Below are positions 1 to 33,322 of a DNA stretch of 33,322 nucleotides, piece after piece. The position numbers were made by a program, and so were the translations under genes. Location of the stretch: the NCBI GenBank assembly GCA_043822165.1, contig JBDRCA010000163.1, forward strand, positions 1 through 33,322, given 5' to 3'. The notes under the pieces were generated by a model. It ran no database searches. It had not been told where the DNA came from and was given only the letters and a program-made list of their open reading frames with translations. This DNA is from Candidatus Altiarchaeota archaeon. Lineage in GTDB: Archaea > Altiarchaeota > Altiarchaeia > IMC4 > SCGC-AAA252-I15. Numbering within the stretch: the stretch's first letter is position 1; every line of letters starts with the position of its first letter.

Positions 1-67
1 GGCTTGAAATATGAAAAAAGTTAGAATAATCCCCTCTATTTAATTCATCATAAAAAAAGATTGTGGA

Positions 68-95
68 AACCTCGCAGCCGTCAGACTGCGGGGTT
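68..95 (+). terminator. GC-rich 10-bp stem-loop (aacctcgcag/ctgcggggtt, one G-U pair) followed by a T-rich tract; possible terminator of a gene lying upstream of the window
   Basis: The inverted repeat was read directly. The T-rich run ttgatgtttgtttgtgtggttttta follows it. Confidence 0.2.
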
Positions 96-152
96 GATGT
101 TTGTTTGTGTGGTTTTTATAAACAATTGATATATTACTTAACAAGGTGTTGA

Positions 153-290
153 ATGATGTCTGGTAAAACTCAAGATGTGAATGTTGACGTGAGAAAAGAG
201 TTGGATTACGTGAAACATAAGACTAGCAGAGACATCTATTCGATGCTGGAGGCTAAGTTCGGGAAAACAAAACTCCATAAAACTGTTTAG
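153..290 (+). CDS. Possible 45-aa small protein (MMSGKTQDVNVDVRKELDYVKHK...), function unknown
   Basis: ATG is preceded by an SD-like AAGGTG 4 nt upstream and a TATA-like tttttataaa about 30-40 nt upstream. Its 3-prime end overlaps the convergent PIN-like gene by 38 nt. No recognisable family. Confidence 0.3.
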   Translation: MMSGKTQDVNVDVRKELDYVKHKTSRDIYSMLEAKFGKTKLHKTV

Positions 291-765
291 GAGTCATAAT
301 CTTGACAAGATCCAGCCTATACTTTTTATTGCTTTTCTCAAGATTCTTCCAGTAATTCTTTGCCAGAATCCCTCTACGGTTACGCGTCACGAAGAAGTCC
401 ACTTTTGCGATACTACTCCACGCGTAATTCAAGGCGTCGTCCATGACCTCCCCTGCTTCTTCTTTTTCCAGGCGTTGAATATAGTTCCACGCCAACTTAT
501 GCGCTTCCTGAATTTTGTCAGAATGGATTACTTCAAGAACTGCTTTACTGGGAGACAAACTAGCGTAATACTCCGGGAGAACAGCATCCCTAATCCGCTC
601 ACTCACGTCTTCTGAATTTAATTCCTTGGATATTATGGCCGTCGACACGAAATTATCCCTGTGTTTTATAGCATACTCCACGATTCTCTTCACCAACAAG
701 TAATCCTCCTCCTTTAAGTCGGCTAAGACGCCATACACAGAAGTGTCGAGTAGAATAGTTTCCAC
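253..765 (-). CDS. PIN-domain-like (VapC-like) protein, 170 aa, with no adjacent antitoxin gene
   Basis: N-terminal ILLDTSVY, central IISKEL, and DDALNYAWSSIAKVDFFVTRN resemble the three acidic PIN motifs (the last Asp is replaced by Asn). GTG start with TATA-like TATTTATT about 25-30 nt upstream. GC is lower than the neighbours. Confidence 0.5.
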   Translation of the reverse strand: METILLDTSVYGVLADLKEEDYLLVKRIVEYAIKHRDNFVSTAIISKELNSEDVSERIRDAVLPEYYASLSPSKAVLEVIHSDKIQEAHKLAWNYIQRLEKEEAGEVMDDALNYAWSSIAKVDFFVTRNRRGILAKNYWKNLEKSNKKYRLDLVKIMTPKQFYGVLFSRT

Positions 766-913
766 GGAAAAATATTAAGTCGCATGGAATAAATACAGGA
801 TTCCATCAACGCCTCGGCTTCCTCACGGTTTTAAGTCGGGTTCGCGTCGTCGTATTCGAAGGAGAAGCCCAAACCAGATTCAAGGTTCCACTTGGCATTG
901 CCTTGATACGCTA

Positions 914-1003
914 GCAAACGGTTGCCTTCAGGCAACCGAATTGCAACCGTTTGCGCGTGTAAAAAATTCGGCTTCCGAGTCCTTCGGACTCGGCCGCCGA
1001 ATT
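914..1003. other. Candidate structured RNA element: two adjacent perfect stem-loop systems in a divergent intergenic region
   Basis: 914-925 gcaaacggttgc pairs with 943-954 gcaaccgtttgc (12 bp). A competing hairpin is 919-926 cggttgcc / 931-938 ggcaaccg. Second system: 965-972 aattcggc / 996-1003 gccgaatt encloses 975-982 ccgagtcc / 986-993 ggactcgg. Confidence 0.3.
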
Positions 1004-1095
1004 ATTTCACAATCATCAGTAAAACAAATGAAACCGCCAGTTAAAGCCGGTAAGGATTAACAATTATAATATCCAATAACCGTAATATCTACAAA

Positions 1096-2046
1096 ATGAC
1101 GGTTAAAGTAGGAGTAATAGGTGCTGGCAGGTGGGGCAGGAATCATCTTCGGGTGTATTCTCAGCTTGGCTGTGAGTTGGTGGGTCTTGCGGATGTTAAT
1201 CCTGACTTGAAAAAGCTTGCCGATGATTACGGCATAAAGTTTTTCACAGACTACAAAAAGCTTTTGCGCGAGGTTGACGCGGTCTCCGTTGTCGTGCCGA
1301 CTAATCTTCACTATGACGTTGTCACGGATTGCATTAAGGCTGGCAAGCACGTCATGGTCGAGAAGCCGATTACTACAGACTCTGAGGAGACTCAGGAGCT
1401 TGTGTCTCTCGCGGAAGACAAGGATGTGGTTTTGATGGCTGGTTACTTGTTCCGATTTAACGCGGCATCAATTCGGCTTCGCGAGCTTATGAAGGGTGCG
1501 GGAGACGTTCACTATATTACTGCGCGCTATGTTCACTCAAGCAAGCCTCCGCGGAAGGATTCAGGGGTTGTCTTTAATTTTGCGGTGCACTTGATTGATA
1601 TTTTGTCGTTTATTTTGGAGAAGCCTCCTGTGAGCGTTTTCTGCAAGAACGTTCATTATCTGTCTGATGAACGCGAGGATTCCGCGTTGATTATACTCGA
1701 CTACGGGGATATTGTCGCAAACCTTGAGGTTGGCTGGTTCCATCCGTTGAAGAAGAGGGATATGTGGGTTATCTGTTCGAAGGAGAAGATTTACGTGGAT
1801 TTTTTGGAGCAGATGATTGTGCGCCATCCGATTAATATTTCTTATGATGGTGTTTCCGCGGAAAAGGAGGTCATCGAGGAGTTCCCGAAAAACGAGCCGT
1901 TGAAGGCGGAACTTGAGTACTTTATCTATTGTGTCCGGGAAGGCAGGAAGCCGGACGTTGACTCTGAGGCGTATATGACGACCAAGATTTGCGAGCTTTG
2001 TCTTAAGTCGGCGAAAATTGGGGCTGAAATCCCTGTTTTCGATTAG
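1096..2046 (+). CDS. Gfo/Idh/MocA-family NAD(P)-dependent sugar oxidoreductase (WbpB-like nucleotide-sugar dehydrogenase)
   Basis: N-terminal Rossmann motif VGVIGAGRWGRNH, EKP motif (MVEKPIT), length 316 aa, glycan-island context. Confidence 0.85.
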   Translation: MTVKVGVIGAGRWGRNHLRVYSQLGCELVGLADVNPDLKKLADDYGIKFFTDYKKLLREVDAVSVVVPTNLHYDVVTDCIKAGKHVMVEKPITTDSEETQELVSLAEDKDVVLMAGYLFRFNAASIRLRELMKGAGDVHYITARYVHSSKPPRKDSGVVFNFAVHLIDILSFILEKPPVSVFCKNVHYLSDEREDSALIILDYGDIVANLEVGWFHPLKKRDMWVICSKEKIYVDFLEQMIVRHPINISYDGVSAEKEVIEEFPKNEPLKAELEYFIYCVREGRKPDVDSEAYMTTKICELCLKSAKIGAEIPVFD

Positions 2047-2066
2047 GATACGCTTAAAGTCTTATA

Positions 2067-2078
2067 CAACCCAATAAT
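2067..2078 (+). repeat. Left copy of an imperfect direct repeat flanking the TA cassette (caacccaataat)
   Basis: 11/12 identical to 2690-2701. The extended form ttatacaacccaataat matches ttatgccaaaccaataat. Confidence 0.4.
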
Positions 2079-2087
2079 TGATATAAG

Positions 2088-2354
2088 ATGAAAGAAAGTC
2101 TGAGGAAAAAAATAGTGGTTGACCCAAAGATTATGGTGGGCAAACCCGTGATAAAAGGGACGAGGATTCCTGTAGATGCAATCATCAAAAGGATGGCGGA
2201 CGGCTTAACCATCGAAGAGATACTTGTTGATTACCCGAAGCTTGTGAGAGACGACATAAAAGCCGCCCTACAGTACAGCATAGATGTCCTGAGAGGCGAG
2301 GACGTGGTACCTCTGGTAATAAAAGGGGGAAAGCATGCGGCTCCTAGTCGATGA
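2088..2354 (+). CDS. DUF433-family protein, putative antitoxin of a DUF433/DUF5615 pair
   Basis: MVGKPVIKGTRIPVDAIIKRMADGLTIEEILVDYPKLVRDDIKAALQY is the typical DUF433 core. It overlaps the next ORF by 20 nt. Confidence 0.8.
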   Translation: MKESLRKKIVVDPKIMVGKPVIKGTRIPVDAIIKRMADGLTIEEILVDYPKLVRDDIKAALQYSIDVLRGEDVVPLVIKGGKHAAPSR

Positions 2355-2682
2355 AAGCACCGGCAAAAGACTTGCAGAACTTCTGAAAAAAGAAGGCCAT
2401 AATACTCTTTTTGTCGGGGATGCGATTCCATCTGCTACCGATGAAGAAGTCATAAAGAAGGCCAAAAACGAGAACAGGATTCTTGTAACAGACGATAAGG
2501 ACTTTGGGGAGTTGGTTTTTAGAATGAAGAAGCCAGTAAGCGGAGTCATACTATTGAGAACCGCAACGCACCCGGATGAGCGACTCAAGATACTGGTGAA
2601 TCTGATAAAGACGTATGACTTGACAAACAAGTTCATTGTCGTCAAAGAAGGGGTCGTAAGAATAAGAACGATAAAACCCTAA
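2335..2682 (+). CDS. DUF5615-family PIN-like protein, putative toxin
   Basis: MRLLVDES...GHNTLFV...TDEEVIKKAKNENRILVTDDKDFGELV...GVILLR matches the DUF5615/COG4634 PIN-like pattern. A G-rich SD-like run lies upstream. Confidence 0.8.
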   Translation: MRLLVDESTGKRLAELLKKEGHNTLFVGDAIPSATDEEVIKKAKNENRILVTDDKDFGELVFRMKKPVSGVILLRTATHPDERLKILVNLIKTYDLTNKFIVVKEGVVRIRTIKP

Positions 2683-2689
2683 GTTATGC

Positions 2690-2701
2690 CAAACCAATAA
2701 T
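2690..2701 (+). repeat. Right copy of the imperfect direct repeat flanking the TA cassette (caaaccaataat)
   Basis: See 2067-2078. Confidence 0.4.
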
Positions 2702-2759
2702 ATGTGGGCCGTGCCTTAAGTCGGGGAAAGTTGGCGCGGAAATGTCTGTGTCAGAGTGA
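2694..2759 (+). pseudogene. Relic of the last ~20 codons of a Gfo/Idh/MocA oxidoreductase gene (paralogous to the 3-prime end of 1096-2046)
   Basis: Translates to ICGPCLKSGKVGAEMSVSE*, versus ICELCLKSAKIGAEIPVFD* at the end of 1096-2046. About 33/45 nt are identical over 2715-2759 vs 2002-2046, with the same length to the stop codon. Confidence 0.6.
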
Positions 2760-3686
2760 ATTGTACCAGTCTACGAACAAGGGTATTCCTTCCTCGATTT
2801 TCACTTTCGGCTCATAGCCGAGAAGCTTTTTCGCCTTCGAGATGTTAGCGTAAGTGATTGGGACGTCTCCTGCCTGAACCGGTTTTTTCTCGATTACGGC
2901 TTTTTTACCGAGTGCATCATCTATCAGTGATATCAGGTAGCTTAATTCGACTGTCTTCGAGTCCCCGAGATTTATGATTTCGTAGCCGAGCTTTTTCTCC
3001 CATGCGGCGACCACGCCGTCCGCGATGTCTGAGACGTACGTGTAGTCTCTTTTTGCCTTACCGTCGCCGAAGACTGGGATAGGCTCTCCTTCGCTTATCG
3101 CCTTCGTGAACTTGTAAACCGCCATGTCAGGCCTACCCCGCGGCCCATAGACCGTGAAAAAACGAAGACACGAAATATTCATCCCATACAAGTGATGATA
3201 GACGTGGCAGAGCGCCTCCCCGGCAAGTTTTGAGGACGCGTAAGGAGAAATCTGGTTGTCCACCTTATCCTCCTCGCTGAAAGGAACCTTCTCGTTCACC
3301 CCGTAAACGCTCGAAGACGAGCCGAAGACGAAATTATCAATATTTTTCTCCCGGCAAAGCTCAAGCAGGTTAAGGGTTCCCTCAACGTTTACTTTGACAT
3401 AAACTTGCGGGTTTTTTATTGACGGTCGAACTCCTGCTCTGGCAGCCAAGTGAATGACCGACTCAACGCCATCGAATGCTTTTGAAACCGAGGCTTTTTC
3501 TGTTATGTCTGCTTTAACGAACTTGAAGTCTTCACATTCAAGTTCCGCAAGATTTCTCTTTTTTACTTCAGGATTGTAGAAGTCGTTTAAATCGTCAACG
3601 CAAACAACTTCTTCTCCTCTGGAAAGCAGCTTCTCGCAGACGTGGCTTCCTATGAATCCGGCGCCGCCGGTTACGAGCACAGTCAT
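2751..3686 (-). CDS. NAD-dependent epimerase/dehydratase, UDP-glucuronate 4-epimerase-like
   Basis: GGAGFIGSH Rossmann motif, YASSK catalytic motif, LRFFTVYGPRGRPDMA signature typical of UDP-GlcA 4-epimerases. Confidence 0.8.
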   Translation of the reverse strand: MTVLVTGGAGFIGSHVCEKLLSRGEEVVCVDDLNDFYNPEVKKRNLAELECEDFKFVKADITEKASVSKAFDGVESVIHLAARAGVRPSIKNPQVYVKVNVEGTLNLLELCREKNIDNFVFGSSSSVYGVNEKVPFSEEDKVDNQISPYASSKLAGEALCHVYHHLYGMNISCLRFFTVYGPRGRPDMAVYKFTKAISEGEPIPVFGDGKAKRDYTYVSDIADGVVAAWEKKLGYEIINLGDSKTVELSYLISLIDDALGKKAVIEKKPVQAGDVPITYANISKAKKLLGYEPKVKIEEGIPLFVDWYNSL

Positions 3687-3725
3687 GGTATATAAAATAA
3701 GGTTTGTTTATTTTAATTGGATAAG

Positions 3726-3830
3726 ATGTGCTCTGAAGGCGAAGACGGGAAAGGCAAGGAAAAAAAGTTGAGCAAAAAGGACGAGGAGGAGATTAAGAGG
3801 CGTCTTCGGGCTCTGGGTTACCTAGACTGA
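3726..3830 (+). CDS. 34-aa micro-ORF consisting of an acidic/basic linker plus the tail RLRALGYLD
   Basis: ATG about 27-36 nt downstream of TATA-like tatataaaata. Its C-terminal peptide is shared at amino-acid level, with different codons, with the next two ORFs. Confidence 0.35.
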   Translation: MCSEGEDGKGKEKKLSKKDEEEIKRRLRALGYLD

Positions 3831-3862
3831 TTTAAATACTTTTAATTATATTTAATTAAGAG

Positions 3863-4072
3863 ATGTCTTCTGAGAAAACCAGGTACACTACGGTCAGCAT
3901 CCCCATAGAGCTTGCCGAAAAGGCTAAAAAACAAATCAAGGGCACTGGCTTCAAGAATCTGTCAGACTACGTCGCATACCTTCTCCGCGAAATAGTCGCA
4001 TCTCGCAGAGACTGGGATGAAGGCGACCTGGAAAAAGTAAAGGAGAGACTAAGAGCACTCGGCTACCTGTAA
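3863..4072 (+). CDS. Ribbon-helix-helix (CopG-like) small DNA-binding protein with C-terminal RLRALGYL tail
   Basis: TTVSIPIELAEKAKKQIK...NLSDYVAYLLREIV fits a strand-helix-helix RHH pattern. It ends 1 nt before cysD and has an AT-rich TATA-like region upstream. Confidence 0.7.
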   Translation: MSSEKTRYTTVSIPIELAEKAKKQIKGTGFKNLSDYVAYLLREIVASRRDWDEGDLEKVKERLRALGYL

Positions 4073-4073
4073 A

Positions 4074-4880
4074 ATGGACTACTTGGACGAACTGGAGAGC
4101 AACAGCATCTATGTCATGCGGGAGGCATACAAAAAGTTCAGGAAGCTTGCGATGCTCTGGAGTGTGGGAAAGGATTCGACAACCCTCATATGCCTTGCTA
4201 GGAAGGCTTTTTACGGGAGAGTGCCTTTTCCCGTAATCCACATAGACACGGGGAGGAAGTTCAGGGAAATGTACGAGTTCCGGGACCGCTGCGTAAGAGA
4301 ATGGGATTTGAAGCTTATAGTGGCCTGCAAAAAAGACGCAGACGAGCGCGGCATCACGCCTAAAGACAAGATAGCGTGCTGCGACTACCGCAAAACTCAG
4401 GCGCTAAAAGACGCCATTTCAGAGCACGGGTTCGAAGCCTTGATTCTAGGGATACGCCGCGACGAACACGGGGTGCGAGCCAAGGAGCGGGTTGTTAGCC
4501 CCAGGGACAAGGATTTTTCCTGGAACTACAAGGATCAGGCGCCGGAGCTTTGGAACCAGTACAAGACTAAAAGGGAGGGCGAGCAACACCTCCGGATACA
4601 CCCGCTTCTTGCCTGGACGGAGCAAGACGTGTGGCGCTACATAAAGCGTGAAAACCTCCCCGTGAATCCTCTTTATTTTTCAGGCGCCAGAGAGCGCGGG
4701 AAACGATACAGGAGCCTGGGATGCGAGTGCTGCACGAATCCTGTGGAGAGCGCCGCGAAAACAGTGGACGAAATAATAGCGGAAATAGAGTCCTCCCGGC
4801 AATCCGAGCGCTCTGGGCGCGCCCAAGACAAGGAGACCTCAGATGCCATGCAAAAATTGAGGGCGTTGGGGTACATGTGA
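4074..4880 (+). CDS. cysD: Sulfate adenylyltransferase subunit 2 (CysD)
   Basis: PP-loop SVGKDS, LARKAFY...PFPV.H.DTG.KFREMYEFRD, RRDE...RAKER, WTEQDVW. It is close to E. coli CysD along the whole length and is followed by cysN. Confidence 0.9.
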   Translation: MDYLDELESNSIYVMREAYKKFRKLAMLWSVGKDSTTLICLARKAFYGRVPFPVIHIDTGRKFREMYEFRDRCVREWDLKLIVACKKDADERGITPKDKIACCDYRKTQALKDAISEHGFEALILGIRRDEHGVRAKERVVSPRDKDFSWNYKDQAPELWNQYKTKREGEQHLRIHPLLAWTEQDVWRYIKRENLPVNPLYFSGARERGKRYRSLGCECCTNPVESAAKTVDEIIAEIESSRQSERSGRAQDKETSDAMQKLRALGYM

Positions 4881-4882
4881 GG

Positions 4883-6148
4883 ATGGAGAATCTCAAGCTT
4901 GTGATTGTAGGCCACGTCGACCACGGCAAGTCGACGCTTATAGGGCGGCTATTCTACGATACCGGAAGCCTTCCCGATGGGAAGGTCCAGGAGATACGCG
5001 AAATATGTGCGGCGCTTGGAAGAGACTTTGAGTTCGGCTTCGTAATGGACAATCTCTCAGAGGAGAGGGACCAGAGCATAACCATCGATACTGCCCAGAA
5101 GTTTTTCAAAACCGGGAAGCGCAGATACACGATAATTGATGCGCCAGGGCACGTCGAATTCATTAAAAACATGATTACCGGGGCAAGCCAGGCCGACGCC
5201 GCAATACTAATCGTGGACGTTCAGGAGGGGGTGCGCGAGCAGACCCGCCGACACGCATACATTCTCGGAATGCTTGGTTTGAGCCAGGTTATAGTCTGCA
5301 TCAACAAGATGGACAAGGCAGATTACGCGGAAGACCGTTTCGACGAGGTCGCGGGGAAGCTATCAGCATTCCTTGATGAAATAAACATTAAGCCCTACTA
5401 CATTATCCCTGCTTGCGCAAAAGACGGGGACAACATAGCGGAAAAATCCGGAAAAATACCCTGGTACACCGGCCCCACAATACTTGCTGCCCTTGACCAG
5501 TTCAAACTATCAACACCCCCAAAAAACAAGCTCCTCAGGTTCCCAGTCCAAGACGTCTACAAGTTCGACGAAAAAAGGATTATCACAGGCAGGATAACAA
5601 GCGGGACAATAAGACCCGGAGAGGAAATAATGGTGCTCCCAAGCGGGGAGAAAACCAAGGTAAACTCAATCGAGCAGTGGCAGTCAGACAAAAAGAACCA
5701 GTTCGGGCGCGGAAAATACTATCATCCATCATCGGCCGGAGCAGGCAAAAGCAGCGGAGTAATGCTTGAAGAAAAACTCTTCGTTGACAGAGGAGACGTG
5801 ATAGTCTCCCCGGCAGATGCGCCCAGGGTCGCCGACTCGTTTAAGGCTCACGTCTTCTGGCTCGACAAAAAACCATATTCATCCGGCGAGCGGCTGACGT
5901 TCAAGTGCGCGACCCAGGAAGTCATGTGCGAAATAGAGAAAATAGAAAAAATCATCGATTCATCAACGCTTAAAACCATCTCCGAGAACGCAAAGGAAAT
6001 CAAAAACAGGGAAGTCGCAGACATAACCTTAAAGACCGCGAAACCCGTGGTAATCGAAAACTTCAATAAAACGCCCGAACTCGGCCGCTTCGTCTTGGAG
6101 CGCGCAGACACGTGCGCCGGGGGAATCATAACGGAGGCAAACCTGTGA
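4883..6148 (+). CDS. cysN: Sulfate adenylyltransferase subunit 1 GTPase (CysN), without a fused APS kinase domain
   Basis: G1 GHVDHGKST, G3 DAPGH, G4 NKMD, EF-Tu-like beta-barrel domains. ATG at 4883 was chosen over the upstream extension to 4721, which overlaps cysD. Confidence 0.9.
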   Translation: MENLKLVIVGHVDHGKSTLIGRLFYDTGSLPDGKVQEIREICAALGRDFEFGFVMDNLSEERDQSITIDTAQKFFKTGKRRYTIIDAPGHVEFIKNMITGASQADAAILIVDVQEGVREQTRRHAYILGMLGLSQVIVCINKMDKADYAEDRFDEVAGKLSAFLDEINIKPYYIIPACAKDGDNIAEKSGKIPWYTGPTILAALDQFKLSTPPKNKLLRFPVQDVYKFDEKRIITGRITSGTIRPGEEIMVLPSGEKTKVNSIEQWQSDKKNQFGRGKYYHPSSAGAGKSSGVMLEEKLFVDRGDVIVSPADAPRVADSFKAHVFWLDKKPYSSGERLTFKCATQEVMCEIEKIEKIIDSSTLKTISENAKEIKNREVADITLKTAKPVVIENFNKTPELGRFVLERADTCAGGIITEANL

Positions 6149-6873
6149 TAACCGTAATCGCCATAGACGCGCTCGAATACTTGCTCGTCGAAGAATACGG
6201 CAACAAAAACCTCAAACAAGCATCATACGGCAAAACAGACATAACAGAGTTCAGGGAGCCACGAACAATGGTCCTGTGGAGCTCGTTTATGACAGGCGCA
6301 AACAAGGAAAAAGAAGTGCTAGCTAAAGGCGACAAGGAAATGTGGAACATTCGTTGGCCAATAGAAGATACTTTTTTCTCTGGATTCGAGAACCCGAAGA
6401 TAATAGATTTGCCGGGATTAAACTACGACACTAAAGTACACGACAAATCAAGAAGGCTTCTAAAGGAATTCTTCGACGCAGAAGAAGCCGGAGAAAAAGA
6501 GAAAAAAAGAAAAGAATATAATGAAGACGCATTCAGGCACCACCGAAACGTCAAGAAAGAATTCCTCGCCTCTTTAACCGGAGACTACGACTTCCTGCTG
6601 GGCTACTTCTGCCTAACAGACGTAGTCGGCCACCTAAACTTCGGAAACAAGACCATGATGAAACTCATACACCAAGACCTTGACGAAACAGCCGGAAAAA
6701 CAACGGAAAAATCAGACAAAACCATAATACTCTCAGACCACGGCATGAAAGCAATCGGAGCATTCGGAGACCACAGCAAATACGGATACTGGAGTACAAG
6801 CTGGAAACAAAACCTGAAAAAACCGAAGATAACAGACTTCAAGGAAATAATACTCAAACTAAAGAACCAATAA
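6145..6873 (+). CDS. Minimal alkaline-phosphatase-superfamily protein (type I phosphodiesterase / nucleotide pyrophosphatase-like), ~242 aa
   Basis: All core metal/nucleophile motifs are recognisable: VIAIDALEY, PRTMVLWSSFMTG (Thr nucleophile position), TDVVGH, LSDHGM, FGDHS. The GTG start overlaps the cysN stop (GTGA), with GGAGG 7 nt upstream. Confidence 0.7.
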   Translation: MITVIAIDALEYLLVEEYGNKNLKQASYGKTDITEFREPRTMVLWSSFMTGANKEKEVLAKGDKEMWNIRWPIEDTFFSGFENPKIIDLPGLNYDTKVHDKSRRLLKEFFDAEEAGEKEKKRKEYNEDAFRHHRNVKKEFLASLTGDYDFLLGYFCLTDVVGHLNFGNKTMMKLIHQDLDETAGKTTEKSDKTIILSDHGMKAIGAFGDHSKYGYWSTSWKQNLKKPKITDFKEIILKLKNQ

Positions 6874-7969
6874 CCTCCTCAACAGACTCGCAAACCGTAT
6901 TGACCTGTTTATCAGTCAAGGCAAGCCCGCTAGGAAGATAAAAACCATACCTGGAGATGTGCTCCGTAACAGGATAGGATTCACCGTCAAACAAACCCAA
7001 ATCTCGAAGGCACGGTTGCTGGTGGAGGCCTATGAAGAAGGAGCGCGTTCCAACTCCTTTCTCTTTGAGGAGGTTCATCATCTCTTCTGCGGTGACGCCG
7101 AGTTTCTCGTCCAGTTCCACGGTATACATCCAGTAGACGTTTTTAGCCCATTTTTTCTCTACCGGCAGTTTTAATCCGTCAATCCTTGAAAGACGCTTAG
7201 TGTACTCTGCAGCGTTTTTTCTTTTCATCTCTATGAACTTGTCAATGCATTCAAGCTGCGCCAACCCGACCGCAGCCTGCAGGTTAGTCATCCTGAAGTT
7301 GTAGCCCAATTCTTTATGTAAGAATCTTTTCTCCGGGTTGTGGGCGAGATTCCTGTAAGAGCGCGCACGTTCGGCGGCTTCACAGTCGTTTGTCACTACC
7401 ATCCCTCCTTCCCCTGTCGTTACTATCTTATTCGCGTAAAAGCTGAATGAGCCAACATCCCCGATTCCTCCACAGCGTTTGCCCTTGTACTCTGCCCCGT
7501 GCACTTCTGCGGCATCCTCAACGACCTTCAAGCCATGATTTCGCGCAACCTTAAGTAGTGGGTCCATGTTTACAGGGTGTCCGTACATGTGAACAGGCAT
7601 GACAGCCTTCGTCTTCTCGGTTATTTTACCTTCGACTTGGGAGACGTCCATGTTGTATGTTTCAGATTCTACGTCAACGAGCACGGGCGTTGCGCCAACA
7701 CGCAGTGCCGCCAGCGCACAAGAGATTATCGTAAAAGACGGCATAATGACTTCATCATCTCTTGTGACTCCAGCAGCCGCCAGAGAAACCTCGAGTGCCG
7801 CCGTTCCGTTGCAGACTGCTACACCATGTTCGCACCCTACGTAGTGTGCGAATTCATCCTCGAATTTTTTTACGAACGGACCCTCAGAGGAAATCCAACC
7901 AGTATCTATGCACTCGATTAAATACTTTTTCTCGTTCCCGCAAAACAAAGGCTCATTTACCGGAATCAT
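6854..7969 (-). CDS. DegT/DnrJ/EryC1/StrS-family PLP-dependent sugar aminotransferase (perosamine-synthase-like)
   Basis: WISSEGPFVKKFE...AVCNGTAALE N-terminal pattern, FSFYANKIVTTGEGGM (PLP-Lys region), NFRMTNLQAA. ATG at 7969 was preferred to the GTG at 7981. Confidence 0.85.
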   Translation of the reverse strand: MIPVNEPLFCGNEKKYLIECIDTGWISSEGPFVKKFEDEFAHYVGCEHGVAVCNGTAALEVSLAAAGVTRDDEVIMPSFTIISCALAALRVGATPVLVDVESETYNMDVSQVEGKITEKTKAVMPVHMYGHPVNMDPLLKVARNHGLKVVEDAAEVHGAEYKGKRCGGIGDVGSFSFYANKIVTTGEGGMVVTNDCEAAERARSYRNLAHNPEKRFLHKELGYNFRMTNLQAAVGLAQLECIDKFIEMKRKNAAEYTKRLSRIDGLKLPVEKKWAKNVYWMYTVELDEKLGVTAEEMMNLLKEKGVGTRSFFIGLHQQPCLRDLGLFDGESYPVTEHISRYGFYLPSGLALTDKQVNTVCESVEEVIGSLV

Positions 7970-7971
7970 AG

Positions 7972-8373
7972 TCAAAACCACTCCTTGTCGTCTACTCCGG
8001 CGTACGGTCCCTGCTTGACCTCAATGATTTCTGTTTCATCGAGGAATTCAAACCCGTGGCCGCCTGAAACCAAGATGATGACATCCCCCCTTCTTAAGAC
8101 TCTGTCGCAGACGAAAGTTTTGTCGTCATCATACAATCTAACTTTAACCTTGCCCTTCCTGACAAAAAGAACCTCCTGAGTCAACGTAATAGTCCTCTCA
8201 TTTGGTTTATGACAGTGAGCTTTGATGACATCCCCTTTATCCTGACGTATGAATCCAAGCTGTTGAGAGTAATCGTCTGGCGTGAAAAAACGCGTACCAT
8301 GGCAAGAAAAATCAGACGATATTATGATTGCGAAAGTCTTCTCCCCCTTCTTTATCTCTTCAAAGTCAGCCAT
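7972..8373 (-). CDS. Cupin-fold protein of polysaccharide loci (WbuC/WxcM/FdtA-like)
   Basis: About 133 aa with a beta-barrel-type pattern: AHCHKP...EVLFVRKGKVKV...GGHGFEF...IEVKQGPY. GAGGT SD-like sequence 4 nt before the ATG at 8373. Co-oriented and contiguous with the aminotransferase. Confidence 0.6.
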   Translation of the reverse strand: MADFEEIKKGEKTFAIIISSDFSCHGTRFFTPDDYSQQLGFIRQDKGDVIKAHCHKPNERTITLTQEVLFVRKGKVKVRLYDDDKTFVCDRVLRRGDVIILVSGGHGFEFLDETEIIEVKQGPYAGVDDKEWF

Positions 8374-8445
8374 CACAACCTCAAATAATTACTACTAATT
8401 CAACTTAAATAGCACTATACTTTAAGTATAAACTCAACCGTTGAA

Positions 8446-9078
8446 ATGGATCAAAAGGTTTACGCGGACGTGAGGTTGGGTGTTAATCCGTGGATTGGGG
8501 AATACGTGGTTTTGGGCGTTATTCCCTCAAAGATGGAGAAACCCTCCGAGACAGTAATCGGGGATAACGCGGTCATCCGCTCCCACACCGTTATTTACGC
8601 AGGCAACAAAATCGGCGACAATTTCCAGACCGGCCACCACACTCTCATCCGGGAGAACAACGTAATCGGCGATGACGTGAGCATTGGTTCCAGCTCTGAT
8701 GTTGCATTTAACGTGAAAATCGGCGACAAAGTGCGCATCCACTCCAACGTCTTCATACCAGAATACTCTGTTCTCGAGGATGCGTGCTGGATCGGGCCGA
8801 ACACGGTTCTCACTAACGCGCTTCATCCGCAGTGTCCTGACGTGAAAGATTGTCTTAAGGGGCCGACCATTAAATCGGGCGCGAAGATTGGCGCGAACTC
8901 GACGATTCTGCCGTGCGTCGTCGTCGGCAGAAACTGTCTCGTCGGAGCCGGCTCAGTGGTCACGAAGGATGTGCCGGATGGGGCGGTCGTAGTCGGGAAT
9001 CCTGCGAAAATCGTCAAGAAAACGGCTGAAATATCCTGCCGATTCGGCAGGCGCAAAGGCCCATACTCCATAAAATGA
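8446..9078 (+). CDS. Left-handed beta-helix (hexapeptide-repeat) sugar N-acetyltransferase
   Basis: Repeated [LIV]-G-x4 hexapeptides (IGDNAVI, IGDNFQT, IGDDVSI, IGDKVRI, IGANSTI, VGAGSVV), C-terminal GNPAKIV. ATGA overlap with the next gene. Confidence 0.8.
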
Positions 9079-10166
9079 ATGTGCCATTCGTTGACTTGAA
9101 GCGCCAGTACGAGTCGATAAGAGACGAAGTAGACACTGCGATACAAAGGATACTTGACACCACGTCATTTATCGGCGGAAAAGAGTTATCCTCCTTCGAG
9201 GAAGAATTCGCATCCTTCTGCAAGGCCCACCACACCGTTGGAGTATCATCTGGAACATCGGCGCTCCAGCTTGCGCTAATAGCCCACGGAGTAGGCGGGG
9301 GAGACGAGGTCGTGACGGTATCGCATACCTTCACAGCGACCGCAGAGGCAATAGTCAATGTTGGGGCCAGACCCGTTTTCACGGATGTCGACGAAAAGAC
9401 GGGGAACATGGACGCAGGGAAACTGGAAGATGCGATTACTGCTAAAACAAAGGTTGTTCTCCCAGTCCACCTTTACGGCCAGCCTGCGGACCTGGACCAG
9501 ATAACCGAGGTTGCCGAGGAAAAGGGTTTGGTCGTAATCGAGGACGCGGCCCAGGCGCACGCAGCGGAATACAAGGGACGAAGAATCGGTTCCGTCTCAA
9601 CCACGTGCTTTAGCTTTTACCCCGGGAAAAACCTGGGCGCATACGGGGACGCGGGAGCAGTCACCACAAACGACGAAGAAATCGCAGACAAAATTAGGAT
9701 GCTTCGCGACCACGGCAGAACCGAAAAATACGTACACGAAAAAGTCGGATTCAATGAGCGAATGGACGCGCTCCAGGCTGCGGTACTAAAAGTAAAGCTC
9801 ACTCACCTCGAAGAGTGGACTGAGGCGAGGAGAAAGAACGCGGGACTTTACGGCAGGCTTCTGCGCGATACTTGCGTTGAGGCGCCGTTTGAGGCGGATT
9901 ACGCGCGACACGTATATCATCTCTACGTCGTACAGGCTGATGACCGGGACGGACTGCGCGAGCACCTTGAGAAAGCCGGTGTTGCAACTGGGATTCATTA
10001 TCCTCTCCCTCTTCACCTACAGCCCGCTTACTCGAGTCTCGGATACGCTAAAGGAGATTTCCCGGTAACTGAGCGGCTAACGGAAAGGATTCTTTCTCTC
10101 CCAATGTTTCCCGAGCTTAAGAAAGAGGAATTAGAGTACGTGTGCGAGAAGATTGGGGAGTTCTAG
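9075..10166 (+). CDS. DegT/DnrJ/EryC1/StrS-family sugar aminotransferase (WbpE/FdtB-like)
   Basis: [10 protein letters not shown]...FIGGKE...[44 protein letters not shown]. Confidence 0.85.
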
Positions 10167-11450
10167 TTTCTCCCTATTCCGCGATAAATTATTCCAGCCG
10201 ACTTGAATTTGTCGGCGTCCAAAAAATTCCTCCCGTCAACAAAAGCCTTTACGCCGCGCTCCTTGAGCTTTACTGCGTCAAGGTTTGCGTATTCCTTGTG
10301 GGCTGTCACAAGTATTGCGCCGTCAAGGGGGCCAAGAGCGTCTAGTTGTGCTGGGTGTCCTATACCTTCAAGCTCTTTTTCAGTGTAGAGGGGGTCGTTT
10401 ATGAATACTTTTGCGCCATCTTTCTTGAGCTTTCCTGCGACCTTGAGCGCGGGGGAAAACATCTTTTCTTTAACGTTCGGCCTGAAGGCCAGTCCCAGCA
10501 CTAGAATGTTTTTGCCTGAAAGACTCCCTCCGAGAGCATCCTTTAGAAGGCTTACAGTGTACTCTGGCATTTCATCGTTTATGGCGCGGGCATCTTGCGC
10601 AAGCCTTAATTTCACTGCTTTTTTCGATGCGTCTTTCATGAGAAAGTGCGGATACACGGGGGCGCAGTGGCCTCCCACTCCCGCTCCGGGCGAGAGTATG
10701 TGGGAGTGAGGGTTCGTGTTGGAGGCATAAATCACATCGGAAACATCTATGCCTCTAGTTTGAGCGTATCTCGCGAACTCGTTTGCGAGCGCGATGTTAA
10801 CGTCCCTGTAGGTCATCCCGAAAAGTTTTACTGCTTCGGCGGTCTCACAGTCCCTGACGGCGATTACTTTCACACCCAATACTTTCTCATAGAACTTGAC
10901 GCACCTTTTCGTGGACTCCTCGTTTATTCCGCCGACAATCTTCGGTATCCCCTCAAGGTCTTTGAATATCCTCCCTGATGAAACCCGCTCCGGGCTAAAA
11001 GCAAGGTAAAAATCAATCCCTGCTTTAAGCCCCCCCCGACTCAAGCAATGGGGCGATCCGCTCTCTTGTGCCGCCGACCGGGAGAGTCGTCTCATAGATT
11101 ACGAGGGTATTTTTCTTCAATCCTGCCGCGACATCCCTTGTGGCCGCATCAACTACTCTGTAATCAATGTTTTTCGCGTCGTCGACTAACAGGGGCACGA
11201 CGACTAAGACGACGTTAGCTTCAGACACTGCCTTTGACGTTTCAGTCGTTGCAGAAAGAAGTTTCTTTTCGACCAAGTCTCTGACTTTTCCTTTGAGTTC
11301 CGGCTCCTGCATGATGTGTGCAACTCCCGTATTCACGGACTCAACGACACTCGGATTAGAATCGCACCCGACAACGGGCAAACCCTTTCCCGCGACCTGG
11401 CAGGCCAAAGGCAAACCGATTTTCCCCAAACCCACAACGCATACTTTCAA
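10163..11450 (-). pseudogene. UDP-N-acetyl-hexosamine 6-dehydrogenase (WbpA/WecC family) split by a +1 frameshift inside a G8 run
   Basis: N-terminal ORF (11025-11450: KVCVVGLGKIGLP Rossmann motif) and C-terminal ORF (10163-11095: DFYLAFSPERV..., GVGGHCAP catalytic Cys) are contiguous parts of one family member. Removing one G gives ...LLESGGLKAGIDFYLAFSPERV. TTG start overlaps the upstream stop (TTGA), with AAGGTGAT SD upstream. Confidence 0.8.
11030..11037 (-). repeat. Homopolymer: G8 on the coding strand (C8 on +) at the frameshift site
   Basis: Counted directly: ...gcttaag CCCCCCCC gactc... on the + strand. Confidence 0.95.
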
Positions 11451-12448
11451 AGAGAAATCACCTTGTTTCTCTTGGAAGAATCAATCAGGGCATAGGCAAC
11501 TTTCAGGGCTTCCAAACCATCTTCACCAGAAACCCGGGGGCGTTCATCATCTCTCACACAGTCTATGAACGATGAGAGCTCAGACTTCAAAGGCTCAGTC
11601 TTTGAAATCCGCAAGTCAACCACGTTTCCGCCTGCAACGCCCATGAGTATGTCAGAGTAATCGTACCCTTCTAATCTACCCTCAACTTTCTCGTAAAAGA
11701 AGAGATCCTGCGTCAGATACTTCAAAACAAACATGCCCTCCTCTCCGACCACTGAAAGCTCCCTTATCTTCTCGGGAGTAAGCCAGTTAACATCCAAGGT
11801 GCCGACGACGTCGTTTTCGAACTTCAAGACAGCGTTCAACAAGTCCTCGTGCGTCGTATGTATCCTGCGCTCGCTTTCCGCGTAAACCCTCTTAAACTCC
11901 GCACCCACCAGGTAACGCATGATGTCGAGCTCGTGCGTCGCAAGATCAACGACCACGCCGACGTCGCGAATCCGTTCAGGGAAAGGCCCCACTCTCACGC
12001 AAGCCACCTTGAATATGCGCCCAAGCTCTCCTGCATCAAGACGCCTCTTTAACTCGACTACCGCGGGATTGAATCGTTCAACGTGTCCCACGCTGAGCTT
12101 CACTTTATTCTTTCTTGCCGCTGAAATCATCTTCTCGGCGTTTTCAACGGTGTCTGCAATAGGTTTCTCAACGAGGACGTTTACGCCACGGCCTATGCAC
12201 TCCAATGCTATCCTTGTGTGAGAGTTAGTGGGCACCACAACCGAGACGACGTCAAGGTCCTCTCCTGAGAGCATCTTCCTGTAATCGGCGTAGTGTCTGC
12301 ACCGGTATTTGTCGGAAATCCTCTTAGCCCTTTCCTCGTCTATGTCCGCGACCGCTGCAAGCTCTACCCCCTCCAGTTCAGCGTACACTCTCGCGTGGTT
12401 TTTCCCCATCGCGCCGACGCCGACGACGGCCGCCCGTATAGTCTTCAT
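11447..12448 (-). CDS. Gfo/Idh/MocA oxidoreductase, WbpB-like (UDP-GlcNAcA 3-dehydrogenase-like)
   Basis: AAVVGVGAMGKNHARVY Rossmann motif, LVEKPIA motif. It sits between the WbpE-like and WbpA-like genes with 4-nt overlaps. Confidence 0.8.
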   Translation of the reverse strand: MKTIRAAVVGVGAMGKNHARVYAELEGVELAAVADIDEERAKRISDKYRCRHYADYRKMLSGEDLDVVSVVVPTNSHTRIALECIGRGVNVLVEKPIADTVENAEKMISAARKNKVKLSVGHVERFNPAVVELKRRLDAGELGRIFKVACVRVGPFPERIRDVGVVVDLATHELDIMRYLVGAEFKRVYAESERRIHTTHEDLLNAVLKFENDVVGTLDVNWLTPEKIRELSVVGEEGMFVLKYLTQDLFFYEKVEGRLEGYDYSDILMGVAGGNVVDLRISKTEPLKSELSSFIDCVRDDERPRVSGEDGLEALKVAYALIDSSKRNKVISL

Positions 12449-13518
12449 CGTATACTCTTTAGTGTTCCAGCGATAAAATCAAGTTCGGTCTCAGACACCT
12501 GCGGGTGTATTGGAAGAGACAATACACTCTTTGCGCAATCCTCTGTTACGGGAAGGCTTACTTTGTCAGAGTAGAGTTCCTGTTTGTGTATTGGAGTCCT
12601 GTAGTAGACTGCCGCGCCAACACTCTTTTCTTGCAGTATCTCCAATACGCGGTCTCTTCCTCTTCTGTCGACTTTTATGGTGTATTGGTGGAATACGTGC
12701 CTGCAATCCTTCTTCACGGCAGGCGTCTTAATCCAGTCTATGCCTTCAAGTTTTCCAGTAAGGTATTCTGCGTTTCTGATTCTTTTCTCGTTGAATCCTT
12801 CAAGCCTTCTGAGCTGGATAAGGCCTATGGCGGCCGCCAAATCCGTCATGCGGTAGTTGAAGCCTAAGACGTCGTGTGAGCCATCCACGCTTCTCCCATG
12901 GTTTCTAAGAGTTCTGGTATATTCTGCGATTTCCTCGTTGTCGGTCGTAATCATCCCTCCCTCACCAGTCGTCATGTTCTTGCTAGGGTAAAAGCTGAAG
13001 CAGCCGGCATCCCCCAGGGAGCCTGCCTTTTTGCCGCGGTATCCTGCTCCGTGCGCCTGGCAGGCATCCTCTATGACAGCGAGGCCGCGCTCGTCTGCAA
13101 GCTCTCTTATCTCGTCCATTTGTGCTGGGTGCCCGTACAGGTGAACCGGGATTATCGCCTTTGTTTTTCCTGTTATCTTTTCTTTGGCCTCTTTTACGTC
13201 TAGGGTGTATGTTTCTTCTTCAATGTCTGCGAAAACCGGTTTTGCCTGGCAGAATACTACGGTGTTGGCCGAGGCTACGAAGGAGAAGGAGGGGAGCACT
13301 ACTTCGTCTTTCTCCTTTACTCCTGCTGCGAGAAGCGCCAGGTGGAGAGCTGATGTTCCGGTTGATGTTGCGACAGCGTATTTTGTGCCGACGTATTTTG
13401 CGAATGCTTTCTCGAATTCAGCGACCTTTGGGCCCTCTGCTATCACTCCAGACTCGATGACTTGCGCAACGGCTTTTTTCTCTTCCTCACCCAAAAACGG
13501 TTTCGCAATCGGTATCAT
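12445..13518 (-). CDS. DegT-family aminotransferase, WbpE-like
   Basis: IPIAKPFLGEEE...SGVIAEGPKV.EFE, TSTGTSALHLAL, FSFYPSKNMTTGEGGM, NYRMTDLAAAIG. Confidence 0.85.
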   Translation of the reverse strand: MIPIAKPFLGEEEKKAVAQVIESGVIAEGPKVAEFEKAFAKYVGTKYAVATSTGTSALHLALLAAGVKEKDEVVLPSFSFVASANTVVFCQAKPVFADIEEETYTLDVKEAKEKITGKTKAIIPVHLYGHPAQMDEIRELADERGLAVIEDACQAHGAGYRGKKAGSLGDAGCFSFYPSKNMTTGEGGMITTDNEEIAEYTRTLRNHGRSVDGSHDVLGFNYRMTDLAAAIGLIQLRRLEGFNEKRIRNAEYLTGKLEGIDWIKTPAVKKDCRHVFHQYTIKVDRRGRDRVLEILQEKSVGAAVYYRTPIHKQELYSDKVSLPVTEDCAKSVLSLPIHPQVSETELDFIAGTLKSIR

Positions 13519-13525
13519 CTAACTC

Positions 13526-14059
13526 CTATTTGCATGAAGAACAAGATTTTTCTTTCCCGTCGATTCTTTTGCCGCACGCGCACACGCAACCCTTGATTTC
13601 GGCGGGGTTGCCGTAGACCAGCGCGTTTGCCGGCACGTCTCTCGTGACCACCGAGCCCGCCCCTATCATCGAGTTCTCGCCGACGGTTATGCCGCATAAA
13701 ATGGTGCTGTTAACGCCGATGGAAGCTCCCTTCTCCACGACTGTTTTTTCAGCCTTCTCAGGGTCCCAACTATTGGCCCTCGGATACTTGTCGTTCGTAA
13801 AGCACGTGCCTGCTCCTATGAAGACACCGTCCCCGATGGTGACTCCCCTGTACACTGACACGTAATTCTGGATCTTCACGTTGTCTCCGATAACTACTCC
13901 GTAGTCTATGTAGACGCCCTTGCCGAGTATGCAGTTTCTCCCAACACGTGCCTTCTCCCTAACCTGGGCCTGATGCCAGATCTTGGTACCCTCCCCAACG
14001 ACGGCATCGCCTGAAACATCAGCCGTCGGGTGCGCGAAAAAATTCTTTTTCATTGCCAT
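13526..14059 (-). CDS. Hexapeptide-repeat N-acetyltransferase, WbpD/WlbB-like
   Basis: FAHPTADVS..AVVGEGTKIWHQAQV....VG.NC.LGKGVYID pattern, GNPAEIKG, Cys-rich C-terminal tail CVCACG...CSSCK. First gene of the minus-strand wbp-like operon. Confidence 0.8.
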   Translation of the reverse strand: MAMKKNFFAHPTADVSGDAVVGEGTKIWHQAQVREKARVGRNCILGKGVYIDYGVVIGDNVKIQNYVSVYRGVTIGDGVFIGAGTCFTNDKYPRANSWDPEKAEKTVVEKGASIGVNSTILCGITVGENSMIGAGSVVTRDVPANALVYGNPAEIKGCVCACGKRIDGKEKSCSSCK

Positions 14060-14105
14060 AATTTATGCGAATTAATATAAGAAACCAGACAGTATATAGC
14101 TTACC

Positions 14106-15335
14106 ATGCTCCGCCAGGGCCTTATCGGATTCAGCGCAATCCTCGGCGCATCCGTCCTATCCTACGTCTACCACTTCATACTCGTGCGCCTGCTCGACAC
14201 CGGCACCTACGGAAGCCTATCAATCATAATCGGCCTGTTCACGATATTCATAATACCTACTCAGAGCATCCAGCGGATTCTGGCAAGGGATGTCGCTAAG
14301 CTCTACCACGGCGGCGGGGAGGATGAGGCCCGCCATCTTCTGCGAAGCAGCGCAAAGACGGTTTCAGTAATAGGCGTGGTCGTCGGAGTCATCTTTCTTG
14401 CGTCGGCTTACGCGGTCTCAGCGATATATGATGAGCCCAGGTTAATCGCCCCGCTTATCGCCCTGGCGTTTCTCGCGCCCTTCTGGTATGTTCTCCACGT
14501 CTTCAAGGGATACATACAAGGGAGGGAGAAGATGATGGTCTTGGGCACTACGATAGTCATCGAGCAGGCAGTCAAAGTCGTCGTTGGGACTGCCCTCGTG
14601 TTGCTTGGGTTTTCCTTGTTCGGAGCGGGTGCGGCCATAGGCTCAGGCGTCCTAGTGGCGCTGCCTTTCATGCTCATCTTTTGCTTGAAAGACTTCACAG
14701 GCAGTGTGAAGAAATACAAGACCTCGTTCACGGCATCTTTCACGAAAATATTCATGGCAGACGTCTTGCTCATGGTATTCATATTCCTCGACTTATTCTT
14801 CGTGAAATACTATCTGGGCTCAACGCAGGCAGGCTACTACAACGTAGCGGCATTAACGTCCAAGGTCCTCATGTACTCCATGTTCGGCATAATGCTCGCA
14901 TTCCTCCCGAGAGCAAGCAAGCTTTCTATCCGGGATGATTGGGGGAAAATCAGGGTTCTCATGGTGAAGTCTGCGGCCATACTTTTGCCCCTGTTTCTCT
15001 TTCTCATAGTGTTCACAGAACCAATTGTCACGATATCATACACCAGGGATTATCTGCCCGCGGTTCCGGCGCTTCGAATCCTTCTCGCAGGCATGTTCAT
15101 CTACGCGCTCTTCAACATCCCCCTTAATCTTTTGTGGAGCCAGAAAGAGGAGGACTACCCGCTCGCATTGGCGGCGGCGATAATAGTCGTGGACGCAATA
15201 CTCCTGTACTTCCTAATCCCAAGATACGGGCTAACTGGAGCGGCACTGTCAACGACGCTAGCAGCTACCCTGCTTCTTGCTGCATCATACGCCAAAGTAG
15301 CTGGCATGCGCAAATTTAATGCCCCCGTCAAATAA
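14106..15335 (+). CDS. MOP-superfamily polysaccharide/oligosaccharide flippase (Wzx-like)
   Basis: 409 aa, about 11-12 hydrophobic segments throughout, polysaccharide-locus context, TATA-like ttaatataag about 25-34 nt upstream of the ATG. Confidence 0.75.
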   Translation: MLRQGLIGFSAILGASVLSYVYHFILVRLLDTGTYGSLSIIIGLFTIFIIPTQSIQRILARDVAKLYHGGGEDEARHLLRSSAKTVSVIGVVVGVIFLASAYAVSAIYDEPRLIAPLIALAFLAPFWYVLHVFKGYIQGREKMMVLGTTIVIEQAVKVVVGTALVLLGFSLFGAGAAIGSGVLVALPFMLIFCLKDFTGSVKKYKTSFTASFTKIFMADVLLMVFIFLDLFFVKYYLGSTQAGYYNVAALTSKVLMYSMFGIMLAFLPRASKLSIRDDWGKIRVLMVKSAAILLPLFLFLIVFTEPIVTISYTRDYLPAVPALRILLAGMFIYALFNIPLNLLWSQKEEDYPLALAAAIIVVDAILLYFLIPRYGLTGAALSTTLAATLLLAASYAKVAGMRKFNAPVK

Positions 15336-15345
15336 TATCCTTTAA

Positions 15346-16203
15346 ATGAAAGACACCATCGCGCTGATGCGCCTGCCCCAGTGGTACAAAAACATCGTCG
15401 TATTCCTCGCCTTATTCTTCACGAACAACATGTTCAACATGCCGCTTCTCTCAAAGACTATCTTAGGTTTCATAAGCCTTTGCTTCGTCTCCTCGGCATA
15501 CTACATCGTAAACGACATACACGACGCCCCGCAAGACCGCAAACACCCGGAAAAGAAAAACCGCCCAATAGCATCCGGAAAAATAAGCGTACCCGCGGCA
15601 TGGACGCTAAGCATCACACTCTTCGCGGTATCGCTTGCATCAGCATACCAGCTAAAGCCGGTCTTCGCTCTCTTCCCCGCGGCGCTCTATCTAATAAACA
15701 TCCTATACTCCTACTCATTGAGGAAAATCGCGCTCGTAGACGTACACGTCATATCCCTCAACTTTCTATTGAAGGCAACAGCCGGCGCAGTCCTCATAGA
15801 TGTGCCCGCAAGCGTGTGGCTCATAGCATCAGTCTACTTCATAGCCTTATTTCTCGCAGTCTCGAAAAGACTCGGAGAACTAATGCTTCTTGGCGATGAA
15901 GCCCCGAAATTCAAGCAAGTCTACGAAGTCTACACACGCGAGCTTCTAGAGCGCATGATGCTCATAATAGTATCCATACTTCTTTTCACATACATCATGT
16001 ACACCTTCAAGGCGCACGAGAAACCATACATGATGCTCACCATCCCGTTCGCGTCATTCATGATCTTCAGGTACATGTACTTTATCTCAGTAAACCACGA
16101 GGCTGTAAGGCGCGCAGAATACATCTTCCGCGACAAGCAGATGCTCGCATGCTTTGCATTGTGGATTACTACAAGCTTCGTCATCCTAAAGTTTGTATTA
16201 TGA
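15346..16203 (+). CDS. UbiA-superfamily prenyltransferase, decaprenyl-phosphate 5-phosphoribosyltransferase (DPPR synthase)-like
   Basis: RLPQWYKNIVVFLALFF N-terminus, NDIHDAPQDRKHPEKKNRPIASGKIS (compare mycobacterial NDVRDVEADREHPTKRFRPIAAG, from memory), and second motif AVSKRLGEL...YEVYT. Confidence 0.75.
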   Translation: MKDTIALMRLPQWYKNIVVFLALFFTNNMFNMPLLSKTILGFISLCFVSSAYYIVNDIHDAPQDRKHPEKKNRPIASGKISVPAAWTLSITLFAVSLASAYQLKPVFALFPAALYLINILYSYSLRKIALVDVHVISLNFLLKATAGAVLIDVPASVWLIASVYFIALFLAVSKRLGELMLLGDEAPKFKQVYEVYTRELLERMMLIIVSILLFTYIMYTFKAHEKPYMMLTIPFASFMIFRYMYFISVNHEAVRRAEYIFRDKQMLACFALWITTSFVILKFVL

Positions 16204-16811
16204 AAAAAGACATGCATGTCCACTCCAATCACTCAAGAGACGGTGTGATGGAGGTCCCCGAAATACTTCGGATAGCGAAAGAGCGAGGCCTGGACGGCGT
16301 CGCCATAACAGACCACAACACCATCGCCGGCGGGCTTGAAGGCTTGAAGATATCCCAGGACTACGGGATCCAGGTAACCGTCGGCGCGGAAGTAAAAACC
16401 GACCAAGGCGAAGTCATAGGATACCACATAAACCACGAAATCGAGAGCACCGGCTTCTACGACGTAATAGACGAGATAAAGCGCCAGGGAGGCGTCGTCT
16501 CCATACCACACGCATTCGACGCCCTACGCTCAAGCGCCGTAAACTCCGAGAAACTGCTCGTCGAGTTCAAGGACCAGATAGACTACTTGGAAGTGAACGG
16601 GCGCACCCTCCCCTACTTCAACAACAAGGCCCGCGCCTTCGCGCAGGAACACGGAATACCCGTTATCGGCGGCTCAGACGCCCACATGCCGTGGGAGATA
16701 GGAAACACCTACACGGTATTCGACGACGGTACGAAAGTCGTGGGAAACGGCTCAGTGAAAGCACTATATCCGCTTGTGAGAACGAAGATATACAAGATAT
16801 TCAGAATTTAG
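16200..16811 (+). CDS. PHP-domain metal-dependent phosphoesterase
   Basis: DMHVHSNHSRDG, AITDHNT, SIPHAFD, GGSDAHMPWEIG motifs. Its ATG overlaps the UbiA stop (ATGA). Confidence 0.8.
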   Translation: MKKDMHVHSNHSRDGVMEVPEILRIAKERGLDGVAITDHNTIAGGLEGLKISQDYGIQVTVGAEVKTDQGEVIGYHINHEIESTGFYDVIDEIKRQGGVVSIPHAFDALRSSAVNSEKLLVEFKDQIDYLEVNGRTLPYFNNKARAFAQEHGIPVIGGSDAHMPWEIGNTYTVFDDGTKVVGNGSVKALYPLVRTKIYKIFRI

Positions 16812-17872
16812 TATTCCCTGAAAAGCCTTCCCCAATCTGTCTTCATGAATTCGTCAATCCTTTTTTTCCCTTCCGTGGGATACCACACGTAGTCGTGGAA
16901 CAAGGCACTGCCCCAGATGCAAAAATGAAAAAGAGGCGTATGAAAAATAAGGGGCTCAAGAATCGAGAGCGCCCCCTTCCTGAAGAGCTGGTCTGCGGCG
17001 ATGACGAGGCTTTTCTTGGCGTGAAAGCCGTAGTCGACTTTAGACACATCCTCTCCCACAACGTCTATCTGGTCGAAGTCGCCGACGCCCAGCCCCCGCT
17101 CATGTGCTATCTTTATGAACGGTATCTGTAAGGGATTGAACCCCATCATCTTGGCTGATACGGCGTCGATTGCGACCTGGTCTTCTGAGGCGAGGATGAA
17201 ATCCTTCACGTGCGGGTGCATGGCCCGCGGGCCCGCCCCGTCGCCTGCGACCGTCCCGTCGGTTACCGCGAAGATTCCTGTGTGAATCTCTTTTTGAATC
17301 ATGAGAAGGTCAACTAGTACCTCGTGAATTTTTTTGTGGCAGTGGTGTCTGCGCGATGTTATAAGCCCTCCGAAGGCGTTTTTCATGGTGCCAGTAATAG
17401 TCGTGTGTCCGTGAGTCTTCTGGGTTGGAAGATGTACCATGTTTTTCCCGATGAACAAATCGGGGATGTGGTTTGTGTTATGGAACACTTCATGCAATGC
17501 GAGAAGCTTCCCCCTTGGCTCATACGGGATCCAGTCAACGCCCGTTAACGGGATAAACTCTAAACCGAATTTTTTCAACACCCTGTCCCACTTATTCAAG
17601 CGCGCACCCTTGACGGGGTCCGTTACGACAGTCCGGTTTTCGACGGGAATAATGTTCCTGTATCCTCCCTCATACAAGGCGTTCAAGACGCCTTCAAGCT
17701 GCCACGGCGTAGTAGAGCAGCCCGGGAAGAAAAGACTCCACGAGAGATTAAGCTTGACGATAGTATCCTTGTCTTTCGGGAGCGCCTCCCGGTAGCCTCC
17801 AAGCTCCATGACCCTCCCGTAATCCGCGACGACGGAATCCGGCCGAGTCTTCAAAACCGCGACTTTGCTCAT
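16808..17872 (-). CDS. DUF362-domain protein, function unknown
   Basis: IVKLNLSW...TTPWQLEGV, PTQKTHGHTTITGTMKNAFGG, FAVTDGTVAGDGAGPRAM, ILASEDQVAIDAV.AKMMGFNP fit the DUF362 pattern. ATG at 17872 was preferred to the TTG at 17881. Last gene of the UDP-sugar operon. Confidence 0.7.
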   Translation of the reverse strand: MSKVAVLKTRPDSVVADYGRVMELGGYREALPKDKDTIVKLNLSWSLFFPGCSTTPWQLEGVLNALYEGGYRNIIPVENRTVVTDPVKGARLNKWDRVLKKFGLEFIPLTGVDWIPYEPRGKLLALHEVFHNTNHIPDLFIGKNMVHLPTQKTHGHTTITGTMKNAFGGLITSRRHHCHKKIHEVLVDLLMIQKEIHTGIFAVTDGTVAGDGAGPRAMHPHVKDFILASEDQVAIDAVSAKMMGFNPLQIPFIKIAHERGLGVGDFDQIDVVGEDVSKVDYGFHAKKSLVIAADQLFRKGALSILEPLIFHTPLFHFCIWGSALFHDYVWYPTEGKKRIDEFMKTDWGRLFREY

Positions 17873-17904
17873 GTCAGACAATTTAGACTGAAAGAATAAA
17901 TTCG

Positions 17905-18822
17905 TTATTTCCTGAAGTAGCCGGCGGTTTCTGAAAGCCCCTCGTCAAGACCGACTTTAGGCTTCCACGAAAGCTTTCTACGCGCAAGCTTTATGTCAAG
18001 GAAAATCCTCCGCACCTCGCCCTTGACTTCAGGCCCGTGGACGGGCAAAACACGTGAACCCGTAATATCCCTTATTTTCCCTGCTATCTCGTTGACGCTT
18101 GTTTCCACTCCGACGCCGATGTTGAATGCTCCCGCCTTGATTTTGCTTGAGATAGCAAGCATGTTCGCTTCCGCGACGTCTCCCACGTAGACGAAGTCCC
18201 TGGTCTGCTCTCCGTCGCCGAAGATTGTCGGGCTCTCGCCTTCCAGGAATTTTTTCGCAAAGATTGCGACGACTCCTGCTTCCCCGTGCGGGTCCTGGCG
18301 GGGCCCGTACACGTTCGAGTAGCGCAGCGCGACATAGTCTATCCCATAAAGGGCGTGGTACGTGTGCAGGAAGCTTTCGACCGAATACTTTGAGGCGCCA
18401 TACGGGCACAAAGGTCTTATGGGATGGTTTTCATCCGCCGGCAGATACTGTGGTTCCCCGTAGACTGCACCCCCAGATGACGCATACACAACCTTCCTGA
18501 CACCCGAATCCCTGCAGGCCTCCAAGAGATTCACGGAACCGGAAATATTCACGTTCGCGTCGAACACCGGGTCCTCAATCGACTTTCGGACGTTAATCTG
18601 CGCAGCCTGATGCACCACGACATCCGGCTCAACTTCGGACAAAACCCGGGAGAGCGCCGGGTCGCAGATGCTCGTCTCGTAAAACTTCACGGCAGAATTA
18701 AGATTCTTTCTGCTCCCGGTTGAGAGGTCATCGACGACAGAGACTTCGAATCCTTCTTGAATCAACCTGTCAGTAATATGGGAGCCTATGAATCCGGCGC
18801 CGCCAGTCACTAAGACCTTCAT
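17905..18822 (-). CDS. NAD-dependent UDP-hexose 4-epimerase-like SDR (GalE family)
   Basis: [18 protein letters not shown] catalytic motif, [39 protein letters not shown]. Confidence 0.8.
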
Positions 18823-19751
18823 TTCAAGCCCTTGAAGTATTCCACCGTCTTGGCAAGACCGTCCTCAAGGGATACAGTCGGCTTCCACTCAAGGATTTTC
18901 TTGGCTTTCGAAATGTCCGGCTGCCTCACCTTCGGGTCATCGACCGGCAAAGGCTTAAAGACTATCTCGGACGAGGAACCAGTAACCTCGATTATTTTTT
19001 CCGCAAGCTCGAGTATCGTCATCTCAGAGGGGTTACCGAGGTTCACGGGCTCGTTTTCACCCGACTTCATAAGCCTTACTATCCCCTCTATGAGATCGTC
19101 TACGTAACAAAATGATCTAGTCTGATGCCCGTCCCCGAACACGGTTAAGGGCTCGTTTTCAATCGCCTGGTTTATGAATGCGGGAATGGCCCGCCCGTCG
19201 CGCGCGCGCATCCTAGGGCCATAAGTATTGAATATCCTGACAATCCTCGTGTCTATGCCGTGAACTCGGTGATAAGCCATAGTCATTGCCTCCGCGAACC
19301 TTTTCGCCTCGTCATAGACGCCGCGCGGCCCAATCGGGTTAACGTTTCCCCAATACGACTCAGGCTGCGGGTGAATAAGCGGGTCCCCATACACCTCGGA
19401 CGTTGAAGCTAGGAAAAAAACCGCCTTCTTAGCGCACGCAAGACCCAGCGCATTATGCGTACCCAGAGAACCAACTTTGAGCGTCTGAATCGGAAGCTCA
19501 AGGTAATCAATAGGGCTTGCGGGAGAGGCGAAATGCATTATGAAATCAAGCTCGCCATCCACTCTAATGAACTTGGAAACATCATGCTCGACGAACTCTA
19601 TGTTCTCCTCCCCCCTAAGATGCTCAATGTTCTTGGAATTGCCGGTAATATAATTGTCCATGCAGACGACCTCAAAACCGTCTGCGACAAGGCGCTCGCA
19701 CAAATGCGAGCCAATAAATCCAGCACCACCGGTTACTAAAACCCTGCTCAT
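18819..19751 (-). CDS. uxs: UDP-glucuronate decarboxylase (UDP-xylose synthase)
   Basis: [88 protein letters not shown] are hallmark UXS motifs. Confidence 0.9.
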
Positions 19752-20599
19752 TTTAATGTCTTAAGATAAGCCTTGAATTCGTCCTTCAAGTCGTCTCGCA
19801 TGAGGGCGTAGTCAACCATGGCCTTAACGTAGTCGATTTTCTTCCCCAAGTCGTAGCGGACTCCCTCAAAGTTGCAGGCATACATCTTCTGTCTCTTGTT
19901 AAGAATCTTTAAGGCGTCGGTAAGCTGTATCTCCCCGCCTTTACCCTTCCTGGTGCTTCGTATCGCGTCGAATATGTCCGGCGTTAAGACGTATCTACCG
20001 ATTATCCCCAGGTTAGACGGCGCATCCTCCGCCTTGGGTTTTTCGACGAGGTCCTTTACAAGGTATATCGACTTTTCGACTTCCTCCCCGTCAACTATTC
20101 CGTATGCATGAACCATATCCTCCAGCACCTCCTCGACGGCGATAATCGGGGACTTGTACTTCCCATACCAGTCGATAATCTGCTTGGTGCACGGAACCTT
20201 AGAATGCACGATGTCATCACCCAGAAGAACCACGAACGGCTCGTCGTTCACGTGCTTTTCAGCGCACAAAATAGCGTGACCCAAACCCATGGCCTCTTTT
20301 TGCCTGATAAAATGAATATCAGCCAAATCCGCGATCCGCTCCATGTCAGCCAAAAGCTTCTCGTTACCCTGCTTTTTCAGTATCATCTCAAGCTCGACGG
20401 AGCGGTCGAAGTGGTCTTCGATCGCTCTTTTGCCGCGCCCGGTGATGATTAGTATGTCGTCTATCCCTGATGCCACGACTTCTTCGACGACCATCTGTAT
20501 GGCGGGTTTGTCAACGAGCGGCAGCATCTCCTTGGGTTGGGCTTTAGTTGCCGGCAGAAATCTTGTTCCGTGGCCTGCGGCCGGTATTACTGCTTTCAT
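19748..20599 (-). CDS. galU: UTP--glucose-1-phosphate uridylyltransferase
   Basis: [46 protein letters not shown] motifs. Confidence 0.9.
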
Positions 20600-20605
20600 T
20601 TCACG

Positions 20606-21898
20606 TCACCAACATAATCCTTCATAAGATACGTCTTTCGGGAGAAGGTCGGTATTTACTATCTTTCTTGTGTCAAATATCTTCTTCTCCTTCATTGATG
20701 AGCAGTCAATGCTTTTAAATTCCTTCCACTCCGTCAGGACGAGCGCAAGGCTCGCGTCTTTGAGTGCCTCTTTCGCAGATGAACAGTAGGTTACCTTGTC
20801 TCCTAATGCTTTCTCGGCGTTCGCGCGCGCCTGCGGGTCGTATGCATAAATGTTCGCCCCCTCTTTAGCGAGCGCAGCTACTATTGGAATGGCGGGGCTC
20901 TCCCGTATGTCATCTGTCCCCTCCTTGAATGCCAAACCCAAAACACCGATTCTTTTCCCCTTAAGGGGGGCGTACTTTTTCTTGACGAGCTCTACTACGC
21001 GCCTGGGCTGGTTCCTGTTGACTTCAAGCACGCTTTCAAGCAGCAGGGGTTTGGTGCCGACTTTTTTCGCCTTGTATACGAGGGCTGAAACATCCTTGGG
21101 GAAGCAGGAGCCTCCGAATCCGGGGCCGGCGTTCAAAAAATTCGGGGAAATCCTCTTGTCCATGCCGACTCCCTTGGCGACGTCATAAACGTCAATTCCC
21201 ATTTCCTTGCACATGTTGCCGACCTCGTTTATAAAGCTTATCTTAGTGGCTAAAAGAGAATTAGAGGTATACTTTATCATCTCCGCAGTCTTAAGGTTAG
21301 TCCGAAGCACGGGGGAAGTAAAGTCGAAGTAGATGCTCTCTACGAGGTCTCCGGACTTCTGGTCGATTGAGCCTATTACTATGCGGTCTGGGTTTGCGAA
21401 GTCTTGGAGGGCGACGCCTTCCCGCAGGAATTCCGGGTTCATGGCAACACCGAAGTCTTTGCCTGCTTTTTTCCCGGAGTGTTTTTCGACGAGCGGTATT
21501 ACGACTTCTTCGGTCGAGCCGGGGATGACGGTGCTTTTTACGACGACTACGTGGTAGTCTTCCTTGTCTTTCAGTATTCTCCCGATGTCTTCGGCGACCT
21601 GTCTCACGTACTTTAAGTCGACTTGTCCTTCGCTGCTAGAAGGCGTCCCCACACTAATAAAAGTTGCATCCGTTGAGAGCACTGCTTCGCGCAGATTGCT
21701 CGTCGCCTTAAGGTTTCTCCCGACGACGACGGCTAGTATGTCGTCTAGTCCTTCCTCGTATATGGGGGCTATCTTCGAGTTTATGAGCGCTACTTTTTCC
21801 TCGTCTACGTCGACGCAGACTACGTTGTGCCCTTTTTCCGCGAATCCCGCGCCCGTTACAAGCCCTACGTATCCTGTGCCTACTATTGAGATGTTCAT
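20606..21898 (-). CDS. ugd: UDP-glucose 6-dehydrogenase
   Basis: ISIVGTGYVGLVTGAGFAEKGH, NPEFLREG, GFGGSCFPKD catalytic Cys, GLAFKEGTDDIRESPA. ATG at 21898 was preferred to the TTG at 21904. Confidence 0.9.
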   Translation of the reverse strand: MNISIVGTGYVGLVTGAGFAEKGHNVVCVDVDEEKVALINSKIAPIYEEGLDDILAVVVGRNLKATSNLREAVLSTDATFISVGTPSSSEGQVDLKYVRQVAEDIGRILKDKEDYHVVVVKSTVIPGSTEEVVIPLVEKHSGKKAGKDFGVAMNPEFLREGVALQDFANPDRIVIGSIDQKSGDLVESIYFDFTSPVLRTNLKTAEMIKYTSNSLLATKISFINEVGNMCKEMGIDVYDVAKGVGMDKRISPNFLNAGPGFGGSCFPKDVSALVYKAKKVGTKPLLLESVLEVNRNQPRRVVELVKKKYAPLKGKRIGVLGLAFKEGTDDIRESPAIPIVAALAKEGANIYAYDPQARANAEKALGDKVTYCSSAKEALKDASLALVLTEWKEFKSIDCSSMKEKKIFDTRKIVNTDLLPKDVSYEGLCW

Positions 21899-21940
21899 CT
21901 TCAAAGGTGATTTAAAATATACTCTGGCTATTAATTAAAT

Positions 21941-22303
21941 ATGAGGTTTATAGACGTCAAAGTCATCGATAAGCCGTGGGGCCGGGAAATCATAATCGGC
22001 GTCGAAGACGAGTACGCAGGAAAGATAATCGAGGTCACTAAAGGGCACAGGTTAAGCTACCAGTACCACGAGCGCAAGAAGGAGACCATGCACGTCTATG
22101 CCGGGGAGATGAAGCTTATCCACGAGGACGGTGAAATAGTGATGAAGCCCGGCGACTCCATCACGCTTCACCCGGGAGACAAGCACCGGATAGAGGCGTT
22201 AACGGACGTGAAAGTAATCGAAGTATCAACATCCCACCTCGATGATGTCGTAAGAATCGAGGACGACTACGGCAGAATAGAAAAAGACGAAGTCATAGAA
22301 TAG
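21941..22303 (+). CDS. Cupin-domain protein resembling the type II phosphomannose isomerase (ManC C-terminal) domain
   Basis: KPWGRE..., KGHRLSYQYHERKKETMHV..GE, PGDKHRIEA, IEVSTSHLDDVVRIEDDYGR. Confidence 0.7.
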   Translation: MRFIDVKVIDKPWGREIIIGVEDEYAGKIIEVTKGHRLSYQYHERKKETMHVYAGEMKLIHEDGEIVMKPGDSITLHPGDKHRIEALTDVKVIEVSTSHLDDVVRIEDDYGRIEKDEVIE

Positions 22304-23078
22304 GCGGGAGCCCGCACTTGTGCCTGTTTGCTTTAACTCTGCCTGAGATCCTATCTACTTCCTCACGGTCTGCGCCTGACTTACAGGCATCATCCACGGT
22401 TTTCCCCTCATCAATCAAGGCGTAGAGTATCCTATCCGCCTGCTCGTATGTTATTCCAAGTTCTCCCTCGTCTGTCTGTCCCTGCCAGAGCCCAGCCGAC
22501 GGGGGCTTATCGATTATCTTTTTTGGCACACCAATGTATTGCGCGACTTGTCTTACTTGCGTCTTGTAGAGGCTTCCAATAGGGAGCACGTCCACTCCCC
22601 CGTCCCCGTATTTCGTGAAGTAGCCCAACGCCAGTTCCGTCTTGTTTCCGGTGCCCAACACTATCCTGTCGTCAAGGTTTGCTGCAAGATAATTTAAGAT
22701 CATCCTCGTCCTGGGCCGGATGTTTGCTTTCCCAAGTTTTATGTTTTCACGCGGAAACTTACTCCAAGGAAAGGCTTTCTCGACTGCATCTGCAATCCAT
22801 TCTATCGGGATTACCTCATAGACTACTCCAAGCTTTTTAGCGTAGGATTCTGCGTGGCGCAAGTCTTCTTCCTTGTTTACTCCGGTCTCCGGCATAAGGA
22901 GCGCCTTCACGTCCACACCGGATTTTGCGGCAAGGGCGAGGACCACCGCCGAGTCAAGGCCTCCGGAGAAGGCGACGACAACGCCGTTTGCGTTCGCATC
23001 CTCCACGTAGCCTGCAATATTTGCCGTTATGCGCTCCACGCTTTCCTTGATTTCCCGTTCACTCAGCCGTAGTGTCAT
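22293..23078 (-). CDS. nadE: NH3-dependent NAD+ synthetase
   Basis: PP-loop FSGGLDSAVV, GTGNKTELALGYFTKYGDGGVDVLPIGSLYKTQV, PPSAGLWQGQTDEGELG. Confidence 0.9.
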   Translation of the reverse strand: MTLRLSEREIKESVERITANIAGYVEDANANGVVVAFSGGLDSAVVLALAAKSGVDVKALLMPETGVNKEEDLRHAESYAKKLGVVYEVIPIEWIADAVEKAFPWSKFPRENIKLGKANIRPRTRMILNYLAANLDDRIVLGTGNKTELALGYFTKYGDGGVDVLPIGSLYKTQVRQVAQYIGVPKKIIDKPPSAGLWQGQTDEGELGITYEQADRILYALIDEGKTVDDACKSGADREEVDRISGRVKANRHKCGLPPIL

Positions 23079-23735
23079 CCTGGATGATATACTCTAGTTC
23101 ATAAGGGTTTATTACCGGTTTATCGAAGTGGTCTTCCGTGATTCTCGGGCATGCAGTATTCACCCACGCATCCACTTGGAATGCGAGCACGTTATCCGGG
23201 CTCGTTCCTCGCCTGCGAAGAAGAAGGCTTTCTTGCCCGCAGCCTCAAGCCTATCCTTGATGTTCCAGGCTTCTTTTGCTTTCATCTGGCGGGTTTTAGT
23301 AGACACCAGTATCCCGAAGGTTTCCGCCGACGATGCTCTCGCGATTCTGCCTTTCCTCTTCGTTGTCAGTCTTGCGGCGTCTTCATCAGTTACTGGGGTT
23401 ATTTCGCGGGTTTCCGTGTTCAAGACGAGCACTCTCTTGCCTGTGTCGCAGGCAATCTTTAGGGGATGGAATCTACCGGAACCAACGTATAGTATGCACT
23501 CGACGCCTCCTGCAATCTTTGCCGCGTTTTGCGTGTCGCAGCCGAGAACCTGCCCGCCGACGAGCGCTTTTTTCCCGCTAGCCTCAAGACGTTTTTTCAC
23601 GTCTGGAAGAGTGTGCAGGTGCTGTATGGTGGATACGAGCCCGATTGTATTGAATTCTTTTAGTAGGCTCTGGTTTTCTTCCAGAATGGGCAGCGGATCT
23701 ATCCTGCTTTTGCAGGCTACATAGATCGTTTTCAT
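23059..23735 (-). pseudogene. dph2: Diphthamide synthase Dph2 remnant: N-terminal domain absent and a frameshift near 23191-23215
   Basis: Frame A (23160-23735) aligns with domains 2-3 of archaeal Dph2 (GQVLGCDTQ, YVGSGRFHPL, FGILVSTK). The family continues in another frame as TSPDNVLAFQVDAWVNTACPRITEDHFDKPVINPYE..., ending at 23059 inside the nadE start. No counterpart exists for the first ~95 residues, including the first cluster Cys. Confidence 0.7.
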
Positions 23736-24409
23736 CAATCCTTCTTTTTCTCAGGGCTCTTCCACACTTCAGTGTAGGATACTTCGGTTGACTGCATGAA
23801 CCTGAATAGTTCCGCCGACAAAGACGCTTTGCGGACGATGGCTGCCCTGTCACGGTAGGCTTTCTCGGGCACAGTTACCTCCACTTTCTTGCCCGTGACT
23901 TTAACGTCGAATCCTTCAACTGAACCGAAGTTTTTCTCGACCAGAAACAACGCCTTCTCCTTGTCGGTCGCGGATTCGGAGACGACGTTTAAGTCGTAGA
24001 CGAGCGTCTTGCCAGCCAAGTCGTGGTTGAAGTCTACTCGCACGCGCCCTCCTGCAACGGTCTGCACGCGGGCCGGCTGGCCGTCAAGCTCAACAGGCAT
24101 TCCCGGCATTGGATTGATTTTTTCTTTCTTGAAGACTTTGAGCGGCACAATCCGCAGGAGCGCGGGATTCCTGTCTCCGTAGGCTTTCTCTGGGGGGATT
24201 TCGATTTTCTGTTTCTCGCCGACTTTGGCTTTCGCAAGCGCCTCGTCCAATCCTTTGATGACTTGGCCTTCCCCGACTATTATCGGCGCCGCAGCGTATG
24301 TTCTCTTGTCGTCGAATATTCCGGCGTCTTTCGCCTTTTTCTCGTCGGTTGTGTCGAAGACTTGCCCGTCCTTTATCTGGGCTGTGTAGTCTATCTTAAT
24401 GAATCTCAT
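23735..24409 (-). CDS. Archaeal long-type FKBP peptidyl-prolyl cis-trans isomerase with insert-in-flap domain (SlyD/FKBP26-like)
   Basis: IKIDYTAQIKDGQVFDTT, PIIVGEGQVIKGLDEAL, IPPEKAYGDRNP, VRVDFNHDLAGKTLVYDLNVV. Confidence 0.85.
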   Translation of the reverse strand: MRFIKIDYTAQIKDGQVFDTTDEKKAKDAGIFDDKRTYAAAPIIVGEGQVIKGLDEALAKAKVGEKQKIEIPPEKAYGDRNPALLRIVPLKVFKKEKINPMPGMPVELDGQPARVQTVAGGRVRVDFNHDLAGKTLVYDLNVVSESATDKEKALFLVEKNFGSVEGFDVKVTGKKVEVTVPEKAYRDRAAIVRKASLSAELFRFMQSTEVSYTEVWKSPEKKKD

Positions 24410-24426
24410 GGGTAATGATTGTGCAT

Positions 24427-24444
24427 TTATTTATTAATAAATAA
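24427..24444. promoter_or_regulatory. Perfect 18-bp AT-only palindrome ttatttattaataaataa centred between divergent genes; likely a symmetric bidirectional TATA/promoter or regulator site
   Basis: Self-complementarity was checked base by base. It lies 18 nt from the FKBP ATG (24409) and 25 nt from the ATG at 24469. Confidence 0.4.
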
Positions 24445-24468
24445 GTCTGCAAAGTATTTAGAGCTATC

Positions 24469-25503
24469 ATGGGTACGTCAAAGTCGGGGAAAACGGGGCA
24501 GAAGTCTAAAACAAAGTCAGTCAAGACGGTTACGAAGTACATGATAATTCTTGCAGCAGCTACAATGCTTTTCTCCAGTTTTTTTTGGATGACGGGGACG
24601 GTCGAGCCCCAGGGTGACGGCGGGAGTCTGCCCCAGAACGTGTCGAATCTCGTAACCTATAATGTGGTTCCGGTAGTCAACGAGTCAAGGATTGTGACGG
24701 TCGGCTCCCCGGTAAACGAGATTGTCGCCATCCCCAAGAGGCCTGACTCGGTCAGGCAGGAGAATCTCTTAGACATGCTGAACGCATCCTTTGAAGGTGT
24801 TTCCCACACGACTGTCGAGCTTTCCAATTCTTACATCCTGTTCAGGTTCCAGGCAGACGACTTTGAGACTGCTTTGAGTAATCTTTCCTCGCATCTAACC
24901 TCTTTCGTGGGTGAGGTGAAGTTTTATGGGGTATACGATGGGCTTGTCGGCTCTGGCAGGATACAGTTGATTGCTGACCTGGGGTTAAATCAAGGCGATG
25001 CGGTTCGCGCGATAGTCTTAGAGCGCCAGGACATATTCCAGACGATTGGCTTGCAGCAGTCCCGCGTCTACTCTGGCCCAATAGTTCCCGCAACCGTCAA
25101 GTATGTGGGCGGGGTCTTCTTCAGGGGTGTCGTCGAACCGGAGTTCAATGACTCGCTTATTGTCGAAGAGTTAGGCGCGATAAACGTGAAACAGGCTCCG
25201 ATGGATTCCGGCGGATTCGAGGTCTCCTTTATTGTCTCCAATGAGTCTGTAGTAGAGGATGTGCGCGCAAGGCTTCCGGGCTATGGTGTTTCAAATGTTT
25301 CGGTTTTCAGGCAGGGCTTCGTGACTCTGCCAGGGGAGATTGCGATGGGAGGCGACCTTCTCCAGCCCACGGGCGGCGAAGCATCCTTTGCGCTCCTCTC
25401 ACTGTCCGCCAAAGCAGGCGATCCGCTGAATGTGAGCATATCATACTCGAAGGATGATAACGTTCTTTCTTCAGTAGAGATTATCGACGCTTCCCTCCTC
25501 TAA
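24469..25503 (+). CDS. Hypothetical single-pass membrane-anchored extracellular protein, rich in N-glycosylation sequons
   Basis: Lys-rich cytoplasmic N-terminus, one TM segment (YMIILAAATMLFSSFFWMTG), then a ~300-aa domain with 8 N-x-S/T sequons. No family recognised. Confidence 0.6.
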   Translation: MGTSKSGKTGQKSKTKSVKTVTKYMIILAAATMLFSSFFWMTGTVEPQGDGGSLPQNVSNLVTYNVVPVVNESRIVTVGSPVNEIVAIPKRPDSVRQENLLDMLNASFEGVSHTTVELSNSYILFRFQADDFETALSNLSSHLTSFVGEVKFYGVYDGLVGSGRIQLIADLGLNQGDAVRAIVLERQDIFQTIGLQQSRVYSGPIVPATVKYVGGVFFRGVVEPEFNDSLIVEELGAINVKQAPMDSGGFEVSFIVSNESVVEDVRARLPGYGVSNVSVFRQGFVTLPGEIAMGGDLLQPTGGEASFALLSLSAKAGDPLNVSISYSKDDNVLSSVEIIDASLL

Positions 25504-26038
25504 TCCACGAGAGAAACCCTTCGAATGACTTTCTGCGGTGAGACAACTCGTTCTTAAGTTTTGTGTCTTCCGCGAACGTCTTGTCGTATCCTTCAGGCAT
25601 AAAAACTGGGTCGTACCCGAACCCTGATGAACCACGGGGCTCAGGGGTTATGGAACCCGCAACTCTCCCCTCAAAACTCTTGAGCGTTTCACCGTCAAAG
25701 TACGCCACAGATGACGCGAACTCGGCACGCCTGTTCCCAGTATCCCCTAAAAGCTTCAGTATACCATAGTTACCCAGCTTTCCGTAGACATAAGCGGAGT
25801 ATGCTCCAGGGAAATCATCCAAGGCCTGTATGAAAAGCCCGGAGTCCTCGACGATAACCGGCTTCCCAATTTTGGCGTAAACGAAACGCACCCCCTCCTC
25901 GGCAACCTCCGAGACGGACTCGCTTCTGAGCTCCGGGTACGGGCACTCGACTCTCTCGAACTTTACGCTAAACAGCTTGCCGACTGCGTTGGCTTCAACC
26001 ACCTTATGCTCGTTCCCTGTGGCGAACAATACCTTCAC
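25481..26038 (-). CDS. rdgB: Non-canonical purine NTP pyrophosphatase (HAM1/RdgB/ITPase family)
   Basis: KVLFATGNEHK, EDSGLFI.ALDDFPG.YSA, FGYDPVFMPEGYDKTFAE, KNELSHRRKS. The GTG start at 26038 was chosen by family N-terminus; the ORF track extends to a TTG at 26059. Confidence 0.8.
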   Translation of the reverse strand: MKVLFATGNEHKVVEANAVGKLFSVKFERVECPYPELRSESVSEVAEEGVRFVYAKIGKPVIVEDSGLFIQALDDFPGAYSAYVYGKLGNYGILKLLGDTGNRRAEFASSVAYFDGETLKSFEGRVAGSITPEPRGSSGFGYDPVFMPEGYDKTFAEDTKLKNELSHRRKSFEGFLSWIRGGKRR

Positions 26039-26079
26039 GATTAAACATTTAACCTGCAAGGTTTATTACTTAGGTTAAA

Positions 26080-27138
26080 ATGTACACCTCCATCATAAAC
26101 TTCCTGCTGTTCGGGGCAGACAACATGTCCCGGATATTTTTGCCTAATCTTGTCAAAGAGCTCGGAGCAAGCGACATGGAGCTCGGGCTCATCGTCGGAA
26201 TATACAGCGCAATGACCTTTACAGCCCACTACATATTCGGGCGCGCATCAGACATGCACGGAAGACGCATCATACTTCGCACAGGTCTGCTGCTCTCAGC
26301 GATAACCTTCATGCTCCAAGTATTCACAAAAGACTACTCAAGCCTATTTCTCGCGCGGGCGCTTGCAGGCTTCACCATGGGAATCGCGCCCGCAGCACTC
26401 ATAGCATACGTCTACGAGGCAAAAGAGAGCATCGGAAAATTCAGTTCATACGGAGCATTCGGCTGGTTCACCGGCTCAATCATTGCCGGAGTACTGGTTG
26501 CCTACAACCGGCTCTTTACGGCAAGCTCGATCTTTCTTTTCATAGCCTTCCTCATATCCCTTAAAATGCCCTCATCAGGGACGAAAAAGATTCACGTGCC
26601 CTTCTTCCCTGTAAAGCTCATCAAAAAGAACGTGCGCATCTACGTCCAGTATTTTCTGCGCCACGTCGGCGCCAACATGACGTGGACGATATACCCGATA
26701 TACTTGGCGGGAATCGGGGCATCCCCTCTCTGGGTGGGCGTAACCTATGCGGTAAACACGGGAACCCAGGCAATAGTGATGCGGCGCCTCGACAAATACG
26801 ACAACAGGAAACTAATATCCCGGGGGCTTTTTCTTTCCATCATATTCTTCGGAGGCTTGGCCATGGCAACCAACTACATCCAAGTCATACCGCTTTCCAT
26901 AGTACTCGGCTTCAGCTGGGCCTTCCTATACGTCGGCTCCCTGGAAAGCCTGCTTGAAGGAAACGTGGAGCGCGCAACAGCGACTGGTCTTCTGAATTCG
27001 ACGATTAATTCCGCAGGCATAGTGGGGCCTCTTGCCGCGGGAGTCATCGCAACCCTTGCGGGCTACCGGGCCGCGGTCGCGGTGTCTGCTCTCTTGTGCA
27101 TTATAGCCTACGTGGACAACAGGCTCTCAAAAGCCTGA
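26080..27138 (+). CDS. Major facilitator superfamily transporter (short, ~10-11 TM)
   Basis: GRASDMHGRRIIL (MFS loop 2-3 motif D-x-x-G-R-R), with hydrophobic segments throughout. Confidence 0.8.
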   Translation: MYTSIINFLLFGADNMSRIFLPNLVKELGASDMELGLIVGIYSAMTFTAHYIFGRASDMHGRRIILRTGLLLSAITFMLQVFTKDYSSLFLARALAGFTMGIAPAALIAYVYEAKESIGKFSSYGAFGWFTGSIIAGVLVAYNRLFTASSIFLFIAFLISLKMPSSGTKKIHVPFFPVKLIKKNVRIYVQYFLRHVGANMTWTIYPIYLAGIGASPLWVGVTYAVNTGTQAIVMRRLDKYDNRKLISRGLFLSIIFFGGLAMATNYIQVIPLSIVLGFSWAFLYVGSLESLLEGNVERATATGLLNSTINSAGIVGPLAAGVIATLAGYRAAVAVSALLCIIAYVDNRLSKA

Positions 27139-27170
27139 TTTAAATTACTCGACAAAAATACTTAACGAAC

Positions 27171-30023
27171 ATGGCATACGACTTCAGGGAGCTTAAAAGC
27201 CGGATGAAACCGGAGTTCCACAAAAACTACGGGAAATACTATCCCGTCGAAAGCCTGTCATCGATAGGCTTCACGCGGAAAGTCTGCGAAAGTTGCGGCC
27301 GAGGCTTCTGGAGCAATCAAGAGAGGGATTTCTGCGACGAGCCCGCGTGCTCCGGCGGCTACCGCTTCATAGGCGAGAAACTAACCCGCAAAAAATTCGC
27401 CTACAAGGAGGCTTGGGATGAATACGTCAAGGTTTTCAGGAAGTGGGATTATGTTCCCATAAAGCGTTACCCCGTGGTGTGTCGCTGGTACGACGAGCTT
27501 TATTTCGTGAACGCTGGCGTAAACGATTTCCAGCCCTACGTCGTCGCAGGCCAGGTGCCCCCGCCGGCTCCAGCGGTACTGGAGCCCCAGTTTTGCCTGC
27601 GCTTCCCCGACATAGACAGTGTGGGCGTTACGGGCCGCCACTACACGGGCTTCATAATGGTGGGCCAGCACACCTTTAACACAGCCGAAAAACACGTCTA
27701 CTTCAAAGACGAGGGAATACTGCAGATGCACGAGTTCCTCACCAAAGGCCTCGGCATAAAGGCGGATGAGATATTCTACCACGAGGACGTGTGGGCTGGC
27801 GGCGGAAACTTCGGGCCCAGCATGGAATTTTTTTCAAGGGGTCTTGAGCTCGGAAACCAGGTGTACATGCAATACGAGGTATTGCCTGACGGAAGCCACC
27901 GGGAGCTTTCCACGAAGGTAATCGACATGGGCGCGGGATTGGAGCGCTGGAGCTGGTTTAGCCAGGGAGTCCCCATGAGCTACGACACGGTGTTTCCGAA
28001 GGTCATGGATTACCTCTACAAGGAAACGGGCGTTAAACCCGACAAGAAAATCTGGACTAAGTTCGCCAGATACGCGGGACTCCTGTCTTTCGACGAAATC
28101 GAGGACGCAGGCGAAGTCTGGAGGCAGGTGGCAAGCGAAGTAGGCTCTGACGTATCCGAGATGAAAAGGCAAGTCTTCCGCATGCGCGCCTTATACGCCA
28201 TCGCAGACCATACGCGCACGCTTCTCGTCGCAATACACGACGGAGCGCTTCCCTCAAACGTGGGAGGCGGATACAACCTGCGAAACATTTTGCGCCGATG
28301 CTGGACGCTCATGGACGAATTCGGCTTCGAATTCGAAATCGAGAAAGTCTTCGAAACCCACGTCAAGGAATTCGGGAACTGGTACACGGAGCTCAAGGAG
28401 ACCGGAAGCTTATGGGACATAATAGACGTCGAAAAGACCCGTTTCGAGGAAGGAAAGGAAAAAGCCAAATCAGTGGTCGAACGCATGGTCGCCGACGGCG
28501 AAGACTTCACAGCAGAGAAACTCGCAAGCCTCTACGACAGCCAAGGCATACACCCCAACGTCATCCGCGAACACAAAAAAGACCTGAAAATCCCTGACAA
28601 CTTCTACCAACTAGTGGACGAGCGCCACGAGAAATCAAAGACCGCCGATGAAGCCAGTAAAAAGATTCTGTCCAAAAAGTATCCTGCGACAGAGACGCTC
28701 TACTACGAAGACATGGCCAAGACATGTTTTGAAGCCAAAGTAGTGGTAGTCGAGAAAGAATACGTAGTCCTGGATAAGACGCTCTTTTACCCCGAGGGCG
28801 GAGGACAGGAAGCAGACCTCGGAACCCTAAACGGCGTCCCAGTAATACACGCCGCCAAGGAAGGAAACACAATAATCCACCAAGTAAAAGACCCACACAA
28901 ATTCAAGGCAGGCGCCAAAGTCAAAGGATGCCTCGACGAGGCGCGGAGAAGACAGCTCACCCAACACCACACCACGACCCACGTCATAAACGCCGCCGCA
29001 AACAAGGTGCTCGGCCCCCACATCTGGCAGGCCGGGGCGCACAAGAGCGTCGAGTCAGCAAGGCTTGACGTCACCCACTACAAGGCAGTCTCAGCCGATG
29101 AGCTTACCAGAATTGAGGCGGAGGCTAACAGGATTGTGGCGGCGGGGATTAAGGTGAACAAGATGGTTTTGCCGCGCGAGGAAGCCGAAAAAAGATACGG
29201 GTTCAGGATTTACCAGGGCGGCGCAGTACCGGGGACAGAGCTTCGCATAATCGACATCGCAGGCGTCGACGCGGAAGCGTGCGGGGGAACCCACCTAGAC
29301 AACACGAAAGACATAGGCAAAATCAAAGTCGTCAAGGCAACGCGCATACAAGACGGAGTCGTCAGAATAGAATTCAAAGCAGGGAAAGCGGCGGAAGAGG
29401 AGGGAAGTAAACAAGAGATAATCTTTGATGAAACAATCTCTATTTTTGAAAAAAATTCGTTCGTCATAAAGAACAAAAAGTTTGATGAAAAGACACTCAA
29501 GATGTCATGTGACGTTTTTAAAGTGCAAGAAGAACACCTACCAGCTACAGTAACCCGATTTTTCAACGAGATTAAAGGACTTTCTCTATTAGACGGATTA
29601 ACAAATGTTGAAACGCTTGATAAGGCATGTGAAAATCTTTTCCAAGCAAAAAAACTGAAAAAGAGGGGTGTTGGTATAATATCCAAAATCACAATAAAAG
29701 GGTTAACTGAAACCATCGAGAAAAAGTTTAAATCGACAAAAGAAGTTATACACGAAACTGAGGGTCATCAGCTGCCAGCTCTTATGAAAATTGCATCCGA
29801 TTCAATCAAGGAACAAGGTCGTGTTCTTGTGCTAGTAAATATTGTCGGTGATAAATGCAATGTCGTCGTCGGCTCATCTAACTCAAAGGTGAACGCCGGA
29901 GAGGTTGCGGGCAGGCTCTCTCAGGCACTTGGCGGCGGAGGCAGGGGGGATGCGCGCATGGGGGTGGGCGGCGGAAAATCATCGAAGGCCGCGGAAATAC
30001 TCGACGGTTTCACTATTAAATAA
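27171..30023 (+). CDS. alaS: Alanyl-tRNA synthetase, archaeal type
   Basis: Archaeal N-terminal catalytic-domain pattern, editing-domain motifs HHTTTHVINAA and CGGTH, C-terminal DHHA1-like GGGGRGD...GGGK. TATA-like tttaaatta about 23-31 nt upstream of the ATG. Confidence 0.95.
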   Translation: MAYDFRELKSRMKPEFHKNYGKYYPVESLSSIGFTRKVCESCGRGFWSNQERDFCDEPACSGGYRFIGEKLTRKKFAYKEAWDEYVKVFRKWDYVPIKRYPVVCRWYDELYFVNAGVNDFQPYVVAGQVPPPAPAVLEPQFCLRFPDIDSVGVTGRHYTGFIMVGQHTFNTAEKHVYFKDEGILQMHEFLTKGLGIKADEIFYHEDVWAGGGNFGPSMEFFSRGLELGNQVYMQYEVLPDGSHRELSTKVIDMGAGLERWSWFSQGVPMSYDTVFPKVMDYLYKETGVKPDKKIWTKFARYAGLLSFDEIEDAGEVWRQVASEVGSDVSEMKRQVFRMRALYAIADHTRTLLVAIHDGALPSNVGGGYNLRNILRRCWTLMDEFGFEFEIEKVFETHVKEFGNWYTELKETGSLWDIIDVEKTRFEEGKEKAKSVVERMVADGEDFTAEKLASLYDSQGIHPNVIREHKKDLKIPDNFYQLVDERHEKSKTADEASKKILSKKYPATETLYYEDMAKTCFEAKVVVVEKEYVVLDKTLFYPEGGGQEADLGTLNGVPVIHAAKEGNTIIHQVKDPHKFKAGAKVKGCLDEARRRQLTQHHTTTHVINAAANKVLGPHIWQAGAHKSVESARLDVTHYKAVSADELTRIEAEANRIVAAGIKVNKMVLPREEAEKRYGFRIYQGGAVPGTELRIIDIAGVDAEACGGTHLDNTKDIGKIKVVKATRIQDGVVRIEFKAGKAAEEEGSKQEIIFDETISIFEKNSFVIKNKKFDEKTLKMSCDVFKVQEEHLPATVTRFFNEIKGLSLLDGLTNVETLDKACENLFQAKKLKKRGVGIISKITIKGLTETIEKKFKSTKEVIHETEGHQLPALMKIASDSIKEQGRVLVLVNIVGDKCNVVVGSSNSKVNAGEVAGRLSQALGGGGRGDARMGVGGGKSSKAAEILDGFTIK

Positions 30024-30053
30024 CTTTTTCCTCCAAGTATGTTACCCTAAAAA

Positions 30054-33000
30054 ATGACGGTCAAACAAGCCGGCGAATACAGGCCCAAGGAAATCGAAGA
30101 AAAAATTCTCGATTACTGGAAAAAGCAGGGGCTGGCAGAAGAAACTCTCGCACCCAGGAAAGATGCGAAACGGTTCAGCTTCCTTGAGGGCCCGCCGACC
30201 GCGAACGCGCCGCCGGCGCTCCACCACGTGGAAGTCAGAGTATTCAAAGACCTTGTGAATCGCATGCGCTACATGCAGGGTTTTTCCGTGCCCCGCAAAG
30301 CCGGCTGGGACTGCCACGGCCTGCCCGTGGAAGTACAAATCGAGAAAAAGCTTAACCTGGCAAGCAAGAAGGAAATAGTTGAGTACGGTGTCGAAAAGTT
30401 CGTCGAAGAATGTAGGGCCTCCGTTTTCAGCCACATAAAAGAGTGGGACAAGCTGACCCGGCGCATGGCCTACTGGATTGATTTAAAGGACCCGTATGTG
30501 ACCATGGACAACGACTACATCGAAAGCGTTTGGTGGTCGATAAGCCAGATCTACAAGAAAGGACTCCTCTATGAAGGTCACAAGGTTGTGCCTTACTGCC
30601 CCCGCTGCGGCACACCCCTTTCAAGCCATGAAGTAGCGCTCGGATACAAGACCGTGAAAGAGGAGACCGTCATCGTAAGCTTCCCAGTCAAAGACGAAGA
30701 CTACTCTCTTCTCGCGTGGACTACGACTCCCTGGACGCTTCTATCCAATCTCGCGCTCGCAGTAAACCCGCAAGTAACTTATGCCAAGATACGCTACCGC
30801 GGCGAAACTTTTGTCCTCGCAAAAGAGCTTGCTGAAAAGCGCTTCCCAGAAGCTGATGTTCTCGAGGAAATCCCCGGAGAAAAACTCGTCGGACTAGAAT
30901 ACCACCCCTTATTCAACCACTTCAACGGAAAACTAGACAAGCCCGCGTGGAGGGTTATCGCAGGCGACTTCGTGACGACAGAAGAAGGAACAGGGATAGT
31001 CCACATAGCGCCCGCATTCGGAGAAGACGACTACAATGCGGGAGTCGAAAACGACCTGCCCCTAGTCAACCCGCTCGGAGAAGACGGGAAATTCACGGAC
31101 GAGATACCCGAGCTTGCCGGCATTTTCGCAAAGGACGCTGACCCGAAGATAATCCACATTCTGTCTGAGCAGGGTTCTCTAGTGGCCCAGTACCCGTACG
31201 AGCACGAGTACCCTTATTGTTGGCGTTGCAATACTCCCCTACTTTATTATGCGATGAAGAGCTGGTTCATCGCGATGACGAAGCTTCGCGAAAATCTTCT
31301 CGCAAACAACCGGGAGATAAATTGGTTTCCGGAGCACATTAAAGACGGAAGGTTCGGGGACTGGCTTGTTAACGTGAAGGACTGGAGTCTTTCAAGGAAT
31401 AGGTTTTGGGGTACTCCGCTTCCCATTTGGCGGTGCGAGTGCGGGGAAACACAGGTTCTAGGTTCGAGAAAGGAGCTTTCCGAGAAGGCGGCGGACAAAG
31501 TATCTGACGACTTTGACCTTCACCGCCCCTACGTCGACGAAGTAAAACTCGCGTGCAAGTGCGGCAAAAAGATGAGCCGCGTAGAATACGTCATAGACTG
31601 CTGGTATGATTCGGGCGCCGCAACCTTCGCCCAACACCACTACCCCTTCGAAAACAAGGAATTATTCGAGGAAAGCTTTCCATACGACTTCATATGCGAG
31701 GCAACAGACCAGACCCGGGGATGGTTCTACACGCTCCTTGCAATATCAACGCTACTATTTGATAAGTCAGCCTACAAAAACTGCGTAGTCGGAGGACTTC
31801 TGCTGGATGATGCCGGCGAAAAAATGAGCAAATCCCACAACAACATACTTGACCCGTGGGAACTGTTCGAGACAGTGGGCGCCGACGCGGTCCGGCTTCA
31901 AATGTGCTCGCAGGCACCGTGGAACGCCAGACGCTTCGGCAAAGACAGCCTAAACGAGGGAGTGCTCCCGCTTCTCAGGACGCTTTGGAACACATACGAG
32001 TTCACGACCCGCTACATGAGTTTGGACGGATTCGACGCCCGCGGCGGGAAAGAAAGGGATGCCAGCTTTAAGGTCGAAGACGAGTGGATCCTATCTGAAA
32101 CAGACACATTGATTGCAGATGTCACAAGAGAGCTTGAGGCAAACAACTACCACATAGCATACGCCCAATTAAACGAGTTCATAGTCGAGAAGCTGTCTCG
32201 CTGGTACATAAAGCTCATCCGGGATAGACTCTGGCTTGAAGACGAGGACGGTAAGATAAACCCCTCAAAGAGCGCAGCATATATCACTCTCACAGAAGTC
32301 TTCACGCGGCTTGTCGCTTTGATGGCGCCTGTGACCCCGTTCATCGCGGAGGAGATTCACATGAACCTCGTAGGCGGCAAATCAGTTCATCTCGCGAAGT
32401 GGCCCGAGCCAGGGAAAACAAAACCGGAACTCGAAGAAGCCATGGAGATAGCGCGCAAAATATTCGAGGCCGGAAGCTTCATGCGCCAGAAAGCCGGAAT
32501 AAAACTTCGCCACCCCATAGCCTCGGTGACGATAGTGGGAGACGACAAAGTCAAAAAAGCATGCGAAAAACTATCCGGTATCATAGGCAAACAATTGAAC
32601 GCCAAAAAAGTTGAATACGTAACCGAAGTCGCGGGCACAACCTACGCGTACGCGCCCAACTTTAAGGTGCTGGGCCCGAAATACGGGAAAGACGCCGCCA
32701 AAGCAGCTGATGCAATAAGAAACGCGGGAGCAAAACTAAAGCAGGCATTGGATGCGGGACGCAAAACAAAGCTTGGGAAATTCGAAGTATCCCCCGACAT
32801 GGTTGCTGAAGTAAAAATACTCGTCCCCGAAAAATACGCTGCAGGAGAATTCACGCACAAAGACTCGTCCGGGGTCGTATACATAAACACTGAACGCGAC
32901 GCAACCCTCATGAACGAGGCGCTGGCCCGCGACGTCATCCGAAACATACAGGAACTCAGGAAAAAAGAAAATCTCGCCGAATTAGACAGAATCAAAGTCA

Positions 33001-33158
33001 AAATAACCGAGTCCCCGAAAGTCAAGGCAATGCTCGGCGAATTCGAAGACGAAGTCTTGAAGGAGGTGCGGGGAGACGAAATAACCCCTGAAAAGGAAGT
33101 TTCTGGGGCGTCATTCAGCTTCGAGGGCGAGGAAATAAAGGTTTCAATCAGTTTTTAG
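30054..33158 (+). CDS. ileS: Isoleucyl-tRNA synthetase (Thermus-like/type with CP1 editing domain)
   Basis: PPTAN...KD, GWDCHGLPVE, VVPYCPRCGTPLSSHEVALGYK, CWRCNTPL, WSLSRNRFWGTPLPIW, KMSKS. It is collinear with Thermus thermophilus IleRS as I remember it. Confidence 0.95.
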   Translation: MTVKQAGEYRPKEIEEKILDYWKKQGLAEETLAPRKDAKRFSFLEGPPTANAPPALHHVEVRVFKDLVNRMRYMQGFSVPRKAGWDCHGLPVEVQIEKKLNLASKKEIVEYGVEKFVEECRASVFSHIKEWDKLTRRMAYWIDLKDPYVTMDNDYIESVWWSISQIYKKGLLYEGHKVVPYCPRCGTPLSSHEVALGYKTVKEETVIVSFPVKDEDYSLLAWTTTPWTLLSNLALAVNPQVTYAKIRYRGETFVLAKELAEKRFPEADVLEEIPGEKLVGLEYHPLFNHFNGKLDKPAWRVIAGDFVTTEEGTGIVHIAPAFGEDDYNAGVENDLPLVNPLGEDGKFTDEIPELAGIFAKDADPKIIHILSEQGSLVAQYPYEHEYPYCWRCNTPLLYYAMKSWFIAMTKLRENLLANNREINWFPEHIKDGRFGDWLVNVKDWSLSRNRFWGTPLPIWRCECGETQVLGSRKELSEKAADKVSDDFDLHRPYVDEVKLACKCGKKMSRVEYVIDCWYDSGAATFAQHHYPFENKELFEESFPYDFICEATDQTRGWFYTLLAISTLLFDKSAYKNCVVGGLLLDDAGEKMSKSHNNILDPWELFETVGADAVRLQMCSQAPWNARRFGKDSLNEGVLPLLRTLWNTYEFTTRYMSLDGFDARGGKERDASFKVEDEWILSETDTLIADVTRELEANNYHIAYAQLNEFIVEKLSRWYIKLIRDRLWLEDEDGKINPSKSAAYITLTEVFTRLVALMAPVTPFIAEEIHMNLVGGKSVHLAKWPEPGKTKPELEEAMEIARKIFEAGSFMRQKAGIKLRHPIASVTIVGDDKVKKACEKLSGIIGKQLNAKKVEYVTEVAGTTYAYAPNFKVLGPKYGKDAAKAADAIRNAGAKLKQALDAGRKTKLGKFEVSPDMVAEVKILVPEKYAAGEFTHKDSSGVVYINTERDATLMNEALARDVIRNIQELRKKENLAELDRIKVKITESPKVKAMLGEFEDEVLKEVRGDEITPEKEVSGASFSFEGEEIKVSISF

Positions 33159-33170
33159 CCTTTTTTATTG
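33159..33170 (+). terminator. Oligo-T tract (ccttttttattg) immediately after the ileS stop; archaeal-style terminator candidate
   Basis: T6 run at 33161-33166, directly downstream of TAG at 33156-33158. Confidence 0.35.
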
Positions 33171-33271
33171 TCATATTGCAATGTATTAAATTCAAAAAAT
33201 TGGGGTGATGTGTGAAGTAAACGTTTTTCTTGCACTCTCACACTCAACTCTAACGACTAAATCACATCAAA

Positions 33272-33322
33272 ATGAAAGGATCTCACGGATACCGGAGGAG
33301 GACTAGAAACCTAAAAACTAAG
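33272..33322 (+). CDS. rpl21e: 5-prime end of ribosomal protein L21e (partial, runs off the window)
   Basis: MKGSHGYRRRTRNLKTK matches the conserved L21e N-terminus (M.kS.GyR..TR). Confidence 0.6.
   Translation, partial: MKGSHGYRRRTRNLKTK

Follow-up and report, generated by a model that had tools for sequence, protein, structure and literature searches.

A conserved C-terminal tail in a probable DNA-binding regulator that heads sulfate-activation operons of many archaea, and in its 34-residue tail-only relative

Genes of the locus and their three similar C-termini

The window, i.e., the whole stretch of 33,322 nt that was analysed, contains a closely spaced series of genes on the forward strand: a very short ORF (micro-ORF), a gene for a small ribbon-helix-helix (RHH)-like protein (RHH-1), cysD, cysN, and a gene for a Phosphodiest-like protein (Table 1). 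The RHH-1 gene begins 32 nt downstream of the micro-ORF, and cysN starts 3 nt past the cysD stop. The fold score of the cysD product was above the curated cut-off and the gene for the CysN GTPase is adjacent, which identified the protein as CysD. It also carries the motif SVGKDS and matched 1zun_A in Foldseek (E 3e-18). The CysN protein of the window was scored as well by EF-1alpha models as by CysN models. In most related loci with downstream sequence available cysN comes after the short cysD, and a Phosphodiest homolog follows cysN in L001, L025, L162, L163, L165, and L167.

Table 1. Positions of genes and sequence elements in the window.
Feature	Position	Strand	Remarks
Micro-ORF, 34 aa	3726..3830	+	MCSEGEDGKGKEKKLSKKDEEEIKRRLRALGYLD; linker and tail only; conserved module LSKKDEEEIKRRLRALGYLD at 3768-3827
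Tail of the micro-ORF	3801-3827	+	RLRALGYLD, then stop; codons cgt ctt cgg gct ctg ggt tac cta gac tga
Putative promoter/operator of the RHH-cysDN operon	3831..3858	+	TATA-like TTTAAATA at 3831-3838; hexamers 10-bp-phased; ends 4 nt before the RHH ATG
Candidate operator hexamers	3833-3838, 3843-3848, 3853-3858	+	TAAATA, TAATTA, TAATTA; 10-bp spacing
RHH-1 regulator, 69 aa	3863..4072	+	RHH domain residues ~8-46, short charged linker, tail helix 56-66 (coded by 4028-4069)
Tail of RHH-1	4046-4069	+	RLRALGYL, then stop; codons aga cta aga gca ctc ggc tac ctg taa
cysD, sulfate adenylyltransferase subunit 2	4074..4880	+	short archaeal clade; PRK05253 351 bits (cut-off 195); PF01507 8e-48
Tail of CysD	4854-4877	+	KLRALGYM, then stop; codons aaa ttg agg gcg ttg ggg tac atg tga
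cysN, EF-1alpha-like GTPase subunit	4883..6148	+	without fused APS kinase; profile matches
Phosphodiest-like ORF (alkaline-phosphatase superfamily)	6112..6873	+	PF01663 25.3 bits; last conserved gene of the operon type
Second operator-like site	8386..8401	+	TAATTACTACTAATTC, 1 mismatch; divergent intergenic region of sugar-modification genes

The micro-ORF, RHH-1, and CysD end with nearly the same peptide, as the initial annotation had pointed out. The codons for L, R, A, L, and G are different in each of the three copies, and the homologs of each protein keep the respective tail. This bore out the earlier view that the tail is conserved at the peptide level and does not stem from a recent DNA duplication. 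When the ORFs of 20 aa or more in all six frames of the window were compared, LGY[ILMVF] followed by 0-2 residues was the ending of these three alone. We also looked for the motif in 1,512 called proteins from 167 sequences. It was present in 87/87 RHH proteins, in 18/80 CysD, and in 12/68 APS kinases, while none of the remaining 1,277 proteins had it. Literature searches on the motif and on RHH proteins as regulators of archaeal ATP sulfurylase gave nothing relevant and no prior description, in agreement with the initial annotation, which was not aware of one. Weak Pfam matches of the tail to POTRA and PG_binding helices were also seen.

APS kinase, with the ending ..KLKELGYI, was considered as a third member of the pathway with this tail. 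The strict form was found in 6/68 APS kinases only, and the endings drift to ..KKNII and the like. The APS pocket of APS kinase is built from internal loops, and the C-terminus is no part of it (PMC4373884). Since the strict form is rare, the endings drift, and the C-terminus lies outside the APS site, we took the APS kinase tail as a structural coincidence. We concluded that the tail characterises a regulator of sulfate-activation operons that is widespread in archaea and probably binds DNA, together with its 34-residue tail-only relative. The tail of the regulator resembles an ancient tail of CysD itself, and a role in docking to CysN is putative.

The regulator family, its operons, and its candidate operator

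RHH-1 belongs to a large uncharacterised archaeal family. Clustering at 50% identity yields about 1,700 groups (1,704 representatives with E<=1e-3), with members in Thermoplasmatota, Altiarchaeota, DPANN, Bathy-, Aig-, Had-, and Asgard archaea. No Pfam or NCBIfam family covers RHH-1, its paralog RHH-2, or the micro-ORF product. Residues 10-49 of the family profile aligned weakly with the RHH domain of NikR from P. horikoshii (2bj1, E 0.044), RHH-1 matched the NCBIfam NikR model under the cut-off of that model (E 0.0064), and Pfam RHH_1 showed weak matches to 4/41 family members. Relatives of RHH-1 are named Arc/MetJ-type or CopG family in two sources. The AF2 monomer model of RHH-1 has helices at residues 15-25, 33-46, and 56-66, a KGTGF turn between the first two, and an extended N-terminal YTTVSIP segment. 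Foldseek comparison of this model to the PDB gave no significant match, and none over the tail; the best non-significant matches were RHH domains of ParD. These results are below formal thresholds and are consistent with an assignment of RHH-1 to the ribbon-helix-helix superfamily (Arc/MetJ/CopG). The weak NikR matches and the predicted helices also agree with the RHH-like N-terminus that had been recognised earlier.

The C-terminal module (F/Y)(S/T)KEDEEKVKERLRALGYL(D/E) is almost invariant across the family. L63, L66, G67, and Y68 are invariant in the family alignment, and D55, E57, V59, K60, E61, R62, R64, and A65 are conserved to at least 90%. Family members lacking the tail look like frameshift or truncation artefacts. 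While the CysD version of the motif is always at the extreme C-terminus, the RHH version is often followed by D/E or sits internally. It is internal in the three-module protein P0162 (..KLRKLGYLWGG..), so a free C-terminus is not required for the RHH tail.

Of 80 species-level loci that were sampled from several archaeal phyla, nearly all had the gene of this family at the head of a sulfate-activation (PAPS) operon. In one operon type it is followed within about 10 nt by the genes for Sat, a DHH protein, APS kinase, a sulfotransferase, and a Na/sulfate symporter; the DHH protein was assigned as PAP phosphatase (PMC10322725). Other operon types have CysD-CysN or Phosphodiest-APS kinase behind the RHH gene. 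About 45 of the 80 sampled loci have Sat-using operons that encode neither CysD nor CysN, and the RHH tail is invariant there. Sulfotransferase genes are absent from operons of the window type. What the operon types all share is the pathway with its metabolites rather than a particular protein. Very few archaeal transcription regulators are tied to a defined pathway, operator, and mechanism; the family adds a pan-archaeal uncharacterised regulator that heads PAPS/sulfate-activation operons whichever ATP sulfurylase is used.

RHH antitoxins (ParD, CcdA, RelB) and ParR/ParG also combine an N-terminal RHH domain with a flexible C-terminal peptide that binds a partner from the same operon. In contrast to these systems, no gene for a toxin or a partition NTPase is adjacent here, and the downstream metabolic enzymes vary by operon type. 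No toxin family was found downstream of the RHH gene in the 80 loci, where the genes code for Sat, CysD/CysN, the DHH phosphatase, APS kinase, or Phosphodiest.

The hexamer TAATTA was strongly enriched upstream of the RHH genes, with 123 sites observed versus 22 expected, and 102, 61, and 36 pairs were spaced by 10, 20, and 30 bp, respectively. At least one site was located within 100 nt upstream of the RHH gene in 63/67 loci, with spacings that were nearly all multiples of 10. A TAATTA pair at 10 bp was present in 70% of the RHH loci versus 1% of the control promoters, and the number of sites per region was 1.85 upstream of RHH genes versus 0.11 upstream of other genes. The exact pattern TAATTA-N4-TAATTA had 46 matches in 169 loci, all directly upstream of an RHH start. 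This array with its 10-bp period represents a sharply defined and testable candidate operator. In the window, the first hexamer of the candidate array overlaps a putative TATA-like element. Palindromic hexamers at the own promoter correspond to what would be expected for the RHH superfamily, namely repeated or palindromic operator sites. Phased TAATTA sites directly in front of the RHH gene suggest that its product is an autoregulatory repressor; that it would repress rather than activate is judged from the position of the sites only. The sole other operator match in the window, where 0.04 were expected, may be a further target of the RHH regulator.

In the Mnt repressor of phage P22, dimers are joined by a C-terminal helix that follows the RHH domain and a linker; MetJ, CopG, and omega are further RHH repressors and act on tandem repeats. 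RHH-1 is similar to these proteins in the predicted RHH-linker-helix architecture, the candidate sites that recur on the same face of the DNA, and the presumed control of its own operon. It differs from them in having no detectable sequence relation beyond the RHH fold, a tail far shorter than the Mnt coiled coil, a TAATTA array at 10-bp period, and sulfate-activation genes as the regulated genes.

The micro-ORF and its relation to RHH-2

The micro-ORF starts with the ATG at 3726 and not with the TTG at 3717, as supported by the 34-aa homologs in L165 and L167. These homologs are located at the same syntenic position in L165 (P0312) and L167-169 (P0313), so that three genomes including the window harbor the micro-ORF. 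A search with the micro-ORF sequence padded by GSG returned one homolog, P0313. In the relatives L001, L163, and L081, the position of the micro-ORF is taken by a full-length RHH-2. This paralog carries the tail as well and was found together with RHH-1 in 12 distinct loci.

Comparison of the micro-ORF between the window and L167 gave a pN of 0.157 and a pS of 0.853. The tail half showed 1 non-synonymous versus 11 synonymous changes (pN 0.021, pS 0.835). The identity between these two genomes was 76% for the micro-ORF versus 46% for the adjacent RHH gene. Although synonymous divergence is saturated among the three genomes, length, start, and stop of the micro-ORF are kept, and pN/pS is as in the neighbouring genes. 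Judged by these substitution patterns and by synteny, the micro-ORF is a real gene under purifying selection and a tail-only derivative of the upstream RHH-2 paralog, and the initial annotation was right to regard it as a genuine protein.

The micro-ORF could also be a non-functional remnant of a truncated RHH-2 that was kept only for the adjoining RHH-cysDN promoter. It sits in the position of RHH-2, its copy in the window is absent from the protein collection, and a start-less counterpart, a remnant duplicate of the tail-coding kind, exists in L081 at 1297-1343. Against this analogy to a dead remnant stand the 34-aa homologs in L165 and L167 with conserved start and stop, the coding-type substitutions, and the higher conservation compared to the adjacent RHH gene. 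We rejected the dead remnant on these grounds and consider the absence of any function as very improbable. Since the tail-only micro-ORF is conserved at 34 aa in three genomes, the tail would function without a DNA-binding domain. The micro-ORF product is a natural protein of 34 residues that has only the conserved tail of the regulator and is under strong purifying selection.

In Bacillus subtilis, the small SinI protein is encoded directly upstream of the repressor SinR and is homologous only to the C-terminal oligomerisation helices of SinR. The micro-ORF product is likewise a small protein encoded adjacent to the regulator, 32 nt upstream, and shares with it only the linker and tail, i.e., the putative oligomerisation segment, but not the DNA-binding domain. 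By analogy, antagonism of a higher-order assembly would be expected. SinR differs in having an HTH and a helical-hook domain of unrelated fold, while the protein described here has 34 aa, derives from the paralog RHH-2, and is archaeal, and a heteromer is our proposal. No Pfam or PDB match indicated homology of the window proteins to SinR or SinI. Because there is no such match and the DNA-binding domain is RHH-like, the pair is an analogue of SinI/SinR and not a member of that system. Antagonism of the repressor, if it occurs, would place the micro-protein beside SinI and the plant microProteins as their archaeal equivalent, and the system would be a compact model for regulation by tail competition.

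The explanation that we favour comprises an autoregulator, a tail helix acting in trans, and a tail-only micro-protein as antagonist; we give this combination an even chance. RHH-1 would bind DNA and control the sulfate-activation operon headed by its own gene, most likely as a repressor, with RHH dimers on the 10-bp-phased TAATTA hexamers that overlap the region from TATA to start (3831-3858). The C-terminal module, predicted to be a flexible charged linker with an amphipathic helix ..EDEEKVKERLRALGY(L/I) and a Gly-Tyr cap, would make protein-protein contacts in trans. Most likely it would join neighbouring RHH dimers into higher-order complexes on the phased operator in the manner of the Mnt C-terminal helix. 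The 34-aa product, which would have descended from RHH-2 by loss of the DNA-binding domain while purifying selection kept linker and tail, may be a tail-only antagonist or modulator of the RHH assembly, as SinI is for SinR. Some observations speak against this explanation. Self-association of the tail is a proposal; the AF2 model covers the monomer, its tail helix has a moderate pLDDT of about 68, and a helix of 11-16 residues is short for a Mnt-like bundle. The polar residues K60, E61, R62, and R64 are near-invariant across phyla, which suggests a very specific partner or ligand over simple hydrophobic zippering.

The CysD tail and possible roles of the shared peptide

The initial annotation had considered the basic G-Y-hydrophobic C-terminus as a trait of the CysD family, and this was the case: 70/80 CysDs end with G[YF][ILMVF]. 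The pattern is basic-x-x-G-Y-hydrophobic at the extreme C-terminus, and KLRALGYM of the window fits to it. Bacterial-type CysDs end with ..KKxEGYF and E. coli-type CysDs with ..ELKKRQGYF, whereas the short archaeal clade ends with MQxLR(A/S)LGYM with or without an adjacent RHH gene, so that L-R-(A/S)-L replaces K-K-x-E. The ending M(Q/E)xLR(A/S/T)LGY(M/F) was found in 115 of the 120 best homologs of the window CysD, the tail of which aligns with ..GSMEEKKRQGYF of P. syringae CysD. LRAL is specific to one CysD clade, the genes of which mostly have an RHH gene as neighbour. Thermoplasmatota CysDs beside RHH genes of this family end with ..DRKKEGYF and lack LRAL, and the short CysDs of L082-L085 kept ..LRSLGYM with no RHH gene nearby. 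The core pattern is older than the archaeal clade. By this comparison of sequences, CysD has a tail of its own, (K/R)xxGY(F/M), that is ancestral and independent of the RHH tail; in the short archaeal clade it happens to read LRALGYM.

The only solved CysN.D structure, 1zun_A, has 204 of 325 CysD residues modelled (about 120 are lacking), and its alignment covers the core; the C-terminal part of CysD, which is probably unmodelled, is therefore probably not ordered on CysN. Residues 241-268 of the window CysD had a pLDDT of 53-65 in the AF2 monomer. In the homologous PAPS/APS reductases the C-terminal tails are flexible lids of the active site. The CysD tail is probably a flexible lid or switch element. 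No description of its function was found in the papers that were read; the resemblance to the RHH tail draws attention to this conserved C-terminus. In a profile-profile alignment (hhalign), the last 41 residues of CysD aligned with helix 2, linker, and tail of the RHH family (prob 51%, P 1.6e-4). Because of this alignment and the confinement of the motif to sulfate-activation enzymes, a functional or historical link between CysD and RHH is possible.

A functional link had been proposed in the initial annotation: the tail would be a docking peptide for CysN or the sulfate-activating complex, and the RHH protein and the micro-protein would compete with the CysD tail or be recruited, which would couple transcription to the state of the enzyme. 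The three tails are adjacent and near-identical, LR(A/S)LGYM is almost invariant in the short CysD clade, and the tail appears to work without a DNA-binding domain in the micro-protein. The monomer model does not pack the CysD tail with confidence, so that binding to a partner would be possible. A precedent is the C-terminal tail of the archaeal ribosomal stalk protein aP1, which binds aEF1alpha, aEF2, and aIF5B. It has an acidic flexible linker and a short conserved hydrophobic helix, and its target is a GTPase of the EF-1alpha type, the family of CysN. This is an analogy only, with no sequence homology, and most RHH-bearing operons are without CysN. As a general function, docking to CysN was not supported, since most loci with the invariant RHH tail contain Sat and neither CysD nor CysN. 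The ending of the Thermoplasmatota CysDs, the retained tail of short CysDs without RHH, the probable lack of an ordered tail-CysN contact in 1zun_A, and the different placement of the motif in RHH proteins and CysD also argue against it. We consider this role as quite unlikely overall, and as possible within the lineage of the window.

In an extended form, (K/R)L(R/K)xLGY-hydrophobic would be a shared docking or sensing element of sulfate activation. On CysD it would engage CysN in an EF-1alpha-type groove, like the ribosomal stalk, or close over APS; repressor and 34-aa protein would carry a mimic. The repressor would then be titrated by free enzyme or product, with a threshold adjusted by the micro-protein. 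The chances for this are low; if it were true, a metabolic enzyme complex would be in direct physical connection with the transcription factor whose gene lies next to it.

Alternatively, the tail might be a ligand sensor, with basic residues and the invariant Tyr binding APS, PAPS, PAP, or sulfate, or with the Tyr being sulfated by the sulfotransferase of the operon. A pathway product would then switch the repressor, and the CysD peptide would be similar since CysD also closes over APS. Taken as a whole, we regard this as distinctly improbable. In its favour, nothing but the pathway and its metabolites is shared by every operon type, and no other module of the regulator is a candidate sensor. 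Conservation is as high on the polar as on the hydrophobic face of the helix, and the motif is confined to proteins of the APS/PAPS pathway. CysD also aligns structurally with the PAPS/APS reductases and their lid-like tails. Still, a 16-residue helix alone is an unlikely nucleotide-binding site, window-type operons do not provide a sulfotransferase, and a selected tail-only micro-protein better fits to competition for a protein surface. The resemblance to APS kinase gives no support to ligand binding, because the APS pocket of this enzyme is formed by internal loops and not by the C-terminus (PMC4373884).

Finally, the likeness of the CysD and RHH tails may be a historical accident without a shared partner, either from 3'-end duplication or gene conversion between adjacent ancestral genes or from convergence on a helix-capping L-x-x-L-G-Y-hydrophobic motif. 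The hhalign alignment over 41 residues and the restriction of LRAL to the CysD clade that usually neighbours RHH genes are in line with this, and the weak POTRA and PG_binding matches would fit to L..LGY as a recurrent structural micro-motif. On the other hand, the CysD pattern predates the archaeal clade, and strong purifying selection on both tails argues that each is functional. No DNA similarity is left between the tails, and a transfer between the genes can therefore not be demonstrated. We consider such an accident as rather unlikely; it is compatible with the favoured explanation for the RHH protein itself. A duplication of this kind is seen in L081, where a stretch of about 40 bp including the tail-coding 3' end is duplicated identically around a hicBA insertion.

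The shared C-terminal tail

Three consecutive plus-strand ORFs of the window, a micro-ORF, a gene for a ribbon-helix-helix protein (RHH-1) and cysD, were confirmed to end in matching peptides, ..IKRRLRALGYLD, ..VKERLRALGYL and ..MQKLRALGYM*, respectively. All five codons for L-R-A-L-G differed between the copies, and the initial annotation had rightly placed the conservation at the peptide level. When all ORFs of the window were read in six frames down to a length of 20 aa, an LGY-hydrophobic ending was confined to these three. Gene calling on the window and 166 related loci gave 1,512 proteins; the tail ending was present in 87/87 RHH proteins, 18/80 CysDs and 12/68 APS kinases, and in 0 of the 1,277 remaining proteins. 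The shared tail is real and not a matter of chance.

The identities of CysD (PRK05253, 351 bits) and CysN were confirmed. The tail of the window CysD aligned with ..GSMEEKKRQGYF of P. syringae CysD (PDB 1ZUN), and CysD tails fell into three groups: the bacterial type (..SMExKKxEGYF), a short archaeal clade whose ending M(Q/E)xLR(A/S/T)LGY(M/F) was shared by 115 of the 120 best homologs, and a sister group of this clade (..FERLRxxGYM). A C-terminal tail is thus a trait of the CysD family, as previously proposed. The short-clade tail was kept without any RHH gene within 1.5-4 kb upstream (L082-L085), and Thermoplasmatota CysDs of 303 aa directly 3' of an RHH gene ended in ..AMEDRKKEGYF. The AF2 monomer model of the window CysD had a pLDDT of 53-65 over its last 28 residues, with a helix at 256-264. 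Since chain A of the sole solved CysN.D complex has 204 of 325 residues modelled, aligned with the catalytic core, we infer that the C-terminal part including the tail is not ordered there. In a close relative an intein interrupts cysD (L167:4382-6406); PAPS_reduct, Intein_splicing and LAGLIDADG were all found in the 674-aa product, whose ending is still ..MQRLRALGYM.

Historical transfer or convergence as the source of the likeness between CysD and RHH tails would be compatible with our main model and is possible, if rather unlikely. The hhalign program paired 41 residues of both proteins (prob 51%, P 1.6e-4), and L..LGY is a recurrent helix-cap motif (weak POTRA and PG_binding matches).

The RHH family and its operons

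No Pfam family covered RHH-1. It matched NCBIfam NikR weakly (E 0.0064), as did the family profile the NikR RHH domain (E 0.044). The AF2 model had helices at 15-25 and 33-46 and a tail helix at 56-66; its best fold matches, ParD RHH domains, were non-significant. The case for an RHH fold is weak but consistent. Across the 41 close relatives found by search, the module ..(F/Y)(S/T)KEDEEKVKERLRALGY(L/I)(D/E) was nearly invariant; L63, L66, G67 and Y68 of the tail were invariant and eight more positions ≥90% conserved. The family profile gave 1,704 matches at E ≤ 1e-3, 472 of them at E ≤ 1e-10 or better, in 1.84 billion cluster representatives; almost all matches were 65-85 aa long. When each species was scanned with one genome, at least 462 loci were obtained, from Thermoplasmatota, Altiarchaeota, Nano-, Micr-, Bathy-, Aig- and Hadarchaeota. 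Asgard members (Lokiarchaeota, Thorarchaeota) were among the protein hits. Most fusion forms (~205-215 aa; P0166, P0180, P0192, P0224, P0256, P0274) consisted of an N-terminal RHH_10/DUF7557-like RHH, a ~100-aa domain and a C-terminal RHH-1 with tail; in the 185-aa P0162, three RHH modules were combined with two tails, of which one was internal (..KLRKLGYLWGG..).

Operon context was read in 80 fetched loci, where the next gene usually started within ~10 nt. The RHH gene was followed by Sat (ATP sulfurylase) in ~45 loci, most of which continued with DHH phosphoesterase, APS kinase, sulfotransferase and a Na/sulfate symporter; for a DHH enzyme of this type, PAP phosphatase function has been demonstrated in Methanothermococcus (PMC10322725). 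CysD followed in 12 loci, mostly with CysN called behind it, and Phosphodiest, usually with APS kinase next, in ~6. No single enzyme was common to all operon types in the 80 loci. We concluded from the three arrangements that the RHH family goes with the pathway rather than with CysDN.

The initial annotation had inferred the tail to be a docking peptide for CysN or another partner, by which RHH and micro-protein could compete with CysD or be recruited to the GTPase complex. This mechanism found support only in part. The comparative data did not support docking on CysN, the tail being constant in operon types without CysDN, and such docking fails as a general explanation. It might still apply to the CysDN-type lineage, and an acidic linker plus helix recalls the aP1 stalk tail on aEF1alpha, CysN being EF-1alpha-like; altogether we regard it as improbable. 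Independence of the RHH tail from CysN is well supported at the level of sequence comparison.

A Phosphodiest-family protein of 450-465 aa recurred before APS kinase in RHH-headed operons (~8300-9660 in L004, L016, L019, L024, L057 and L073; ~6230-7620 in L041, L056, L061, L075 and L080); in some loci its gene lay directly 3' of RHH without an adjacent ATP sulfurylase gene. The Phosphodiest-like ORF of the window is conserved behind cysN in L001, L025, L162, L163, L165 and L167. In the 33-kb window, neither an APS kinase nor a Sat, DHH PAP phosphatase or sulfotransferase homolog was found.

A putative TAATTA operator

Palindromic TAATTA-like hexamers with a strict 10-bp period preceded the RHH start in nearly every locus. 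TAATTA occurred 123 times (22 expected), at least once in 63/67 loci, with 102, 61, 36 and 11 pairs spaced by 10, 20, 30 and 40 bp. Within the same loci, there were 1.85 sites per RHH region and 0.11 per region at other promoters, and a 10-bp pair was present at 70% of the former versus 1% of the latter. An exact TAATTA-N4-TAATTA match occurred 46 times in 169 loci, each time just upstream of an RHH start. Regulation of the operon by RHH through the array appears well supported by these patterns, and because the putative sites overlap the TATA-to-start region, RHH-1 probably acts as a repressor. Such an RHH autoregulator is of an already known kind; our literature search found no description of the family or of a connection between it and PAPS synthesis in archaea, and none of the operator or the invariant tail. 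The sole further operator-like double site in the window (0.04 expected), in a divergent intergenic region, may mark another regulon member.

Positions of features in the window
Feature	Position	Strand	Remark
Overlapping gene pair	2088-2682		88 aa + 115 aa
Micro-ORF	3726-3830	+	34 aa
TATA-like element	3831-3838		TTTAAATA
Hexamers TAAATA, TAATTA, TAATTA	3833, 3843, 3853		between TATA-like element and RHH ATG (3863)
RHH-1	3863-4072	+	69 aa
cysD	4074-4880	+	
cysN	4883-6148	+	
Phosphodiest-like ORF	6112-6873		253 aa; alkaline-phosphatase superfamily; overlaps cysN 3' end
Sugar-modification gene	7972-8376	-	
Operator-like double site	8386-8401		TAATTACTACTAATTC; 1 mismatch
Sugar-modification gene	8446-9078	+	

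The micro-ORF and the role of the tail

A second paralog, RHH-2 (V-x-I-P-x-D-L-Y ... F-x-S-V-(D/E)-E-Y-V ... EEEE(I/V)KRRLRALGYL), is the first of a pair with RHH-1 in L001, L163/L164 and L081, and several TACK loci also carry both. From this tandem we concluded that the ancestral order is RHH-2, RHH-1, cysD. In L081 the two RHH genes are separated by an inserted hicB/hicA toxin-antitoxin cassette (533-1583), flanked by an identical ~40-bp direct repeat from the RHH-2 3' end; the insertion left a start-less tail remnant, ..LEKVKARLKSLGYLE*, at 1297-1343. The reading of the window micro-ORF as a similar relic was rejected in view of conserved 34-aa ORFs and the substitution pattern.

These ORFs occupy the same position in two further genomes, L165 (MDDEEKQDKDEEKPLSKEDEEKVKERLRALGYID) and L167-169 (MMASDNGKEDEKKGLSKKDEEEIKKRLRALGYLD), in the common order GFO/IDH/MocA, epimerase (minus strand), micro-ORF, RHH, cysD, cysN, Phosphodiest-like gene. 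Length, start and stop were conserved in the window, L165 and L167 despite saturated synonymous sites (pN 0.246 and pS 0.95 against L165; 0.157 and 0.85 against L167), and the tail half (codons 15-34) differed from L167 by 11 synonymous versus 1 non-synonymous changes. The pN/pS ratios equalled those of RHH, CysD and epimerase; identity was 76% for the micro-protein versus 46% for the adjacent RHH. The micro-ORF is thereby well supported as real, the genuine gene it had been annotated as, and a dead remnant is very unlikely, being contradicted by the 34-aa conservation in synteny and the synonymous bias. Judged by length, synteny and substitutions, it is a selected tail-only protein without a DNA-binding domain. 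To our knowledge, such a paralog beside its regulator is new for archaea.

The tail module was constant in RHH-1 and RHH-2 regardless of the enzymes downstream; a variable, acidic linker connects it with the RHH domain, and it can be internal (P0162). It seems to retain function as a free 34-mer, and the array would set successive RHH dimers one helical turn apart. On these grounds we think it more likely that the tail acts in trans, by contact between proteins of the regulator system. The tail would link dimers, or RHH-1 and RHH-2, along the phased array, and the micro-protein would be a capping antagonist of dimer association. The C-terminal helix of Mnt, which joins dimers, and SinI, which antagonises SinR, are models for association and capping; the RHH tail may resemble the former, and the micro-protein may work like SinI or plant microProteins without belonging to either family. 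A ligand sensor or Tyr modification site would agree with the linkage at the level of the pathway and with the conservation of the tail's polar face, but the element is small and APS kinase uses internal loops for APS binding, so that we consider this doubtful at best. For the whole model of autoregulation via TAATTA, tail-mediated assembly and a micro-protein antagonist we see roughly even chances; oligomerisation and antagonism are its weak links.

The overlapping gene pair between the GFO/IDH/MocA oxidoreductase and epimerase genes of the window is absent from L165. Its counterparts in L167-L169, of matching size and synteny, are annotated as DUF433 and DUF5615/PIN-like, which points to a probable toxin-antitoxin pair.

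What the first reader, a model, noticed from the sequence alone, without database searches (positions are those of the whole stretch)
4074..6873. Sulfate-activation pair cysDN inside a glycan-precursor island, with no APS kinase but a translationally coupled minimal NPP/alkaline-phosphatase-fold enzyme
cysD-cysN sits between a UDP-GlcA 4-epimerase-like gene and sugar aminotransferases, not among sulfur-assimilation genes. CysN lacks the fused CysC domain. No APS kinase, APS/PAPS reductase or canonical PAPS sulfotransferase is visible anywhere in the window. The next gene starts at a GTG overlapping the cysN stop (GTGA, with GGAGG 7 nt upstream). It encodes a ~242-aa protein retaining every core motif of the nucleotide pyrophosphatase/phosphodiesterase branch of the alkaline phosphatase superfamily: D in VIAIDALEY, Thr in PRTMVLWSSFMTG, TDVVGH, LSDHGM, GDHS. 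That superfamily includes sulfatases and enzymes with promiscuous sulfuryl transfer, and NPPs are known to act on APS/PAPS-type phosphosulfate nucleotides. My inference is that the trio may be a self-contained module for sulfating a surface glycan or precursor directly from APS, or for controlling APS turnover. Its GC also looks lower than that of cysN.
Basis: partly seen in the sequence, partly recalled or inferred. Interest (0 to 1): 0.7.

Follow-up and report, generated by a model that had tools for sequence, protein, structure and literature searches.

The report
Archaeal sulfate-activation cassette with mini phosphatase-fold enzyme
A very small alkaline-phosphatase-fold enzyme is almost always encoded directly after the sulfate-activating genes cysD-cysN across many archaeal phyla, and it most likely consumes the activated sulfate (APS) on the spot, which offers a testable route to how these archaea sulfate their surface sugars without the usual PAPS machinery.

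Summary
cysD (4074-4880), a CysC-less cysN (4883-6148) and a 242-aa alkaline-phosphatase-superfamily gene (6145-6873, GTGA overlap, GGAGG 7 nt upstream) lie in a glycan-precursor island. The window has no APS kinase, second PAPS-reductase-type gene or canonical sulfotransferase.

The small protein keeps every bimetal ligand and the Thr nucleophile. Its model is confident (pLDDT 95.8) and resembles NPP enzymes most, but distantly.

It is not a local oddity. About 500 homologues (60-72% identical, about 240 aa) occur in many archaeal phyla. In almost every genome locus with enough flank the order is RHH regulator, cysD, (TauE or DUF2061 membrane protein), cysN, this gene. The cysN stop and its start usually overlap. 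No APS kinase lies within 10 kb in 80 loci.

Independent fusions of CysD-like domains to NPP-like or sulfatase-like domains exist. A CysD C-terminal peptide (L-x-x-LGY-hydrophobic) recurs on the RHH regulators, TauE loops and paralogous AP-fold enzymes in glycan clusters.

Best reading: an obligate third component that uses APS, most likely for sulfuryl transfer. Chemistry, acceptor and tail receptor are untested. A pull enzyme (pyrophosphatase or PPi-driven APS phosphorylation) is a serious rival.

The parts
3717..3830 (+). 37-aa mini-ORF (TTG start) made only of a Lys/Glu-rich linker and the tail ...RRLRALGYLD. It may be a relic of a second RHH gene or a tail-only peptide; coding status is uncertain.
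   Evidence: Many related loci carry two RHH genes upstream of cysD.
3863..4072 (+). 69-aa ribbon-helix-helix (CopG-type) putative regulator with an acidic linker and the C-terminal tail ...ERLRALGYL (tail codons 4049-4069).
   Evidence: - Family present in 56 loci.
- The tail motif is found in 82 of 82 members.
- 8 of 18 members hit Pfam RHH_1, best E 8e-6.
- Weak NikR RHH matches in PDB.
4074..4880 (+). cysD, the ATP sulfurylase catalytic subunit (PP-loop SVGKDS). Its C-terminal tail is ...QKLRALGYM (codons 4857-4877).
   Evidence: - NF003587 351 bits, cut-off 195.
- 1ZUN_A 220 bits.
- Tail residues L262, G266 and Y267 are invariant in 30 CysD/CysD-like proteins.
- In the AF2 model the core is above pLDDT 90 and the tail helix is at 70-80.
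4883..6148 (+). cysN, an EF-1alpha-like GTPase subunit of 421 aa with no fused APS-kinase (CysC) domain.
   Evidence: - GTP_EFTU plus domains 2 and 3 are present; there is no PF01583 hit.
- TIGR02034 335.9 against cut-off 336.1; EF-1alpha equivalog 335 against 540.
- PDB: 1ZUN_B 245 bits, archaeal EF1A 285 bits.
- Always adjacent to cysD in relatives.
6133..6137 (+). GGAGG Shine-Dalgarno-like element inside the end of cysN, 7 nt before the GTG of the next gene.
   Evidence: Read. Similar GGAGG/GGAGGT elements lie upstream of the homologous starts in other loci.
6145..6873 (+). 242-aa minimal alkaline-phosphatase-superfamily (NPP-like) enzyme, called 'AP240' in this report.
- Metal ligands: D8 (6166-6168), D159, H163, D198, H199, H210.
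- Nucleophile: T41 (6265-6267).
- It has no signal peptide, so it is taken to be cytoplasmic.
- Its start overlaps the cysN stop (GTGA).
2751..3686 (-). NAD-dependent sugar epimerase/dehydratase (GalE/TviC-like), the divergent neighbour of the cassette.
   Evidence: The homologue sits beside the fusion gene in L085, 53% identical.
6854..7981 (-). DegT/LegC-type sugar aminotransferase, convergent with AP240. The two 3' ends overlap by 20 nt.
   Evidence: Homologue in L085, 50% identical.

Best explanation
The 242-aa protein (AP240) is the invariant third component of an archaeal sulfate-activation cassette.

**Proposed flow**
- An RHH regulator controls expression.
- Often a TauE or DUF2061 membrane protein brings in sulfate.
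- CysD, driven by the CysN GTPase, makes APS.
- AP240 is translated in step with CysN and takes the APS directly. It occupies the place held by the fused APS kinase (CysC) in bacterial CysNC.

**Most likely chemistry:** sulfuryl transfer. The Thr41/two-metal centre attacks the phosphosulfate anhydride, AMP leaves, and the sulfuryl group passes to an acceptor. The acceptor would be a small, strongly anionic and universal one, such as a nucleotide-sugar or another glycan precursor. The result would be PAPS-independent sulfation of surface glycans.

**Wider system.** Larger or insertion-bearing AP-fold paralogues in glycan clusters would be acceptor-specific relatives. Many of them, together with the regulators and the transporter loop, carry a copy of the CysD C-terminal peptide. 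I read this peptide as a docking tag for the APS-producing complex.

**Shown:** fold, intact catalytic residues, near-obligate synteny and coupling, co-variation with CysD and CysN, domain fusions, the shared tail, the glycan context, and the absence of a nearby APS kinase.

**Inferred:** that APS is the substrate, that sulfur rather than phosphorus is attacked, the acceptor, and what the tail binds.
For: 1. **Active enzyme.** All seven AP-superfamily catalytic residues are invariant in 40 homologues. The model is confident (pLDDT 95.8). The best structural neighbours are NPPs (E about 2e-5, TM 0.43-0.52).
2. **Obligate partnership.**
   - In loci L005-L084 plus L001-L004 the gene follows cysN in essentially all loci with flank; only L057 lacks cysDN.
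   - 31 of 68 loci have a 4-nt stop/start overlap.
   - Median pairwise identity is CysD 68.7%, CysN 59.9% and AP240 61.8%, correlated at r about 0.5-0.6.
3. **No APS kinase** appears in about 1.03 Mb around 80 cassettes (probe validated).
4. **Rosetta-stone fusions** link CysD-like PF01507 domains to AP-fold domains.
   - P0259/P0271 carry an AP240-sister domain; P0272-P0278 carry a small NPP-like domain.
   - P0281-P0290, P0303 and P0305 carry a sulfatase domain, including a Nitrospira protein.
   - The P0272 AP domain is homologous to AP240 (hhalign 96%, E 2.5e-9).
   - P0272 lies in a glycan island homologous to this window's, in place of cysD-cysN-AP240 and with no cysN.
5. **Sulfate link.** A TauE-family permease (22 loci) or DUF2061 (18 loci) is inserted between cysD and cysN.
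6. **Glycan link.** Of 44 loci of at least 12 kb, 31 have glycan-type neighbours and 19 have extra large AP or sulfatase-like genes. L067 has four AP-fold paralogues beside pyruvyl- and methyl-transferases and a flippase.
7. **Tail motif counts.**
   - RHH 82/82, CysD 62/63, TauE 15/22.
   - It also occurs on several AP or sulfatase paralogues and on 17 unclustered ORFs, against 11 of 923 other ORFs.
   - Tail-bearing sister enzymes sit in glycan clusters without cysDN nearby.
8. **Precedent.** Sulfatase-like AP-superfamily proteins Agl30/Agl31 are the N-glycan sulfotransferases of Halobacterium salinarum (PMC11980604).
9. **Residue pattern.** Residues shared with the sister family include the whole catalytic set and an N22-K30 motif. 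AP240-specific invariant residues include R40, K118, N126, H132 and H133, which suits an anionic small partner.
Against: - No biochemical datum exists for any member.
- NPP-type Thr/two-metal sites normally attack phosphorus. On APS that would merely release sulfate.
- A sulfotransferase with a specific acceptor would be expected to be less conserved than AP240 is. It is as conserved as CysN.
- AP240 lacks the insertion that its glycan-cluster sisters have, so it may have no macromolecular acceptor site.
- A quarter of the longer loci have no glycan or AP-fold neighbours.
- Some host lineages have APS/PAPS-reductase homologues, or cysC, elsewhere (PMC6286981; PMC7906910). APS could therefore be used for assimilation or by PAPS-dependent enzymes.
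- Similarity to Agl30/Agl31 themselves could not be tested.
- The tail receptor is unknown. CysN-less CysD-like proteins keep the tail, so it may not be a CysN-docking tag.
Confidence: 0.4

Rival explanations
1. Pull enzyme. AP240 removes the co-product of CysD rather than transferring sulfate. Either it is a dedicated inorganic pyrophosphatase, or it uses PPi through a phospho-Thr41 intermediate to phosphorylate the 3'-OH of APS. The second version would be a PPi-driven, ATP-independent replacement for APS kinase that turns both CysD products into PAPS + Pi.
For: - It sits exactly where CysC is fused in bacterial CysNC.
- Its substrates would be fixed and universal. That fits conservation equal to CysN and the lack of an acceptor insertion.
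- AP240-specific invariant basic residues (R40 next to the nucleophile, K118, H132, H133) suit PPi or a nucleotide.
- No APS kinase lies near any cassette.
- Fusion to CysD-like domains also fits a PAPS-synthase-like or ATPS-pyrophosphatase-like unit.
- From my own knowledge: AP-superfamily enzymes do phosphoryl transfer through phospho-Ser/Thr and can use PPi as donor, and ATP sulfurylase-pyrophosphatase fusions are known in some eukaryotes.
Against: - The closest fold relatives are diesterases or pyrophosphatases acting on nucleotides, not PPases or mutases.
- The large sulfatase-domain fusions to CysD-like domains are more naturally read as transferases with an acceptor site.
- The tail-bearing sister enzymes in glycan clusters also read better that way.
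- No downstream PAPS-dependent sulfotransferase was seen in any neighbourhood. That check used only a regex and cluster annotation.
Confidence: 0.25
2. Turnover control. AP240 is an APS (or PAPS/PAP) phosphodiesterase or phosphatase that hydrolyses excess activated sulfate or a by-product. It would protect CysDN from product inhibition or the cell from toxic nucleotides.
For: - NPP-like fold and motifs.
- From my own knowledge: NPPs can hydrolyse APS and PAPS, and APS strongly inhibits ATP sulfurylase.
- The minimal size suggests water as the acceptor.
Against: - Strict 1:1 translational coupling of a synthase with a hydrolase of its product would be a futile ATP + GTP cycle.
- PAP cannot arise without an APS kinase, and none is nearby.
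- It does not explain the CysD-sulfatase fusions in glycan clusters or the tail network.
Confidence: 0.12
3. Assimilatory cassette with an unrelated passenger. cysDN simply supplies APS for cysteine or cofactor synthesis through reductases encoded elsewhere. The AP-fold gene would then be a generic phosphodiesterase or a glycan phospho-group transferase (LtaS/EptA-like) that happens to be co-transcribed.
For: - APS/PAPS-reductase homologues and sulfite reductases are reported in ANME-2 and Methanoperedens, which carry the cassette (PMC6286981).
- Thr-nucleophile AP-fold enzymes in envelope clusters are often phospho-group transferases (my own knowledge).
Against: - Adjacency holds across at least ten archaeal phyla and in non-glycan contexts.
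- Stop/start overlaps are conserved.
- Divergence is correlated among the three proteins.
- Independent domain fusions with CysD-like proteins exist.
- Many hosts are DPANN archaea or sulfide-habitat anaerobes, which are unlikely to need sulfate assimilation (inference).
Confidence: 0.1

Closest known systems
Bacterial sulfate-activating complex CysD-CysN(-CysC) (E. coli, P. syringae 1ZUN, M. tuberculosis CysDNC)
   Same: - CysD is a clear orthologue (351 bits on NF003587; 220 bits to 1ZUN_A).
- CysN is an EF-1alpha-like GTPase encoded next to it.
- The conserved CysD C-terminal GY-hydrophobic end is present.
- A third activity that uses APS is attached directly after CysN.
   Different: - The third activity is not a P-loop APS kinase. 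It is a 240-aa alkaline-phosphatase-fold protein encoded as a separate, overlapping gene.
- The cassette also carries RHH regulators and a TauE or DUF2061 membrane protein.
- It usually sits in glycan islands rather than cys regulons.
Nucleotide pyrophosphatase/phosphodiesterases (NPP/ENPP, Pfam PF01663; e.g. Xanthomonas NPP 7MW8, ENPP1/3/5/6/7)
   Same: - Best fold matches.
- Two-metal site with D, D-x3-H, D-H and H ligands, and a Thr nucleophile.
- SDHGM motif.
   Different: - About 240 aa against about 380 or more in NPPs.
- TM-score is only 0.43-0.52 and sequence identity 11-18%.
- The Pfam hit barely passes and covers one third of the protein.
- It is cytoplasmic.
- It has a helical cap (residues 96-143) with its own invariant basic residues.
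- NPP's nucleotide slot was not demonstrable.
Agl30/Agl31 (VNG1056C/VNG1057C), sulfatase-like N-glycan sulfotransferases of Halobacterium salinarum (PMC11980604)
   Same: - Alkaline-phosphatase-superfamily proteins encoded in an archaeal glycan cluster.
- They are linked to sulfation rather than hydrolysis.
- The sulfate donor is undefined.
   Different: - They are large sulfatase-type proteins, one of them membrane-bound.
- No cysDN linkage is reported for them.
- Sequence relationship to AP240, or to the sulfatase-like neighbours found here, was not tested.
- Their function is genetically shown; AP240's is not.
Bifunctional or trifunctional PAPS synthases and ATP sulfurylase fusions of eukaryotes (ATPS-APS kinase, and ATPS-APK-pyrophosphatase in some algae; from my own knowledge)
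   Same: The principle of fusing or coupling the APS producer to the enzyme that removes a product. This overcomes the unfavourable equilibrium.
   Different: - A different ATP sulfurylase type (Sat, not CysD).
- The partner folds are a P-loop kinase and a family I PPase, not the alkaline-phosphatase fold.
Formylglycine sulfatases (PF00884)
   Same: - Same superfamily.
- They catalyse sulfuryl transfer to an active-site nucleophile.
- Sulfatase-domain proteins are fused to CysD-like domains and are neighbours of the cassette.
   Different: - AP240 has no C/S-x-P-x-R motif and no PF00884 hit.
- It has Thr plus two metal sites, not formylglycine plus one Ca.
- The one neighbouring 'sulfatase' whose N-terminal motif was read (L007_2) has ...WTPPSH..., i.e. 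Thr in place of the Cys/Ser and His in place of the Arg.

Membership tests
CysDN heterodimeric ATP sulfurylase | CysD: PP-loop ATP pyrophosphatase fold that scores above the curated CysD cut-off | tested here: met
   - NF003587 351.3 bits against cut-off 195.
- SVGKDS PP-loop.
- 1ZUN_A E 3.8e-64.
CysDN heterodimeric ATP sulfurylase | CysN: translational-GTPase paralogue distinct from EF-1alpha and encoded beside cysD | tested here: inconclusive
   - TIGR02034 335.9 against cut-off 336.1, missed by 0.2 bits.
- EF-1alpha equivalog 335 against 540, clearly failed.
- PDB scores are slightly higher for archaeal EF1A than for 1ZUN_B.
- Adjacency to cysD holds in all relatives.
- No phylogeny was made.
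CysDN heterodimeric ATP sulfurylase | GTP-dependent synthesis of APS from ATP and sulfate | not testable with these tools
   This needs an enzyme assay.
CysNC (APS kinase fused or adjacent) | P-loop APS kinase domain PF01583 | tested here: not met
   - No PF01583 hit on CysN.
- The CysC probe (236.8 bits on PF01583) finds nothing in the six-frame translation of the window plus 84 loci.
NPP / Type I phosphodiesterase (PF01663) | Alkaline-phosphatase core with six metal ligands and a Thr nucleophile | tested here: met
   - D8, T41, D159, H163, D198, H199 and H210 are invariant.
- The top Foldseek hits are NPPs, probability 1.00.
NPP / Type I phosphodiesterase (PF01663) | Full-length match to the family profile above the gathering score | tested here: inconclusive
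   - 25.5 bits against 23, covering only residues 118-204 and profile positions 157-224 of 342.
- The PDB profile search gives E 0.095 to ENPP7.
- TM-score normalised to the query is 0.43-0.52.
NPP / Type I phosphodiesterase (PF01663) | Nucleotide-binding slot and hydrolysis of nucleotide diesters or pyrophosphates | not testable with these tools
Formylglycine sulfatase (PF00884) | C/S-x-P-x-R signature and a PF00884 match | tested here: not met
   The sequence around the nucleophile is E-P-R-T-M-V-L-W, and there is no PF00884 hit.
Canonical PAPS-dependent sulfotransferases (PF00685, PF13469, PF03567) | P-loop-like 5'-PSB and 3'-PB motifs with a Pfam match | tested here: not met
   - No such Pfam hit on AP240 or on any window ORF scanned.
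- The 5'-PSB regex is negative in all loci.
Archaeal AP-superfamily glycan sulfotransferases (Agl30/Agl31 type) | AP-superfamily protein encoded in a glycan-assembly cluster | tested here: met
Archaeal AP-superfamily glycan sulfotransferases (Agl30/Agl31 type) | Sequence homology to VNG1056C or VNG1057C | not tested
Archaeal AP-superfamily glycan sulfotransferases (Agl30/Agl31 type) | Loss of glycan sulfation on deletion, or gain on heterologous expression | not testable with these tools
   This needs genetics and mass spectrometry.

The most novel reading that the evidence does not exclude
Archaea, and some bacteria, possess a PAPS-independent sulfation system built from two parts. One is CysD-type ATP sulfurylases. 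The other is alkaline-phosphatase-fold sulfuryl transferases that take APS directly.

The system would be organised by a short C-terminal peptide: an acidic linker followed by (I/V)K-x-RL-x-x-LGY-hydrophobic. The peptide is copied from the CysD C-terminus. It would act as a docking code shared by the catalytic subunit, the RHH regulators, a loop of the TauE sulfate permease and the acceptor-specific transferases. Together these would form a membrane-associated sulfation metabolon.

AP240 would be its constitutive core transferase. Alternatively it would be a PPi-driven APS 3'-phosphotransferase, which would be an equally new enzyme activity.
Probability: 0.3. Interest if true: 0.85.

Novelty: new variant of a known kind. 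Interest (0 to 1): 0.7.

Why it matters
**An open question in archaeal sulfation.** Sulfated glycans and lipids are known in archaea. The first archaeal sulfotransferases, which are sulfatase-like, were only identified in 2025. Their sulfate donor and mechanism are still unknown.

**Existing readings of these genes.**
- Metagenomic surveys read cysDN in DPANN archaea and methanogen or ANME relatives as 'sulfate reduction/assimilation'.
- The same surveys read the accompanying sulfatase-like genes as catabolic arylsulfatases (PMC8091004, PMC7906910, PMC6286981).

**What this cassette suggests.** Much of that gene content may instead be a dedicated surface-sulfation system that bypasses APS kinase and PAPS.

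**What it would add if confirmed.**
- A new catalytic use of the alkaline-phosphatase fold.
- A new partner for the CysDN G-protein machine.
- A compact enzyme set of about 240 aa for biocatalytic sulfation from ATP and sulfate without PAPS.
- A rare prokaryotic example of a short linear motif that wires a regulator, a transporter and enzymes to one complex.

**Testability.** All of this can be tested directly with three small soluble proteins.

Tried and rejected
1. **PDB sequence searches.** Sequence-only searches with the protein and with its family profile gave nothing significant (best E 0.095 to ENPP7). Only the fold search placed it.
2. **NCBIfam.** It has no model for the protein.
3. 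**Literature.** Searches for an APS-dependent or AP-superfamily sulfotransferase, for PAPS-independent sulfatase-like transferases, and for DUF2061 plus sulfate found no description of this family or of CysD-AP fusions.
4. **The tail's receptor.**
   - Papers on CysDN held in the library do not describe the CysD C-terminus.
   - The AF2 monomer of CysD gives the tail helix only pLDDT 70-80. That fits binding in trans but does not prove it.
   - No multimer prediction was possible.
5. **Haloarchaeal link.** I asked whether haloarchaeal-looking CysD-like proteins sit beside sulfatase-like genes, which would have tied the module to Agl30/31. The two contexts looked at (L090-L092) show no AP-fold neighbour.
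6. **Jackhmmer artefact.** A jackhmmer count of extra AP-fold paralogues was contaminated by RHH proteins recruited through the shared tail. I counted only ORFs of at least 200 aa and the BLAST clusters.
7. **Apparent exceptions.** L067 and L076 turned out to be artefacts of picking the first AP-fold hit. Both have the standard cassette.
8. **Foreign origin from lower GC.** Rejected as unsupported. Divergence of the three proteins is correlated.
9. **CysN as a true EF-1alpha.** Rejected. It fails the EF-1alpha cut-off by about 200 bits.
10. **Whole-genome searches.** Searching whole genomes for cysC, cysH or sulfotransferases was not possible. Only 10 kb flanks can be fetched.

Full report
**1. 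What is in the window**

- cysD is at 4074-4880.
- cysN has its ATG at 4883 and its stop at 6146-6148.
- A 242-codon gene starts at GTG 6145, overlapping the cysN stop (GTGA). GGAGG lies 7 nt upstream.

CysD is unambiguous: NCBIfam NF003587 gives 351 bits against a cut-off of 195, and P. syringae CysD 1ZUN_A gives E 4e-64.

CysN is a 421-aa EF-1alpha-like GTPase with no APS-kinase domain.
- It misses the CysN subfamily cut-off by 0.2 bits.
- It fails the EF-1alpha equivalog cut-off by about 200 bits.
- By sequence alone it scores slightly better against archaeal EF-1alpha structures than against 1ZUN_B.
- I call it CysN mainly because it is always paired with cysD.

The flanks are sugar-nucleotide genes:
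- an epimerase;
- DegT aminotransferases and acetyltransferases;
- UDP-glucose dehydrogenases;
- a flippase.

The window holds no APS kinase, no second PAPS-reductase-type gene and no canonical sulfotransferase.

The third gene has the lowest GC of the genes measured (0.431 against 0.506 for cysN and 0.539 for cysD).

**2. The small protein (AP240)**

Pfam gives only a marginal partial hit to Phosphodiest/NPP (25.5 bits, cut-off 23). NCBIfam and PDB sequence searches give nothing.

An alignment of 40 homologues shows D8, T41, D159, H163, D198, H199 and H210 to be invariant. These form the full two-metal, Thr-nucleophile set of the alkaline-phosphatase superfamily.

The AlphaFold model is very confident (pLDDT 95.8, pTM 0.92).
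- Its best PDB neighbours are all NPPs: snake-venom PDE, ENPP1/3/5/6/7 and Xanthomonas NPP.
- The matches are distant, with E about 2e-5, TM 0.43-0.52 and 11-18% identity.

At about 240 aa, with no signal peptide, it is a stripped-down cytoplasmic member of the fold. It has its own helical cap (residues 96-143).

**3. A conserved cassette, not a local accident**

The protein has about 500 homologues in the 5.8-billion-protein set. All are about 236-250 aa and 60-72% identical.

They come from many archaeal groups:
- Altiarchaeales;
- Woese-, Pace-, Nano-, Aenigm-, Micr- and Undinarchaeota;
- Hadarchaeota and Thermoplasmata;
- Methanomassiliicoccales and Methanofastidiosa;
- Methanosarcinales, including ANME-2, Methanoperedens and Methanothrix;
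- Methanoregula.

In 80 genome loci and 4 metagenome loci the order is RHH gene(s), cysD, [TauE permease or DUF2061], cysN, AP240, and often another RHH gene. Only L057 has AP240 without cysDN; two apparent exceptions were artefacts.

The cysN stop and the AP240 start overlap by 4 nt in 31 of 68 loci. They lie within -4 to +15 nt in 57 of 68.

Across 50 loci the median pairwise identity is 68.7% for CysD, 59.9% for CysN and 61.8% for AP240. The three values co-vary at r about 0.5-0.6. AP240 is therefore as constrained as the sulfate-activating subunits and evolves with them.

An APS-kinase probe (validated at 236.8 bits on PF01583) finds nothing in the six-frame translation of the roughly 1.03 Mb around the cassettes.

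**4. Fusions**

A search of 1.84 billion representatives with the family profile revealed a sister family of 270-320 aa. It has an insertion around residues 60-110. The search also found one protein (P0259) in which such a domain is fused to a CysD-like domain.

Searching with P0259 showed the theme to be recurrent.

| Proteins | Length | AP-fold part fused to the CysD-like domain |
|---|---|---|
| P0259, P0271 | 511-515 aa | AP240-sister domain |
| P0272-P0278 | about 470 aa | small NPP-like domain with a Ser nucleophile |
| P0281-P0290, P0303, P0305 | 690-790 aa | sulfatase domain (one protein annotated Nitrospira) |

All end in ...RLR-x-LGY(W/F).

The AP domain of P0272 is homologous to AP240 (hhalign 96%, E 2.5e-9).

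Its locus (L085) is a glycan island homologous to this window's.
- Identities are epimerase 53%, DegT 50%, a 134-aa ORF 48%, RHH 40% and DUF433 43%.
- There the fusion stands where cysD-cysN-AP240 stands here, and no cysN is nearby.

A bacterial sulfatase-CysD-like fusion lies next to a giant glycosyltransferase (L086).

Such Rosetta-stone fusions argue that AP-fold domains work directly on what a CysD-type enzyme makes.

**5. A shared C-terminal peptide**

CysD ends in ...QKLRALGYM. The upstream RHH protein ends in ...ERLRALGYL. A 37-aa ORF before it ends in ...RRLRALGYLD.

The motif L-x-x-LGY-x was counted across the loci.

| Protein group | Members with the motif |
|---|---|
| RHH proteins | 82 of 82 |
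| CysD | 62 of 63 |
| TauE permeases (in a Lys-rich internal loop) | 15 of 22 |
| Other ORFs | 11 of 923 |

It is also present on some large NPP-like and sulfatase-like neighbours and on some proteins of unknown family.

It aligns with the ...KKRQGYF end of bacterial CysD. L262, G266 and Y267 are invariant in 30 CysD and CysD-like proteins.

Many sister AP-fold enzymes carry an acidic linker plus ...IKKRL-x-x-LGYF(D).

Three such enzymes, from Hadarchaeota and others, lie in glycan clusters without cysDN within the available flanks. Those clusters hold a flippase, GT4 transferases, a methyltransferase and UDP-glucose dehydrogenase. Hadarchaeota do carry the cassette elsewhere (L031, L065, L084).

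I read the peptide as a docking tag borrowed from CysD. Its receptor is not identified.
- It could be CysN, CysD or AP240.
- CysN-less CysD-like proteins keep the peptide, so the receptor need not be CysN.

**6. Context**

Counts for the 44 loci of at least 12 kb:

| Neighbour type | Loci |
|---|---|
| glycan-type neighbours | 31 |
| additional large NPP-like or sulfatase-like gene | 19 |
| RHH gene | 37 |
| TauE or DUF2061 | 20 |

L067 (Woesearchaeota) has four AP-fold paralogues. They sit with a polysaccharide pyruvyl transferase, methyltransferases and a flippase around the cassette.

The one sulfatase-like neighbour whose motif was read has Thr where sulfatases have the formylglycine precursor.

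**7. What it most likely does**

*Shown:*
- an intact, conserved catalytic centre;
- near-obligate genetic and translational coupling to CysN and CysD;
- fusions to CysD-like domains;
- sulfate-type permeases inside the operon;
- the glycan context;
- no nearby APS kinase.

*Inferred:*
- The substrate is APS, the only specific product of CysD.
- The protein takes the role that CysC has in CysNC, namely immediate removal of APS.

Three chemistries are possible.

(a) Sulfuryl transfer from APS to an acceptor.
- I favour this at about 0.4.
- Large sulfatase domains fused to CysD-like domains and tail-bearing sisters in glycan clusters look like acceptor-specific transferases.
- AP-superfamily sulfotransferases now have genetic support in Halobacterium (Agl30/Agl31; PMC11980604).

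(b) A pull enzyme, at about 0.25.
- This would be a pyrophosphatase or, more interestingly, a PPi-driven APS 3'-phosphotransferase.
- It would explain AP240's very high conservation and its missing acceptor insertion.
- It would also explain its own invariant basic residues R40, K118, H132 and H133.

(c) APS/PAPS hydrolysis for turnover control, at about 0.12. Coupled 1:1 to synthesis, this would be futile.

A purely assimilatory reading with an unrelated passenger gene (about 0.1) fits reports of APS/PAPS-reductase homologues in ANME-2 and Methanoperedens (PMC6286981). It does not explain the coupling, the co-variation or the fusions.

**8. Comparison with what is known**

The system works like a CysDNC-type sulfate-activating complex whose third activity has been replaced.

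AP240 belongs to the alkaline-phosphatase superfamily and lies nearest the NPP branch. It is only a marginal member of PF01663. It is not a sulfatase, not an APS kinase and not a canonical sulfotransferase (see the membership table).

I found no description of the family, the fusions or the tail in the literature library.

Surveys of DPANN archaea and ANME record the cysDN genes as sulfate reduction or assimilation. They record the 'arylsulfatases' as catabolic.

I therefore rate it a new variant of a known kind. It has a realistic chance (about 0.3) of being the core of a PAPS-independent sulfation system organised by a short docking motif.

**9. Limits**
- No assay, no multimer model and no access to model coordinates.
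- No whole-genome view, so cysC, cysH or canonical sulfotransferases elsewhere cannot be excluded.
- The ORF calls in related loci were made with a simple longest-ORF rule.
- Five of the 80 loci are labelled as bacterial MAGs, which I suspect are binning errors but did not check.

Noticed in passing
window 3717-3830 (+): A 37-aa ORF (TTG start, stop two codons upstream) consists only of a Lys/Glu-rich linker and ...RRLRALGYLD. That is the CysD/RHH tail without any RHH body. It could be a relic of a second RHH gene or a free 'tail' peptide.
   Followed up: partly
window 4049-4069 and 4857-4877; loci L005-L084: The C-terminal peptide L-x-x-LGY-hydrophobic of CysD is copied onto all RHH regulators of the cassette. 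It also appears in an internal loop of most TauE permeases and on several NPP-like or sulfatase-like enzymes. The similarity is strong enough that jackhmmer seeded with tail-bearing enzymes recruited the RHH proteins.
   Followed up: yes
L025 6484-8607; L075 6658-8700; L076 4726-6801; proteins P0296, P0297, P0300, P0301: Some archaeal cysD genes of this cassette are interrupted by inteins (Intein_splicing plus LAGLIDADG homing endonuclease). The resulting ORFs are 680-712 aa.
   Followed up: partly
window 10163-11450 (-): A UDP-glucose/GDP-mannose dehydrogenase-family gene is split into two overlapping ORFs in different frames. The N-terminal NAD domain is at 11025-11450 and the central plus C-terminal domains at 10163-11095. 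This suggests a frameshift, a pseudogene or an assembly error.
   Followed up: partly
window 2088-2682 (+); L085 8003-8605: A DUF433 plus DUF5615/PIN-like pair (toxin-antitoxin-like) lies beside the epimerase next to the cassette. The same pair lies beside the AP-CysD-like fusion gene in the homologous island L085.
   Followed up: no
window 6854-6873: The 3' end of the AP240 gene overlaps the 3' end of the convergent DegT aminotransferase gene by 20 nt. No terminator-like hairpin was found between them.
   Followed up: no
proteins P0314, P0321, P0324, P0325, P0329-P0331: Proteins of about 700 aa on megabase-size contigs combine a CysD-like domain with an eEF1A-C-terminal-like domain and an APS kinase domain. 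They have no recorded GTP_EFTU domain. This looks like a compact CysD-(CysN remnant)-CysC fusion.
   Followed up: no
proteins P0309, P0311, P0319, P0326; loci L090-L092: Acidic, haloarchaeal-looking CysD-like proteins lack the insertion typical of CysN-paired CysD (W..Q.PE.W) but keep the ...RLRDLGYM tail. In L090 the gene follows a GT4 glycosyltransferase and a methyltransferase-like gene. No AP-fold neighbour was seen.
   Followed up: partly
loci L024, L046, L054, L068, L075: Five contigs that carry the archaeal-type cassette are deposited under bacterial MAG names (Cloacimonadota, Hydrothermota, Desulfobacteraceae, Planctomycetota, Saccharibacteria). These are probably binning errors rather than transfers.
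   Followed up: no
window 23160-23738 (-): The diphthamide-synthase-like ORF covers only positions 63-244 of the 302-position Pfam model (192 aa). It is overlapped by a long antisense ORF. The gene may be truncated or frameshifted.
   Followed up: no
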